Assembly: GCA_958452575.1 (NCBI GenBank)
Contig: CAUDUM010000007.1
Location: 87,127 to 151,126 of the forward strand
Reading direction: 5' to 3'
Origin: an uncultured Eggerthellaceae bacterium
GTDB lineage: Bacteria > Actinomycetota > Coriobacteriia > Coriobacteriales > Eggerthellaceae
Length of the DNA: 64,000 nucleotides
The position numbers and the translations under genes were made by a program. The notes beneath the pieces were generated by a model that searched no databases, was not told the origin of the DNA, and worked only from the letters and a program-made list of their open reading frames with translations. Positions 1 to 64,000 of this stretch are shown one piece after another. Position 1 is the first letter of the stretch, and every line of letters starts with the position of its first letter.

Positions 1-6
1 ACCGCG

Positions 7-1362
7 TTGGAGGCCGCCGATTTCGAGGTCGCCGAAACCAAACCGGAGGGTGTTGCCGAGATCGCCCCGCTTTCCGGGCCGCTGCATGGGACCATCACTG
101 TGCCGGGCGACAAATCGATCTCGCATCGCGCCGTGCTCTTTTCGGCGATGGCGGAGGGCACCAGCCGCGTGATGGGAGTGCTCGATTCCGAGGATGTGCG
201 CTCTTCGATCCGCTGCGTGAGCGCGCTGGGCGCCGAGGTCTCGCTTGAGAAGCAGCCCGACGGCAGCCTTGCCGGCGGCATCACCGGATGGGGAGCCAAG
301 GGCCCCAAGCAGCCCGACGAGCCGTTGGACTGCGGCAACTCGGGCACCACCGCGCGCCTGCTCATGGGCATCCTCGCGCCGTGGGACATCAAGGTGACGC
401 TGTCGGGCGACGACTCGCTTTCGACGCGTCCGATGCGCCGCATCACGGCTCCGCTCATGAAGATGGGCGTGCGCTTCGAACCCGAGGGCCGCGAGCATCT
501 TCCCCTCACCGAGATCGGCAATCGCAGCCTGCGAGCCATTGAGTACGATGCGCCGATGGCATCCGCCCAGCTCAAAACCGCCGTGCTGCTGGCAGGAGCC
601 TATGCCCAGGGCACGACGACCCTGCGCGAGCCGGCTCGCTCCCGCAACCACACCGAGCTCATGCTCCCCGAATTCGGCGTTCCCACCACCGCGTCGGACC
701 TGCTGTCGTCGGTGGAGGGCCCGCGCGTGCTCCAGGCAAGCGAGGTCAACGTTCCGGGCGATCCGTCGTCCGCCGCGTTTCTCGTGTGCGCCGCGGTCCT
801 GCGTCCCGACAGTGCGATCCAGATCGAGAACGTCAGCCTCAACACCGCGCGCATCGGCTTCACGCGCACGCTCGAGCGCATGGGCGCCGAGGTCAGCGTC
901 GCCCGCGGCGGCATCTCCGGCAAAGAGCCCTCGGGCATGATCCAGGTTTGCTACACGCCGCATCTCAAAGGCTGCGAAATCCCCTCCCAGCATATCGCCT
1001 CGGTCATCGACGAGATCCCGATCCTCTCGCTGGTCGCCGCGCACGCCCAGGGCGTGACGGTGTTCCGCGACGTCAGCGAGCTGCGCGTCAAGGAGACCGA
1101 CCGCCTTGCCGCCACGATCGAGGGTTTGGCGCTGCTCGGCGTCGACGCATGGGAGGACGGCGACGACCTCTTCATCGAGGGCCAGCCCGATCTCAAGGTT
1201 CCCGAAGGCATCGTCTTCGACTCCAAGGGCGACCATCGCCTGGCGATGACGTGGGCCGTTGCCGGCATGACGGCAGGCGTTCCCGTCAAGATCAAAGGAT
1301 TCGACTCCGTCAGCATCAGCTATCCCGGATTTTTGGCAGATATGGAAAGGTTGGCACGATGA
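7..1362 (+). CDS. aroA: 3-phosphoshikimate 1-carboxyvinyltransferase (EPSP synthase)
   Basis: 451 aa. Motifs PGDKSISHR and LDCGNSGTTARLL. Non-ATG start close to the window edge, so the true start could lie upstream. Confidence 0.9.
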   Translation: MEAADFEVAETKPEGVAEIAPLSGPLHGTITVPGDKSISHRAVLFSAMAEGTSRVMGVLDSEDVRSSIRCVSALGAEVSLEKQPDGSLAGGITGWGAKGPKQPDEPLDCGNSGTTARLLMGILAPWDIKVTLSGDDSLSTRPMRRITAPLMKMGVRFEPEGREHLPLTEIGNRSLRAIEYDAPMASAQLKTAVLLAGAYAQGTTTLREPARSRNHTELMLPEFGVPTTASDLLSSVEGPRVLQASEVNVPGDPSSAAFLVCAAVLRPDSAIQIENVSLNTARIGFTRTLERMGAEVSVARGGISGKEPSGMIQVCYTPHLKGCEIPSQHIASVIDEIPILSLVAAHAQGVTVFRDVSELRVKETDRLAATIEGLALLGVDAWEDGDDLFIEGQPDLKVPEGIVFDSKGDHRLAMTWAVAGMTAGVPVKIKGFDSVSISYPGFLADMERLAR

Positions 1363-2039
1363 TCATCGCTATCGACGGCCCCAGCGGGGCGGGCAAATCC
1401 ACAGTCGCGAAGGCTGTGGCGCGCAAGCTTGGATTCTCCTGCCTCGACACGGGCGCGATGTACCGCGCCGTGGCATGGCAGGCCGTTCAGAACGGCGTCG
1501 CCTTGGATGACGACGGATCCCTGGGAGAGATCGCGCGCTCCTACGAGATCGAGTTCAAGCACCAGCCGGGCGAGCCCACCCCCTCCGGCGTGTCCATCGG
1601 CGGCGCGGACGTGACCGACGCCATCCGCACCTCCGAGATCGACAGGGCCGTCAGCCCCGTGTCCGCCGCCCCGTCGGTGCGCGAGGCCCTGGTCGAGCAG
1701 CAGCGCCGCATCGGCAACGCGGGCGACTACGTGGTCGAGGGGCGCGACATCGGCACGACCGTGTTCCCCAACGCCGAGGTGAAGGTGTTCCTGACCGCCT
1801 CGGACGAAGAGCGGGCCCATCGTCGCGTGCGCCAGAACGTCGATCGCGGCATCGGGTCCATCGACTACGAGGAAGTGCTTGCCGACCTGCGTCGTCGCGA
1901 CGAGGTTGACTCGTCGCGCGCCACCTCTCCGCTGCGTCCGGCGGACGATGCGGTGATGCTCGACTCCACCGGCCACTTCATCGAGGACATCATCGACCGG
2001 ATCTGCGGTCTTGCCGAATCCGCGCAGACGGGAAAGTAG
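1359..2039 (+). CDS. cmk: cytidylate kinase
   Basis: Internal ATG at 1359 gives MIIAIDGPSGAGKST (P-loop). ATGA overlap with the aroA stop. The upstream part of the long track ORF is Arg-rich shadow. Confidence 0.9.
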   Translation: MIIAIDGPSGAGKSTVAKAVARKLGFSCLDTGAMYRAVAWQAVQNGVALDDDGSLGEIARSYEIEFKHQPGEPTPSGVSIGGADVTDAIRTSEIDRAVSPVSAAPSVREALVEQQRRIGNAGDYVVEGRDIGTTVFPNAEVKVFLTASDEERAHRRVRQNVDRGIGSIDYEEVLADLRRRDEVDSSRATSPLRPADDAVMLDSTGHFIEDIIDRICGLAESAQTGK

Positions 2040-2054
2040 AACGGCGGAACCGCT

Positions 2055-2906
2055 ATGTTTCTTCCTTACGAGAAGATGTGGGACATGCCGCTGGGCGGCA
2101 CGTCCACCGAAAAGCAGATACCCCACTGGTTCGGCAACCTTGTCTGGATCGTGGTAGGCGCCATCTTCAAGCTGTTCTTCCGCTATCGCGTTGACGGTCG
2201 TGAGAACCTGCGCGGGTTCAAGGACAAGCGCGGCGTGCTGGTGGTTGCCAACCACACGTCGTTCCTCGACGTCGCCTTCATGTACCTTGCGGCGCGCCCC
2301 AGCCAGTGGGTGCGGCTTATCGGCCGCGAGAGCCTGTTCGACAACGCGCATGGTCTGGTCGGCCAGATCCTCTCGCGCGTGGGCGCGTTTCCCATCAAGC
2401 GCGACAGCGCCGACCGCACCGCCATCAAGCGTGCAACGCGCATGCTGAAGAACAACGAGTGCGTGGGCATCCTGCCCGAGGGCACGCGCCGCGGCAAGGG
2501 ATCCAAGACCCCCGAGATCCATGCCGGCGCTGTGTTCATCGCCAAGATGGCCAAGGCCCCCATCCTTCCCATGACGGTGCGCAACGCCGAATACGTCAAG
2601 CAGAAGGGCAAGTTCTTCCGCTTTCCCAAGATCACGATCGAATACGGGCAGCCGTTGCTCGTGAGCGATTTCGATTTCCTGCCCAAGGAGGATCGCATGG
2701 ACGGCTGCGCGTGGTACGCGATGCGCGAATGCTTCGCGCTGTCTCAGCGGGTGCCGCGCGAGCAGGTGGACATGAAGGCGCTGTTCCCCACGGGCCGCGA
2801 TTTCAGCGAGGTCTTCGCGCAGCACCCCATCCCCGAACATACGACAGCCGAGTTGACGGGCGAGGACAGGGCGGAGTCCGTCCAGAGCGAAGGCGGTGCG
2901 CGATGA
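2055..2906 (+). CDS. plsC: 1-acyl-sn-glycerol-3-phosphate acyltransferase
   Basis: NHTSFLD (HX4D) and PEGTR acyltransferase motifs. Confidence 0.8.
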   Translation: MFLPYEKMWDMPLGGTSTEKQIPHWFGNLVWIVVGAIFKLFFRYRVDGRENLRGFKDKRGVLVVANHTSFLDVAFMYLAARPSQWVRLIGRESLFDNAHGLVGQILSRVGAFPIKRDSADRTAIKRATRMLKNNECVGILPEGTRRGKGSKTPEIHAGAVFIAKMAKAPILPMTVRNAEYVKQKGKFFRFPKITIEYGQPLLVSDFDFLPKEDRMDGCAWYAMRECFALSQRVPREQVDMKALFPTGRDFSEVFAQHPIPEHTTAELTGEDRAESVQSEGGAR

Positions 2907-3820
2907 AGGTTGTCCGCGCCGAGCAAGCCGGGGCCTGCTACGGCGTGCAGCGCGCGCTCGATCTTGCGATGGAGGCAGTGGAGGACGGCGGCAGGGCGTG
3001 CACGCTCGGCCCGCTCATCCACAATCCACGCGTAGTGGCCCGCTTGGAGGACCATGGCGTGCGCGCGGTGTCTTCTTTAGAGGACGCGTGCGACGACGAG
3101 ACGGTGGTCATACGCAGCCACGGCGTCACGCCCGAGGTCAAGCGCGCGGTTGAGCGCCGCGGGCTTCCGATGGTCGATGCCACCTGCCCGCACGTCGCCC
3201 GCGCGCAAAAAGCCGCGGCATCGCTGGCGCGCGAGGGCATGCAGGTGATCGTCGTGGGCGAAGAGGGCCACCCCGAGGTGGAGGGCCTTGTGGCGCACGC
3301 GCGCGAAGCGGAACGCTCCTTGGTCGAAGCGCAGGGGATCGATGCCGGAGTCGGCGCTGCCGTCGGTTCCGACGGCAAAGGCGCTCCTGCCTCCCGCGTC
3401 ACGGTGGTCGCGGCTCCCGCCGATCTGCCCGAGCGGATCGAGGCGCCCGTGGGCGTGGTCGTCCAGACGACCCAGACCCGTGCTGCGCTCGATGCCGTGC
3501 TGGAAGCGTTGCGCGAGCGGGGAATCGAGCCCACGGTAAAGGACACGATCTGCTTTGCCACGCGTCAGCGCCAGGAGGCGGCAGCGGCGCTTGCCGACGA
3601 GGTGGACGCTTTCGTTGTCATCGGCGGCCGCAACTCGTCCAACACCACGCGCCTTGCCGACATCTGCCGTGCCCGCTGCGGGCGCACGCACCATGTCGAG
3701 AGCGCCGACGAGCTTGACCCTGCCTGGTTCGAAGGCTGCGCGACCGTCGGCGTCACCGCCGGCGCCTCGACCCCCGAAGATCAGATCGCCGCCGTCGAAG
3801 AGGCGTTGCTGGCGCTCTAG
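2903..3820 (+). CDS. ispH: 4-hydroxy-3-methylbut-2-enyl diphosphate reductase
   Basis: ATG at 2903 (ATGA overlap with plsC) gives MKVVRAEQAGACYGVQRAL, a LytB/IspH-like sequence. Conserved Cys positions present. Confidence 0.9.
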   Translation: MKVVRAEQAGACYGVQRALDLAMEAVEDGGRACTLGPLIHNPRVVARLEDHGVRAVSSLEDACDDETVVIRSHGVTPEVKRAVERRGLPMVDATCPHVARAQKAAASLAREGMQVIVVGEEGHPEVEGLVAHAREAERSLVEAQGIDAGVGAAVGSDGKGAPASRVTVVAAPADLPERIEAPVGVVVQTTQTRAALDAVLEALRERGIEPTVKDTICFATRQRQEAAAALADEVDAFVVIGGRNSSNTTRLADICRARCGRTHHVESADELDPAWFEGCATVGVTAGASTPEDQIAAVEEALLAL

Positions 3821-3855
3821 CGGACGGGTAGGAGCTCGTGATGGAGCAGCAAACC

Positions 3856-3875
3856 GGAAACGAGTACTCGTTTCC
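3856..3875. terminator. perfect 20-nt palindrome between convergent ispH and the HD-GYP gene (candidate bidirectional terminator)
   Basis: ggaaacgagt/actcgtttcc read directly from the sequence. No strong U-tract. Confidence 0.45.
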
Positions 3876-3904
3876 AGTTTCCCAGGGTCTCGTCAAAAGC
3901 GTGT

Positions 3905-4993
3905 CTAGCGATACAGCCGATCGATCGCGGGCTCCACCGCCTCGAACGCCTTCAGCAGCTCGGGGTTGAAGGCGCCGCATTCGCCGCCGGTGATCATCTG
4001 CATGACCTTCTCGCGACCGTATGCGTCCTTGTACACGCGCTTGCTGCGCAGGGCGTCGTACACGTCGGCGAGCGCCACCACCTGCGACCACACGCTGATC
4101 TCGTCTCCGACGAGCCCATCGGGGTAGCCCCGCCCGTCCCAGCGCTCATGATGGTGACGCGCGATGTCGACGGCGAAATCGTAGGCATCCAACTGGCGGA
4201 ACTGGGGGATCCGCTCCATCATGTCGGCTCCCACGACCGTATGCGACTTGATCACCTCGAACTCCTCGGGCGTCAGCCGTCCGGGCTTGCACAGGATCGC
4301 GTCGGGGATGGCGATCTTGCCCACATCGTGCATCATCGACGCCATTTCGATCGCGTCGATCTCCTCGGAGGTCAGCGACGCTCCCAGCGGCGTGCCCTCG
4401 AGCATCAGGCGTGTGATCGTGCGGATGCGCCGCACGTGCTCGCCCGACTCGCCGTCGCGGAACTCGATGGCGGCGGCCAACGCCTCGATCATGCCGTTGC
4501 TCAGGGATATGATGCGCTTCGCCTGCTCGAGCAGCTGGGTCTGCTGGCTTTCGACCGTGTTGCTCAACCGCCGCCGCGATTGGTACAGCTCGATGACGGA
4601 TTCGACGCGCCGCTCCACCACGTAGGGCACGATCGGCTTGCCGATGACGTCCATGACCCCCAGGTCGTAGGCGCCGCGCGTCACGTCGAAATCGGTCTCG
4701 GCGGTGATCAGGAACACGGGGATGCGCGCCAGCAGGTCGCGTTTGACAAGGTTTTGCAGCACCTCCAGGCCGTCCATGCCCTCCATGGCAAAGTCGAGGA
4801 GGATGGCGCAGTAGCGCATCGGATCGGCAAGGACCAGCGAGAGCCCCTCGCGACCGTCCTCCGCTTCCTGGATGTCGTGGTTCGATTTGAAGATCTCGCC
4901 GAGCACCAGGCGCGTGATGGGGTCGTCGTCGACGATCAGGATGGTGTTGGGCTCGCTATCCAACGGTCCGAGAGTGATGTCTTCGTGTGCCAT
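3905..4993 (-). CDS. response regulator with HD-GYP phosphodiesterase domain (RpfG-like)
   Basis: REC domain (ILIVDDD...LLDFAMEGMDG) plus HD-GYP (HHERWDGRGYPDGL). Start moved to the ATG at 4993, which is preceded by AAGGAGAG. Confidence 0.85.
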   Translation of the reverse strand: MAHEDITLGPLDSEPNTILIVDDDPITRLVLGEIFKSNHDIQEAEDGREGLSLVLADPMRYCAILLDFAMEGMDGLEVLQNLVKRDLLARIPVFLITAETDFDVTRGAYDLGVMDVIGKPIVPYVVERRVESVIELYQSRRRLSNTVESQQTQLLEQAKRIISLSNGMIEALAAAIEFRDGESGEHVRRIRTITRLMLEGTPLGASLTSEEIDAIEMASMMHDVGKIAIPDAILCKPGRLTPEEFEVIKSHTVVGADMMERIPQFRQLDAYDFAVDIARHHHERWDGRGYPDGLVGDEISVWSQVVALADVYDALRSKRVYKDAYGREKVMQMITGGECGAFNPELLKAFEAVEPAIDRLYR

Positions 4994-5169
4994 GGCTCTC
5001 CTTCGACGCGTCAAGGGGCGATCTTCATCGCTATGGTATGCGTTTACGTTCAACTCCACAACTCCGTCATAATACCGGTGCATTCCTGTTACCCCCCTAT
5101 GCGTTTGATAAAATGAGCCTCGCCGGACGAGAGTGCGGCTAACCGGAAAACGGCAAACAAGAAGGCGCT

Positions 5170-6876
5170 ATGCTTACCAGTGATACCGAGAAACTGTATC
5201 CTTCCGCCAAGACGCTGGTGAAGGATTGCATCGCAAGTCGCATCCATGCAAAGGATGCCTCCGTGTACGACTTCTCCGACGAAGCGCGGGAGTGCGCCGA
5301 GGAGTTCATGGGCTGGACCGATCTTGCCAGCAACCCCCCGTATCCGCTTGAGGAGATCCAGAGATTCGCCGACGAGGTCATCGAGGCGGGGCTCAAGACC
5401 GTCGTCCTCATCGGCCAGGGCGGCTCTACCCAGGCGCCGATGACCATCACCAAATACAACAAGCCGGATTCCACGCGGATCAAGTTCCGCACCATCGACT
5501 CCGACTCGCCGGTCCGCGTGCGCGCGATGCTCGCCGAGATCGATCCCAAAACCACGCTGTTCGTCATCTCGTCGAAAAGCGGCGGCACCATCGAGCCGCG
5601 TCTGATGCTGCGCGCGGTGCGCGAGCAGCTTGCCCCGGTCATGTCCGAAGACGAGATGGTCAAGCATCTCGTCGCGATCACCGATCCCGGCTCCCAGCTC
5701 GAGCAGCAGGCAAAGCAGGAAGGCTGGCGCGCGGTGTTCCCGGGCGAGCCGTCCGTGGGCGGCCGGTTCTCCGCGCTGTCGGTGTTCGGCCTTTTGCCTG
5801 CAGCGTTGGTGGGCATCGACCTGAAGACCTTCGTCGAGCACGGCGCCGAGGCCGAGCGCGTCTGCAGCGAGGACGCCATCGACAACCCGGCAATCGGCTT
5901 GGCGGCGTTCCTGTACGACAACTACCTTGCCGGCCGCAACAAGTTCTCGTTCCTCACGCAGAAGCGCGGCCGCGTTCTGGGCCTGTGGATCGAGCAGCTG
6001 GTGGCGGAAAGCCTGGGCAAGCACGGTCAGGGCATCCTGCCCAACATCGAGATCGATTCGCTGCTTTTGACCAAGGATCCCGGCGACCGCACGGTCGTCA
6101 TGTACCAGACGCGCAACGACCTGTGGGATGAGCGCCACAACTTCGAGATGAGCCTTTCCTACATCGACTCGTCGATTCCGCGCGCCAACTACAAGATCGA
6201 CTCGGTCGAGGAGCTTCCCGAGCACTTTGTGATGTGGGAATACGCCATCGCGATGTGCGGCTATCTGATGAAGATCTGCCCGTTCGACCAGCCTGACGTG
6301 TCGGCCGCCAAGGCGGAGGTGCTCGGCATTCTGCGCGACGGCCATCCCGAGCCCGATTTCGTGCAGGATTTCTTCGGCGACGTCCACATGGGGCAGGCGG
6401 AGGTTCGCCTGGCGCCGTGCTTCAAGGATTGCACCGACATCTACGGCGCCCTCAGCGCGCTTCTCAACAGCATCCAGCCGGGCGACTACTTTGCGCTGAA
6501 CGCGTTTCTCCCGTTCACGGGCGAGGGACGCCGTGAGGCGTTGGAGCAGATCCGCCACGGAGTGGCCGACAAGCGCGGCGTCGCGTCGTGCCTGGAGGTG
6601 GGTCCGCGCTACCTGCATTCGACCGGCCAGCTGCAAAAAGGCGGCCCCAATTCGGGCGTGTTCCTCATCCTGTCCGCCGACGAGCTCAAGGACATCCCGC
6701 TCAAGCAGGAGGCCGAAAGCCTGGGAACGCTGGCAAAGGCTCAGGCCGAAGGCGATCTTCTGACGCTCGCTTCGCGCGGCCGCCGTTGCGTGCACCTGCA
6801 CCTGCCCGACAACTCAAGCGTGACCATCCGCGCTCTGGCGGAGATCATCGACTCCATTCTGGATACGCGCGCCTGA
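5170..6876 (+). CDS. pgi: glucose-6-phosphate isomerase (PGI family, SIS domains)
   Basis: PGI signature VGGRFSALS. Also IGQGGSTQAP and ISSKSGGTIEP SIS motifs. Confidence 0.8.
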   Translation: MLTSDTEKLYPSAKTLVKDCIASRIHAKDASVYDFSDEARECAEEFMGWTDLASNPPYPLEEIQRFADEVIEAGLKTVVLIGQGGSTQAPMTITKYNKPDSTRIKFRTIDSDSPVRVRAMLAEIDPKTTLFVISSKSGGTIEPRLMLRAVREQLAPVMSEDEMVKHLVAITDPGSQLEQQAKQEGWRAVFPGEPSVGGRFSALSVFGLLPAALVGIDLKTFVEHGAEAERVCSEDAIDNPAIGLAAFLYDNYLAGRNKFSFLTQKRGRVLGLWIEQLVAESLGKHGQGILPNIEIDSLLLTKDPGDRTVVMYQTRNDLWDERHNFEMSLSYIDSSIPRANYKIDSVEELPEHFVMWEYAIAMCGYLMKICPFDQPDVSAAKAEVLGILRDGHPEPDFVQDFFGDVHMGQAEVRLAPCFKDCTDIYGALSALLNSIQPGDYFALNAFLPFTGEGRREALEQIRHGVADKRGVASCLEVGPRYLHSTGQLQKGGPNSGVFLILSADELKDIPLKQEAESLGTLAKAQAEGDLLTLASRGRRCVHLHLPDNSSVTIRALAEIIDSILDTRA

Positions 6877-7096
6877 CGGCACGAGCATGCCGCCGACGCT
6901 GCGAAAGGCCTGGCACCGGATCTCGCGGCGATTACGAATGTCCTGCGCAATCAAGTTGCGCAGGACGCGCCCGCTCGGACGTATAGACAGGAATCGAACA
7001 AGCCAGAGGGCTTGTTCGATGCGCACCGGAGTACGCGCGTCCGCGCGATCCCCACGAACCCCGACATCAGGGTCCTTCTCGCTGACGTTGCGAACG
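6877..7096 (+). repeat. intergenic repeat family 1, copy 4 (longest copy, upstream of hypF)
   Basis: 5' anchor GCCGACGCTGC at 6892-6902 and 3' anchor CTCGCTGACGTTGCGAACG at 7078-7096. Contains two extra perfect hairpins, gtcctgcgcaa/ttgcgcaggac and atcgaacaagcc/ggcttgttcgat. Confidence 0.7.
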
Positions 7097-7136
7097 CGAT
7101 GTGAGATGATTGGTGCTGTTGAGAAAGGGGAGCCCA

Positions 7137-9797
7137 ATGCTCGAAGCGCTTGATATTCATGTGACGGGGGTCGTGCAGGGCGTGGGGTTTCGCCCGTTCG
7201 TCTATCGGACGGCCAAGCGCAACCTCGTCAACGGCTGGGTGCTCAATGCGGTCGACGGCGTCGATATCCATGCGGAGGGCGAGTCGCGTCTTTTGGACGC
7301 ATTCGTCATCGAGCTGTCCGAGAACGCCCCTGCGGCAGCGCAAGTCCGCGAGATCGATCTGAAGGAAGTGCCGCTGCGGGGCTGCCAAGGTTTTGAGATC
7401 CGCTTTTCTGAAGACGAAGGCGGGCGCGAGACGACGCTCGTGTCGCCCGATCTGGCCACGTGCGACGATTGCGTGCGCGAGCTGTTTGACCCCGCCGACC
7501 GGCGCTACCGCTATCCGTTCATCAACTGCACCAATTGCGGGCCGCGCTTCACCATCATCGACAAGCTCCCCTATGACCGTCCCGCCACTTCGATGAAGGG
7601 CTTTAAGATGTGCCCGACCTGCGCGGCCGAGTACGCCGATCCTGCCGATCGCCGCTTCCATGCGCAACCCGACGCCTGCTTTGATTGCGGGCCGCGCGTT
7701 TCGTGGAGGCGGGGCGACGGTCCGATCGAATGGGGCGATACGCGCGAGGCAAGCGATGCGATCTTCGCCGAAGCCGTCGAGCTGCTGCTCGCAGGCGGCA
7801 TCGTCGCGGTGAAGGGCCTAGGCGGCTTTCATCTGGTATGCGACGCCTCCAATGCCCAGGCGGTCGCGAACCTTCGCGAGCGCAAGCATCGCGAGGGCAA
7901 GGCGTTCGCCGTGATGATGGGCTCCGCGGATGACGCGCGGCGGGTCTGCCTCGTGAACGATGCCGAGCAACGTCTGCTGGAAGGTCCCCAGCGCCCGATC
8001 GTGCTGCTGCGCAAGCTTCCCGGCGTCTCGTTGACGCCCCGGCTTGCGGACAAGCTGCCCGAGCTGGGCGTGATGCTGCCCTGCACGCCCGTCCAGCATC
8101 TCCTCATGCATGATTTCGCCGAAGCCGTCGCGACGCGCAGGGGAGAAGGGGGCGCTTGCGGGGCGGAGGCGTGCGCCGATGCGGCCGATATTCCCCCGAT
8201 GCTCGTTATGACCTCGGGCAACATCCATGACGAGCCCATCGTCACCGACGACGAGGCGGCCTACGAGCGCCTTGCCGGCGTCGTCGACGCGTTTTTGGGC
8301 AACAACCGTCCCATCCTGTCGCGCTACGACGATTCGGTGGCGCGCATCATCAAGGCGGGTTCGTCGGGCGATGCCGTTCAGATGATCCGCCGCGCGCGCG
8401 GCTATGCTCCCGCCCCCATCGCCGTGGAGCAGGGGGGCGACCCGAATCGCAAGACGCTTTTGGCGGTGGGTCCCGAGCAGAAGAACACGCTTGCCTACGC
8501 GCGCCAGGGCGCGCAGCGTTCGGAAGCGTTCGTCTCGCAGCATATCGGCGATATGGAAAACGCCGAGACCTTCGACGCCTGGCTCGAGGCCAAGGACCGC
8601 TACGCCAGGCTGTTCCGTTTGAACCCGTCGATCTTGGCATGCGATCGCCATCCTGAGTACCTGTCGACCAAATGGGCCCATGAGCAGGCGCTGAACAACG
8701 GCGTCGCGCTCGTGGAGGTGCAGCACCATCACGCCCATATCGCCTCGGTTCTGGGGGAGAACGCGATCGACGACGCGGTGTGCGGCATCGCATTCGACGG
8801 CACGGGATACGGCGTCGACGGCGCCATTTGGGGCGGCGAGGTGCTTTTGGCAAACCGCCAGGCATTCGAGCGCTTCGCCAACTTTGCCTACGTGCCCATG
8901 CCGGGCGGCGCCGCCGCGATCAAAAGCCCCCTGCGCATGGCGTACGGCGCGCTGTGGGAGTTCGACCTTTTGGACCATCCGGCGGCGGAGGGGGCCCTCG
9001 CCCCTCTGGGGAAGGACGCGCTTGAGGTGTGCGACCGCATGATCGAGCGCGGATTGAACACCCCCTACACCTCGTCGGTCGGCCGCCTGTTCGATGCCGC
9101 CAGCGCCCTTTTGGGCATCTGTACCGATCCCTCCTACGAAGGCGAGCCCGCGATCCTGCTTGAGGCAGCGATCGAAGGCGAAAACGAAGGCGTCAACAAT
9201 GCAGGTCCGTCCGCGTCCGCGGAGGATGGAGCGACCGTCTGCACACAAACGAGCCATTCATCTGATTGCAGCAGCGAAGCGCACGAGGCCGAAGGCCGAG
9301 CAGCGAAGCGTCGCGTCGCGGAATCCTCTGCGGACGCGGACGGACCGGACAACTCCAGACGGCTTGTCGCGGAGTCATCCGCCGATGCGGACGCCCGCAC
9401 GCGCTATCGGATCGAGATCGTCAAGAACACCGCCACGTCCGAAAGCACGGCTCAGGACACCTCGGTGCTGTTGCTGGACGCGGCGCCCGTGTTCAAGGCG
9501 TTGCTGGACGATCTTGCCGCCGGCGTGCCGGTCGGCGTGATCGCGCGTCGCTTCCATGACGCGTTCGTCCAGGCGATCGCCGACGTGGCAGAGCTGTGCC
9601 GGGCTTTGTACGGGATTGGGACGGTGGCGCTCTCGGGCGGGGTGTTCATGAACCGCTACCTCATCGAGAACGCGCTTGAGACGCTGGAGCGCGCTGGTTT
9701 CACGGTTGCCGTCAACCGCGAGCTGCCGCCCAACGATGGCTGCGTCTCGTACGGCCAGGCTGTGGTAGCATGGGCCGCGAACGACGAGAAAGCCTGA
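7137..9797 (+). CDS. hypF: [NiFe]-hydrogenase maturation carbamoyltransferase HypF
   Basis: Acylphosphatase-like N-terminus (VTGVVQGVGFRPFVYR), two CxxC zinc-finger pairs, and YrdC-like and Kae1-like regions. Start at the ATG preceded by AAGGGGAG. Confidence 0.9.
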   Translation: MLEALDIHVTGVVQGVGFRPFVYRTAKRNLVNGWVLNAVDGVDIHAEGESRLLDAFVIELSENAPAAAQVREIDLKEVPLRGCQGFEIRFSEDEGGRETTLVSPDLATCDDCVRELFDPADRRYRYPFINCTNCGPRFTIIDKLPYDRPATSMKGFKMCPTCAAEYADPADRRFHAQPDACFDCGPRVSWRRGDGPIEWGDTREASDAIFAEAVELLLAGGIVAVKGLGGFHLVCDASNAQAVANLRERKHREGKAFAVMMGSADDARRVCLVNDAEQRLLEGPQRPIVLLRKLPGVSLTPRLADKLPELGVMLPCTPVQHLLMHDFAEAVATRRGEGGACGAEACADAADIPPMLVMTSGNIHDEPIVTDDEAAYERLAGVVDAFLGNNRPILSRYDDSVARIIKAGSSGDAVQMIRRARGYAPAPIAVEQGGDPNRKTLLAVGPEQKNTLAYARQGAQRSEAFVSQHIGDMENAETFDAWLEAKDRYARLFRLNPSILACDRHPEYLSTKWAHEQALNNGVALVEVQHHHAHIASVLGENAIDDAVCGIAFDGTGYGVDGAIWGGEVLLANRQAFERFANFAYVPMPGGAAAIKSPLRMAYGALWEFDLLDHPAAEGALAPLGKDALEVCDRMIERGLNTPYTSSVGRLFDAASALLGICTDPSYEGEPAILLEAAIEGENEGVNNAGPSASAEDGATVCTQTSHSSDCSSEAHEAEGRAAKRRVAESSADADGPDNSRRLVAESSADADARTRYRIEIVKNTATSESTAQDTSVLLLDAAPVFKALLDDLAAGVPVGVIARRFHDAFVQAIADVAELCRALYGIGTVALSGGVFMNRYLIENALETLERAGFTVAVNRELPPNDGCVSYGQAVVAWAANDEKA

Positions 9798-9855
9798 CGC
9801 GCCTCACCGTCCTCGACGGGCGCTGCGACGCGGGCTCGAAGGGGGAACGATAGCG

Positions 9856-10137
9856 ATGTGCCTTGCCATCCCTGCCAAGATCACCGAGATGAAGGACAAC
9901 CATCTGGCGACGGTCGACATCCTGGGCGTCAAACGCGATATCGCGCTTGATCTGACGCCTCAGGCCGAGCTGGGCGATTTCGTGCTGGTGCATGCCGGCT
10001 TTGCCATCGAGGTGGTCGATCCCGATTACGCTCAGGAGACCATCGACCTCATCATGCGGTTCCCGGAGCTTGCGGGCGATGACGTGCCCCAGCCCGCCGA
10101 AACCGCGCAGTCCGTCGGCGCGGAGGCCGTGCGATGA
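9856..10137 (+). CDS. hypC: hydrogenase assembly chaperone HypC/HupF
   Basis: MCLAIPAKI N-terminus with essential Cys2. 93 aa. Confidence 0.9.
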   Translation: MCLAIPAKITEMKDNHLATVDILGVKRDIALDLTPQAELGDFVLVHAGFAIEVVDPDYAQETIDLIMRFPELAGDDVPQPAETAQSVGAEAVR

Positions 10138-11240
10138 GCGTCGATGCCGCCGCAATGGAAGCCGAGCTGGCGGCGTTCAAGGACCCCAAGCTCGCTCGCG
10201 GGCTCATCGACTCCATCCAAAAGCTCGCACCTGCTGACGGCGCCACGCTGATGGAGGTGTGCGGCACCCATACCGTCGCCATCGCGCGCAACGGCATCCG
10301 CGCGCTCATGCCCGAGGGCGTCAAGCTGTCGTCGGGCCCGGGCTGCCCGGTGTGCGTCACGTCGAACCACGACATCGACGCCGTCATCGCGCTCGCGCGC
10401 GTCCCCGAGGTGACGATTGCCACCTTCGGCGACATGACGCGCGTCCCCGGCTCCACTTCCAGCCTGCTTGCGGAGCAGGCGGCGGGCCGCGACGTCCGCA
10501 TCGTCTATTCCCCGCTGGACGCGCTGGCGCTCGCCCAGAACAATCCCGATCGTCAGGTCGTGTTCGTGGGCGTGGGTTTCGAGACGACCACGCCGCTTTC
10601 GGCGATGGCGATCAAGCGCGCCAAGGCGCTCGGCCTCAAGAACTTCAGCGTGCTCGCCATCCACAAGAACATGCCCAACGCGCTGGAAGTCATCGTCAAC
10701 GACCCCCAGCTGAAGCTCGACGCGCTCATCCTCCCCGGGCACGTGAGCACCATCATCGGCGCGGAGCCGTATCGCTTCCTGGCCCAGAAATACGGCGTCC
10801 CCGGCGTCATCACCGGGTTCGAGGCGGTCGATGTGCTCCAGGGTATCGCCATGATCATGCGCCAGTTGCATGAGGGCCGCGCCGAGATCGAGATCGCCTA
10901 TGCGCGCGGCGTCATGCCCGAGGGCAACTCCGTCGCCCTTGCCGCCATCGACGAGGTGTTCGAGGTGTGCCCGGCGATGTGGCGCGGCTTGGGCGAGATC
11001 CCCGGATCGGGCTACCGCATCCGCGACGAGTTCGCCGCGTTCGATGCCCTGAAGCGCTTCCAACCCGATGTGGAGCCCACGCAGGAGCCCAAGGGCTGCC
11101 GCTGCGGCGATATCCTGCGCGGCGTCATGCCGCCCAGCGAGTGCCCGCTGTTCCGCAAGGTCTGCACGCCCGAGAACCCGGTCGGCCCCTGCATGGTGTC
11201 CAGCGAGGGCAGCTGCGCGGCGTATTACCGCTATTACTAA
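10134..11240 (+). CDS. hypD: hydrogenase formation protein HypD
   Basis: CGTHT, GPGCPVCV and C-terminal Cys-rich motifs. ATGA overlap with hypC. Confidence 0.9.
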   Translation: MSVDAAAMEAELAAFKDPKLARGLIDSIQKLAPADGATLMEVCGTHTVAIARNGIRALMPEGVKLSSGPGCPVCVTSNHDIDAVIALARVPEVTIATFGDMTRVPGSTSSLLAEQAAGRDVRIVYSPLDALALAQNNPDRQVVFVGVGFETTTPLSAMAIKRAKALGLKNFSVLAIHKNMPNALEVIVNDPQLKLDALILPGHVSTIIGAEPYRFLAQKYGVPGVITGFEAVDVLQGIAMIMRQLHEGRAEIEIAYARGVMPEGNSVALAAIDEVFEVCPAMWRGLGEIPGSGYRIRDEFAAFDALKRFQPDVEPTQEPKGCRCGDILRGVMPPSECPLFRKVCTPENPVGPCMVSSEGSCAAYYRYY

Positions 11241-11417
11241 AAATGTTACTAAAAAAATAGCAATTACGCCCTCGTTCGGTGAGGAGGGTGCTACAATGGC
11301 CTCGCGACGCGCGCTCCGCGAGGCCATTGTGCTGCTTCCCGGCCTTCGCGCCACGCCTCGCTTTCATCCGCCGCGCAAGGAGAGACGCGGCGCTGGATAT
11401 GGAAAGGGGGAGGGGAA

Positions 11418-12872
11418 ATGGATTGGCTTGATCCTGTCCTGTTGGGACGCATCCAGTTCACGCTGACGGCGGTCTACCACTTCATCTTCGTACCGCTCTC
11501 GATAGGCATCGGCCTGATCATGGCCATCTTCGAGACAAAGGCGTTCCGCTCGGGATCCGAGAAGGACGCCGCGGCCGCGCGTTTTTGGGTGAAGCTGTTC
11601 ACCGTGACCTTCGCGGTGGGCGTGGCCACCGGCATCACCATGGAGTTCTCGTTCGGAACCAACTGGGCCGACTACTCACGATTCGTGGGCGACATCTTCG
11701 GTGCGCCGCTTGCTGCTGAGGCGCTGCTCGCGTTCTTCCTCGAGTCGGTGTTTTTGGGTGTGCTGCTGTTCGGTCGCGGTCGTGTGGGCAAGAAGTTCTA
11801 CCTGGCCAGCGCATGGCTCGTGTGGTTTGGCTCGTGCCTGTCGGCGCTGTGGATCCTCATCGCCAACTCGTGGATGCAGACGCCCGCCGGTGCCGAGCTC
11901 GCTGCTGACGGGTCGCGTGCCGTCATCACCGACTTCTTGGCCGCCGCTTTCAACCCCTCCACGCTGCCGCGTTACGGTCACACCGTGACGGCGCTGCTGG
12001 TCATGGGCGCGTTCGTCGCTATGGCGATCGGCGGTTACTATCTGCTTAAGAAGCGTCATCAGGACTTTGCCATGAAGGCCGTCAAGATCGGCTCGATCGT
12101 GGGCATCGTCGCCACGTGCGGCCTGCTCGTGTTCGCGCATTCCTCGGCGGTCGAGGTGGCCGAGGAGCAGCCCACCAAGCTGGCAATGATGGAGGGCATG
12201 TACGATTCGGAGGTCCCGCCGCTCTACGCGTTCGGCTGGGTCGATGAGGAAAGCCAGGAAGTGCTGTCGCCCATCGCCATCCCCGGAGGCACGAGCTTCC
12301 TTGCCACCGGCACGTGGGACACCGAGTACATGGGACTCAACGAGCTGGCCGAAACCGAGCAGTACGCCGACCTGTCCGTCGAGGACCTGCCGGTCAACCT
12401 GGTGTTCCAGAGCTACCACCTGATGGTTATCCTGTTCGGCCTCATTCTGATCACCGTCGTGCTGGCGCTGATCTTCCAGCGCGGAGGCAAGCTCAAGGAC
12501 AAGCGTTGGCTGCAGCGCCTGCTGTTCGTGAGCCCGCTGTTCCCGTTTTTCGCCATCGTGACGGGCTGGGTCACCGCCGAGATCGGCCGCCAGCCTTGGG
12601 TCGTCTACCCGTCGACGAGCGGTCCCGAGGGCGTGAGCCTGCTCACCAGCGACGCCATCTCCCAGTCGGTGTCGTCGGTCGAGGTGCTCGTCACCATCGT
12701 GTTGTTCACGCTCATCTACCTGTTCATCTTCGTCGCCTACGTGCGCATCGTCGCCCACTTCATCAAGAAGGGTCCCGATGACGGCGAGGCCGTCGCCCCC
12801 GCGGCGGACGCCAAGGCGACGTCCGGCGCCGCAGTCGTCGCTGCCGCCGGCGCTGCGAAGGACGGTGAGTAA
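11418..12872 (+). CDS. cydA: cytochrome bd oxidase subunit I
   Basis: LGRIQFTLTAVYHFIFVPLSIG N-terminus, Q-loop region, multi-TM. RBS GGGGGAGGGG. Confidence 0.9.
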   Translation: MDWLDPVLLGRIQFTLTAVYHFIFVPLSIGIGLIMAIFETKAFRSGSEKDAAAARFWVKLFTVTFAVGVATGITMEFSFGTNWADYSRFVGDIFGAPLAAEALLAFFLESVFLGVLLFGRGRVGKKFYLASAWLVWFGSCLSALWILIANSWMQTPAGAELAADGSRAVITDFLAAAFNPSTLPRYGHTVTALLVMGAFVAMAIGGYYLLKKRHQDFAMKAVKIGSIVGIVATCGLLVFAHSSAVEVAEEQPTKLAMMEGMYDSEVPPLYAFGWVDEESQEVLSPIAIPGGTSFLATGTWDTEYMGLNELAETEQYADLSVEDLPVNLVFQSYHLMVILFGLILITVVLALIFQRGGKLKDKRWLQRLLFVSPLFPFFAIVTGWVTAEIGRQPWVVYPSTSGPEGVSLLTSDAISQSVSSVEVLVTIVLFTLIYLFIFVAYVRIVAHFIKKGPDDGEAVAPAADAKATSGAAVVAAAGAAKDGE

Positions 12873-12874
12873 TC

Positions 12875-13909
12875 GTGGATATGTCCATCTTCCAATGCCT
12901 GTGGTTCTGCTTGATCTTCGTCCTGATCGCCGGCTACTTCGTGCTCGACGGTTTCGACCTGGGCGCGGGCGTGCTGTATCCGCTCATCGCCAAGACCGAG
13001 GGCGAGAAGGCGGTCGTGCGCCGCAGCGTCGGCCCGGTGTGGGACGGCAACGAGGTGTGGCTGCTCACCGCGGGCGGCGCGCTGTTCGCCGCGTTCCCCA
13101 TGGCCTATGCAACCACGTTCTCGGGGTTTTACCTGGCCATCATGCTGGTGCTGTTCGGCCTGATCGTGCGTGCGATCTCGCTTGAGTTTCGTGCGCACGA
13201 CCCCAAATGGGGCAAGGCGTGGGACGCGTGCTTCATCATTGGCTCGCTGCTGCCGGCGCTGCTGTTCGGCGTGGCGGTCGGCAACATCTACGCCGGCATT
13301 CCGATGGATGCCAACGGCGACTACTCCGGCATCCCCCTGCTGGGTCTCGTGACGCCGTTCACGCTGCTCACCGGCTTGCTGGGTCTGGCGATGTTCTTGG
13401 CTGCCGGCGCCGCTTGGGTGGCGCTCAAGGCCGAGATGGGATCCGAACTGCGTGCACGTGCCGCGAAGCTGCGCATGCCGCTGGGCATCGCGGTCCTGGT
13501 GCTATTCGCGGTCGTATCCGCGTACGGGCACTTCATCATCCAGCCCGCGATGGAGCCCTCGCTCAACATCCTGCGTTGGCTGTTCGCGATCCTGTTCGTC
13601 GTCGCGGTTGTCGCTTCGATGGCGCTCGGCCGTAAGGACTCCGGCGACAAACTAGCGTTTCTGGCGCAGTGCGCCGCCGCGATCATGCTCGTCGGCCTGC
13701 TCGCCGCCTCTATGTTCCCCAACCTGGTCGTCGCCTCGGCTGACAGCGTCGGCGCCAGCATCACGCTGATGAGCGGTTCCGCGACCGATCTGTCGCTGAT
13801 GTGGATGACCGGCATCACCTGCGTCGGCCTGCCGTTCGTGCTCGTCTACCATGTCGTGATCTACCGCACGTTCCGCGGACGCATCTCCGAGAAGGATCTC
13901 GCCCACTAG
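12875..13909 (+). CDS. cydB: cytochrome bd oxidase subunit II
   Basis: Lies immediately after cydA. DGFDLGAG and WDGNEVWL motifs. Confidence 0.9.
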   Translation: MDMSIFQCLWFCLIFVLIAGYFVLDGFDLGAGVLYPLIAKTEGEKAVVRRSVGPVWDGNEVWLLTAGGALFAAFPMAYATTFSGFYLAIMLVLFGLIVRAISLEFRAHDPKWGKAWDACFIIGSLLPALLFGVAVGNIYAGIPMDANGDYSGIPLLGLVTPFTLLTGLLGLAMFLAAGAAWVALKAEMGSELRARAAKLRMPLGIAVLVLFAVVSAYGHFIIQPAMEPSLNILRWLFAILFVVAVVASMALGRKDSGDKLAFLAQCAAAIMLVGLLAASMFPNLVVASADSVGASITLMSGSATDLSLMWMTGITCVGLPFVLVYHVVIYRTFRGRISEKDLAH

Positions 13910-14105
13910 GGCGAGCCGGCGTCGCGTCCGCCTCGTGAAAGAGCAGACACCGTCTGTCGGCCCTGTCCGAGGATGATCCAGAAGCCCGCCTTGTGCGGGC
14001 TTCTGTGTATACTGGCTCCAATGACGAACGGCGCTGCGCGACGGGGAGGGGCTTGCGGTTCTCCGCGAGAACAGCGACGGCATGCCATCTTAAAGGGGGG
14101 CGGCG

Positions 14106-15305
14106 ATGGACGAGCGGCGTGACACCGGATTGAACGACGGCTTCGGCGTGGGCAACGACGAGATGCTCGACGCCTCCCAAACGCCGGTGGTCCAGGTGAT
14201 GGGCGAGGGCATCCAGGATTCTGCGGTGGAGCCGCAAGGTGATATCCACGACGGATGGGCAGTCCAGCCGCAAGGATGGGGCGTGTCCGATGGTGACGGC
14301 GATTCGGAGCAGGAACACCCTGCGCCCGCCGTGCCCGCACCCTCCTCCGCGATGCCGGACGCTTCCTTTTCCGGGGATTCGCACATGCCGGGCGCCGCTT
14401 CCCCCGAGAGTCCTTACGCGCCGGGCGCTCCCTTCGGTCCGCTCGGCGGATCCGCTCCCAGCGCCGCTGCGAAGGCGGGGGCGATGCCGCTTGTGCTGGG
14501 CATCCTGTCCATCGTCACGGCGGGCGTTCCCGTTTTGGGCATCGTGCTGGGCGTTCTTGCCTTGGTGACGTCCGCGCGCGCGATCAAGCGCTACGGCAGA
14601 AATGCCAAGACGGCTGCCGGCAGGGTGTGTGGCATCGTCGGCATCGCCTTTTCGGTGGTGGCGCTTGCCGCGAGCGTCATTGGAACGGCGGCATTCACCT
14701 CGTATCTGTCCGAGTCCACCGCGCCGTCCGACCGGGGATCCTGTTCGTCGAGCACGTTCAATAGGAGCGACCCTTCGGCGTATCTTGCGGATATGGATGC
14801 CGATGATCGCGCCGCCGAGGAGGCGGTCCGCGCCGAACTCGACAAGTTCGCCGCGGGGGATTCCGATCTCGCCGCATGGCTCGCCGCGAAGGCCGACGAG
14901 CTGTTCATGACAAGCGGATACTCCCTTGCCGATATCGGAGTCGATTCTCGCGATGTCGCCGAATGGATGATGGGCGGCTTCTCCTATGAGATGGATGGGG
15001 CATACACGTTCTCGGATGGAACGGGAACGGTGTACGCCGATCTTGAGACGCGCGATATGTTCGAACTGCTCGAAGGGTTCGATGCCGCCTCCCAGGACAT
15101 GATCGACTCGGGTCTGCTCGACGCCATGGACGAGGCGGCGATGCTCGGGCAGTTCGGCCAGGCGTTCGTCGCCTCAATGGGCGCTGCCGAGGATTCTCGC
15201 ATCGATTTTTACGCCGCCTTCGATGTGGTCGAGGAGGACGGCGCGTGGGTGGTCGACCGCGCGTCTTGGGAAGAAGAGCTGAAATACGTGTTCGGCCTGT
15301 TCTAG
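14106..15305 (+). CDS. membrane protein with DUF4190-like double-TM segment and acidic C-terminal domain
   Basis: LGILSIVTAGVPVLGIVLGVLALVTSARAIKRYG...GIVGIAFSVVALAAS. RBS AAAGGGGGG. Confidence 0.5.
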   Translation: MDERRDTGLNDGFGVGNDEMLDASQTPVVQVMGEGIQDSAVEPQGDIHDGWAVQPQGWGVSDGDGDSEQEHPAPAVPAPSSAMPDASFSGDSHMPGAASPESPYAPGAPFGPLGGSAPSAAAKAGAMPLVLGILSIVTAGVPVLGIVLGVLALVTSARAIKRYGRNAKTAAGRVCGIVGIAFSVVALAASVIGTAAFTSYLSESTAPSDRGSCSSSTFNRSDPSAYLADMDADDRAAEEAVRAELDKFAAGDSDLAAWLAAKADELFMTSGYSLADIGVDSRDVAEWMMGGFSYEMDGAYTFSDGTGTVYADLETRDMFELLEGFDAASQDMIDSGLLDAMDEAAMLGQFGQAFVASMGAAEDSRIDFYAAFDVVEEDGAWVVDRASWEEELKYVFGLF

Positions 15306-15314
15306 GGCTTCGGG

Positions 15315-15362
15315 CAACCCTCGCGTCATCGTGCGGACCGCCGCACGATGACGCGAGGGTTG
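15315..15362. terminator. 22-bp perfect hairpin between convergent genes (bidirectional terminator candidate)
   Basis: caaccctcgcgtcatcgtgcgg-accg-ccgcacgatgacgcgagggttg. Confidence 0.6.
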
Positions 15363-15418
15363 CGATGCGACGGCCCCCCGGTTTTATCCAGCTCGCGTTT
15401 CAGCGCCGCTCCGGTGCG

Positions 15419-15862
15419 CTACTGAAGGCGCCCCTGAAGCTCCTTCGCCGCCGCGGCCTTGTCAAAATTGCCGCCGGTCTTCTGCGTGAGCGCGCCCATG
15501 ACGCGCCCCATCTCCTTCTTGGTGGTCGCGCCGGTTTCGGCCAGGGTCGCATCGATCAGCGCGATCAGCTCGTCGCCCGAGATCTGCTTGGGCAGCAGAC
15601 CCTCGAGGATCGCGACCTGCTCGGTGAGCGTGTCGGTGCGCTCCTGGTTGTTGCCCGCCTTGATGGAGCCCTCGAGCGTCTCCTTGGTCTGCTTGATCAC
15701 GCGCTTGAGCATCGCGTCGACGTCGGCGTCGGTCACCTCGCGGCGCTCGTCAACCTCGATGTTCTTCAGCTCGCCGTGCACCTGGCGCAGGATGGACAGG
15801 CGAGTCTTGTCATGCGCCTTCATAGCGTCTTTGATCAGGGATTTCAGCTCGTCGTACGTCAT
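15419..15862 (-). CDS. GatB/YqeY domain protein
   Basis: 147 aa, with the typical YqeY sequence (LKDAMKAHDK..RLSILR...ILEGLLPKQ). Confidence 0.85.
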   Translation of the reverse strand: MTYDELKSLIKDAMKAHDKTRLSILRQVHGELKNIEVDERREVTDADVDAMLKRVIKQTKETLEGSIKAGNNQERTDTLTEQVAILEGLLPKQISGDELIALIDATLAETGATTKKEMGRVMGALTQKTGGNFDKAAAAKELQGRLQ

Positions 15863-16196
15863 ATGCTCCTCGATTCTCCCGTTGCTGTCGCCTTATGGCG
15901 CCGCTCGCCACCCGCCCCGCGTGCGGGGGCGGTCGGCATCGCTTGACTGCGAAACCGAGTATAGCGCAGCTTCGCCCGTCCCTTTCGCGCCGATGGCGCC
16001 AGGCTCTGGCGGCTTGTCGCCCCTTCGCGCCGATGGCGTTGGACTTCAGCGGATCGGAGCGGCGCCAGGAGCGGATTGTCGCGATGCGGTGCAGGATCGG
16101 GAGACGAGGACGATCGTTGGCGAGCCGTAAAGCGCGTGAAACCTAGCGATAAGATGGCTTTGATATGATGAAAGGGCAACCAACCGAAGGAGACCC

Positions 16197-16688
16197 ATGA
16201 AAGAGCTGCCGGCCAACCAGCTGGATCCGCGCGTGAAGACCGTTTGGCGCATCAACGATGCGATATGGATATGCATCCTGTTCCTGTGCTGCGGCATCGC
16301 GTTTCCCATCATTGCCATCGCCGATCCCAATGCCGGTTGGGCGTGGATGGTGACGGGCATCATCGCCACCGTGTGGGCGCTGTGCCTTGTCGTGTGGCTG
16401 GCGATTCTGCCGCCGATCCGGTATGCGCGCTGGCGCTACCAACTGTCCGACGACTACTTGGACATCGCCAAGGGCATCATCTGGCGCAAGCGGTTCATCA
16501 TTCCGTTTATCCGCGTCCAGAACACCGACACGCGGCAGGGGCCGATCCAACGTGCGTTCGGCCTGTCGAGCGTGACCGTCGCCACCGCCGCCGGAGAGCA
16601 CGAGATCCCCGGGCTTGCCTCCGAGGTCGCCGAGCAGCTGCGCGACAAGGCGGCGGAGCTCGCGCGCATCGCCCAGGAGGACGTGTGA
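16197..16688 (+). CDS. bacterial PH-domain (bPH_2, YdbS-like) membrane protein
   Basis: Two TM segments followed by the motif IPFIRVQNTDTRQGPIQRAFGLSSVTV. Confidence 0.75.
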   Translation: MKELPANQLDPRVKTVWRINDAIWICILFLCCGIAFPIIAIADPNAGWAWMVTGIIATVWALCLVVWLAILPPIRYARWRYQLSDDYLDIAKGIIWRKRFIIPFIRVQNTDTRQGPIQRAFGLSSVTVATAAGEHEIPGLASEVAEQLRDKAAELARIAQEDV

Positions 16689-18655
16689 TGGACGAGCGCG
16701 TTCCCCAGGGCGCGCCGGCGCAGGAGCCGCAACACGCTCAGGTTGCGCAGCCCGTGCAGGCGGCGCAATCGGCCGCGTCGCAGCAACCCGCCGCGCCCCA
16801 GCAACCGACCGTGCAGTCCGCGCCTGCCGTGCAGCCTATCGCGGACCCGCAACCCGCCGAGCCCCAGCGCCACTACGTGCATCACAGCTACATCTGGCTG
16901 GGATCGCTGCGCTCCGCCGGCATCATCATCGTGGCGCTTGGCATCTCGCTGTTCTCCTCGATGATCGGCTCGTTCTTTGAAGGAGCGGGTCGTGTCGACG
17001 GATTCATCATGATGGTGGCTGGTCTGGGAATCGCGGCGATCATCGTGGTGGTCTTCCTGCTGTGCCTGCTGTACCAGTGGTGGTCGTACCGCCATCTGTG
17101 GTACGAGATCGGCGACGAGGAGTTCAGCCTGTATTCGGGCATCTTCAACAAAAAGCGTATCCACGTGCCCTACCAGCGCGTCCAGTCGGTCGATCAGCAC
17201 GCCTCGTTGTGGCAACGCGTCTGCGGCGTGTGCACGGTCCACGTCGATACGGCGGGCGGTGCGGCGCATACCGCCGTCACCGTTCCGTACCTGCTCAAAG
17301 ACCAGGCGGAGCATCTGCGCATGGAATTGTATCTGCGCAAGCGCCGCATCCTGGGGCTTGACGAGGATCGCGCGCCCGCCGGTGCCGCTGCGCCCGCTGG
17401 CGCCGCTCCCGGCGTCGCGCCCGTTGTCGTCGTCCCGCTGCAAACCGCACAGCAGCCCGCCTCCGTTCAGCCGGGCAACGTGCTCGACGTCGGCGCCGAG
17501 GTGTGGGACGACGTGCGCGGCCTGTTCGCCGGCGACGAGGTGGATATGGGCGTTTCGTCCTACGAGTACGGCCTCACCAACAAAGAGCTCGCATTCACCG
17601 GGCTTTCCAACAACACCGGGTTCGTCCTGGCGATCGTCGGCGTGCTCGCCACCGTGTTCCAGGTGGTGGGAGGCGTGATGGATGTGGCGGGCGATGCCGC
17701 CGGCGCCGTCGCCGACACCGCCCTTGCCATGGGCTCCACGATCTTCGGCGGCAACCTGGTTTTGCTCGGCATCGTCATCTGCATCGTCGCGGTCGTCATC
17801 CTGTGGGTGCTCTCGGTCGCGGGGACCTGCATCCAGTTCGGCGGCTTCAGGGCACGCCGCCGCGGCAACCGCATCGAGGTCGAGCATGGCCTGCTCCAGC
17901 ATCGCATCCGCGGCGTCGATGTCGACCGCGTCCAGTCGGTCATCGTCAAGCAGAGCGTCATCCGCCGCCTTCTGGGGTATTGCGAGCTGTCGTTGGGCAA
18001 GATCGACGCGGTCGACTCATCCCAGGGCGAGCAGGGGCAAAGCCTCAGCCATCAGGGCCTGGTCATCCACCCGTTCGTCAAGCTCGACCGCGTGCCGCAG
18101 ATACTCGAGGGCATCATCCCCGAGTTCGCCGGCGTGCCCGCTGACGAGACGCCGCTCGCGTCGGTCGCGTTGCGCCGCGCCATCATCCGCCGCGGCATCC
18201 TGCAGGGGGCGGGCTTTTGGATCGCGGTGTGCATCGCCGTGGCCCAGGTGATCATCAACCTGGTGCTTCGCAGCGCCGATCCCGAAGGGCAGATGGCGCT
18301 CGGCTACCTCAACATCGGCGCCTATGCCGGCTACGCCGTGTGCCTGATCGTCTTCGCGCTCGAGGTCGTCGGAGCGGTGCTCTGGGCACGCGGATCGGGA
18401 TTCGCCTACAACCGCCGCTTCATGCGGGTGGTCAACGGGGGACTGGGGTGCGAGTCGGTGAGCTTCCCGCGCCGCAAGATCCAGTTCGGCTACACCAAGA
18501 CCAACCCCTTCCAGCGTCGGGTGCAAACGGCGACGATCGCCGTGCGCACCGCCGCCGGCACAGGGGGAACCACCGTGCGTCTCATCGACGTCTGTGAAGA
18601 TGATGCCCAGGCATGGTTGGAGTGGGTGCGCCCCCGCACGGATGCGGTATCATAG
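16688..18655 (+). CDS. YdbT-like membrane protein with repeated bPH_2 domains
   Basis: ATG at 16688 overlaps the ydbS-like stop by 1 nt, with RBS AGGAGG. Repeated motifs of the type ..VPYQRVQSVDQHASLWQR.. Confidence 0.7.
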   Translation: MDERVPQGAPAQEPQHAQVAQPVQAAQSAASQQPAAPQQPTVQSAPAVQPIADPQPAEPQRHYVHHSYIWLGSLRSAGIIIVALGISLFSSMIGSFFEGAGRVDGFIMMVAGLGIAAIIVVVFLLCLLYQWWSYRHLWYEIGDEEFSLYSGIFNKKRIHVPYQRVQSVDQHASLWQRVCGVCTVHVDTAGGAAHTAVTVPYLLKDQAEHLRMELYLRKRRILGLDEDRAPAGAAAPAGAAPGVAPVVVVPLQTAQQPASVQPGNVLDVGAEVWDDVRGLFAGDEVDMGVSSYEYGLTNKELAFTGLSNNTGFVLAIVGVLATVFQVVGGVMDVAGDAAGAVADTALAMGSTIFGGNLVLLGIVICIVAVVILWVLSVAGTCIQFGGFRARRRGNRIEVEHGLLQHRIRGVDVDRVQSVIVKQSVIRRLLGYCELSLGKIDAVDSSQGEQGQSLSHQGLVIHPFVKLDRVPQILEGIIPEFAGVPADETPLASVALRRAIIRRGILQGAGFWIAVCIAVAQVIINLVLRSADPEGQMALGYLNIGAYAGYAVCLIVFALEVVGAVLWARGSGFAYNRRFMRVVNGGLGCESVSFPRRKIQFGYTKTNPFQRRVQTATIAVRTAAGTGGTTVRLIDVCEDDAQAWLEWVRPRTDAVS

Positions 18656-18660
18656 ACGCC

Positions 18661-19515
18661 ATGAGTGCACAAGCAACACCGACTGCCGATGGAGGTGGCC
18701 GAAGTAGCCGTCTGCAAAAGGCTCCTTCGCAACCGATGGGTTCTGCCGCGCCGACCGGCCGGCAGGATGATCCTGCGCACGATTGGACTCCCTCGCAATT
18801 CCGCCCCCGCACGGCGCGCGACGCCTACACGCATCGCGACGAGCACGCCAACACCCCCGCCAACCTCAAGCAACGCAAGCGCAACGTCCGCGAGTACACG
18901 CTGGGCGAGGAGATCGCCAATTCGATCAGCCATGGCGTGGGCGCCCTGCTCGCCATCGCGGCGATCCCGATCCTGGTGGTCGCGTCCTTGGATGCGGGCG
19001 GCGGGATATACCTGGTCACCGCATTGGTGTACACCGTCACGATGCTGCTGGAATACACCATGTCGACGCTCTACCACGCCATCGCCGTCGACAAGGCCAA
19101 GCGCGTGTTCAAGGTGCTCGACCACAGCTGCATCTACCTGTTCATCGCTGGCACGTACACACCGTTCTGCCTGATCACGCTCGCTCCGTTCGGAGGGATG
19201 TGGCTCTGCGCGGCGGTGTGGGCGATCGCGTTGGCGGGCGTGGCGTGCGAGGCGTTCTGGGTGTTCAGGCCGCGATGGGTGTCCGCGGTGCTCTACCTTG
19301 CGCTGGGTTGGTGCGTCGTGTGGTTCCTGCCCGACCTGGTCGCCGCGCTTCCGCCCTCGGGACTGGGGCTTCTGGTCGCGGGCGGCCTGTGCTACACCAT
19401 CGGGTGCGTGTTCTACGTCCTGAAGAAGATCCGTTATATGCACACGCTGTTCCACCTGTGGGTTCTGGCGGGAAGCGTGTGCCATTTCCTAGCCGTTTTG
19501 TTTTACGTCATGTAG
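18661..19515 (+). CDS. hemolysin III / PAQR family channel protein
   Basis: EEIANSISHGVGALLA, 7 TM, and the HLWVLAGSVCHF C-terminal motif. Confidence 0.85.
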   Translation: MSAQATPTADGGGRSSRLQKAPSQPMGSAAPTGRQDDPAHDWTPSQFRPRTARDAYTHRDEHANTPANLKQRKRNVREYTLGEEIANSISHGVGALLAIAAIPILVVASLDAGGGIYLVTALVYTVTMLLEYTMSTLYHAIAVDKAKRVFKVLDHSCIYLFIAGTYTPFCLITLAPFGGMWLCAAVWAIALAGVACEAFWVFRPRWVSAVLYLALGWCVVWFLPDLVAALPPSGLGLLVAGGLCYTIGCVFYVLKKIRYMHTLFHLWVLAGSVCHFLAVLFYVM

Positions 19516-19566
19516 GCCGCAGGGGCATGTGCGCCAAGGGCCGACGAAGGAGTTGAGAACAGCCAT

Positions 19567-20931
19567 ATGGACATAGGCATTAGCATCGTCGTCACGTTCA
19601 TCCTCGTGCTGGTGAACGGCTATTTCTCCATGTCGGAGATGGCGCTGGTGAATGCCAAGCAGGTCATGCTGCAAAAGGAGGCGGACGAGGGCGATCGGCG
19701 CGCCACGCGCGCGCTTGCGCTGGCAAGCGACTCGAGCAGCTTCCTTGCCACGATCCAGGTGGCCATCACGCTGGTGGGCTTCGCCGCATCGGCGGCCGCG
19801 TCCACGAACCTCTCCGCTCCGCTGGCGGGTTGGCTGTCCAGCTTCGGTATCGACTGGCTGACCTTTATCGCCCCCGGTCTGGCGCCGGTTCTGATCACGC
19901 TTGCCGTCTCGTATCTGAGCATCGTGGTGGGCGAGCTGGTGCCCAAGCGCATCGCGCTTTCGAACGCCGAATCCGTGAGCAAGATGGTCGCCGGACCCCT
20001 CAACGTGTTCCGTGCGATCGCCAAGCCGCTGGTGTGGTTCACCTCGGCTTCCGCCAACGGTTTGTCGCGCTTGTTCGGCATCAAGAGCTCCGACGACCGC
20101 CAGAACGTGTCCGAAGAGGAGATCAAATACATCGTCAAGGACAACGACGAGCTGCTCGACGACGAGAAGCGCATGATCCACGACATCCTGGATCTGGGCG
20201 ACATGACCGTGCGCGAGGTGATGCAGCCGCGCGTCGACATGATGTTCGTCGAGGATGTCGAGACCGTGCGCCAGGCGGTGGACCGTATGCGCGGGACCGG
20301 CTATTCCCGCCTGCCCGTCTACCACGAGGACTACGACACCATCGTGGGCATCGTCAACTACAAGGACCTGGTGGCGCCCATCCTCGACGGCAAGGGCGAC
20401 GAGCCGGTCGGACCGTACGCCTACGAGGCGCTGTTCGTCCCCGAAACCAAGGACATCTATCCGCTGCTCTCGGAGATGCAAACGAATCGTCAACAGATGG
20501 CCATCGTCGTGGACGAGTACGGCGGCACCGATGGTTTAATTACCGTCGAGGATATCCTGGAGGAGATCGTCGGCGAGATCGGCGACGAGACCGACGTAGA
20601 GGACGGCAAGTTCGTCTCGACCGTCGCCGAGGGCGAGTGGGTCGTGGACGGGCGCCTTCCGGCGGAGGATGCGGCCGAGTTGGGCTGGCCGGTTTCGGAA
20701 TCGGATGACTACGAGACGATCGCCGGCTGGCTGATGGACACCATCGACGTCGTGCCGTCGATGGGCGACGAATTCGAGATCGAAGGCTACCGCTTCAAGA
20801 TCCAGGCCATGCGCCGCCGCCGCATCTCGACCATCCGGGTCAGCCGCATCGAACCATGCACCGACGAGCAGGACGGTTCCTGCGACGACGGGGCAGACGA
20901 GGACGCGGTTTCCAGCAAAGACGCCGAATAG
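19567..20931 (+). CDS. CNNM/DUF21-CBS-CorC_HlyC family transporter-associated protein
   Basis: DUF21 TM region, a CBS pair, and a C-terminal CorC_HlyC domain (ETIAGWLMD...G). Confidence 0.85.
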   Translation: MDIGISIVVTFILVLVNGYFSMSEMALVNAKQVMLQKEADEGDRRATRALALASDSSSFLATIQVAITLVGFAASAAASTNLSAPLAGWLSSFGIDWLTFIAPGLAPVLITLAVSYLSIVVGELVPKRIALSNAESVSKMVAGPLNVFRAIAKPLVWFTSASANGLSRLFGIKSSDDRQNVSEEEIKYIVKDNDELLDDEKRMIHDILDLGDMTVREVMQPRVDMMFVEDVETVRQAVDRMRGTGYSRLPVYHEDYDTIVGIVNYKDLVAPILDGKGDEPVGPYAYEALFVPETKDIYPLLSEMQTNRQQMAIVVDEYGGTDGLITVEDILEEIVGEIGDETDVEDGKFVSTVAEGEWVVDGRLPAEDAAELGWPVSESDDYETIAGWLMDTIDVVPSMGDEFEIEGYRFKIQAMRRRRISTIRVSRIEPCTDEQDGSCDDGADEDAVSSKDAE

Positions 20932-21018
20932 CGGCAAAGCGGGGCGGCCGATGCCCCTGCGGACGGGATCGAACGCCGCGACGCGGTTGCGTGCGGGCGC
21001 GGCGATCGGGGAGGCATT

Positions 21019-22044
21019 GTGACGAAAAGACGGTGGCAACGATCGCGCGACGCGGTGGCGGGCGGCGTATGCGCCGGCTTTGCCGACATCTTGGGCGTCG
21101 ATGCCGTCGTCGTCCGCATCCTTGCCGTGCTTTTGTGCTTGATGACGGCAGGTCTGGGCGTCATCGTCTATATCGTTTTGTGGATGCGCATGCCGCTTGC
21201 GCCCGAGGATCCGCTGCCGCTTGACGTGAAGCCGCATGAGGCGACGTCGGAAACCTACGGCGCCATCGATATCGTATCGGACGAGGGTCCGGCAAAGGGC
21301 GCCTCCGCTCCGTCCAAGGCGGACATCGCCGCGCGCCGCGATGTGTACGCCGCCGCCGGGCATGTGCCGCCTCAGCCCCCGCTGGGGGCGCAGGCAGCCG
21401 CGGCCGCGGTCGCCTCCCGGATCGCCGCGGGCGTCTCTCCGACAGGCGACTATCCGTCTCCTTCCGCATCCGCCGTCCCCGAAGGGGCCGTTGCGGAAAG
21501 CGCCCCGGCCTCCGCTGATTCCACGCCGGTCGCGCCGCGCAAGGTCCTGGCGCTTTCGCCGGTTGCGCGCTCGCTGCTGCTGTGGGCGTTTCTGGCCGTT
21601 GCGTTTGTCGGGCTGCTCCGCCTGCTGGGACTGGTCGTCCAGGGCGCCAGCTGGTGGCGTTTCTGGCCGCTGTTCTTCGTTTTGTCGGGCATCGCGGTGA
21701 TGGCGGTTCCGGGCAAGAAGGGCGTTCGCATGGCCCATGCGGTCACGGGCTGGTTCATGGTGATGGCGGGAATCGTCGTCCTTCCCATGAGCGTGGGTTT
21801 GGTCCGCTGGATGTCGTTGGCCCCGTGGCTTGCGGCACTGTGGCCGCTGGCGTTGTTCGCGATCGCGTTCCTCGTCGTGGCGTGGATGCGCCGCTCGTGG
21901 CCCTGGGCGCTTGGAGCCGGCGTGCTGTTCGCGGTGTTCTGCGTGGTGGGTTTGCTGTTGTTCGCCGAACCGGGCGCGACGCCGTCCATCATCCTCGACC
22001 TGCCGCTCGGCCGCGACGTCGAGATCGCCTATCCGTTCAAGTAG
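21019..22044 (+). CDS. PspC domain membrane protein
   Basis: GVCAGFADILGVDAVVVRILAVLL PspC motif, a Pro/Ala-rich linker and C-terminal TM bundle. GTG start. Confidence 0.7.
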   Translation: MTKRRWQRSRDAVAGGVCAGFADILGVDAVVVRILAVLLCLMTAGLGVIVYIVLWMRMPLAPEDPLPLDVKPHEATSETYGAIDIVSDEGPAKGASAPSKADIAARRDVYAAAGHVPPQPPLGAQAAAAAVASRIAAGVSPTGDYPSPSASAVPEGAVAESAPASADSTPVAPRKVLALSPVARSLLLWAFLAVAFVGLLRLLGLVVQGASWWRFWPLFFVLSGIAVMAVPGKKGVRMAHAVTGWFMVMAGIVVLPMSVGLVRWMSLAPWLAALWPLALFAIAFLVVAWMRRSWPWALGAGVLFAVFCVVGLLLFAEPGATPSIILDLPLGRDVEIAYPFK

Positions 22045-22274
22045 AGGTTGATCGGTTTCGGCTTCGAATGACGACCTGCGGAAGCGTGATTATGCGCCCT
22101 GTCAAGCGAACAAATGATGGAGAGCGTCTCCACAAAACTTTGCGATTCCCCAGCCCCCTACGGTAAAATATCACCTGTCAAAACAGCATAGCGCTCTGTC
22201 TATTGCAGCAATCACACCCCCACAATCCAATAAGCTGCTCGACGCCCGTCTCGACGGGTTGGTGCTAGTGCTGC

Positions 22275-23102
22275 GTGGAAAGGCAGTGTTTTTTGGCTAG
22301 TAAACGATATAAGCAGCGCAAGTCGAGCGTTGTCGTCAAGATGGTCATGGTGGCGTGCGTCTCCCTGATCATGGCGGGCTTCATCGGCTTCGGCATCGCC
22401 TCGGCAGGCAATGCGACCGCCAACGGCGGCGCGTTCGGCCTGAACGACGCGGTGTCAAAGAGCGCGGCGGAGGATCGTTCCATCATCGTGTCGGGCACCA
22501 GCGCGGCAACGGACGACTCTGTTCTCACCAACACCTCTCAACGAGACATCTCCCTCAACGTCCAAGCGATCGAGGAGCAGCTCGAGGCCGAGCGCCGTGC
22601 TGCCGAGGAGCTCGCACGTGCCGAGGAGCAGGCTCGTATCGCCGCCGCCGAGGAGGCCAAGGCGGTGCAGCAGGCCGCAGCCGCGCAGGATGCCGCCGCG
22701 GCGGATCTTGCCGCCCTGCCCGATGTCGACTGGAGCGTGGGCAAAGACGCCTTCGTCGCCGAGTGGACCGCCCGCATCGACGCCTATCTGGCAGGATCGC
22801 CCTTGGCGGGCATGGGATCCGTGTTCGCCCAGGCCGCATGGGACAACGGTGTCGACCCCCGTTTCTCCCCGGCCATCTCCAACACCGAAAGCTCCAAGGG
22901 CGCGCATTGCTTCCTCCCCCACAACGCATGGGGTTGGGGCAGCAGCGGCTGGAGCAGCTGGGAAGAGGCCATCAACGCGCATGTGGCCGGCTTGGCGAAC
23001 GGCTACGGCTACTCGCTGACGTATGCGGCGGCGCAGAAGTACTGTCCGCCGAACTACGACAACTGGTTCCACAACACGCTCTCGCAGATGATGATCATCT
23101 AA
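22275..23102 (+). CDS. exported coiled-coil protein with a possible peptidoglycan-hydrolase-like C-terminal domain
   Basis: Signal anchor, an Ala/Glu coiled coil, and a C-terminal segment AQAAWDNGVDPRFSPAISNTESSKG...NAWGWG that weakly resembles glucosaminidase/lysozyme-like folds. The functional call is tentative. Confidence 0.35.
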   Translation: MERQCFLASKRYKQRKSSVVVKMVMVACVSLIMAGFIGFGIASAGNATANGGAFGLNDAVSKSAAEDRSIIVSGTSAATDDSVLTNTSQRDISLNVQAIEEQLEAERRAAEELARAEEQARIAAAEEAKAVQQAAAAQDAAAADLAALPDVDWSVGKDAFVAEWTARIDAYLAGSPLAGMGSVFAQAAWDNGVDPRFSPAISNTESSKGAHCFLPHNAWGWGSSGWSSWEEAINAHVAGLANGYGYSLTYAAAQKYCPPNYDNWFHNTLSQMMII

Positions 23103-23152
23103 CCGTCGATCGTGCGGAGTGCCGGGGCGCAGAACGGAGCTGGACGCACCAA

Positions 23153-23185
23153 GGGGTTGCAGCTGAGGGCTGCAGCCCCTTTTTT
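23153..23185 (+). terminator. rho-independent terminator
   Basis: ggggttgcagc...gctgcagcccc followed by TTTTTT. Confidence 0.75.
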
Positions 23186-23265
23186 CGTGGCGCGTGCGGT
23201 AGAATTGGCGCTGCGCCGTGCGTCGCCCGACGCGCGGCGGATATGAGCTTTGGGAAGGGAGCCGT

Positions 23266-23928
23266 GTGAGCAGCAACGTCATCGTGGTGGGATGCGGACG
23301 AGTGGGTTCGCAGCTTGCCAACATGCTTTCCGACAACGGCGACAACGTATGTGTGATCGACCGAAACGCCGATGCGTTCGCCAATCTGGGCCGCAACTTC
23401 AACGGCGCCACCGTCCAGGGGATCGGCACCGACAGCGACACGCTTGAGAAAGCCGGCGTCGAGGAGTGCGATGTGCTGGCGGCCGTCACGCAGTTCGACA
23501 ACACCAATTTGATGGTGGCGCGCGTGGGAGGCCTGCTTTACGACGTCCCCCACGTGATCGCCCGCCTTTACAACCCCGATCACGAGCGCGCTTACATGCA
23601 GCTCGGCATCGACTACGTGTGCGGCACCTCCCTTGTGGCCGAGGACGTGTTCGGCAAGATCGTTTCCGGCCATGGATCCCACCTGGACACGTTCGGGGAG
23701 TTCGAGGTGCTGCGCTTCTCGCTTGATCTGAGCTGGGCGGACAAGCGCACCGTGCGCGCCGGCGAGCTGGAGCGCGACCACGATATCCGCGTGGTGGCTT
23801 TCGAGCGCAGCGATGGCTCGGCAAGCTCCATCCCCACCAAGGACTCCATCCTCTACCATGGCGATTCGCTGCTGGTGTGCATCAGGCACGACCTCATCGA
23901 TTCGTTCTCCAAATACATCCAGGAATGA
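23266..23928 (+). CDS. trkA: TrkA-family K+ transport NAD-binding protein (N+C domains)
   Basis: GTG start after GGGAAGGGAG. VIVVGCGRVGSQLA Rossmann motif. Confidence 0.8.
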   Translation: MSSNVIVVGCGRVGSQLANMLSDNGDNVCVIDRNADAFANLGRNFNGATVQGIGTDSDTLEKAGVEECDVLAAVTQFDNTNLMVARVGGLLYDVPHVIARLYNPDHERAYMQLGIDYVCGTSLVAEDVFGKIVSGHGSHLDTFGEFEVLRFSLDLSWADKRTVRAGELERDHDIRVVAFERSDGSASSIPTKDSILYHGDSLLVCIRHDLIDSFSKYIQE

Positions 23929-23930
23929 GG

Positions 23931-24081
23931 GGTTCCGCCGACTTGCCAGCCGGCGGAACCTGCCGACGCTGCAGCGTTCTTCGGCACCGCGCCTCGCGGC
24001 GATGACGGGGGCTCGCGTACCGAAGTGCGCTTCGCCTCCACCGTCCCCACGATTCGCGGCACCGGAGAAGCCCTCGCTGAC
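23931..24081 (+). repeat. intergenic repeat family 1, copy 1 (between the two trkA genes)
   Basis: Hairpin GGTTCCGCCG...CGGCGGAACC, then GCCGACGCTGC (23962-23972), GCGTACCGAAGTGCGCTTCGCCT, and CTCGCTGAC (24073-24081). Confidence 0.75.
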
Positions 24082-24119
24082 AGCATGGGCAAATGCATAT
24101 CAAACCAGGAGGTGGTTGT

Positions 24120-24791
24120 ATGTACGTAGTCATCATGGGCGGCGGCAAGGTGGGCGAATACCTTGCGACGGTCCTTCTGAACAGCGGCAACGAAGTGGCT
24201 TTGATCGAGAACGATCTGGCGACGGCAGACAAGCTCTCCATCGTGCTGCAGGGCAGCTACATGGTCATCCACGGCGACGGCTGCGATTCCAAATACCAGG
24301 AAGACGCCGGTATCCGCCGCGCCGATGTGTTCGTGGCCGCCACCGGCCAGGACGACAACAATCTGGTGTCGTGCGAGATCGCGCAGCGCGTGTTCAGCGT
24401 GCCGCGCTGCATCGCGCGCGTCAACCACCCCAAAAACCTGCGCATCTTCAAGGAGGTGGGCATCGAGTGCGTCTCGTCGACCACCCTCATCGCCAACCTC
24501 ATCGAAGAGGAGACGCTTCTGGGCAGCGTGAGCGTCGCGTCATCGCTCACGCACGGCAACGTCGTGCTGACCGAGATCCGCGTTCCGCGCATGCGCCTGC
24601 ATTCCAACGAGACCGGCGTCCGCGCGCTCGACATGCCCATGCCCGAGAACAGCCTGATCGTGGCCGTTTCCACGACCGACGACGTGCAGGTGGTGGGCGA
24701 GGACACCTATCTGATGCCGGGCGACACCGCCATCATCGCGGCCGACAACGAGGTCCTCGACGAGGTGCGCTCCCTCTTCCGCGGACTGTAG
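24120..24791 (+). CDS. trkA: TrkA-family K+ transport NAD-binding protein (second copy)
   Basis: ATG after AGGAGGTGG. VVIMGGGKVGEYLA Rossmann motif. Confidence 0.8.
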   Translation: MYVVIMGGGKVGEYLATVLLNSGNEVALIENDLATADKLSIVLQGSYMVIHGDGCDSKYQEDAGIRRADVFVAATGQDDNNLVSCEIAQRVFSVPRCIARVNHPKNLRIFKEVGIECVSSTTLIANLIEEETLLGSVSVASSLTHGNVVLTEIRVPRMRLHSNETGVRALDMPMPENSLIVAVSTTDDVQVVGEDTYLMPGDTAIIAADNEVLDEVRSLFRGL

Positions 24792-24860
24792 GAGCAACGC
24801 GCCGCGTCGGGCAGGGTATAATCAGCACAGCATGTATCAAGGCGAGGGAAAGGCACGCTG

Positions 24861-26204
24861 GTGATCAACCGCTACACGCGCCCCGAGATGGGGCATATCT
24901 GGACGCTTCAGAACAAGTTCGACATCTGGCAGGAGATCGAGGTGCTGGCGTGCGAGGCCCAGGCCGAGCTGGGCCAGGCGGGCATCACCAAAGAGGAGGC
25001 CAAATGGATCCGCGATCATGCCGGCTGCACGGCCGAGCGCATCGCCGAGATCGAGAAGGTCACCAACCACGACGTTATCGCCTTCACCACCGACATGGCC
25101 GAGCACATCGACGCTGACGTGCCCGAGGGCGAGCCCAAGCCGAGCCGCTGGGTCCACTACGGCATGACCTCGTCCGATCTGGGCGACACGGCACTTTCCT
25201 ATCAGATCACGCAGGCGATCGACATCATCCTGGCCGACATCAAGCAGTTGGGCGAGACGTGCAAGCGCCGCGCGTTCGAATTCAAAGACACCCTGTGCGT
25301 GGGACGCACGCACGGCATTCACGCCGAGCCGATGACCTTCGGCATGAAGTTCGGCAGCTGGGCGTGGGCGCTCAAGCGCGCGCAGACCCGCATGGAGCAG
25401 GCGCGCGAGGTTGCCGCGACGGGCGCCATCAGCGGTGCGGTGGGAACGTATTCCAGCATCGATCCGTTCATCGAGCAGTATGTGTGCGAGAAGCTGGGCC
25501 TCACGCCCGACCCGCTGTCGACGCAGGTGCTCGCGCGCGACCGCCACGCCCAGGTGATGTGCGGCCTTGCCACCGTCGCCGCCACGCTCGAGTCCATCGC
25601 GATGCAGGTGCGCCTGCTGCAGCAGTCCGACGTCATCGAGGCGGAGGAGCCGTTCGCCAAGGGCCAGAAGGGCTCTTCGGCCATGCCCCACAAGCGCAAC
25701 CCCATCACCGCCGAGCGCGTGTGCGGCCTGGCGCGCGTGGTCAAAGCCAACGCCCAGGTGGCGCTTGACAACGTGGCGCTGTGGTACGAGCGCGACATCA
25801 GCCATTCCGGCACCGAGCGCGTTGCGTTGGCCGACAGCTTCACGGCGCTGGACTACATGTTCGGCAAGATGCAGTGGATGCTGGACGGTCTGCAGACCTA
25901 TCCCGACAAGATGGAGCACAACCTGTGGCGCACCCGCGGTTTGATCTTCAGCTCCAAGGTGCTGCTGGCGCTGGTGCAGACGGGCATCACGCGCGAGGAG
26001 GCCTACGTCATCGTGCAGCGCAACGCCATGAAGGTGTGGGCGGACATCCAAAACGCCGTCGACGGGCCGACGTATCGCGAGAACCTCGAAGCGGATCCGG
26101 AGGCGAACCTGTCCCAGGATACCCTCGACGAGATCTTCGATCCGTGGGACTTCCTCACCCGCAAGGACGCTGTGTTCGAGCGTTTGGAGAAGCTGGAGTT
26201 CTAG
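24861..26204 (+). CDS. purB: adenylosuccinate lyase
   Basis: INRYTRPEM N-terminus and the GSSAMPHKRNP fumarate-lyase signature. Confidence 0.92.
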   Translation: MINRYTRPEMGHIWTLQNKFDIWQEIEVLACEAQAELGQAGITKEEAKWIRDHAGCTAERIAEIEKVTNHDVIAFTTDMAEHIDADVPEGEPKPSRWVHYGMTSSDLGDTALSYQITQAIDIILADIKQLGETCKRRAFEFKDTLCVGRTHGIHAEPMTFGMKFGSWAWALKRAQTRMEQAREVAATGAISGAVGTYSSIDPFIEQYVCEKLGLTPDPLSTQVLARDRHAQVMCGLATVAATLESIAMQVRLLQQSDVIEAEEPFAKGQKGSSAMPHKRNPITAERVCGLARVVKANAQVALDNVALWYERDISHSGTERVALADSFTALDYMFGKMQWMLDGLQTYPDKMEHNLWRTRGLIFSSKVLLALVQTGITREEAYVIVQRNAMKVWADIQNAVDGPTYRENLEADPEANLSQDTLDEIFDPWDFLTRKDAVFERLEKLEF

Positions 26205-26238
26205 CAGCACGGCCTTGGCTGCGAAGTTCTGGTTGCGT

Positions 26239-26272
26239 GGGAGCCGCCCCTTGTCGTGCAGGGGCGGCTCCC
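26239..26272 (+). terminator. 12-bp GC hairpin after purB
   Basis: gggagccgcccc-N10-ggggcggctccc. No U-tract. Confidence 0.45.
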
Positions 26273-26289
26273 GTGGCGCGGAAACAGAA

Positions 26290-26510
26290 GCGAAAATCTC
26301 GCAGTTTTGAGCATTGCCTTCAAAACTGCGAGATAACTCGCAAAAATGAGCCGAAGGGGGCAGGGAATCGATCCTTGCCCCCTTCGGCTTTGCGATAGGT
26401 AGCTGCGTTTTGGTTGGACAGCACGTTCCCTGCTGTCATCTGTGCTCAAAGCCGCGAATTAACTCGTCGTTTTGAGCATGATGTTCATTTTTGCGAGATA
26501 TCTGCTCAGC
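26290..26510. repeat. cluster of about 6 copies, in both orientations, of a TCGCA-N4-TGAGC-like motif plus a 17-bp hairpin, in AT-richer DNA
   Basis: tctcgcagttttga (26297-26310) pairs with tcaaaactgcgaga (26320-26333). Further copies are ctcgcaaaaatgagc, ctcgtcgttttgagca and tcatttttgcgaga. Hairpin at 26350-26388. Confidence 0.65.
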
Positions 26511-26528
26511 AATGCTCGGGGCTCGGGG

Positions 26529-26846
26529 TTACAGCCCTTTCAGATCCTCGTCAGTGAAGTCGTACAGGTCGCGGATCGCGTTGATCTTCTGGTTGGCGCG
26601 GACGAACTTCTGAACCCCCAAGCCGAGCACGCCGCAGGCGCACACGGCGGTGGCGAACGTGACGATGCTGATGATCATGTTCTCATACGGCAGGATTCCG
26701 TTGCTTTGCAGCACCGGGATGCCCATGATGGCAACGACGGCCAGGATGCCGCCGACGGCGGTGAGCATGATGCCGCTGCGGCGATTGGCCCTCAGACGGG
26801 GGATTTCCATCAACGCGCGGTCGCGGCGCATCTTCTTTTTGGACAT
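26529..26846 (-). CDS. small two-TM membrane protein (hypothetical)
   Basis: Start MSKKKM preceded by AAGGAG. Two hydrophobic helices. Lies downstream of the SpoVA-like gene on the same strand. Confidence 0.4.
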   Translation of the reverse strand: MSKKKMRRDRALMEIPRLRANRRSGIMLTAVGGILAVVAIMGIPVLQSNGILPYENMIISIVTFATAVCACGVLGLGVQKFVRANQKINAIRDLYDFTDEDLKGL

Positions 26847-27020
26847 GCGGTGCTCCTTCTCGAAGGAAAACGGGGCGTCCGCCGCGCTCATCCTTCCGTC
26901 ATCGTTGTGCGCATGCAGGCCATTCTAGCGGAAAGCCGCCCCGCCCGAAAGGACGGCGCGGCTTTCCGAAACGTTGCCGATGGCCGTTGCCGGACGCTGC
27001 GGCGATGCCGCGCGTTCGAC

Positions 27021-27911
27021 TTACGCCTTCCTGTCGGTAAGCTGGGCCTCGAAGCCGAGATGCTCGAGCGAGGTCAGCGCCTGCTGCTTGTGCACCTCGC
27101 GCAGCGGCGTGCGGCCGAACTTGGCGTTGTAGATGAAGAAGGTGAACAGGGCCGTGATAGCCAGGCCGGCAACCGCGAGCAGGAACGAGCCCAGGTGCAG
27201 CAACGCGGTGTCGACATGGCCGAGGAACAGGTCCAGGCCGACGTTGTACATGTTGTAGCCGCCGACGGTGATCATGACCGAGAAGCCCTCGCCGGAGAAG
27301 TTGGCAAGCGCCGTGGAGATGCCCGAGGGGGCCAGGATGCAGCCAACCATCCAGGCAGTGATCAGGATGTGCAGGTGATTGACCTTGGGCGTGATGCGCT
27401 GGACGACCATGTACAGGCACTGGAAGATCGCGGCGAGCAGGCCGCCCACGACGAACGCCCAGAAGAACAGCATGCCGCCCTCGGTCTTGGGCACCTCGAT
27501 GATGTGGTTGTTCAGGCCGGTGGCGCCGCAGGCGAAGCCGATGGCGATGCAGATGGCGGCGAACAGCACGTTGAACCACACGACGAACCACACGCAGTTC
27601 CACACGCACTTGCCGAACTTCTCGTTGGCGGTGGTCCAGGGGCCGACGGCCTTCATGCCCACGGCCATGGCGAAGCCGGAGAACGGAAGCAGTGCGCCGA
27701 AGTCGCCCCACTCCTCAACATGCTGGTACACGGCGAAGCCGCCCAGGATGCAGCCGATGACGCCCATGCTCACAAGCGTCGCACCGCCCGTGAAAAACTC
27801 CATGGGGGTGCCGGTCAGGGCGAACTGCCAGAACGACAGGATCGCCTGGGCGATAAGCGCGAACATACCGCCGATCAAAAATGCGTACACGATGCTTTTA
27901 GGCTGTTTCAT
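27021..27911 (-). CDS. tandem SpoVAC/SpoVAEb-family membrane protein
   Basis: First half: VYAFLIGGMFALIAQ...LLPFSGFAMAV, like SpoVAC. Second half: MLFFWAFVVGGLLAAIFQCLYMVVQRITP...GFSVMITVGGYNM, like SpoVAEb (compare MIFLWAFLVGGAICVVGQ recalled from Bacillus). Confidence 0.6.
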   Translation of the reverse strand: MKQPKSIVYAFLIGGMFALIAQAILSFWQFALTGTPMEFFTGGATLVSMGVIGCILGGFAVYQHVEEWGDFGALLPFSGFAMAVGMKAVGPWTTANEKFGKCVWNCVWFVVWFNVLFAAICIAIGFACGATGLNNHIIEVPKTEGGMLFFWAFVVGGLLAAIFQCLYMVVQRITPKVNHLHILITAWMVGCILAPSGISTALANFSGEGFSVMITVGGYNMYNVGLDLFLGHVDTALLHLGSFLLAVAGLAITALFTFFIYNAKFGRTPLREVHKQQALTSLEHLGFEAQLTDRKA

Positions 27912-28285
27912 ACATCTCCCTCCCAGATAATGAAGCCTTAGCCTTGGATGTGCCTGATAACAGGCGATTCAATTGTGTGCCGGCTTGCGACGTGCCGGCG
28001 CGTCGACGCCGCCCCTCCCATGGCGCGGCGCATAAGCGACGCTTAATTATAACGGGCGTATGCCGATTGTCACGTGGGGAAACGCAACTTATCGGCGTGT
28101 TTTTCAGGTAAAAGCGGAAAACGCCGCCACCGTCAGGCTTAGAGGATGGGCGAGCCTTTGAACTGAACCCCGATAGCGGGACCGGAAACAAAAGTTTTCA
28201 GTCCCGCGTGTCTTTGAGGGATGATTCCTTGAAGCAAGGAACGGAGGTCAGGGCCGAAGCGGCGAGGAGCCGATGCCCTTCGCTG

Positions 28286-29095
28286 CTAGATGCCGAAAGA
28301 CAGCCCGTCTGAGGCGGCGCGCACGCGGCCGTCGTATTGGCGCAGGAACTCCTCCAGCTCGCTCAGCGTGATGGGCTCGGCGTAGTGCATGCACAGATGC
28401 GTGAGGAAGATCGTGCCTGCCTCGAGCTCCAGGCCCTCTTCGATGGTCTCCTGGACGCTGTGATGCTGATCGGTGGGGCAGCTTTTCCAATAAGTGGCGT
28501 CCAGGGCAAGGAAGTCGACGCCGCGCACGCGCTCTGCGGTGGCCTCGGGCAGCTTGCCGGTATCCGAGGCGTAGAACAGGCGCTTGGCCGGCGTTTCGAT
28601 CAGGTACCCGTAGGTGCCGGGCGCATGGTGCACGGGCAGCGCGGTGTAGCGCACGTCATCGATCTCGATCGACTCGTAGGGCATGATCTCGTGCGTGTCC
28701 AGGCAGTACGTCATGTAGTGGTACTCGTGCGCGATGGTTTCGAGCGTGCCGGGGCTGGCATAGGTCGGCAAGGGGGATTTGGTGCGCAGCTGGACCATGT
28801 ACTCGAGCTCCTCCATGCCGCCGATGTGGTCGGAATGCCCGTGCGTCACCAGCAGCCGATCGATCGCGCGCACACCCTCGCGGTTGAGCTGGTGGCGCAC
28901 GTCGGGCGGCGTGTCGATGAGCGTCGTGGGCCCGCCTTCGCCGACCCTTCGCACCATCGCGCCGCAGTCGCCGCGCCGGGCCTGCGGATGCATGCGCGCC
29001 TCTTGGCAGGCGGGGCACTCGCAGAAAAACGCCGGCACGCCGCAACCGGCGCCGGTCCCCATGAACGTGAAAGTGTGGGTGAGGCTCTCTGCCAT
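28286..29095 (-). CDS. MBL-fold hydrolase, PhnP-like
   Basis: Start at MAESLTHTFTFMGTGAGCGVPAFFCECPACQEA, preceded by GAGGAAGGG. THGHSDHIGG metal motif. Confidence 0.7.
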   Translation of the reverse strand: MAESLTHTFTFMGTGAGCGVPAFFCECPACQEARMHPQARRGDCGAMVRRVGEGGPTTLIDTPPDVRHQLNREGVRAIDRLLVTHGHSDHIGGMEELEYMVQLRTKSPLPTYASPGTLETIAHEYHYMTYCLDTHEIMPYESIEIDDVRYTALPVHHAPGTYGYLIETPAKRLFYASDTGKLPEATAERVRGVDFLALDATYWKSCPTDQHHSVQETIEEGLELEAGTIFLTHLCMHYAEPITLSELEEFLRQYDGRVRAASDGLSFGI

Positions 29096-29270
29096 GGCAG
29101 CCCTTCCTCTCGGACCAACGTGGCAGGAGGCGCCCCCCGCTGCCACATTTGAATAACGCGGCAGGGAGCGTCCCCTGCCGCATGCGCTTCGGTTCAATGG
29201 ACGAGTATAGGCGCAAAGCGCTCTCCGCTTCGAATTTTCATCGCAAAACGCTTGCAAGGGTGGTCTGCCC

Positions 29271-29309
29271 TTGACGCAATGGCTATAATCGACTAGCCGA
29301 TTGCGTCAA
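29271..29309. promoter_or_regulatory. inverted repeat TTGACGCAAT-N19-ATTGCGTCAA bracketing a TATAAT hexamer (candidate operator/promoter)
   Basis: Read directly, with TATAAT at 29284-29289. Lies in the 577-nt divergent region between the MBL gene and the Mo-enzyme operon. Confidence 0.4.
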
Positions 29310-29672
29310 CCATATTCATGTGGAGGATGCGGGGCTTTGCGTACCGAGACGCGCGGGGGCGTGGCTCGGGAACGGGGAGACACATAGCGGAGGCGGTGCC
29401 CCGTCGCCGCGCGAATAATGCGACTCAAAAGGCTGGCCGCGGCGAGCGGTCGGCCTAATGCGGTATTCGGCGCACCTCGTACCGAAAGGTTTACCCGTTC
29501 ATACGATTTAAAGCCCCAAGAGCGATGTGCAAGTTCAGGGCGTTCTATAAACTTGCACCGTTTGCGGGCTGTCTTGAGTCATGGCGGCGGCCCATGCGGC
29601 ATGCGGCCGTGGAAAGACGGCAATGACAATGTAGGTAAAGGCAAGCATGACGAGTAGAAGAGGGGAAGGTAG

Positions 29673-32573
29673 ATGGCGGAGATTTCCAAGGAGTCGCACG
29701 GCCTGAAGGACCTGATGTGTCCCGATATCGTGTCGACCGAAGTCGATGTCAACGCTCCTGGCGTCGAGATGATCAAGTCGCTGTGCTATTTCTGCCACGC
29801 GAACTGCGGTGTTCTCGCATACGTCAAAGACGGTGACGTCATCAAGATCAAAGGCGATCCCGACTACAGCAACAAGGGAGGCCTGTGCTGCCGCGGCACC
29901 AGCGCGCTGCTGCACGTCAATCATCCCGCCCGCGTCAACCACGTGCTCAAGCGCGTCGGCGAGAAGGGCGAGGGCAAGTGGGAGCAGATCCCGTACGATC
30001 AGGGCATCCAGGAGGTCGCTGACCGCCTGAACCAGATCAAGGCCGAAAGCGGCGCCGAGGCTGTCGCCTCCGCCGGCGGCACCACGCGCACCGACGACTT
30101 CGCCCGTCGTCGTTTCCTGAACCTGTTCGGCACCCCGAACGGCTTCCACAACGCGCTGCTGTGCTGGATCCCCACGTTCATGACCGAGACCTGCGTGTGC
30201 GGTTGGTCCCCGTTCGAGACCGACCTGGGCGCTGCGAAGAGCCTGATCCTGTGGGGCATGAACCCCGGCGCCTCCTCGCTGCCCAGCATGCGCGGCTACA
30301 CCGACCTGCAGATGCAGACCGGCCTGAAGATCATCATGGTCGATCCTCGCTACTCCGAGACTGCCTCCAAGGCCGACCTGTGGCTGCCGCTGCGTCCCGG
30401 CTCCGACTCCGCTCTGGCGCTGGCGCTGCTGCACACCATCATCTTCGAGGGCCTGTACGACTGGGAGTTCGTCGAGCAGTGGTGCGACGGCTTCGAGGAG
30501 CTGCAGGATCGCATGGTCGACTACAGCCCCGAGTGGGCATCGACCATCACCTGGCTTGATCCCGAGCAGATCCGCGCCGCCGCGCGCCTGTACGCGATGA
30601 ACAAGCCCGGCTGCATCCAGTGGGGCTGCACGTGGGATCAGATGGGCCGCGCGTCCACCACGGTCGCCCATGCGCTCACGCTCATCCGCGCCATCTGCGG
30701 CAACCTGGACGTCCCCGGCGGCGACGGCATGCCCGGCCCGGCCATCAACTACCTCACCGACGAGGAGATGGAACTCAACGAGCGCCTGCCCGAGGAGCAG
30801 AAGGCCAAGCAGATCGGCTCCAACAAGTTCAAGCTGACCTCCTGGCCCGGCTACCAGCTGATCTCCGACAACGCCAAGCGCACGTGGGGCAAGACCCTGC
30901 CTGCCGAGTGGTTCTGCGAGGCCCACGGCCCCAGCGTCTTCAAGGCGATTCTCACCGGCGATCCGTACCAGGTGCGCGCGCTCATCGTGAACGCCACCAA
31001 CCCGGTGAACTCCTACGGCGACTCCAAGATGACGCTCGCCGCCCTTAAGAAGGTCGAGTTCCTGGTCACCGTCGAGTACTGGATCACCCCGACCGCGCTG
31101 CTGTCCGATTACGTGTTCCCGGCTGCCGGCGCGCTCGAGCGTCCGATCATCGTCACCCACTACGGCGCCACCGACTCCGTCATGGGCGGCCGCCGCGCCA
31201 TCCAGCCCAAGTACGACCGCCACGACGACTTCACCTTCTGGCGCAAGCTGGGCCTGGCCTGCGGTCAGTCCGAGGAGGATTGGCCTTGGGAGACCATCGA
31301 GGAGGCCTACTCCGCGATCATCGCGCCGCTGGGTCTGCCGATCTCCGGTTGGGACGAGTTCGTCGACAACTTCCGCATGTACTATCCGCCGCTGCACCAG
31401 AGCAAGTTCATCAACAACAACGGCTTCTGGACCCCGACGGGCAAGATCGAGTGCAACTCGACCATCATGCGCCAGCTGGGCTACGACGGCATGCCGTCCT
31501 ACACGGGCACTGCCGAGAACCCCGAGGACACGCCGGAGCTGCTGGAGGAGTACCCGCTGGTGCTCACCACGGGCGGCGGCTTCATGCCGTTCCATCACTC
31601 CGAGCACTTCAACATGCCCAACATCCGCTACCTGTATCCGGATCCGTACTTCTACATCAACCCGGAGAAGGCCGCCGAGCTCAACATCGTCCGCGGCGAC
31701 TGGTGCTGGATCGAGACCCGTCGCGGCCGCATCAAGATGCGCGCCAGCGTGGAGCCCATCGTCGATCCTCGCGTGATCATGTGCCCGCGCGGCTGGTGGT
31801 TCCCCGAGCGCGACGGTTCCGCCGACCTGGACAACCCGTTCGGCTGCCTGGAGTCCAACGTCAACACGCTGACCTCCGTCGATGACGAGGACTGCGATCC
31901 CATGGGCGGCTCCTGGTCCAACCGCGGCATGCTGTGCAAGGTCTACAAGTGCGGCGACTTCGACAACGTCTTCAAGCCTGAAGACGCCCAGTTCTCCATC
32001 CCCAGCTCCGCCAAGGAGCCCGGCATCCATGTGATGCCCAGCGAGCAGAAGCTGTGCAAGGAGAAGATCCCGTTCGAGATGCCCGAGTGCACCAAGGAAG
32101 TTCCCGAGGGCTACTACTGGGTGTGGCAGAACGACGGCATCTACCAGAAGGACACGCACTTCAAGCTGGACGACTCCGGCTGGCTGATTGACCCCAAGAC
32201 CAAGGCCTACATCGACCCGCACACCGGTTGGCGCTACGACGGCAACGAGCAGTGCCTGGTCGACGACGCCACGGGCAAGAAGTACACGATGGAGCGCGTC
32301 GAGATCACCTACGTCGCCGGCGTGCGCACCTATCCCGGCCAGGACGCGCCGTACGCGGTGCCCGAGCAGCTGACCTGGGATCAGGAGAAGGGCTACGCCG
32401 TCTTGGGCGACAAGCCGTACGTGTACGATCCCAACAGCGGCTGGATGCTCGATCCCGCTACGGGCGCCTACCATGACGCCTACTACGGCTGGCTGTACGA
32501 CGCCGCGGGCAACTGCCTGGTGGACGAGGCGACGGGCAACCGTTACGACATGTCGTACCAGCCCCTTCAGTAA
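29673..32573 (+). CDS. molybdopterin (bis-PGD) oxidoreductase catalytic subunit, signal-less, with a C-terminal extension of about 200 aa
   Basis: N-terminal CxxCxxxC...C [4Fe-4S] motif (CYFCHANC...CCRG), FGTPN...LLCW region, and molybdopterin and dinucleotide-binding domain-like blocks (GDWCWIETRRGRI). A TAG stop immediately precedes the ATG. Confidence 0.85.
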   Translation: MAEISKESHGLKDLMCPDIVSTEVDVNAPGVEMIKSLCYFCHANCGVLAYVKDGDVIKIKGDPDYSNKGGLCCRGTSALLHVNHPARVNHVLKRVGEKGEGKWEQIPYDQGIQEVADRLNQIKAESGAEAVASAGGTTRTDDFARRRFLNLFGTPNGFHNALLCWIPTFMTETCVCGWSPFETDLGAAKSLILWGMNPGASSLPSMRGYTDLQMQTGLKIIMVDPRYSETASKADLWLPLRPGSDSALALALLHTIIFEGLYDWEFVEQWCDGFEELQDRMVDYSPEWASTITWLDPEQIRAAARLYAMNKPGCIQWGCTWDQMGRASTTVAHALTLIRAICGNLDVPGGDGMPGPAINYLTDEEMELNERLPEEQKAKQIGSNKFKLTSWPGYQLISDNAKRTWGKTLPAEWFCEAHGPSVFKAILTGDPYQVRALIVNATNPVNSYGDSKMTLAALKKVEFLVTVEYWITPTALLSDYVFPAAGALERPIIVTHYGATDSVMGGRRAIQPKYDRHDDFTFWRKLGLACGQSEEDWPWETIEEAYSAIIAPLGLPISGWDEFVDNFRMYYPPLHQSKFINNNGFWTPTGKIECNSTIMRQLGYDGMPSYTGTAENPEDTPELLEEYPLVLTTGGGFMPFHHSEHFNMPNIRYLYPDPYFYINPEKAAELNIVRGDWCWIETRRGRIKMRASVEPIVDPRVIMCPRGWWFPERDGSADLDNPFGCLESNVNTLTSVDDEDCDPMGGSWSNRGMLCKVYKCGDFDNVFKPEDAQFSIPSSAKEPGIHVMPSEQKLCKEKIPFEMPECTKEVPEGYYWVWQNDGIYQKDTHFKLDDSGWLIDPKTKAYIDPHTGWRYDGNEQCLVDDATGKKYTMERVEITYVAGVRTYPGQDAPYAVPEQLTWDQEKGYAVLGDKPYVYDPNSGWMLDPATGAYHDAYYGWLYDAAGNCLVDEATGNRYDMSYQPLQ

Positions 32574-32603
32574 GTAAGCATCGAGTAGGAGAAAGGATAG
32601 GAA

Positions 32604-33182
32604 ATGACTCGTTACGTTATGGTCATCGACCAGCGTCGTTGCATCGGCTGCCACTCCTGCACGGTTGCTTGCCGTGTGTGGAACAAGCTCCCGCTTGACA
32701 TCATTTACAACCCGGTCGTCTCCGAGGGCGTTCAGGGCACCTGGCCCAACGTCCATCGCAACTGGACGCCGCTTTTGTGCATGCACTGCGAGAACCCCGA
32801 GTGCGTGCCCTGCTGCCCCTCCGGCGCAAGCCAGCAGGACGACGACGGCACCGTTTGGGTGGATCCCAAGAAGTGCCTGTCCTGCAAGGTGTGCGTGAAC
32901 GCGTGCCCCTACGGCATGCGCGACGCCTCCCACCTGGAGAACCGCATGCATCGCTTCGTGCGCAAGTGCACGTTCTGCCGTGACAAGCGCCAGCTCGATC
33001 CGGATGCCCAGCCCTACTGCGTGGAGACCTGCCACCAGAAGGCCCGTATCTTCGGCGATCTGGACGATCCGAACAGCGAAGTGTCCAAGCTCATCGGCTC
33101 GGTCAAGACCGACCGCATCTTCACCGAGTTCGGCACCGATCCTCAGATCTACTACATTCCGTGTTTGGGAGGTCAGGCATAA
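32604..33182 (+). CDS. 4x[4Fe-4S] ferredoxin-type electron-transfer subunit (DmsB/PsrB/NrfC-like)
   Basis: Four Cys groups: CIGCHSCTVAC, CMHCENPECVPCCP, CLSCKVCVNACP and CTFC...CVETC. Confidence 0.85.
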   Translation: MTRYVMVIDQRRCIGCHSCTVACRVWNKLPLDIIYNPVVSEGVQGTWPNVHRNWTPLLCMHCENPECVPCCPSGASQQDDDGTVWVDPKKCLSCKVCVNACPYGMRDASHLENRMHRFVRKCTFCRDKRQLDPDAQPYCVETCHQKARIFGDLDDPNSEVSKLIGSVKTDRIFTEFGTDPQIYYIPCLGGQA

Positions 33183-34162
33183 TGAAACATCATTACTGGG
33201 AACCGCCTATCGCCCTGTACCTGTTCCTAGGCGGTCTGGCTGGCGGCATTCTGTTCCTGTCTGCCATTTTCAACAGCTTCGTGATCCCGGGCTATGGCGA
33301 GATCTTCGCCTTCCCGGTGCTCATCGCGCTGATCTGCGTGGCTATCGGCTGCGTGTTCCTGATCATCGACCTGGGCCAGCCCGGCGTGTTCTGGCGCGTG
33401 TGGACCACGGCGACCTCCATCATCAAGTGGGGCGCCACCTTCCTGGTCATCGCCGCCGTGTTCGCGCTGCTGTACCTGCTCGCGTTCCTCGATCAGGCGT
33501 GGCCGATCTTCGGCGGGCTTTCGCAGTTCCTGCTGCCTGCCGCTGACTTCTTCCTGATCGTCGCGGGCTTCTTCGGCCTGTGCATCATGATGTACACCGG
33601 CATCATGCTGTCGACCCTGAAGGCGCATGCGTTCTGGGCCACCCCTGCTCTGCCCGTGCTGTTCACGATCTCCGCTATCTCCACCGGCTGCGCCGCCATC
33701 GTGCTGTCCATCGGCGGTTGGCCGGCTCAGATCACGCTCGAGAGCCTGCTGGCTGCAGCGCTCGTGCTGGAGATCCTGCACATCGTCGACATCGTGCTGG
33801 TCATCGCCGAGCTCATCGTGCTGCTGACCATGGTCCTGTCCTTCGCGGGCGCCGGCAACGTGACCGCCAAGAAGGCCGCGATGCGCTGGATCAAGGGCAA
33901 TTACGCCCTGCTGTTCTGGGTGGGCATGGTCTTCCTGGGCCTGCTCGTCCCGCTGATGATGTACATCGGCGGCGGCCACTCCGCTGCTGCTCAGATCGTG
34001 GCTCCCGTGCTGGTTCTGTGCGGCGGCTGCCTGCTGCGCTTCATGGTCGTCAACACCGACGATCGTGCGGACATCCCGGGCGAGATCCGCTACTACAACC
34101 GTGTTGCCAAGCCTGACGCCGAGTTCGTCAAGAAGTGGGAATACGGCAAGAACCTCTTCTAA
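33182..34162 (+). CDS. NrfD/PsrC-type polytopic membrane anchor
   Basis: ATG overlaps the preceding stop (TAATG). MKHHYWEPPIALYLFLGGLAGG N-terminus, about 8 TM. Confidence 0.75.
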   Translation: MKHHYWEPPIALYLFLGGLAGGILFLSAIFNSFVIPGYGEIFAFPVLIALICVAIGCVFLIIDLGQPGVFWRVWTTATSIIKWGATFLVIAAVFALLYLLAFLDQAWPIFGGLSQFLLPAADFFLIVAGFFGLCIMMYTGIMLSTLKAHAFWATPALPVLFTISAISTGCAAIVLSIGGWPAQITLESLLAAALVLEILHIVDIVLVIAELIVLLTMVLSFAGAGNVTAKKAAMRWIKGNYALLFWVGMVFLGLLVPLMMYIGGGHSAAAQIVAPVLVLCGGCLLRFMVVNTDDRADIPGEIRYYNRVAKPDAEFVKKWEYGKNLF

Positions 34163-34166
34163 TTTC

Positions 34167-34253
34167 GTTCCGCCGGCCTGACGGCCGGCGGAACTGGCCG
34201 CCGCTGCGACCGCCTGAGGCACCTCAGGCGCTCTCGCTGACGTTACGAACGAC
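34167..34253 (+). repeat. intergenic repeat family 1, copy 2 (short form)
   Basis: Hairpin GTTCCGCCGGCC-TGAC-GGCCGGCGGAAC, GCCGCCGCTGC, and 3' anchor CTCGCTGACGTTACGAACGAC (34233-34253). Confidence 0.75.
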
Positions 34254-34312
34254 AAGGGAGGCAATGGCGGTCGAGGGTGATAATTTCGGGGGTGCGACCT
34301 TGCGGTCGGGCC

Positions 34313-34388
34313 CCCGTTTGTTTAGGCTCGCCGTCCTGGTGGGATGCTGCGGCACCCGGCGGCAGGACGGCGGCCCTAGGCAAACGGG
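34313..34388 (+). promoter_or_regulatory. 26-bp imperfect hairpin abutting the RBS of the CCG-protein gene (candidate RNA leader structure)
   Basis: cccgtttgtttaggctcgccgtcctg pairs with caggacggcggccctaggcaaacggg. Three positions are G-U on the + strand RNA only. Confidence 0.5.
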
Positions 34389-34403
34389 AAAAGGGGGTTG
34401 GCA

Positions 34404-35360
34404 ATGTCTGGATACGTGTACGACGACGCGCTGACAGGGAGCCGAGTCACCTGCGGCTATCCAGAACTTTCGGCGTGGGTGGAGCCCGCGCGCGCATCCG
34501 AGGGGGATGCCGCTCCGGTCAAGTCGTTGTATTTCCCGGGGTGCTCGTTCATCAACTACTCGCTGCCGCTTGTCCAGGCGGTGTACGATCTGCTAAAGGG
34601 CGCCGGTCGCGTGGATGGCGTGTCGCTGGTGTGCTGCGGCAAGATCCTGCAGTACGAGCCCAATGGCAAGGAGGTTCGCGCGGCGCACGAAGCGCAGCTG
34701 CGCGAGCACATCCTGAGCACCGGAGTCGAGCGCATCATTACGGCTTGCCCTAATTGCGTGAAGGCGCTGCGCGCCTTGCTGGCGGCCGATGAGCGCACCG
34801 CCGACGTTGAGGTCGTGCCGCTGCCGGTGGAGTTGGCGGAGATGGGCTACCGCATCGATGCCGAGGTGGCTCGCAAGATGGTCGCCACCGCCGTGCCGGA
34901 GTCCGACGCCGCGGCCGGTGGGCTGCCTCATTTCGCCCCGCACGATTCCTGTCCCGATCGCGATACGGGCGAGTTCGCTGACGGCGTTCGCGCTTTGCTT
35001 CCCGAAGGAACGATCCGCGAGGCCGAGCACAACCGACACCGGTCGTTCTGCTGCGGCAGCCTGCTGCGCGCGGCGGGCAAACCGGAGCGCGCATCGGAGC
35101 AGTCGCGCAAGCATGGCCAAGAGGCGGTCGCCGCACAGGCGGATGCCATCGTGACCGCCTGCATGAGCTGCACGTTCCTGCTGTCAAAGGAGCAGCGTGA
35201 CGTTCCGGTGTTCCACTATCTTGAACTGCTGTACGACTGGCGCATCGATTGGGACAACACCCCGCCTTATATGACGCTGCGTTTCCTGTTCGACGAGCCC
35301 GCGCCTTCGGAGGAGTCGCGCCGGACGTTCGTCGGCCTGGATTCCGCCAACGCTGAGTAG
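34404..35360 (+). CDS. (Fe-S) oxidoreductase with two CCG (Cys-rich) domains, HdrB/LutA/GlpC-like
   Basis: PGCSF...VCCGKIL...TACPNC and HDSCPD...SFCCGSL...TACMSC. ATG at 34404 after AAAAGGGGG. Confidence 0.75.
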   Translation: MSGYVYDDALTGSRVTCGYPELSAWVEPARASEGDAAPVKSLYFPGCSFINYSLPLVQAVYDLLKGAGRVDGVSLVCCGKILQYEPNGKEVRAAHEAQLREHILSTGVERIITACPNCVKALRALLAADERTADVEVVPLPVELAEMGYRIDAEVARKMVATAVPESDAAAGGLPHFAPHDSCPDRDTGEFADGVRALLPEGTIREAEHNRHRSFCCGSLLRAAGKPERASEQSRKHGQEAVAAQADAIVTACMSCTFLLSKEQRDVPVFHYLELLYDWRIDWDNTPPYMTLRFLFDEPAPSEESRRTFVGLDSANAE

Positions 35361-35381
35361 AATCGACGGAGCCTCGCGACA

Positions 35382-37619
35382 ATGCAAGAGATCAAACCTA
35401 CGAACTGCCACTACTGCGGATACTGCTGCGCCTTTTTGGCGACGGTGGAGGACGGCCGCGTGATCGACCTTCAGCCTGATCCCACGCGCTATCCGTACGA
35501 CGATCGCATCCTTGCCGGATGCCGTCGCTGGCGCATGAACCTGGCTGCCCTCGACGGGGACGACCGCGTCAACCACCCGCTGCGTCGCGTTGGCGAGCGC
35601 GGCGCCAATCAGTGGGAACGTGTGAGCTGGGATGAGGCGCTCGACGATATCGCGATGCGTTTGCGCGAGCTGGCGGATCAGCATGGCCCCGAAACGCTTG
35701 CCAGCGCCATCGGCGGGCCGCACGCATCGTTTTGGCCGCTCCATCGCTTCATGAACCTGTTCGGCAGCCCCAACAACATGGGTATCGGCCAGATCTGCTG
35801 GAACCCGCGCATCTGGATGGATGCGCTTACGTTCGGATGGACGGTCGAGGCCGACATCACACCCGGTTTGACGGAGTGCCTGTTCATATGGGGCACCAAT
35901 CCCGCGCAATCGGACAACTCGGCGTTCTGGCGCGCCATCATCCAATTCTCCAAGACCGAGGCGTCGCTCGTCGTCATCGACCCGCGCCGCACGCAGGTCG
36001 CGGCGCTGGCGGATATCTGGCTGCCGGTCCGCCCCGGCACCGATTGCACGCTCGCACTGGCCTTCATGCACGTGATCATCGAGGAGGGGTTGGTCGACCG
36101 GGCGTTCCTCGATGAGTGGTGCCATGGGTTCGACGAGCTCGCCGATCACGTGAAGCCCTACACTCCGGCGCGCGCGGCTCGCGAGTGCGGCGTTTCCGAG
36201 GACGACATCGTGCGCGCGGCGCGTCTGTTCGGTGGCGCGCGGGCGGCAGCGCTCGTGTCGGGACGCGGCATCGACCAGGTGGGCGTGAACGTTGCGCCCA
36301 CGCACCGCGCGATCTGCTGTTTGCGTGCCATCACGGGCAACGTCGACAAGCAGGGCGCCTGCGTTTTGGCGGAAGCGAGCGACTTCATCCCCGAGGTCGA
36401 TATGGAGATGACCGACGCGCTGGCTCCCGAGCATCGCGCCCGCTGTCTCAATACGCAGCGCACGCCGCTGCAGTGTTATGAGGGGTACGCGAAGGCGCGC
36501 GAGCTCACCGAGAAGCTGGGGCGCCGTCTGCCGGAGCGCTACCTGACCTCCGCTGCACCCGATCTGGTGCTTCGCGCGATGGAGACGGGCGAGCCGTATC
36601 CGGTGCGCGCGCTCATCGTCAACGCCACCAACCCGCTTATCACTTACGCCGACACCCACCGCGTCTTCAAGGCGTTCATGGGGCTTGACCTTATCGTGGT
36701 GCTCGACTACTACATGACCCCCACGGCGAGCATCGCCGACTATGTTCTGCCGATCGCCGGCGCCATCGAACGCCCGATCTTCCAGGTGCACGGCGGCGTG
36801 GCGAACAACGGCTACGGCGGTCCCGCGGCGGTCGAGCCGTATTACGAACGTCGCACCGATTACGAGGTGTTCCGCGAGTTGGGCCTGCGCCTGGGGCAGG
36901 CCGATGCCTGGCCTCAGGAGACGCTGGAGGATGCGTTTGCCGCGCAGCTGGCCCCTACGGGGATGGATTGGGAAACCTATTGCCAGATCGGCCTGTACTA
37001 TCAACCGCCCGCGTACGAGAAGCACCTGATCACCGGACCGGACGGCGTACCTCGGGGCTTCGCCACCACCACGGGCAAGATCGAGCTTGCCAGCGAGTTT
37101 CTGCCGCAAGTCGGCGGGACGCGGCTCCCCGAGCCGGGTGGGCATCTCTCACTGTGCTCGCCGGAGCTGATCGAGCGCGTCCAGGCGGAAGGCGGAGCGC
37201 ATCTGCGCATGATCACGGGTTCGCGCAAGCAGCCGTACAACGCGTCGATGTACTTCAACAATCCCGAGTTCCGCGCCAAATCGCCTATGCCGGTCGCCGA
37301 GGTCAGCGAGGCGACGGCAGCGCGTCTGGGTCTGGCGGCGGGCGACACGGTGGAGATCGCCACCGACCAGGGCAGCGCGCGGTTCGAGCTGGCGACGGCG
37401 CGGATGCGCGATGATCTGGTCAACGTCGATTACGGTTGGTGGCATCCCGAATGGGAGCCGGGCGCGCCCGATTTCGGCGGCATGTGGGAGTCCAATGTGA
37501 ACTGTCTGACCACCTGCGAGCTGGCTGAGCCGATGATCGGCACCTGGAGCTACAATGACATCGATTGCGTCATCAAGCGCGTCGAAGAGCCGATCAGCTG
37601 GCAGAAAGATCGCCAGTAG
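35382..37619 (+). CDS. second molybdopterin (bis-PGD) oxidoreductase, signal-less, 745 aa
   Basis: CHYCGYCC...C N-terminal Fe-S motif, FGSPNNMGIGQICW, WGTNPAQS, and C-terminal GDTVEIATDQGSARF beta-barrel domain. Confidence 0.85.
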   Translation: MQEIKPTNCHYCGYCCAFLATVEDGRVIDLQPDPTRYPYDDRILAGCRRWRMNLAALDGDDRVNHPLRRVGERGANQWERVSWDEALDDIAMRLRELADQHGPETLASAIGGPHASFWPLHRFMNLFGSPNNMGIGQICWNPRIWMDALTFGWTVEADITPGLTECLFIWGTNPAQSDNSAFWRAIIQFSKTEASLVVIDPRRTQVAALADIWLPVRPGTDCTLALAFMHVIIEEGLVDRAFLDEWCHGFDELADHVKPYTPARAARECGVSEDDIVRAARLFGGARAAALVSGRGIDQVGVNVAPTHRAICCLRAITGNVDKQGACVLAEASDFIPEVDMEMTDALAPEHRARCLNTQRTPLQCYEGYAKARELTEKLGRRLPERYLTSAAPDLVLRAMETGEPYPVRALIVNATNPLITYADTHRVFKAFMGLDLIVVLDYYMTPTASIADYVLPIAGAIERPIFQVHGGVANNGYGGPAAVEPYYERRTDYEVFRELGLRLGQADAWPQETLEDAFAAQLAPTGMDWETYCQIGLYYQPPAYEKHLITGPDGVPRGFATTTGKIELASEFLPQVGGTRLPEPGGHLSLCSPELIERVQAEGGAHLRMITGSRKQPYNASMYFNNPEFRAKSPMPVAEVSEATAARLGLAAGDTVEIATDQGSARFELATARMRDDLVNVDYGWWHPEWEPGAPDFGGMWESNVNCLTTCELAEPMIGTWSYNDIDCVIKRVEEPISWQKDRQ

Positions 37620-37699
37620 AACTGTTAAGAGACACCGGCGACGAACGCGCGGCGCCCGTGCGGGGTCGCCGCGCCGATAGACGAGGAGGAACAAGCCGT

Positions 37700-38578
37700 A
37701 TGGCGGAAAAGAAGCAAGCGTTGCTGCTGTTCAGCAAGCCCCCGGTTTCGGGCAGGGTCAAGACCCGCCTGACCATCGAACATGGCGGGTTCATGACGCC
37801 CGACGAGGCGGCCGATTTCTACAAGCGCTGCCTGTACGATGTGTCCGAGCTGTGCATGCATTCGCTCATCGAGATGCAGCGCGCCAATGACGCCGCGGTC
37901 GCGGCGGATCCGTCCGTGGACAAGATCACCTACGATTTCTTCGTGTCGACGCCCGCTGCCGACATCGACATCATGAAGGCGACCTACGACGAGATCGGCC
38001 CATGGCCCATGGAGATCCACTACCTCACCGACAAGGGTGCCACGTTCGACGATCACTTCGATTACGCTTTCAAGCAGATCTTCGACGAGGGCTACGAGCA
38101 CATCGTATCGGTCGGCGGCGACATCCCCACGCTGCCCAAGTCCCACATCAAGCAGGCGTTCCAGTGGCTCGACTACTTCCAGGCCTGCGGCACGCCGGGC
38201 TTCGTGCAGGCGCCGTGCCAGGAATGCGGCACGTCGCTGGTGGGTTTCAGCTACAACACGCCCATCAACCATCAGGGCATCTATTACAACATGGACGGCC
38301 GTCCCGCGCTCGACGGCTACGTCGAGAAGCTGAAGGCGGCCAACATCCCGTCTGCGTACTTCTCGCCGGTTGCCGATATCGACGAGCGTACCGACCTGGC
38401 CCACGCCATCTCCTGCATGCGCGCGATCGCCGAAGCGGGCAAGTACCAAAACGACGTGTTTGTTCCCCAGCGCGTGCTCGATTGGGTCGACTGGTATGGC
38501 ATCACCGTGTCCACCCCTCCCAACGAGGAGCACGACCCGCGCCAGTACCTCGACGAGGTTGAGGACGAGGAAGAGTAG
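37700..38578 (+). CDS. DUF2064-like (TIGR04282-type) nucleotide-diphospho-sugar-transferase-fold protein
   Basis: ALLLFSKPPVSGRVKTRL N-terminal motif. RBS GAGGAGGA. Confidence 0.6.
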   Translation: MAEKKQALLLFSKPPVSGRVKTRLTIEHGGFMTPDEAADFYKRCLYDVSELCMHSLIEMQRANDAAVAADPSVDKITYDFFVSTPAADIDIMKATYDEIGPWPMEIHYLTDKGATFDDHFDYAFKQIFDEGYEHIVSVGGDIPTLPKSHIKQAFQWLDYFQACGTPGFVQAPCQECGTSLVGFSYNTPINHQGIYYNMDGRPALDGYVEKLKAANIPSAYFSPVADIDERTDLAHAISCMRAIAEAGKYQNDVFVPQRVLDWVDWYGITVSTPPNEEHDPRQYLDEVEDEEE

Positions 38579-38739
38579 TTCCGTTGGCCTACCGGCCAAC
38601 GGAACGAGCCGACGCTGCGGGGAGCCCCCGCACCGAATCTTCGCGCGATCCTGCAGGCTTACGTACCAAAGTGCGCTTCGCCTGCACGATCCCATGAATC
38701 TTCGGCACGGGGGCTCCCCTCGCTGACGTTACGAACGAC
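38578..38739 (+). repeat. intergenic repeat family 1, copy 3
   Basis: Hairpin GTTCCGTTGGCC-TACC-GGCCAACGGAAC, GCCGACGCTGC (38608-38618), TACGTACCAAAGTGCGCTTCGCCT, and CTCGCTGACGTTACGAACGAC (38719-38739). Confidence 0.75.
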
Positions 38740-38741
38740 CA

Positions 38742-40142
38742 GTGAGAAAAGAGATTGTCTTGGCTATTCCAAACAACAACGATTCCGTGAAGGTGGCGCA
38801 CGTTGCCCAGGAGGGCAGCGCGCCGCGCGTTGCCGGGCATCGGCACCTGCACAACACGATCGGCCTGTGCCCGGAGTGCCTGCGCGAGCTGAAGGCCGAC
38901 GTCTACGCCGACGACGAGGGCACCGTGTGGATGGAACGCACCTGCCCCGACCACGGGCCGCTCACCACGCGCGTGTGGCCCGACGCAGACCATTACCAGT
39001 GGCTGCTGTCCGAGGCGTTCCCCAAGACCAAGCCGCAAAACACCATCCCGGCCGGCGCGCCGTGCCCCTTCGGCTGCGGCACGTGCTCGCGCCACGAGCG
39101 TCGCGGCACGCTGCTCGAGATCGAAGTGACCAAAAGCTGCAATCTGCATTGCCCCGTGTGTTTCATGAGCTCCGAGAACGGCGATGACGATCCCACGATG
39201 GATGAGATCGACGCCATGTACGACGTCATCGCCAACGCTGTGGGCACCGACGGCGCCGTTCAGCTGACCGGCGGCGAGCCGACCTGCCGCAAGGATCTGC
39301 CCGAGATCATCTACCATGGCCGCGAGAAGGGCTTCTGGGGCATCGAGGTGAACACGAACGGCCTGGTCATCGCCTCGCGTCCGGGATATCTGGAGGATCT
39401 GGTGGGCGCGGGCCTGACCGGCGTGTACCTGTCGTTCGACGGGCTGACCGGCGATGTGTACGAAGGTACGTGCGGGCGCGACATCCTCGATATCAAGCTG
39501 CGCGTCATCGAGCGCTGCCGCGAGGTGGGCATCCAGTGCGTGCTGTCGGTCGCCGTGGTCGCGGGTCTCAACGACGGTCAGCTGGGCGATCTTCTGCGCT
39601 TCAGCTTGGAGAATTCCGATGTGGTCGCCGGTCTGGCGCTGCAGCCCGCGTTCGTGTCCGGCCGCTTCGAGGCCGAGCGCGCGATGCAGCTGACGGCGGG
39701 CGATGTCATCTTCAAGCTGGCCGAGCAGTCCGACGGGCTCATCGAGCCGCGCGACATCTGGCCGCTCGGCTGCTCCAACCCGTTGTGCGACACCGGCGTG
39801 TTTTTGGTGCGCACCGACGAGGCCGTGCATAAGAGCGGGTTTGTTCCGGCGACGCAGCTGCTCACGCCCGAGGAATACCGCGAAGGCTACAGTCCCGACA
39901 GTCCCCAGGGCTCGGTGTTCCTGGACATCCTGTCCAAACGCGGCGTCAAGGTGAAGGACGGTTTGTCCGTCATCATCATGAACTACATGGACGCCTGGTC
40001 GATGGACGTGCAACGCCTGCGCGAGTGTTCGATGATGGTGACCGTCCCCGACGGCCGCGCCATCCCGTTCTGCTCGTACCACTTGACCGACGCCGACGGC
40101 CGCCGCGTGTATCCGCCCTGGTGCAAGGAAGAGCTGCGTTAA
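38742..40142 (+). CDS. radical SAM enzyme with N-terminal zinc ribbon (COG1964-like architecture)
   Basis: GLCPECL...TCPDHG zinc ribbon, CNLHCPVC (Cx3Cx2C) and a C-terminal IMNYMDAWSMD...PFCSYH block. The exact start codon is uncertain because there is no clear SD. Confidence 0.8.
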   Translation: MRKEIVLAIPNNNDSVKVAHVAQEGSAPRVAGHRHLHNTIGLCPECLRELKADVYADDEGTVWMERTCPDHGPLTTRVWPDADHYQWLLSEAFPKTKPQNTIPAGAPCPFGCGTCSRHERRGTLLEIEVTKSCNLHCPVCFMSSENGDDDPTMDEIDAMYDVIANAVGTDGAVQLTGGEPTCRKDLPEIIYHGREKGFWGIEVNTNGLVIASRPGYLEDLVGAGLTGVYLSFDGLTGDVYEGTCGRDILDIKLRVIERCREVGIQCVLSVAVVAGLNDGQLGDLLRFSLENSDVVAGLALQPAFVSGRFEAERAMQLTAGDVIFKLAEQSDGLIEPRDIWPLGCSNPLCDTGVFLVRTDEAVHKSGFVPATQLLTPEEYREGYSPDSPQGSVFLDILSKRGVKVKDGLSVIIMNYMDAWSMDVQRLRECSMMVTVPDGRAIPFCSYHLTDADGRRVYPPWCKEELR

Positions 40143-40151
40143 TCGTGCGGG

Positions 40152-40271
40152 CGCGGAGCGGAAGGGGCGGGGCTCCGTGCTCAAACAGGTCCTGAGCTCG
40201 CACGAAACGCCCACTGGGCGTTTCGGCTCGTGCGGATACTGCGCGCGGAGCCCCGCCCCTTCCGCTCCGCG
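40152..40271. repeat. palindromic element family 2, copy A
   Basis: 25-bp perfect outer stem (40152-40176 with 40247-40271) enclosing a 70-nt core that is shared, inverted, with 60918-60993. Confidence 0.85.
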
Positions 40272-40408
40272 GCGAGATTATCTTGCTCAGGGACGGGGGT
40301 GTTCGCGCTTTGCGCGAATTGCGGAGGGCCGATTTTGCGCGTCTCTTTCTTATAAGATATGGTCTACTATGCATGAAGCAAGAAGAGTGACCAAGACGAG
40401 AGGTTTAC

Positions 40409-41383
40409 ATGGCTGACTATAGGATTCTTCATGACGACGCCCGTTGCGTGAAGTGCGGGTTGTGCGTGGCGTTTTGTCCATGCAACGTGTTGGAGATGAA
40501 CGACGAGGGGTTCCCGTACGGGGCGCATCCCGATCAGTGCGTCGGGTGCCAGACATGCTCGGGCAACTGCCCTCAGCGCGCGCTGACGATCGAGGCTACG
40601 GGCGACGCCGTTTATGATCCGTTCGCGGACGAGCCGCGCGCCGAGCCTCTGGACAAGGATCGCCGCGCCGAGCTGGCGGAATACCAGCGCGTCATCATGG
40701 ACAAGCTCGGCCTGCGCTGGCAGCCGGTTGCCGTGAGCCTGGTCGAGGCGGACGAGCTGCTGCCCGATGTGCCGATGCCTCCGGAGAACCTGCGCTTCTG
40801 CCAGGCTATGATGGCGGCCCGCCGCGGTGCGAGCATCCTCATGCCTCCCAACAAGCATTCCTGCCCCGATGGCACGTCCATCTTCGGCATGACCGGCGTT
40901 CCCGAGAAGCTTGCCACTGGCGAGATCTACGTGCTGTTCCACAAGCTCGACACCGCCGAAGCGGCTGCGCAGATGGTTGCCGAGCGCCCCACGCTGCCGC
41001 CGCATAGCCGCCGCGCCACCTACGTTGCGCCGCTGAACAAGACGGTGCGTGAGCCGGAGGTGATCGTGTTCACCGGCACGCCCGAGCAGATGATGTGGCT
41101 GTGCATGTCGATGAGCTACTACACCGGCCATCGCTTCGACTTCCATGCGTCGGGCTACAACTCCATGTGCGTGGAGGCAGTGCTCATCCCGATGCGCGAC
41201 AACGAGCCCAACATCACGTTCGGCTGCTACGGCTGCCGCGCGGCAAGCGACATCGGCGAGGACATGATGTTCATGGGCATTCCCACCGACAAGCTGCCCA
41301 CCGTGGTGCGCGGTCTGACCGAGCTTGCGAAAAAGGCGATCCCGCACTCCCGCATGAAGATCTACGTCCCCCCGATCATGTAG
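40409..41383 (+). CDS. 2x[4Fe-4S] ferredoxin domain fused to a DUF169-like domain
   Basis: CVKCGLCVAFCP and CVGCQTCSGNCP, followed by about 260 aa with LRFCQAMMAARRG...HSCPDG (DUF169/COG2043-like). Confidence 0.65.
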   Translation: MADYRILHDDARCVKCGLCVAFCPCNVLEMNDEGFPYGAHPDQCVGCQTCSGNCPQRALTIEATGDAVYDPFADEPRAEPLDKDRRAELAEYQRVIMDKLGLRWQPVAVSLVEADELLPDVPMPPENLRFCQAMMAARRGASILMPPNKHSCPDGTSIFGMTGVPEKLATGEIYVLFHKLDTAEAAAQMVAERPTLPPHSRRATYVAPLNKTVREPEVIVFTGTPEQMMWLCMSMSYYTGHRFDFHASGYNSMCVEAVLIPMRDNEPNITFGCYGCRAASDIGEDMMFMGIPTDKLPTVVRGLTELAKKAIPHSRMKIYVPPIM

Positions 41384-41392
41384 GGAGTCGGG

Positions 41393-41827
41393 ATGTCCGA
41401 TCTGTTCACGCTGCGTGATGCATCGGCGGATGATCTGCCCACGCTCAACGCGTACAACTACAACGAGGGGATGGATGCCTTTTCCTCCGCTGATAACATC
41501 CGCGTCGCGGTGAATGCGGCGGGGGAGATTGTGGGCTACCTGCGCCTGGCATTCAGCCCCGAGGGCGTCGCGCATGTGAACCCCGTGGTCACCTATCCTA
41601 CTTGGCGGGGCTATGGTGTGGGACGAGCGCTCATGGACGAGGCGCTCGAGCGTCATGGCGAGCTGCGGTTCGTGGCGCGCGGCGCATCGGTGGGCTTCTA
41701 CGAGAAGCTGGGCTACCGCGTCATTCCGTGGGAGGACGTGTGCTTGGATGTGGCCGAGGATTGCCGCATCTGCACGCTGGTGGACGAGTGCAAGCCCCAG
41801 CCGATGGGGAAGAAGCTGGGAGAGTAG
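41393..41827 (+). CDS. GNAT family N-acetyltransferase
   Basis: VTYPTWRGYGVGRALMDEALE acetyl-CoA binding motif. Confidence 0.75.
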   Translation: MSDLFTLRDASADDLPTLNAYNYNEGMDAFSSADNIRVAVNAAGEIVGYLRLAFSPEGVAHVNPVVTYPTWRGYGVGRALMDEALERHGELRFVARGASVGFYEKLGYRVIPWEDVCLDVAEDCRICTLVDECKPQPMGKKLGE

Positions 41828-41863
41828 ACCGGCGTCGATCGCGCCATTGCTCTTGTGGCAAGA

Positions 41864-41901
41864 TGGGGTCGGTTTCGCTGATGCGAAGCCGACCCCTGTT
41901 T
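41864..41901. terminator. hairpin plus T-run between convergent GNAT and flavin reductase genes
   Basis: ggggtcggtttcgc-tgat-gcgaagccgacccc followed by tgtttt. Confidence 0.65.
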
Positions 41902-41906
41902 TGTCG

Positions 41907-42488
41907 TCAGTCTAGCTTTACCGTGGCGAACAGATCGTGCTGCACGCACAGCAGAGCGTCGGTGGCGTCGATGCGGCTGCGCTCATCCGATCCTGCGCGC
42001 GACCAAGCGCGATCCACATATCCGATCACCAGCATGTGATCGCCTGCGGGGTCGAGGTGATCGACGCGGCATTCGAACGCGGTCAGCGCACCTGCCAGAG
42101 CGGGCAGCGGCTCACGCGCGCTCTGTTCGGCGGCAGGCAGGAGCCGCCAGTCGACCAACGCGCTTTTGTCGATGACGTTGCCGGTCTTGTTACCGCACGT
42201 CTCGACGGTTGCGACCGCGTCATCCAAATTCGCATCGAGGACGCTGATCGTAAAGCGGCGTGTCGCTCGCACAAGGCCGAACGTATGCGATTTGGTGCGC
42301 AGCGCGAAAGCGACCATGGGCGGAGTGTGCGAGACGGGCGTCGCCCAAGCGACGGTGGCGAATCCGACCTCATCCCCGTCGCGTGCGCCGATGACGGCGA
42401 TCGGCCGCGGCCCCAGCGAAGCGGCGATATCGCGCCCCTCGATAAGGCGCATCGACAGGTCGAGATCCCGTTTGGCCTTCGCGTCCAT
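41907..42488 (-). CDS. flavin reductase-like (FMN-binding split-barrel) protein
   Basis: Start MDAKAK after AAGGAGAAG. IAVIGARDGDEVGFATVAWATPVSHTPPMVAFAL. Confidence 0.7.
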   Translation of the reverse strand: MDAKAKRDLDLSMRLIEGRDIAASLGPRPIAVIGARDGDEVGFATVAWATPVSHTPPMVAFALRTKSHTFGLVRATRRFTISVLDANLDDAVATVETCGNKTGNVIDKSALVDWRLLPAAEQSAREPLPALAGALTAFECRVDHLDPAGDHMLVIGYVDRAWSRAGSDERSRIDATDALLCVQHDLFATVKLD

Positions 42489-42621
42489 AGCTTCTCCTTG
42501 CTGCCCTATCTTGAAAAACCGCGCGTTTCTTCCCGGAACAGAGGCACTATCGGCGCCGATTCGGGAAGAAGCGCGCAAAGTTTGGTGCTCGTGCGTGCGA
42601 TGTCGCCGGAAACGGCGGCTC

Positions 42622-43059
42622 TTACTCTTCGTGCGAGCAGATCGGAGCGTCAGGCAGGTCGATGCCGAGCGCCTGGGCCGCTTGACCGCGCAGCTCCTCA
42701 AGCGTCAACTCGTAGCAGGCCAGCGCATCGATCCAGCGGCGCAGGCAGTGGCGCCCCTTGTCGGTCAGCGTGAACAGACGCTTGGCGGAACCCTCCTCGG
42801 GGGTCTCCCACTCGGAGGTCACCAGTTCGGCTTCCTCCATGCGCTTAAGCGCGCGGTAGATGCCGGTGGCGTCGGGCTTTTTGCCGCCGAACATGGGTGA
42901 ATGGGCTGCTTGCTGCACGATGATGTAGCCGTGCATGGGTTTGTCGTTGGCGGCAAGCAGCGTGAGAATGGTGGGCTGGGACAGGCGGTTGAGCGATTTG
43001 CCCAGCTCGGCGCATTCTTTCAGATCTTCATCGGACTTCGGATGGCAAGAGCTCCACAT
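42622..43059 (-). CDS. PadR family transcriptional regulator
   Basis: PMHGYIIVQQ...GIYRALKRMEEAELVTSEWE...KRLFTLTDKGR. Confidence 0.8.
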   Translation of the reverse strand: MWSSCHPKSDEDLKECAELGKSLNRLSQPTILTLLAANDKPMHGYIIVQQAAHSPMFGGKKPDATGIYRALKRMEEAELVTSEWETPEEGSAKRLFTLTDKGRHCLRRWIDALACYELTLEELRGQAAQALGIDLPDAPICSHEE

Positions 43060-43311
43060 AACGATTCCCCCTCGGGACACAGCGCGCTTCGCTGCTCGCG
43101 GCATCGTGGCGATGCGTAGGCGGCGAAAGCGCGGCAATTCGGTCGGATAGCACGATGACTATCATCCCATAACTATTATCCTAACGCCAATAGTTTCTCG
43201 GAATAATAGAATGTTCCCAAGAATAGTGGAACGTCCCCATGCGGCTGAAGCGCCTCAGGTCGCAAGACGCCCGTTGCGGAGCGCCTGCGCAAGGCGGGAT
43301 TTCCGCCGCAC

Positions 43312-44328
43312 TCAGTCGGCGAGGCGGTAGCGGCGGATGCCATCCCCATCCGTGCGCGCTTCGACCAGGCCGCGCAGCTCCAGATGGCGCAGGAACGCCG
43401 CGCCGATCTCCATCAGCGTCAGCCGCTGCACGCATGAGACGTCTTCCCAGGTTTTGTGGGGCAGGTTGAACCCGATCAGCTTCGTGATCTCGAAGCCGGT
43501 GGCGTCGGGATGCTCGCCCACCAGCGACAGCACGCGTTCGGCACGCTCGCGTTGATGCTCCGAAAGCCATGCGATGCGCTCGTCGATATCCTCGCGCAGC
43601 GGCCCGTGCGAATGGAACAGCGCGGTGGGCGCCAACGCGCGCACCTTCTCGAGGTTGTCCAGATAGGTTTGGACGCTGTCCCCAGCGCTTGCGGGCGCGC
43701 CGGATTCCGGAAGGAACAAGCCGATGCTGGGCGACAGGACGAACAGCACGTGGTCTCCGCCGAACAGGATTCCCGATGCGGGATCGTAGAGCGCTTGGTG
43801 CCCCGGCGTGTGCCCGGCCGTGTCGACGACGCGCAGCGTGCGGCTTCCGACGCGGATCCCGTCACCGTCCTCCGTGAAAACGAGCCGATGCGGTTCGTGG
43901 ATGATGTGCGAGAACTGGCTGCGCGACTCGATCGAGCAACGCGCGGAATCGGGGTCGGCGCCCTCGGCGACCAGCGTGCGGTACAGGCGCTCGTAGCGGC
44001 GCTGCACCTCTTCGGGCTGCGTGCGCTTGTAGTCGCGCTCGTTGAGGTAAAGCGGGGCGTCGGGCGGCACCAACGCGTCGACGAGCCCTGCGTGATCCAA
44101 ATGCAGGTGGGTGAGGAAGAACGAGGCACGGTCGAAGTCCACGTGCAGCTCTTCGAGCGCGGCGGCAAGGTAGGCGCGTCCCTCTTCGGAAGGCGCACCG
44201 GTGTCGACCACCAGCGTCTCGCCCTCGTCGATCACCGCATAGCAGTTGGTCGAGTCCAGCTTGTAGTTGCTGAACGGAACTTGGATCAGGTAGACATCGG
44301 GATCGGTATGTACGCGGATGTGATGCAT
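43312..44328 (-). CDS. MBL-fold metallohydrolase with a C-terminal winged-helix-like tail
   Basis: FFLTHLHLDHAGL metal motif and HTPGH. The C-terminal 80 aa are helix-rich. Confidence 0.7.
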   Translation of the reverse strand: MHHIRVHTDPDVYLIQVPFSNYKLDSTNCYAVIDEGETLVVDTGAPSEEGRAYLAAALEELHVDFDRASFFLTHLHLDHAGLVDALVPPDAPLYLNERDYKRTQPEEVQRRYERLYRTLVAEGADPDSARCSIESRSQFSHIIHEPHRLVFTEDGDGIRVGSRTLRVVDTAGHTPGHQALYDPASGILFGGDHVLFVLSPSIGLFLPESGAPASAGDSVQTYLDNLEKVRALAPTALFHSHGPLREDIDERIAWLSEHQRERAERVLSLVGEHPDATGFEITKLIGFNLPHKTWEDVSCVQRLTLMEIGAAFLRHLELRGLVEARTDGDGIRRYRLAD

Positions 44329-44720
44329 GTTGCGCGGATCTTCCTCTGCTCGCGTCGTTTCTCAGGAGAACCTTACCGCATGCGGAGGGAAAGCGGGCTG
44401 CTTGCGCGGCAAAGCACACCGTATCGACCGATGAGCGCGTTTCACCGCCGCCGGCCGCTTTCCGTCGCCTGCGCCGGTTGCCGTTGTTGCTGTTGCCGTT
44501 GCCGTCGCCTGGTGTCGCCCGGCGCTGGCTACGGCCGCCTGATCTCGCCCGGCGTCGCTACGGCAGCCTGTTGCCGCTGTCGCTTGCCGCCGCATTCTCC
44601 GGAACCATCATCGGGTAGGTGCCGTTTCGTCGTAAATAAGCCCGCCGTAGCCCGGTCGCGGGGTATCATTTTCCTTTGCAGGATCGAAGGCAAGCCGAGG
44701 AGGACGCCGTGTCGGCATCG

Positions 44721-45110
44721 ATGCAAGAACTGATCGTCAACTGCCTGTGCGTGGGCGCGGGCGGCTGCGTTGGCGCGATCGCCCGCTACCTGATGGGGCT
44801 TGTCGTTCCCGCGCATCAGTCGTGCTTTCCGCTGGGGACGTTCGCCGTCAACGTCATCGGCGCCTTCGCGATCGCCTTCATCGCCACCTGGTTCCTGCGC
44901 CACGTCGGCCTCGACGGCCGCCTGCTGCTGTTCCTCATGACGGGCGTGTGCGGCGGCTTCACCACGTTCTCTTCGTTCACCTGGGAGTCGCTGCAACTCA
45001 TACAGCGAGGTGACGTGCTCATTGCCGGCGCCTACATTATCGGCAGCTGTGCTCTGTGCCTGGCGGCGGCGCTCGCAGGTCAGCAGCTGGCGACGCGGCT
45101 CGGATTGTAG
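44721..45110 (+). CDS. crcB: fluoride ion channel CrcB/FluC
   Basis: GAGGCVGAIARY, FAVNVIGAFAI and GVCGGFTTFSSF motifs. The start could be a few codons upstream. Confidence 0.85.
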   Translation: MQELIVNCLCVGAGGCVGAIARYLMGLVVPAHQSCFPLGTFAVNVIGAFAIAFIATWFLRHVGLDGRLLLFLMTGVCGGFTTFSSFTWESLQLIQRGDVLIAGAYIIGSCALCLAAALAGQQLATRLGL

Positions 45111-45201
45111 CGCCCTCGGAAGACGCGGGGTGGGGTGTGGCGCACCGCTCTGTGTGGGCGGCATCTCCAAAAGCGGTCGGGAAAAGGCTCCTCCGAATAC
45201 G

Positions 45202-45239
45202 GAAACGGCCTCCTGCAACGAGCTGCAGGAGGCCGTTTC
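45202..45239. terminator. 16-bp perfect hairpin between convergent crcB and the aquaporin gene
   Basis: gaaacggcctcctgca-acgagc-tgcaggaggccgtttc. Confidence 0.65.
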
Positions 45240-45301
45240 GTCTACCAGAAGCTGCGGGGTAGTCGCGGATCGCAGCTTCTCGGCGTCGAAAAGCTGTGGG
45301 G

Positions 45302-46018
45302 CTACTCGCCCTTGTCGGCCTTAGCCTTGAAAGCGGCGAAGATGCCGGCGGCCAGCGCGGCGCCCACCAGCGGGGCAACGATGAACACCCACACCTGGGA
45401 CAGCGCGGTGGCATCGCCCTGCGTCAGCATGGCGAGAGCGGGTCCGAAGCTGCGGGCGGGGTTGACGGAGGTGCCCGTCAGCGGAATGCCCATGATGTGC
45501 ACGAAGGTCAGCGTCAGGCCGATGATGATGCCGGCGAAGGGAGCCGTCTTGGCGTCGGCGGTGGAGCCCAGCACGGCAAGCACGAAGATGCAGGTCAGGA
45601 TGATCTCGACGACGACGGCGCCGATCATGCTCAGGCCAGTGGTGGACGCCTCGTCAAAGCCGTTGCAGCCCAGGCCGGTCACTAGCGCGCCGCCGAGGGT
45701 GGTGCAGTTGACGATCAGCAGCAGCACGAACGCGGCGATGATGGCGCCGACGAACTGCGCGATCCAGTAGCCGATGAGATCCTTGCCCGACAGGCGCTTG
45801 TCCAAAAACAGGCCCAGCGAGACGGCGGGGTTAATGTGGCAGCCCGACACGTTGCCGATGACGAACGCCATGGCGATGATGGACAGGCCGAACGCGAACG
45901 CGATGCCCAGCGTGCCCAGCGTGGCGCCGGCGATGGCGGCGCTGCCGCAGCCGAACAGCGTCAGGACGAACGTGCCGAGCGCCTCGGCGCCGTACTTCTT
46001 CATCGAAGATGCTTCCAT
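45302..46018 (-). CDS. MIP-family aquaporin / glycerol facilitator
   Basis: Two NPA boxes (HINPAVSLG and SVNPARSFGP). Start MEASSMKKYG after GAGGAAG. The rest of the 399-aa track ORF is upstream shadow. Confidence 0.9.
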   Translation of the reverse strand: MEASSMKKYGAEALGTFVLTLFGCGSAAIAGATLGTLGIAFAFGLSIIAMAFVIGNVSGCHINPAVSLGLFLDKRLSGKDLIGYWIAQFVGAIIAAFVLLLIVNCTTLGGALVTGLGCNGFDEASTTGLSMIGAVVVEIILTCIFVLAVLGSTADAKTAPFAGIIIGLTLTFVHIMGIPLTGTSVNPARSFGPALAMLTQGDATALSQVWVFIVAPLVGAALAAGIFAAFKAKADKGE

Positions 46019-46637
46019 TGTCTTCCTCTCTATCCTTAAAAAATGCGCCGGACAATAATGAGGAAAGCTCTGAACTGCGTCAATGCGTTCAATTTTAATT
46101 TGAAACCTCATCGGTGACATTAAGGAAGGGAAGGTTTGACGCCGGGGAGGGGGGTTGGGGCATACGCCCGCGATGCTGCGCCGTCGACTGTGTTGCCGTC
46201 CCCGGCCGCTGCCCGTACTGCCGGACAGATGCCCGCGCCGCCACCCCAGGCCGCTGCCTGTGCCCTTCGGGCAGCCGCTCACGCCGCAGCCCGTGTTGTC
46301 GTCCCAGACCGCTGCCAGCACTGCCGTCCGTGTTGCCCTGTCCCGTCGCCTGTTCGCTCTCGCACGCCTTCGGGGTACCGCGCGCCTTGCAAGGCCACCG
46401 CCCGAACCCCGCCCGAACCCCGCCCACCTTGATTTTCGCTTGCGCTTTACCGGTTCGAGGATGGCCGACGTCGTGCATCGCCTACAATAGCCAACGGTCA
46501 CGGCAGCACCGCCGTTTCGGATCGAAGGCGAGAGGCGTCTGGAGGGCCGCTTTCAGCGACGCCCGATCAGCCGCAGGATGCGCTCCGGTCGCGTGACGGG
46601 CGGCGCGCCTCGTTTCGGGCGCAAAGGAGATTCGCAT

Positions 46638-48491
<1,854 letters not shown>

Positions 48492-48580
48492 GGGAGGGGG
48501 CGGAGTCCGAAACGGCGTGCGGACGCGGTGCAGGACGCCGCCTCGCGGATGATGGGGTCTCCGATCGCGGAAAGGGAGCC

Positions 48581-49114
48581 ATGGAAGACAATCTGGGCAT
48601 CGAGGGCCAGGTCGGCTTAGGGGTCGACATCGTCGAGATCGAGCGGATGAAGCGGATCCTCGCGCGCACGCCGAGCTTCCGCACGCGCATGTTCTCGGAA
48701 GACGAGCGCGCCTACTGCGATGCGAAGGCGACGCCCGAAGTGCACTACGCGACGCGCTTCGCCGCCAAGGAGGCCGTGCTCAAGGCTCTGGGCACGGGTT
48801 TCACGCGCGGGATCAATCCCCGCGACATCGAGGTCAAGCGCACATCGAAGGGGCGCCCCTACGTGTCGCTCACGGGTCGTGCGCGCGAGGTGGCGCACGA
48901 GGCGGGCGTGCGCGAGCTGCCGATCTCGCTGTCGTTCACACATTCCGAAGCGGTCGCCTGCGCCATGGCGATCACTGAAGAGAGCATCCGCGCCTCCGAA
49001 AAACGCGTCGACCCCATGGCAGAGCTGGCCCAGCAGTTCAAGGAGGCCCGCGCCCTCCTAGACGAGATGGATGCCCCAGACGTTCAATCCCCGACTTCGC
49101 AGCCCGTCGATTAA
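48581..49114 (+). CDS. acpS: holo-ACP synthase (4'-phosphopantetheinyl transferase) with C-terminal extension
   Basis: GVDIVEIERM and FAAKEAVLKALGTG. About 50 extra C-terminal residues. Confidence 0.85.
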   Translation: MEDNLGIEGQVGLGVDIVEIERMKRILARTPSFRTRMFSEDERAYCDAKATPEVHYATRFAAKEAVLKALGTGFTRGINPRDIEVKRTSKGRPYVSLTGRAREVAHEAGVRELPISLSFTHSEAVACAMAITEESIRASEKRVDPMAELAQQFKEARALLDEMDAPDVQSPTSQPVD

Positions 49115-49185
49115 TTGGTCCGATGTTTTGCGATCTCGGTACTTCGTACCGCTCTTCATGAGGTTTTGCGTTTCGAGCGGCGCTT

Positions 49186-49248
49186 CCGACCCCCGAATAA
49201 CGCTTTTTCTGGATATTCGAGTCAAAAAAGACGTTATTCGGGGGTCGG
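49186..49248. repeat. 17-bp perfect inverted repeat unit (CCGACCCCCGAATAACG ... CGTTATTCGGGGGTCGG)
   Basis: Arms at 49186-49202 and 49232-49248, with an AT-rich 29-nt spacer. Confidence 0.8.
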
Positions 49249-49384
49249 CTCTTCAAAAAAACGCCCGAGCTGGCTCGCGGGTTTGAAGCGTCGACGGATG
49301 ACGGACTCCTGAACTGGCGTTTTGGTTATGTGCAGGAAGCCTCCCGAAACAGGTTCTCTACGAAAAGGTCAATGCGGGCTGATC

Positions 49385-49440
49385 GACCCCGAAAAACGCA
49401 AATAATGGCTGGGTTATCCAAAAAATGCGTTATTTGGGGT
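49385..49440. repeat. second, degenerate copy of the same inverted repeat unit
   Basis: ACCCCGAAAAACGCA pairs with TGCGTTATTTGGGGT (13/15 complementary). Same CCCCGAATAACGC-type half-site. Confidence 0.65.
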
Positions 49441-49529
49441 GCGACGGGAGTCCTGGACCGCGATCGGATGATTTTGCGTGCCGAGACCCCATCGCACTTC
49501 AATCCGTGGAGTTTTGCTAGATCGTGGCG

Positions 49530-50519
49530 TTACGATAAAGGGTGAAAGCGCTTACGCTCTTCCCACTCGGGGCTTCGATAGAACAAGTCTCTGAGAGCCC
49601 GCTGCTTCGCTCCGTAGTCCCTGCAACGCGGGCGGAACTGCGTTCCGAGTAGTTTAGCCAGCTCTTTTGCTATCGCCGTCATCTGGGGGAGGTTGTTGTA
49701 TTGCATTCGCGTAACGGTGATCACTGTCGTGTTCGCAAAAGCGAGGGCTCCTCTCCGCGCGGCGTCTGAGGCGATTCTTGCAGAACCCGTATGTTCCATA
49801 TCGCTGTCGTATTTGATGCCCAGCTTGCCGCTTTCCCAATAAAGGTCGCATTTGACGAAACCCCTCCCGGCAATCATCCGCTCTGACGGGGTCAGATTCA
49901 ATCGGTAGTTCAGGGTTGGGCGCGGCAGGCCAAAGCCGCCTAGATTACAGGGAAGCGAAAGCAGCATCGCCAAGCGTGTTTCCGCCGGCGATGCCGAGTT
50001 AGGCAGGACGTAGCGCAGTGCGCGCAAAGCGTTTTTTCTGCCATGAGCCCTTGGTGAATTTTCGAGGAACGTCTGCAGTTTCCGGGGGGTTATGAGCTGC
50101 CTTCTTTTGAAGAAGCCCCCTTCAGAGCGCTCCGATAATGAATAAGTACCGCAAAGCTCGTATCCGAGCCTGATGAGATCAAGGAGCGCCAAAGAGTTTG
50201 CCACCTGCTCGAATGCGAGCTCGACGGAGCATGTATACAGGTCGTTGCCGATACGGTAAAACGAACGGGCGGAGGATCTCGCCGAGTGAAGGTGATGGAT
50301 GACAAGATCGGGTCTTTCGTTTTTCACGGCGGTGCTGGTTGTCGCGTGAACGGGGAGGCTGAACGTGTGCGGCAGCAGAGCGCCAAGGTTTGCGAGATCG
50401 CTTGCGTGAGCGGTTTTCGAGGGGAGCTTGAAAGAAGAGGAAACGATGCCGGCCGATGGCTTTCTGGGCGGGGAAAGCCAGTACTCGAGGGCGGTGATAT
50501 GTCCGAGAACCATGGTCAT
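49530..50519 (-). CDS. hypothetical protein with a DUF559/restriction-endonuclease-like C-terminal domain
   Basis: ASPAETRLAMLL...LPRPTLNY...VKCDLYWESGKLGIKYDSDMEH...D..R pattern. The only minus-strand gene here, with locally lower GC and no clear SD. Confidence 0.5.
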   Translation of the reverse strand: MTMVLGHITALEYWLSPPRKPSAGIVSSSFKLPSKTAHASDLANLGALLPHTFSLPVHATTSTAVKNERPDLVIHHLHSARSSARSFYRIGNDLYTCSVELAFEQVANSLALLDLIRLGYELCGTYSLSERSEGGFFKRRQLITPRKLQTFLENSPRAHGRKNALRALRYVLPNSASPAETRLAMLLSLPCNLGGFGLPRPTLNYRLNLTPSERMIAGRGFVKCDLYWESGKLGIKYDSDMEHTGSARIASDAARRGALAFANTTVITVTRMQYNNLPQMTAIAKELAKLLGTQFRPRCRDYGAKQRALRDLFYRSPEWEERKRFHPLS

Positions 50520-50918
50520 GATTTGGCGAGTATATCACGGCAAAATGCCTGGTGAAACGGTGAATTTAGCCGCTGCGGAAAAATGATGGCCGCGTTGGAT
50601 CGGGGCTGGATCGGCGTTGTTTCCGCGCAAGATCGGTGCAAGATCGGCATGGAACCGATGTGGGATCCGCGCTAGGTTATTGCGGCTATCATGCGAGGAT
50701 GCGGCAAAGCGGATGCGGATGCGGGCAACAGGAAGGCGATGGGGTGCTCGTGGGCGAAGCGGACGGTCTGCGAGAACGGTGGCTGGCTGTTAGGACGAGG
50801 CTGGCTGCTGGGAGCGAAACATGCGGTCAACGGGAGAGGTCGGCGCTGAGCGCGGTCGCGGAGCGCTATACTTGAATTGGATGCTGGGGCGCCAAAACGG
50901 TGCCGGGAGGAGGTCGCC

Positions 50919-52073
50919 ATGATCGAGATCCAAGGACCAGAGTCGATCGAGAAGATGCCGATCAAAACAGACGAAGCCGAGCTCGAGAGCTGCCTTGCCG
51001 ATCAAGGCGATCTCGAAAGTAGCGAGGACCTTGTCGAGCGAAACGATCTCGAAAGTAGCGAGGGCCTTGTCGAGCAGGGCGATCTTGAAAGCAGCGACGA
51101 CCTTGCCGATCAGGTTGACGCGGGCGCCGAAGACGGCCACGAGTCCGATTCCGACACGACCCAAGATCTCGATCCCTCTGCGTCCGCTTGCGTCTACGAT
51201 GCGGCGCGGCTTGCCTCCCTTCTTCCCGGGCCGGCGTCGGATGCTCACAAATACTCGCGCGGCAAGCTGACCATCGTCGGCGGCGCTGCCGCGTATCCTG
51301 GTGCAGCGTGCCTTGCGGCGGCGGCCTCGCAGCGCATGGGTGCGGGATACACCGAGGTCGTCTGCGCTCCGGAGTCGGTGCCGACGGTGCGTGCGTTTCG
51401 CGCATCGCTCGTCGTGCGTTCGTGGGAGGATCTCGATTCCTCGTCGTTCGCGGACGCGCGTCCGGGGCGGCCTGTCGCCTACGCGGTCGGCAGCGGCCTC
51501 GATGCGGCGGGTGATTCCGCCGTCGAGGCCAAGCGCCTCGTCCACCGTGCGCTCAAGCATGCCCACGCCCCTCTTCTCGTGGACGGAGGCGGTTTGACGA
51601 CGCTCGCCTCCGACAAGGGGCGCCGTCTGATGCGTCGGCGTTTCGTCAACGGGTGGCCGACCGTCATCACGCCCCATGCGGGAGAGGCTGCCCGCCTTGC
51701 CGCACCGCTTGACCTGCCGACCGACGATTCGGAGCGGCTCGCCCGTCTTCTGGCGCTCGCCTACGGTGCGATCGCCGTGGTCAAGGGCCCCGACACGTTC
51801 GTCTCGGACGGCGAGGGTGTCGTGCGCGTGACCGAGGGCACTGCCGCGCTTGCCAAGGCGGGCACGGGCGACGTCCTTGCGGGGATACTGGGCGCGCTGC
51901 TCGCGCAGGGGCTCAACCCCTTCGACGCGTCGGTTCTCGCCGTCACGCTCCATGCGCGCGCCGGGCGCCTTGCCGCCGATCGCCTGACCGCCATCAGCGT
52001 CATCGCCGAGGACGTCGTCGCAATGATCCCTGCCGCTATCCGCTCCGTGGCGGACAAACGCATCCCGCGATAG
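50919..52073 (+). CDS. nnrD: ADP-dependent NAD(P)H-hydrate dehydratase (YjeF C-terminal domain) with an acidic repeat N-terminus
   Basis: KYSRGKLTIVGG, VITPHAGEAARL and AKAGTGDVLAG. ATG at 50919 after GGGAGGAGG. Confidence 0.8.
   Translation: MIEIQGPESIEKMPIKTDEAELESCLADQGDLESSEDLVERNDLESSEGLVEQGDLESSDDLADQVDAGAEDGHESDSDTTQDLDPSASACVYDAARLASLLPGPASDAHKYSRGKLTIVGGAAAYPGAACLAAAASQRMGAGYTEVVCAPESVPTVRAFRASLVVRSWEDLDSSSFADARPGRPVAYAVGSGLDAAGDSAVEAKRLVHRALKHAHAPLLVDGGGLTTLASDKGRRLMRRRFVNGWPTVITPHAGEAARLAAPLDLPTDDSERLARLLALAYGAIAVVKGPDTFVSDGEGVVRVTEGTAALAKAGTGDVLAGILGALLAQGLNPFDASVLAVTLHARAGRLAADRLTAISVIAEDVVAMIPAAIRSVADKRIPR
51009..51116 (+). repeat. 3 x 36-nt in-frame tandem repeat (DLESSEDLVERN-type)
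   Basis: gatctcgaaagtagcgagg(a/g)ccttgtcgagc... is repeated, and the third copy is diverged. Confidence 0.85.
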
Positions 52074-52079
52074 GCTTTC

Positions 52080-52135
52080 GCAAGCCGCAAGCCGCAAGCC
52101 GCAAGCCGCAAGCCGCAAGCCGCAAGCCGCAAGCG
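52080..52135. repeat. heptanucleotide microsatellite (GCAAGCC)x7 plus one imperfect unit
   Basis: Perfect tandem copies counted from 52080 to 52128. The tract begins 7 nt after the nnrD stop. Confidence 0.95.
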
Positions 52136-52293
52136 CTCGCTCGTCGTCGGCCGTCAGCGCCCGCCGTCCGTTGCCCCGCGATGTGTCGGTTCGTCAACGG
52201 ATCCCGATCGCGCCGCAGCATCCTCAAACGTCCCTATAATGAAATCAGCGGGAAACCTCCCGCAGCTCCATGCTTCCCAGGAAGGGGAATCTC

Positions 52294-52818
52294 ATGTACA
52301 CCGAAAACAAACGAGATTGGGGCGTCATCATCGCGGGCGTCCTGCTGGTCATCTGCGCGTTCGTCTGCCTTTTGATGCCGGGGGTCACCTTGGTCACGAT
52401 CACCATGATCGCCGGCGCGGGCTTTTTGGTCTCGGGCATCATGGACGTCATCGAATATGCGCGCTTCCGCAAGCAGCTGATGCTTTCGGGATGGGTGCTC
52501 GCCTACGCCATCCTCGACATCCTGATCGGCGCGATGTTCCTGCTGCATCCGCTGGCGTTCTCGGTGGTGCTGCCGTGGCTCATCGGCGGTTTTTTCATCG
52601 CGTTCGGCGTCTTCGAGATCGTCATGGCGGTCCGCGGCCGCTCCGCCGGCATGCCGATGTGGGGCTGGGCGGTGTTCTCGGGCATCGTCGGCGTGCTGTG
52701 CGGCCTGACGTTCTTCCTCAGCCCGGCGACACTGTCCATCTTCATCGCGCTGTTCATGATCATGCGCGGCGCGACGCTTCTGGTGTTCGGCTGGAACGCG
52801 GGGCGCATGCTCCTCTAA
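52294..52818 (+). CDS. HdeD/DUF308 family membrane protein
   Basis: WGVIIAGVLLVICAFVCLLMPGVTLVTITMIAGAGFLVSGI, 6 TM. ATG after AGGAAGGGGA. Confidence 0.7.
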   Translation: MYTENKRDWGVIIAGVLLVICAFVCLLMPGVTLVTITMIAGAGFLVSGIMDVIEYARFRKQLMLSGWVLAYAILDILIGAMFLLHPLAFSVVLPWLIGGFFIAFGVFEIVMAVRGRSAGMPMWGWAVFSGIVGVLCGLTFFLSPATLSIFIALFMIMRGATLLVFGWNAGRMLL

Positions 52819-55065
<2,247 letters not shown>

Positions 55066-55194
55066 GCGCGGTTTTGACGACAACGAAAGAGGCGCGGTGC
55101 GGCGCTGGCGGCAGAGCGCATCGCGCACACCCGACCGCAGGACGGACGCGGCGGAGGAGCGTGGCGGGAATTATTGCGATTTCGAAAAATAATA

Positions 55195-55204
55195 CCCCCC
55201 CCCC
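55195..55204. repeat. homopolymeric C10 tract
   Basis: Counted directly. Sits in an AT-richer patch just upstream of the gene fragment. Confidence 0.9.
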
Positions 55205-55280
55205 GGTGATATTTGCCCATATAGGATGCTAAAAAGCGCACCCATGCGCTCTTCGTCGTCGACCACGACGCGCTCGACGC

Positions 55281-55760
55281 CATCTTGAGACGGTCAACGA
55301 GGAGCTGCAGGCAGCCAACGAGGAGCTGCTCACCACCAACGAGGAGCTGCAGGCTGCCAACGAGGAGCTCTACACGGTCAACGCCGAGTACGAGCAAAAG
55401 CTCGACGAGCTCACCGACACCACCAACGACCTGACGAACTTCCTGTCGTCCACGATGATCGGCATCCTGTTCTTGGACAACAATCTCAATATCCGCAAAT
55501 TCACCGAATACGTGGGCCGCGAGTTCAACATCATGGCGCATGACGTGGGTCGCAGCATCCAGATCGTCGCGCATCTGTTCCAGGACATCGACATCGTGGA
55601 GGATGCGGAGGCGGTTCTGCGCAGCCTCATGCCCATCGACAAGGAGGTCACGACCGTCGACGGCAAAAACTACACGCTGCGCATTGCGCCGTACCGCACG
55701 ACGGAGAACAGCATCGAGGGTCTGGTGCTCACCATCATTGACAGCATCGGCGAGAAGTAG
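55281..55760 (+). pseudogene. 5'-truncated remnant of a CheB/CheR-PAS type signalling protein (coiled-coil plus PAS only)
   Basis: The open frame from 55233 encodes ...LETVNEELQAANEELLTTNEELQAANEELYTVNAEYEQKL..NDLTNFLSSTMIGILFLDNNLNIRKFT... and then a PAS-like 100 aa. There is no methyltransferase or esterase part and no start/RBS at the homology boundary. Confidence 0.6.
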
Positions 55761-55810
55761 GGACTCGTCGGTTTTCCCGACAGACCAGGCGAAGATTCCC
55801 GGTTGCAAAG

Positions 55811-55853
55811 AGAGCCGATCCCAGAACCCCTCCGGGATCGGCTCTTTCCGTTT
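55811..55853 (+). terminator. rho-independent terminator after the PAS fragment
   Basis: agagccgatccc-N11-gggatcggctct followed by ttccgttt. Confidence 0.7.
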
Positions 55854-55931
55854 GCCCTGCTTTCGGTTCGGCGGATCCTTTCGTTTTGAATATTGGCGAT
55901 CGAAAATAAACCTTTTGGGAAACATAATCGC

Positions 55932-55965
55932 TTGACTATATAATTAAACAAGAATAATATTCTTG
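55932..55965 (+). promoter_or_regulatory. candidate modA promoter (TTGACT-N17-TAATAT) overlapped by the 8+1+8 palindrome CAAGAATA-A-TATTCTTG
   Basis: Read directly. -35 at 55932-55937, -10 at 55955-55960, palindrome at 55949-55965. Confidence 0.5.
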
Positions 55966-56037
55966 AACGTGGTACCGACGGGACGTCCTGTCCTTTCGGG
56001 ACAGGAAGGGAATGGACCGAAAAAGGAAGGGATCGAG

Positions 56038-56928
56038 ATGAAAAAACCCATGCGCATCGTCACGGCTTCGGTGTGCGCGCTGGCGCTGGCGGGGTCGTTC
56101 GCGATGTTCGGCTGCTCGTCCAACACCGAGACCGCCGAGGAGCCCAAGGCCCAGGAGCAGGCAGCCGAGCCTGCCGAGCAGGTCGAGCTGCAGATCTTCG
56201 CTGCCAACTCGCTTGAGAAGGCGCTCAATGAGGTTCAGGCCCTCTACACCGAGCAGACCGGTGTGACCTTCGCCGACACGCAGTACGAGGCCTCCGGCAC
56301 GCTGAACGAGATGCTGGGCGGTGGCGCCACCGCCGATATCGAGATCACGGCGTCCAAGGGTACGATGGACACCGCCGTCAAGGAGGGCTATGTCGATGAG
56401 GGCACCCGCTTCGACATGTTCACCAACGACCTGGTGATCGTTGCCGGCACTGACTCCGATATCGACGAGATGACGCTTGAGGAGGCCGCTTCCGGCAACT
56501 ACAAGATCGCCGTGGGCGATGACAACGTCCCCGCGGGCAACTACGCCAAGCAGGCGCTGTCCACCGTGGGCGCGTGGGTCGACGATGAGGGCACGGTCGG
56601 CGCCGAGTCCGACGGCAAGGGCGGCACGTTCGAAGGCACCCCGCTTGAGGGCATGGTGACCGAGGGCAAGTCCGTGGGCGATGTGTGCTCCTATGCCAAC
56701 ACCGGCGATGTCGACCTGGCGTTCGTCTACAGCTCCGACGTGTACCGCTTCGGCAACGTGAAGATCGTGGGCACGGTGCCCGCCGACGCCTGCAAGGCGA
56801 TCGTGTACCCGGCCGCCGTGTGCGCCGAGACCGACAATGCCGAGGCTGCCCAGGAGTTCCTGGATTGGGCCGTCAGCGACGAGGATGCGCTGAAGATCTG
56901 GCAGGAGTGGGGCTTCGAGCTGGCGTAA
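56038..56928 (+). CDS. modA: molybdate ABC transporter substrate-binding lipoprotein
   Basis: Lipobox (AMFGCSS), LQIFAANSL and GDVDLAFVYSSD ModA-type motifs. Confidence 0.85.
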   Translation: MKKPMRIVTASVCALALAGSFAMFGCSSNTETAEEPKAQEQAAEPAEQVELQIFAANSLEKALNEVQALYTEQTGVTFADTQYEASGTLNEMLGGGATADIEITASKGTMDTAVKEGYVDEGTRFDMFTNDLVIVAGTDSDIDEMTLEEAASGNYKIAVGDDNVPAGNYAKQALSTVGAWVDDEGTVGAESDGKGGTFEGTPLEGMVTEGKSVGDVCSYANTGDVDLAFVYSSDVYRFGNVKIVGTVPADACKAIVYPAAVCAETDNAEAAQEFLDWAVSDEDALKIWQEWGFELA

Positions 56929-56946
56929 GCCAGAGCATGCCCGTTT

Positions 56947-57087
56947 GCTCCCGGGGCCGGCCTTCCTGAGAGGGCCGGCCCCGGGAGAAAAGGAGGATGG
57001 GTGAGGTTTTTGCACCCATCCTCCTTTGCGTATAATGTGAAGGCTTCGCGTGCCGGGCGCTTCGGAGGGAAGCTTCCGGCACGCGAA
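56947..57087 (+). repeat. three consecutive perfect hairpins (15, 15 and 13 bp) in the modA-modB spacer
   Basis: Stems pair 56947-56961 with 56972-56986, 56988-57002 with 57012-57026, and 57043-57055 with 57075-57087. A TATAAT lies at 57030-57035. Confidence 0.8.
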
Positions 57088-57178
57088 GGCGCGCCGCCTC
57101 GTCGCGGACGCGCCGCCTGCCATCCGCCTTCCGCAAGGGGCGGGTCGGCGGGGCCTGAGAGGGGAACCGGGAGGATCG

Positions 57179-58609
57179 ATGACGGTAGAGCTGAAGGCGG
57201 CGAAGGGTTTGGCGGCACGCGCCGCCGCCCTGGTGATCGCCGCTGTTTTGGGCATGGCGCTTGCGCTGCCCTCCGTCGCCGTGGCGGCGGAGGGGGAGGG
57301 AGCCTCTTCGAGCGCGAGCGCGCAGTCTTCGTCAGATGCGACGGCGTCCGACGAGGCGGCTTCCGGCGAGGTGACGGTGTCGGCTGAGGCAGACGCGGCG
57401 CTTGCCGAGGGCGCGTCGTTCGCGCTCGCGGACTTCTCCCGCGCCCAGAAGGGCTCCAACCGCGATGTCGACGGCGCCTACATCGGCTACAGCTACTACC
57501 AGGGCGGGGACGCCGACTACCTGGTCGCCGTGGTGACGGACGATTACGTGATCGTGCACGTCCCCCAAAGCGCGGCAGCACTCTGCGATATCTCCGATCC
57601 CTCCGTCCAGAGCATGCTGAAAAGCTGCCTGATCTCCCTTGACGAAGCATCCGTCAACGGCGGCGTGGTGGCCGACGCCGACGTGCCATGGGAATTCACG
57701 TCCGAGGGCTCCTGGGAGCAGGATGGCATCGTGTACTCGTTCGGGGTGGAGGCGGGCGAGGGCCGCTATTACACGACGGTCGCCGGCGCCGATGGAAGCG
57801 ACATCGTGAGCGCCACATCCAACGCGGCGCGCCCCCTCTATGTGGACTTCGCGCACGTCGCGGCGCCTTCCGAGGTCGACATCGTCCTGCCTGCGACGGG
57901 CATCGCTGCGGTGGGCGAGTTTCTTGCCAACCTGGACTGGAGTCCCTTGTGGGTGACGCTCAAGACCACGGGCGTTGCGATCGTGTTCATCTTCATCCTG
58001 GGCTTGGCAGCGGCCTACTTCAGCCTGCGCATCCCCAAGCGCGCCCAGGACATCGCCGACACGCTGTTCACCATCCCGATGGTCCTGCCGCCCACCGTTT
58101 GCGGCTTCATCTTGCTGCTCGCCTTGGGCAACAACTCGCCGGTGGGCTGCTGGTTCATCGATCATGGACTGCCGCTCGTGTTCAGCTGGCCGGCCACGGT
58201 CATCGCCGCCGTGGTGGTGGCGTTTCCTCTGATGTACCGCAGCGCACGCGGCGCGTTCGAGAACATCGATCCGCTCATGCTCGACGCGGCGCGCACGCTT
58301 GGATGGAGCAACGCGCGCATCTTCTTCCGACTGATGATGCCCTTGGCATGGAGCTCGATTGCCGCCGGCGCGGTGCTGGCGTTCGCGCGCGCTTTGGGCG
58401 AGTTTGGCGCGACGCTGTTTTTGGCGGGCAACTACGCGGGCATCACGCGCACCATCCCCATCGCGATCTACTTCGAGTGGATGGGCGGCGATATGGATGC
58501 GGCGCTGTTCTGGACCGGCGTGGTGATCGTGTTCAGCTTCGTCGTCATCCTGTTCATCAACCTGTGGGGCAGGCGCACCACCAAGTATCGCCGCGGTTCG
58601 GAGGAATAG
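57179..58609 (+). CDS. modB: molybdate ABC transporter permease fused to an N-terminal exported domain of about 250 aa
   Basis: The C-terminal 225 aa are colinear with ModB (PMVLPPTVCGFILL, FARALGEFGATLF, RTIPIAIY). The N-terminus has a signal/anchor helix, a Ser/Ala linker and a globular segment. Confidence 0.85.
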   Translation: MTVELKAAKGLAARAAALVIAAVLGMALALPSVAVAAEGEGASSSASAQSSSDATASDEAASGEVTVSAEADAALAEGASFALADFSRAQKGSNRDVDGAYIGYSYYQGGDADYLVAVVTDDYVIVHVPQSAAALCDISDPSVQSMLKSCLISLDEASVNGGVVADADVPWEFTSEGSWEQDGIVYSFGVEAGEGRYYTTVAGADGSDIVSATSNAARPLYVDFAHVAAPSEVDIVLPATGIAAVGEFLANLDWSPLWVTLKTTGVAIVFIFILGLAAAYFSLRIPKRAQDIADTLFTIPMVLPPTVCGFILLLALGNNSPVGCWFIDHGLPLVFSWPATVIAAVVVAFPLMYRSARGAFENIDPLMLDAARTLGWSNARIFFRLMMPLAWSSIAAGAVLAFARALGEFGATLFLAGNYAGITRTIPIAIYFEWMGGDMDAALFWTGVVIVFSFVVILFINLWGRRTTKYRRGSEE

Positions 58610-58612
58610 CGC

Positions 58613-59722
58613 ATGAGTCTGGAAGTCGATATCAAAAAAGAGTTCAAGACGTTCACGCTTGATGTGTCGTTTTCCGCCGGTGACGAGACGCTGGGGTTTC
58701 TGGGCGCGTCGGGCTGCGGCAAAAGCCTCACGCTGCGCTGCATTGCCGGCATAGAGACGCCCGATGAGGGGCGCATCGTCGTCAACGACAAGGTGTTCTT
58801 CGATTCCGAGCACAAGATCAACCTCACGCCGCAGGAGCGCAAGACGGCGCTGCTGTTCCAGAACTACATGCTGTTCCCCAACCTCACGGTGGCGCAGAAC
58901 GTGGCGGCGGGCATCGGCAAGGAAGTGTCCAAAGCCGATCGCGATGGCATCGTCGGCCGCGAGCTGAAGCGCTTCGGATTGGAGGGCTTCGGCAAGCGCT
59001 ATCCCGCCCAGCTGTCCGGCGGCCAGCAGCAGCGTGTGGCGCTTGCGCGCATGCTGGCGGCACGGCCGGGCATCCTGATGCTCGACGAGCCGTTCTCGGC
59101 GCTCGATGCGCATCTCAAAGAGGTGCTCGAGCAGAACCTCGTGAGCCTGTTCGACGCCTTCGGTGGCACCGTGCTCTATGTCAGCCACGACATCGACGAG
59201 GCGCTGCGCTTCTGCGATCGCATCGCGGTGGTGGACGCCGGCCATATCATGGAGATCGATTCGGGTGACGACTTGGTCAACAACCCGCGCTCGGTGGCGG
59301 CGCTCAAGCTGTCGGGCTGCAAGAACGCCACGCCCGTCGAACGCGTGGATGACGGTCATGTCTGGTCCGCCAAATGGGGCGTCACCATCGAGGTGGACGG
59401 TCCCGTCGCTGACGATGTCGCCTATCTGGGCGTGCGCGCCCGCTATCTGGAGCAGGTTGACGGTCCGGGTCTCAACTGCTTCCGCATGCGCGTCGACCGT
59501 GCGAGCGACTCACGTTTCGAGAGGACGGTGCTGCTGGGGTTCCTCGATCGCGACGAGCGCGAGGTTCCCACGGTGGGACAGGACGAGGACGAGATGAAGT
59601 ACCTGCATCAGCATATGTTCTGGCGTGTGCCCAAGGCGGGGTATGCGCGGCGCCTGCCCGAGGTCGGCGACGAAGTGTGGATCCGCATCCCCACCGACCG
59701 CATCTATCTGGTGGCGCGGTAG
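58613..59722 (+). CDS. modC: molybdate ABC transporter ATP-binding protein
   Basis: Walker A GASGCGKS, signature LSGGQQQR, Walker B LMLDEP and a C-terminal TOBE-like domain. Confidence 0.9.
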
Positions 59723-59871
59723 CGCGCATTGGCGGGGTGACGTTCCGGCGACCCTGTGGAAGCTCCGGAGCGCGCGTGCGCTGCGCAGTCGCCGCGCATT
59801 GGCTAACCAGCCCCTTTTCCACAGAGAAATGCTTTATACTTGCATGCGATAAAACCGCAAAAGGAGGGCCT

Positions 59872-60873
<1,002 letters not shown>

Positions 60874-60896
60874 CCGAAACGATTAAAGGCAATGCA

Positions 60897-61014
60897 GGGT
60901 CGTCCCCGGGCGAGGGGTTCGCGCGCAGTATCCGCACGAGCCGAACCGTCCACTGGACGGTTCGTGCGAGCTCAGGACCTGTTTGAGCACGAGCCCCTCG
61001 CCCGGGGACGACCC
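60897..61014. repeat. palindromic element family 2, copy B (inverted relative to copy A)
   Basis: 21-bp perfect outer stem (60897-60917 with 60994-61014). The core at 60918-60993 is the reverse complement of 40177-40246, with 5 differences. Confidence 0.85.
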
Positions 61015-61059
61015 GGACGGGTGAAGGGGCTCCATCAGCCAAGCCATAAGGAGAACGCT

Positions 61060-61581
61060 ATGACCGATCAAAAACTCACCCACATCGACGACAAGGGCGA
61101 CGTCCGCATGGTGGACGTTTCGCAAAAGGCCGACACCGAGCGCGTTGCGGTCGCCGAGGGCTCCATCCTCATGCATCCCGAGACGCTGGCGCTCATCGTC
61201 GAGGGCAAAGCCGCCAAGGGCGACGTGCTGGCATGCGCGCGTGTGGCTGGCGTCATGGGCGCCAAGCAGACGTCCAGCCTCATCCCCATGTGCCATCCAC
61301 TCAACATCACCAAGGCCAAGGTTGACTGCGAGCCCATCCAGCCCGGCGATCGCGAGGACGGCCGCGTGGGCATCCATGTGACCACCACCTGCGGCGTCAC
61401 CGGCAAGACGGGCATCGAGATGGAAGCGCTCACGGCCGCGTCCATCGCCTGCCTCACGGTATACGACATGTGCAAGGCGGTCGACCGCGGCATGGAGATC
61501 GTGGACGTGCGCCTGCTCAAGAAGGACGGCGGCAAAACCGGCCTGTGGCTGCGCGAGGAGCATCCGGAAGAGCTCAGCTAA
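61060..61581 (+). CDS. moaC: cyclic pyranopterin monophosphate synthase
   Basis: [23 protein letters not shown] and [14 protein letters not shown] after AAGGAGA. Confidence 0.92.
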
Positions 61582-61680
61582 ACAACCCCTCCGGCACCTT
61601 TCGTGCGCATCGCCATTTCGCCTGACGGCACGTATAATGGACAGGCTGTGTCAAAACGCATGCGCGTGAAGGGGAGGGGT

Positions 61681-63135
61681 ATGGCACGCAAAACCAAGAT
61701 AATCTGCACGCTGGGGCCGGCCGTCGACGATGAAGCCACCTTGCGTGATCTGTTGGACGCCGGCATGAACGTCGCGCGCCTGAACTTCAGCCATGGCTCT
61801 CACCAGGAGCATGCGGCGCGCATCGCCGCCATCAAAAAGCTGCGCGATGAGACGGGCATCCCCTGCGCCATCATGCTGGACACCAAAGGGCCCGAAATCC
61901 GCACAGGTCTGCTTGACGATGGTCAGTCGATTCAGCTTTCCGCAGGCCAGACGCTCATCCTCACTTCGGACGAGACTGCAGACGGCTCCGATGGGCGCGT
62001 GTTCCAGAGCTGCCCTGCTTTGGCGGGAAGCCTTTCGTTGGGAACGCGCCTTCTGCTTGACGATGGCCTGATCGAGCTTACCGTCACGCGCTTTGTCGGC
62101 GACGACATCGAATGCATGGTGGAAAACGACGGCGTGCTTGGTCGGCGCAAATCCATCAACATCCCTGGTGCGCAGTTGCCGCTGCCCGCCGTCACCGATC
62201 AAGACCGCGCCGACCTTCTGTTCGGCATCGAGCAGGGCGTCGACGTGGTGGCGGCATCGTTCATTCGCGACGGTGCGGGCGTGCGCGAGATAAAGCGCTT
62301 CCTCGAGGAAAACGGCGGCGCTGGCATCGGCGTGGTCGCGAAGATCGAGGCCGCGGGTGCCTTGGACAACATCGACGACATCGTGCGCGAGGCCGACGGC
62401 ATCATGGTGGCGCGCGGCGATTTGGGTGTTGAGGTGCCCGCGTACCGAGTACCCTACCTGCAAAAGGAGATCATCCACCGGTGCAATCGCGAGTCGAAGC
62501 CGGTGATCACCGCCACGCAGATGCTCGATTCCATGATGCGAAACCCGCGTCCCACGCGTGCCGAAGTGGCCGATGTCGCAAACGCCATCTACGATGGCAC
62601 CGACTGCGTCATGCTTTCGGGCGAGACCGCCTCGGGCAAACATCCTGTGGAAGCCGTGCGAACCATGGCGCGCATCGCTTGCGAAACCGAACCGCACCTG
62701 TTCGACAAGCACGCACCCGACCGCAGCCGCACCCACGCACGCGCGTCGCTGGCGGTAGGCATCGCCGCTGTCCAGACAGCCGAAACGCTTGATGCCGCCT
62801 GCATCATCGCGCCCACGGTGTCCGGACGTACGGCGCGGCTTATTTCGAATTTGCGTCCGCGTATGCCCATCTATGCCGTCACGCCTGACGAGCGCGTGAT
62901 GCGCCGCATGCTGATGTGCTGGGGCGTAACCCCGTTGCTCGACGACATGCAGGGCGCTCGCCGCCAAGTGGTGGACAACGCCATCGCGAAGGCGCGTGCC
63001 GCCGGCTACGTCAAAGCGGGCGATCTGGCGGTCATCACCACCGGAGACGCCGCAACCGCTCCCGACGAGGACATCCGCCCCGGCGTCACCGGCATCGCCC
63101 CCACCAACGTGATGCAAGTGGTGCAGGTCCGCTGA
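61681..63135 (+). CDS. pyk: pyruvate kinase
   Basis: KIICTLGPA, MNVARLNFSHG and MVARGDLGVE. Confidence 0.95.
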   Translation: MARKTKIICTLGPAVDDEATLRDLLDAGMNVARLNFSHGSHQEHAARIAAIKKLRDETGIPCAIMLDTKGPEIRTGLLDDGQSIQLSAGQTLILTSDETADGSDGRVFQSCPALAGSLSLGTRLLLDDGLIELTVTRFVGDDIECMVENDGVLGRRKSINIPGAQLPLPAVTDQDRADLLFGIEQGVDVVAASFIRDGAGVREIKRFLEENGGAGIGVVAKIEAAGALDNIDDIVREADGIMVARGDLGVEVPAYRVPYLQKEIIHRCNRESKPVITATQMLDSMMRNPRPTRAEVADVANAIYDGTDCVMLSGETASGKHPVEAVRTMARIACETEPHLFDKHAPDRSRTHARASLAVGIAAVQTAETLDAACIIAPTVSGRTARLISNLRPRMPIYAVTPDERVMRRMLMCWGVTPLLDDMQGARRQVVDNAIAKARAAGYVKAGDLAVITTGDAATAPDEDIRPGVTGIAPTNVMQVVQVR

Positions 63136-63200
63136 GAAATGCTGCTGCTCGCCGACGCGGCGCCCTTTCTGCAGTTCCTGAGAAGGGTTTACGAGTAGTA

Positions 63201-63228
63201 TTGGCTCGTGCCGCGCATGTGTTAAAAT
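63201..63228 (+). promoter_or_regulatory. candidate promoter TTGGCT-N16-TAAAAT with TGt extended -10
   Basis: Read directly, about 37 nt upstream of the yebC start. Confidence 0.45.
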
Positions 63229-63264
63229 CTCCGGTCGGCAATAGCATCATCGAAAGGGACGGTT

Positions 63265-64000
63265 ATGTCTGGGCATTCAAAATGGGCAACCACGAAGCAT
63301 CGTAAGGCGGCACAGGACGCGAAGCGCTCCGCCTTGTTCTCCAAGCTGTCGCGCAACATCACGGTAGCTGCAAAGGAGGGCGGTGACCCGAATCCCGACA
63401 ACAACGCCTCTCTGGCAGCCGCCATCGAGAAGGCCAAGGGCTACTCCCTGCCCAAGGACAAGATCAAGACCGCCATCGACAAGGCGTTCGGCAGCGGCAA
63501 GGACGCGGCCAACTACGAGACCGTCGTGTACGAGGGCTACGGTCCCGCCGGCATCGCCGTGTACTGCGAGGCGCTGACCGACAACCGCAACCGCACCGCC
63601 GCCGACGTGCGCAGCGCGTTCACGCACGCGGGTGGCAGCCTGGGCACCTCCGGCTCCGTCGCGTTCCAGTTCGAGCGCAAGGGCCAGATCATGATCCCCA
63701 AGGAGATCGAGGGCGAGGGTAAGAAGGCCGGCATGGAGCCCAACGGCGCTGCCGCCGACGAGGATGAATTCATGATGGCCGTCGCCGAGGCCGGTGGCGA
63801 CGATTACGAGGACGCCGAGGACGAGTGGATCGTCTACACCAGCCCCACCGAGCTCATGGCCGTCAAGAAGGCTATCGAGGAGCAGGGCATCCAGGTGAAG
63901 GGCGCCGAGATGACCATGGAGCCCACCACTCCCACCGAGGTGAGCGTGGCGGATGCCAAGAAGGTCATGCGCCTCATCGATAAGCTCGAGGAGCTCGAGG
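63265..64000 (+). CDS. yebC: YebC/PmpR family DNA-binding regulator (3' end beyond the window)
   Basis: MSGHSKWATTKHRKAAQDAKR N-terminus, open to the window end. Absent from the ORF track because no stop falls within the window. Confidence 0.9.
   Translation, partial: MSGHSKWATTKHRKAAQDAKRSALFSKLSRNITVAAKEGGDPNPDNNASLAAAIEKAKGYSLPKDKIKTAIDKAFGSGKDAANYETVVYEGYGPAGIAVYCEALTDNRNRTAADVRSAFTHAGGSLGTSGSVAFQFERKGQIMIPKEIEGEGKKAGMEPNGAAADEDEFMMAVAEAGGDDYEDAEDEWIVYTSPTELMAVKKAIEEQGIQVKGAEMTMEPTTPTEVSVADAKKVMRLIDKLEELE

Follow-up and report, generated by a model that had tools for sequence, protein, structure and literature searches.

The gap between a DUF2064 gene and an rSAM gene of an uncultured Eggerthellaceae bacterium contains a sequence that recurs in other gaps of the 64,000-nucleotide stretch of DNA analysed here (the window). 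This raises the question of whether the repeat acts as an intercistronic element in RNA, as the original prediction proposed, or is a repeat of another kind. We searched the window with a covariance model built from 69 copies, all from genomes other than that of the window. The model found exactly four copies, all on the + strand (Table 1), confirming that the family is real; its minus-strand matches in the window were the palindromic 5' hairpin only. The 3' anchor of the repeat, CTCGCTGACGTTACGAACG, occurs in the window exactly in the copies at 34167 and 38578 and with one mismatch in the copy at 6877, always on the + strand, where 0.02 occurrences were expected. The GTTCCG..CGGAAC hairpin, termed HP0, was found at three positions as compared with 0.01 expected. 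A search of the whole window against Rfam 15 at gathering thresholds gave no match, and at E ≤ 10 the focal copy at 38578 retrieved generic miRNA-hairpin models only, far below threshold. We found no description of the element in the literature. The family is previously undescribed in Rfam or the literature.

Table 1. Copies of the repeat in the window and their parts.
Feature	Position	Strand	Sequence or score	Basis or remark
Model match, focal copy	38574-38747	+	162 bits, E 7e-43	covariance model
Model match	23928-24100	+	101 bits	covariance model
Model match	34163-34261	+	94 bits	covariance model
Model match	6858-7106	+	64 bits	covariance model
Focal copy, HP0	38578-38605	+	GTTCCGTTGGCC-TACC-GGCCAACGGAAC	
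Focal copy, 5' conserved block	38608-38619	+	GCCGACGCTGCG	invariant part GACGCTGCG
Focal copy, rod (imperfect hairpin)	38620-38718	+		fold and covariation
Focal copy, 3' anchor	38719-38737	+	CTCGCTGACGTTACGAACG	exact match
Focal copy, tail	38738-38746	+	ACCAGTGAG	position frequencies; right boundary after GTGAG in filled versus empty comparison
Second copy, internal-deletion derivative	34167-34260	+		anchor, HP0 and model matches
Second copy, HP0	34167-34194	+		
Second copy, block	34197-34208	+	GCCGCCGCTGCG	
Second copy, rod stub	34209-34232	+		
Second copy, anchor	34233-34251	+		
Second copy, tail	34252-34260	+	ACAAGGGAG	
Third copy	23932-24081	+		full-length rod
Third copy, HP0	23932-23959	+		
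Third copy, block	23962-23973	+		
Third copy, start of anchor	24073-24081	+	CTCGCTGAC	
Fourth copy, long form	6877-7105	+		block, anchor and model matches
Fourth copy, mini-hairpin	6877-6892	+	CGGCAcgagcaTGCCG	
Fourth copy, block	6892-6903	+		
Fourth copy, rod and three-hairpin insert	6904-7077	+		
Fourth copy, anchor	7078-7096	+		
Fourth copy, tail	7097-7105	+	CGATGTGAG	

The repeat unit is ~170 nt long and consists, in order, of the 28-nt GC hairpin HP0, the block GACGCTGCG, a rod-like hairpin of ~100 nt, the anchor and a tail, for which position frequencies gave the consensus ACCTGnGAG. The block is invariant in the 69 aligned copies and the anchor is invariant across the family alignment. 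The spacing between the two is 108-112 nt in ~70 of 82 copies, and the rod is fixed in length and shape and free in sequence. In HP0, the outer GTTCCG/CGGAAC is kept and the inner 6 bp covary among copies, in agreement with the compensatory changes noted earlier between the window copies. RNAalifold paired the block with C..GC.G.CGTT of the anchor, a pairing that shows no covariation because both sides are invariant. The two ends of the unit, GTTCCG... and ...ACCTGnGAG, are not reverse complements of each other. In the focal copy, the unit was originally taken to end at the anchor; we found that it continues for 9 nt, through the tail, to 38746. Its first base, G38578, is also the final base of the upstream TAG stop codon, and its tail, which may pair with CTCGC of the anchor, takes in the GTG (38742) called as the rSAM start. 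The focal rod comprises helix P1 (GGGGAGCCCCCG/CGGGGGCTCCCC), a tandem C.A/A.C internal loop in GCACC/GGCAC, inner helices and the apical stem CGTAC-CAAA-GTGCG.

The copy at 34167 starts 4 nt past the TAA of the nrfD-like gene, and the orthologous site in the related locus L028 carries a different deletion form. The copy at 23932, which starts 3 nt past the TGA of the first trkA gene, lacks the tail and the part of the anchor beyond CTCGCTGAC; its rod shares 92% identity with the rod of a copy in Candidatus Aphodovivens avicola (L021), where the locus is unrelated. The long copy at 6877 starts directly after the pgi TGA, contains ~75-95 extra nt and is without HP0, having a mini-hairpin of 5 bp only. 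The GTTCCG..CGGAAC hairpin that was said to open each copy is thus present at 23932, 34167 and 38578 and missing at 6877, and the anchor is shared by three window copies rather than four, because the copy at 23931 keeps only CTCGCTGAC. Several other details were correct apart from the copy numbers attached to them, which had been scrambled. The two copies with identical anchors are those at 34167 and 38578, the block CGTACCRAAGTGCGCTTCGCCT is common to those at 23931 and 38578, the copy ending 3 nt before a called GTG is that at 38578, and the copy far upstream (~145 nt) of the CCG gene is that at 34167.

We assessed the fold of the rod in the family alignment. Paired cells made up 92.8% of the alignment as compared with 66.3% in shuffles, and double-change cells numbered 524 as compared with 162, bearing out the covariation proposed originally. 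The sense RNA of the focal copy folded with z = -9.6, and the long form of the element bears three extra covarying hairpins and one conserved unpaired motif. Isolated helix mismatches on the mRNA-sense strand were A.C in 73, C.C in 59 and C.U in 54 cases, with 24 G.U, 6 G.G and 1 A.G, counts that are not phylogenetically independent. Since the sense-strand mismatches are C-rich and G-U is rare, the complementary strand folds better. The antisense strand was more stable in 69 of 74 copies (-111.4 versus -99.9 kcal/mol for the focal copy), and standard pairs amounted to 92.7% on the antisense strand versus 90.1% on the sense strand. The rare G-U intermediates and the better antisense fold are not as predicted for selection on a sense-RNA helix. 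A mutational origin of the mismatch asymmetry was rejected, as the flanks have the opposite GC skew (sense strand, element -0.07, flanks +0.03). A rut-type Rho site was also rejected, the sense strand being C-rich yet 30% G and fully structured, as was an intrinsic terminator, since HP0 is followed by nnGCCGACG with no U-tract and none was called at the window copies. Past the anchor, T is weakly enriched at +10 to +13, and canonical terminators lie farther downstream. An outward or antisense sigma-70-type promoter within the element was rejected as well, since no promoter was called at the window copies and a bare TAACGT on the antisense strand was all that we found.

The position of the copies relative to genes was strongly polar. 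The element had been described as lying just upstream of the next gene; we found that it adjoins the stop codon of the preceding one. The HP0 end was ≤12 nt from a stop codon reading into the element in 58 of the 74 intergenic copies, and the tail end lay against a convergent stop in none of the 74, a polarity of 58:0, with a variable gap of 0-7 nt from stop codon to element. The co-orientation with genes seen in the window was upheld across the family, as the upstream gene was co-oriented with the element in 75 of 80 scored copies. When the adjacent gene differed in orientation from the rest of the locus, the element took the direction of the adjacent gene, 7:0, and on this ground replication direction was rejected as the origin of the orientation bias. 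The downstream start was >60 nt away in 37 of 74 copies, in 21 the element took up the entire gap of ≤60 nt before the next start, and the downstream gene was convergent in 15. The downstream genes were unrelated and without a common class. A 5' leader or riboswitch-like cis-regulator was rejected because of the variable downstream distance, the unrelated downstream genes and the 15 convergent cases. A terminator-like hairpin with a T-tract followed 31 of 61 copies as compared with 72 of 255 control gene ends, and in one resolved case the element occupied exactly the interval from the stop codon to the native terminator. Positions -1 to -6 before the left end were merely T/A-enriched, with no conserved 5' target. 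Specific stop-codon targeting was rejected, since TAG is the commonest stop in these genomes (52%) and showed no enrichment beside copies, and so was read-through of the stop into a C-terminal extension, as there was no frame bias between the stop and the open frame of the element (26:17:14). Taken together, copies are almost confined to transcription units and to the sense orientation, where they stand after a stop, fill an intercistronic gap or lie in-frame in an ORF.

The exact 19-mer anchor was found at 108 loci, of which ~100 belong to Eggerthellaceae or other Coriobacteriia. Copy number is patchy between species, ranging from 1 remnant to >28, with up to 28 of the loci coming from one MAG, and the copies are single and dispersed over the chromosomes, not in arrays. 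The family is kept in related genomes, as the original prediction expected. The same sites are occupied in several genera (upstream of purD, in pheS-pheT, downstream of frr and downstream of a gene ending in KKCGKDID), and there the fold is retained and the sequence turned over. Copies are flanked by core genes whose synteny is conserved (pheS-pheT, frr, purD, trkA, hypF). A plasmid, phage or virus origin was rejected, as such sequences gave no match to the element. No parent protein was found for the element-encoded peptide, a profile search with which retrieved short hypothetical ORFs and one E. lenta fragment only.

We compared the sites among close relatives; the window itself and Candidatus Aphodovivens avicola share ~90% identity. 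L028 has nothing in the DUF2064-rSAM gap, L009 a rod-deleted copy and the window a full one, and the site after the rSAM gene holds a full copy in L028 and none in the window or L009. Pairs of copies at unrelated loci within one genome were 95%, 93%, 90% and 89% identical. Deletion derivatives have variable breakpoints, with recurrent ones exactly at the junction of CTCGCTGAC and GTTACG, and solo anchors persist where the remainder of the element has been deleted. The RNA-level reading had relied on copies being absent from genes; we found at least nine in-frame copies within ORFs, two of them antisense, and on this point that reading fails in part. The in-frame copies, which include HP0 as part of the unit, occur in recQ, hypF, rimI, leuS, an RNase II-like gene and a peptidase-like gene, with essential genes among their hosts. 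The leuS gene of Gordonibacter sp. An230 carries a 56-codon antisense copy and that of one relative a sense copy in the same loop, and leuS of eight other relatives has no insert. No target-site duplication was seen at the clean junction (empty in L028, GAGTAA followed directly by TGGGAAAAAGGG; filled in L009, GAGTAG, the element ending in GTGAG, then TGAGAAAAAGGG), a GAAGA repeat in leuS, considered as a candidate target duplication, was out of frame, and no terminal inverted repeats were found. In 7 multi-copy loci, no transposase, RAYT, integrase or reverse transcriptase adjoined the copies, and the genes beside clustered or oppositely oriented copies were all housekeeping; 0.87 Mb of loci contained no full-length IS (tnpA/tnpB) with the same ends. 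A retron msr/msd was rejected by reasoning from the copy number, from the missing neighbouring reverse transcriptase and from the hairpin, which lies outside an a1/a2-like pairing. Judged from these sequence comparisons, the repeat is mobile DNA, as shown by gain, loss and decay among close relatives and by nearly identical copies at loci unrelated to each other.

With moderate confidence, we regard 38578-38746 as a complete copy of a new non-autonomous mobile palindromic repeat, resembling REP/BIME and RPE elements, that is kept almost only inside transcription units. Some enzyme would move the element in trans, recognising in single-stranded DNA the foot of the folded hairpin, which is bulged and conserved, much as REP/REPIN, IS200/IS605 ends or attC are mobilised. 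A foot-recognising enzyme acting on single-stranded DNA would account for the conserved shape and foot, for the drift elsewhere in the element and for the better fold of the complementary strand. We found neither a mobilising enzyme nor an autonomous parent or a mechanism of insertion, so mobilisation in trans of a folded single strand is what we infer. The polarity and the abutment on stop codons may come from insertion specificity, from selection for sense transcription, or from both. In mRNA, the element would form a very stable 3'-UTR or intercistronic structure, and decay, processing or read-through may be affected as a secondary effect.

Known repeats share some of these properties. REP/BIME/REPIN sequences of Proteobacteria, mobilised by RAYT (Y1), are likewise palindromes scattered over the chromosome, at the 3' ends of genes and in the gaps between cistrons. 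They are modular mosaics in which the foot of the stem is conserved and the rest varies, and they form part of the transcribed 3' regions of mRNAs; they encode no gene and lack both terminal inverted repeats and target duplication. Many REPs lie within ~15 nt of a stop codon and have effects on mRNA decay and translation. The element differs from REPs in being larger and composite (170 nt, with a constant 100-nt rod and a separate 28-nt hairpin), in lacking the GTAG-plus-short-palindrome signature, in its strict polarity relative to the upstream ORF and in belonging to a different phylum; it is also not strictly extragenic, having at least nine in-frame ORF-internal copies, and has no RAYT gene beside copies in the 7 loci. 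Rickettsia palindromic elements (RPE, ~100-150 bp) occur both between genes and in-frame in protein genes, as the element does, add a peptide segment to essential proteins and, again like the element, have a mobilising enzyme that is unknown; the likeness is one of behaviour only (in-frame and intergenic), the taxon being unrelated and the sequence probably so too. Stop-codon abutment or strict polarity is not known from RPEs, and in contrast to them, post-stop intergenic copies are the great majority in the present family. The IS200/IS605-derived PATEs and omega/re-RNAs resemble the element in their strand specificity, in having a hairpin close to each end and in lacking terminal inverted repeats and target duplication; PATEs are derivatives that cannot move by themselves and are mobilised in trans as single-stranded DNA. 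Unlike a PATE, the element has no conserved 4-5 nt target 5' of its left end; its rod is unlike known omega-RNA scaffolds and has no Rfam match, and no full-length IS with the same ends was found in the 0.87 Mb of loci. The mycobacterial MIRU is also actinobacterial, lies in intercistronic operon gaps and is co-oriented with genes, but consists of short tandem units without long hairpins, whereas the element is a single-unit palindrome. MITEs (Correia, ERIC, Nezha) differ from it in their terminal inverted repeats and target-site duplications.

Some observations speak against a mobile repeat. Known transposition mechanisms leave the 58:0 polarity, with its stop gap of 0-7 nt, unexplained, and the long form, with three covarying hairpins and an unpaired motif, is more elaborate than a simple DNA palindrome. 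Occupation of the same sites across genera with the fold kept fits better with a host-level function or concerted evolution than with neutral relics. The persistence of solo anchors is a further such observation. One possible explanation, which we consider rather unlikely, is that the element is a cis-acting mRNA module, namely an RNase III-type processing site, a 3' exonuclease barrier or an attenuator, for which mobility would be a mere means of spread. It would be transcribed with the upstream gene; ribosomes, on terminating, would melt HP0, and the tail (GYGAG, similar to a Shine-Dalgarno sequence and possibly masked by CUCGC) would tune initiation of the next cistron. Consistent with such a module are the strict sense polarity, the stop abutment within ribosome reach and the 7:0 preference for the adjacent gene, as well as the location before a native terminator, the complete filling of the gap in 21 copies, the operon-internal sites common to several genera, the extra hairpins of the long form, the z-score of the sense RNA and, on the sense strand, a tail hairpin with G.U or G.G opposite an invariant G. 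The module would, however, be impossible for ORF-internal copies, antisense ones included, and fits poorly with the near absence of G-U intermediates, the disruptive C.A, C.C and C.U mismatches of the sense strand, the better antisense fold and the patchy copy number. It is also disfavoured by the lack of a fixed downstream distance or a common downstream gene class, by the 15 copies facing a convergent gene and by the block-anchor pairing and tail hairpin, which are without covariation support. The RNA-level intercistronic element of the original prediction therefore retains the orientation bias and the covariation in its favour and is weakened by the ORF-internal copies, the mobility, the rare G-U and the better antisense fold; an RNA-level effect of the element, for example on processing or stability, is possible.

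The better-folding complementary strand bears on two further explanations. We think it improbable that the element is a strict attC- or REPIN-like single-stranded DNA recombination site, in which a hairpin-specific recombinase or HUH enzyme would act on the bottom strand of ..AAC - block - rod - CTCGCTGAC - GTT.. and insert it beside gene ends in a single orientation. Like the element, attC sites lie after or over the stop of the ORF before them and share its orientation, and they keep their structure while the sequence varies. They also have a conserved bulged foot, an AAC...GTT base (here CGGAAC ... GTTACG) and a bottom strand that is better-folding or active, a point on which the element is compared by fold alone. 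The missing target-site duplication and the recurrent breakpoints between CTCGCTGAC and GTTACG would suit such a site as well. However, the R'' (RYYYAAC) and R' (GTTRRRY) consensus is unmet, as GCGGAAC and GTTACGA each miss the R box consensus at two positions, with 5/7 paired. The copies are single and dispersed, with no arrays, cassettes or intI, their neighbours are core genes whose order is conserved, the loci inspected contained no integrase or HUH gene, and HP0 belongs to the unit in ORF-internal copies. The remaining explanation, an antisense sRNA gene of ~160 nt in each copy, appears very improbable. Its transcript would start near the reverse complement of the anchor, pass through a G-U-rich rod and end at HP0 by the stop of the convergent gene. 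No conserved -35 was seen and no promoter was called in the window copies, and although TAACGT, a TANNNT-type -10, is invariant in the complement of the anchor, ~15% of anchors have G at the would-be -12. Being a palindrome, HP0 folds into one and the same hairpin on either strand, but on the antisense strand it is followed by A-rich or variable sequence with no U-tract. The more stable antisense fold in 69 of 74 copies, the commoner standard pairs on that strand and the RNA-tolerated nature of the antisense mismatches (G.U, G.G and G.A) point to such an sRNA, which within operons of the pheS-pheT type would collide with operon transcription.

Beyond the mobile palindromic repeat that we favour, we tentatively raise a doubtful further reading, that the family represents a new orientation-specific "gene-end homing" element, combining a single-stranded nucleic acid folded from the complementary strand, a hairpin-specific, foot-recognising enzyme of Actinomycetota and placement behind stops, or, just as tentatively, a new and widespread class of structured 3'-UTR/intercistronic RNA that senses the terminating ribosome. 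The "gene-end homing" element could be a functional analogue of attC/IntI or REPIN/RAYT, mechanistically distinct from both.

No known transposition mechanism accounts for the strict polarity and the stop abutment, and sense-only placement set against the better antisense fold poses the puzzle of the level, DNA or RNA, at which selection acts on such repeats. Gut bacteria of the Eggerthellaceae (Eggerthella, Gordonibacter, Adlercreutzia) metabolise drugs and polyphenols, and little is known of their genome dynamics and gene regulation. In these bacteria, a high-copy 170-nt repeat lies in the 3' UTRs of housekeeping genes, in operon gaps and in-frame in leuS, recQ, hypF and rimI. Databases already contain spurious ORFs of 56-97 aa and wrong start codons due to the element, and the repeat will affect gene calling, assembly and strain typing in this family, and possibly the fate of mRNA.

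A covariance model (A1, R1) made solely from copies of other genomes found exactly four copies of the element in the window, every one on the + strand, confirming the four co-oriented copies of the original prediction. The window contains the 19-nt anchor at three places, exact at two and with a single mismatch at the third, always on the + strand, where 0.02 occurrences are expected; it also has three instances of the GTTCCG..CGGAAC hairpin pattern, against 0.01 expected. Hairpin and 3' anchor had been assigned to all four copies; each was present in three, but copy 1 (pgi to hypF) was without the GTTCCG hairpin and the copy at 23931 (trkA to trkA) retained no more of the anchor than its first 9 nt. 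The earlier numbering of the copies was scrambled, and the unit, taken to end at the anchor, continues 9 nt beyond it. In the copy at 34167 (nrfD-like gene to CCG gene), the rod interior is missing. A weak model match on the - strand at 4044-4206 (11 bits, E 0.06) could be due to chance or be what is left of an antisense copy.

Canonical copies consist of five parts, HP0, 5' block, rod, anchor and tail; block and anchor are 108-112 nt apart in some 70 of 82 copies. A long form, common to several genera, carries approximately 75-95 additional nt in the 5' arm, comprising three small hairpins, of which two covarying ones flank a conserved GCGCCCnCTCGGnCGnATAG hairpin.

Parts of the element, its copies in the window and long-form copies (L-numbers are loci from other genomes)
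Feature	Position	Strand	Description
HP0	5' end		12-bp GC hairpin; outer GTTCCG/CGGAAC conserved, inner stem covarying
5' block	2-4 nt after HP0		(C)CGACGCTGCG; GACGCTGCG invariant, 69 copies
Rod			rod-like imperfect hairpin: P1 ~11 bp, P2 5 bp, 2x3 loop, P3 7 bp, inner helices
Rod loops			tandem C.A/A.C loop within GCACC/GGCAC, conserved; apical loop YGAA-type
Anchor	after rod		CTCGCTGACGTTACGAACG
Tail	after anchor		A-C-C-T-G-n-G-A-G, then weakly T-rich stretch
Copy	38574-38747	+	covariance model, 162 bits
Copy	23928-24100	+	covariance model, 101 bits
Copy	34163-34261	+	covariance model, 94 bits
Copy	6858-7106	+	covariance model, 64 bits
Long form	window 6904-7077		copy 1
Long form	L003 1640-1854
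Long form	L005 2707-2921
Long form	L090 534-753
Long form	L052 4790-5045

Searching GTDB contigs (one genome per species) with the exact anchor yielded 108 stretches. Eight lay in unrelated phyla, about as many as chance would give, by our own arithmetic, for a pattern of 18.5 bases in 596 Gb, and the remaining 100 in Eggerthellaceae or unclassified Coriobacteriia, the genera being Adlercreutzia, Gordonibacter, Eggerthella, Enteroscipio, Rubneribacter, Candidatus Aphodovivens and Candidatus Aveggerthella. Copy number was patchy, and one MAG alone supplied up to 28 anchor loci. No Rfam family matched the element, and a full-text literature search found no description of it. Public databases hold spurious 'hypothetical proteins' of 56-97 aa translated from copies, including entries of Rubneribacter badeniensis and Eggerthella lenta.

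Covariation was scored on 29 pairs predicted by RNAalifold. Standard pairs made up 92.8% of cells; shuffling the columns lowered this to 66.3%, and sliding the partners to 35-44%. Both-side changes were observed in 524 cells against 162 expected, and 21 pairs showed compensatory changes. The fold is under selection. For the focal copy, between the DUF2064 and rSAM genes, the predicted fold reached -99.9 kcal/mol (z = -9.6). The predicted pairing of 5' block with anchor and the tail hairpin CUCGC/GYGAG gained no covariation support, because the bases involved are invariant.

We found that the two strands differ in how well they fold. Isolated mismatches within otherwise perfect helices of the sense strand were A.C (73), C.C (59) and C.U (54), and more rarely G.U (24), G.G (6) and A.G (1), and the covariation table was nearly devoid of G-U single-step intermediates. 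As RNA, the reverse complement was predicted to be more stable in 69 of 74 copies (mean -77 vs -66 kcal/mol; -111.4 vs -99.9 in the focal copy). At 21 variable positions, standard pairs amounted to 90.1% in sense and 92.7% in antisense, the antisense pairing better in 31 copies and the sense in 10. Background mutation bias does not account for this asymmetry, since the sense strand is C-rich in the element (skew -0.07) and G-rich in the flanks (+0.03). This strand pattern is that expected if the fold matters on the mRNA-complementary strand, as single-stranded DNA or antisense RNA, although it would also arise in a sense RNA selected for true pyrimidine mismatches; as the counts are phylogenetically non-independent, we regard it as a strong hint, not proof.

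To place the copies relative to genes, called on all loci with a simple codon-usage caller, we used 83 complete copies clear of locus ends. Nine lay inside ORFs. Among the other 74, 58 had the HP0 end no more than 12 nt from the stop of a gene reading into the element, and none had the tail end equally close to a convergent stop. The distance to the start of the next gene was at most 12 nt in 14 copies, 13-60 nt in another 7 and larger in 37; in 15 the next gene was convergent, and in just 5 the upstream gene was divergent. The gap between stop codon and HP0 varied from 0 to 7 nt, and the HP0 of the focal copy begins with the G of the upstream TAG. Next to copies there was no stop-codon preference above genomic frequency, nor any reading-frame relation between stop codon and element. 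At the one site with an empty allele for comparison, the stop codon directly precedes the element and the native terminator, a hairpin plus T-tract, directly follows it; a crude finder located a terminator-like site within 160 nt downstream of 31 of 61 copies without a close downstream gene, vs 72 of 255 control gene ends. The placement data therefore indicate that copies lie essentially always within a transcription unit, in sense orientation. Where the adjacent gene and the rest of the locus were opposed, the element matched the adjacent gene 7:0, so the bias is not a by-product of replication direction. Across 514 called genes (all Eggerthellaceae loci plus the window), stop codons were TAG in 52%, TAA in 33% and TGA in only 14%, unusual for genomes of ~63% GC.

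The element is, or recently was, mobile DNA. Among genomes 82-92% identical to the window, the DUF2064-rSAM gap holds a full copy in the window, a rod-deleted one in Candidatus Aphodovivens avicola (L009; 90-92% identity to the window across 6 kb) and none in a second relative (L028), the only one with a family-1 copy in the post-rSAM gap; the nrfD-like gap shows two different deletion forms. Copies at unrelated loci of the same genome were 95%, 93%, 90% and 89% identical, and several loci carry tandem partial modules, 5' or 3' (L025, L050, L108; L083, L090, L107). In leuS of Gordonibacter sp. An230, an antisense stop-free copy of 56 codons occupies the loop between EVDF and ITVFTTRPDT; leuS of a related metagenomic genome (P0032/L109) has a copy in this loop too, but in sense, and eight other relatives have no insert. 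Further in-frame copies were found in recQ and rimI (two species each), hypF, an RNase II-like gene and a peptidase-like gene, one rimI copy being rod-deleted between GCTGCG and GTTGCG. The recQ of MGYG-HGUT-02023 (L079 3400-3670) has two tandem in-frame copies, the second decayed, and may be degenerating, because the zinc-finger cysteines (CxxC) present after the L019 insert are gone from it. Just upstream of the copy-bearing leuS, L109 1-2105 is a type I restriction-modification locus with hsdM, split hsdS and a phage-integrase-family recombinase, a phase-variable shufflon arrangement. The copies have no terminal inverted repeats; no target-site duplication was seen at the clean empty-versus-filled junction, nor a neighbouring transposase in seven multi-copy loci, and searches of plasmids, phages and IMG/VR gave no match.

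Several other features were seen in the window. Compared with L009 3290-3350 and L028 4975-5030, window 38738-38790 lacks the native terminator (GAGAAAAAGGGACAGTCACTTTTTCTC) and the rSAM ATG start of both relatives; the window rSAM start is therefore uncertain, the options being GTG 38742, inside the element tail, or TTG 38761. Just past the rSAM gene, a different long inverted repeat with an inner hairpin (40147-40290, GCGGAGCGGAAGGGGCGGGGCTCCG ... CGGAGCCCCGCCCCTTCCGCTCCGC), conserved in L009 and with the family-1 copy in its place in L028, may represent a second repeat family. From copy 3 to the gene with the CCG domain there are two conserved hairpins (34262-34397; GGGGGTGCGACC..GGTCGGGCCCCC and GTTTGTTTAGGCTCGCCGTCCTG...CAGGACGGCGGCCCTAGGCAAAC), which L028 has as well, with compensatory differences; they may constitute a structured leader for the CCG/molybdopterin-oxidoreductase operon. 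Repeats at 50993-51100 (three tandem 36-nt units, 83% identity) and 55295-55378 (three overlapping, 21-nt-spaced units, CAACGAGGAGCTGC...) are probably coding repeats.

The best-supported reading, in which our confidence is evenly balanced, takes the copies to be non-autonomous, mobile palindromic repeats of a new family, behaving like REP/BIME/REPIN and RPE elements. The cis-acting RNA element of the original prediction draws real support from the polarity of the copies, their closeness to the stop codon, where a ribosome could reach them, the elaborate long form and the same operon-internal sites occupied in several genera (upstream of purD, pheS-pheT, after frr). It is weakened by the types of mismatch, by copies that lie inside ORFs or in antisense, by a downstream context that varies and by patchy copy numbers, and we consider it unlikely. 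A strict attC-like recombination site appears improbable, as does a family of antisense sRNA genes, for which the strand pattern leaves room.

If the copies are mobile palindromic repeats, shape and conserved foot would be kept because the element needs them in order to propagate as a folded single strand, and it would persist only at sites with sense transcription; a mobilising enzyme, the source of the polarity and any effect in the RNA are inferences on our part. Since the family failed the defining tests of MITE, REP/RAYT, attC, PATE, intrinsic terminator and 5' leader, we class it broadly among the bacterial dispersed palindromic repeats, within which it is set apart by its size, constant-length rod and composite build, and also by its strict polarity and stop-codon abutment.
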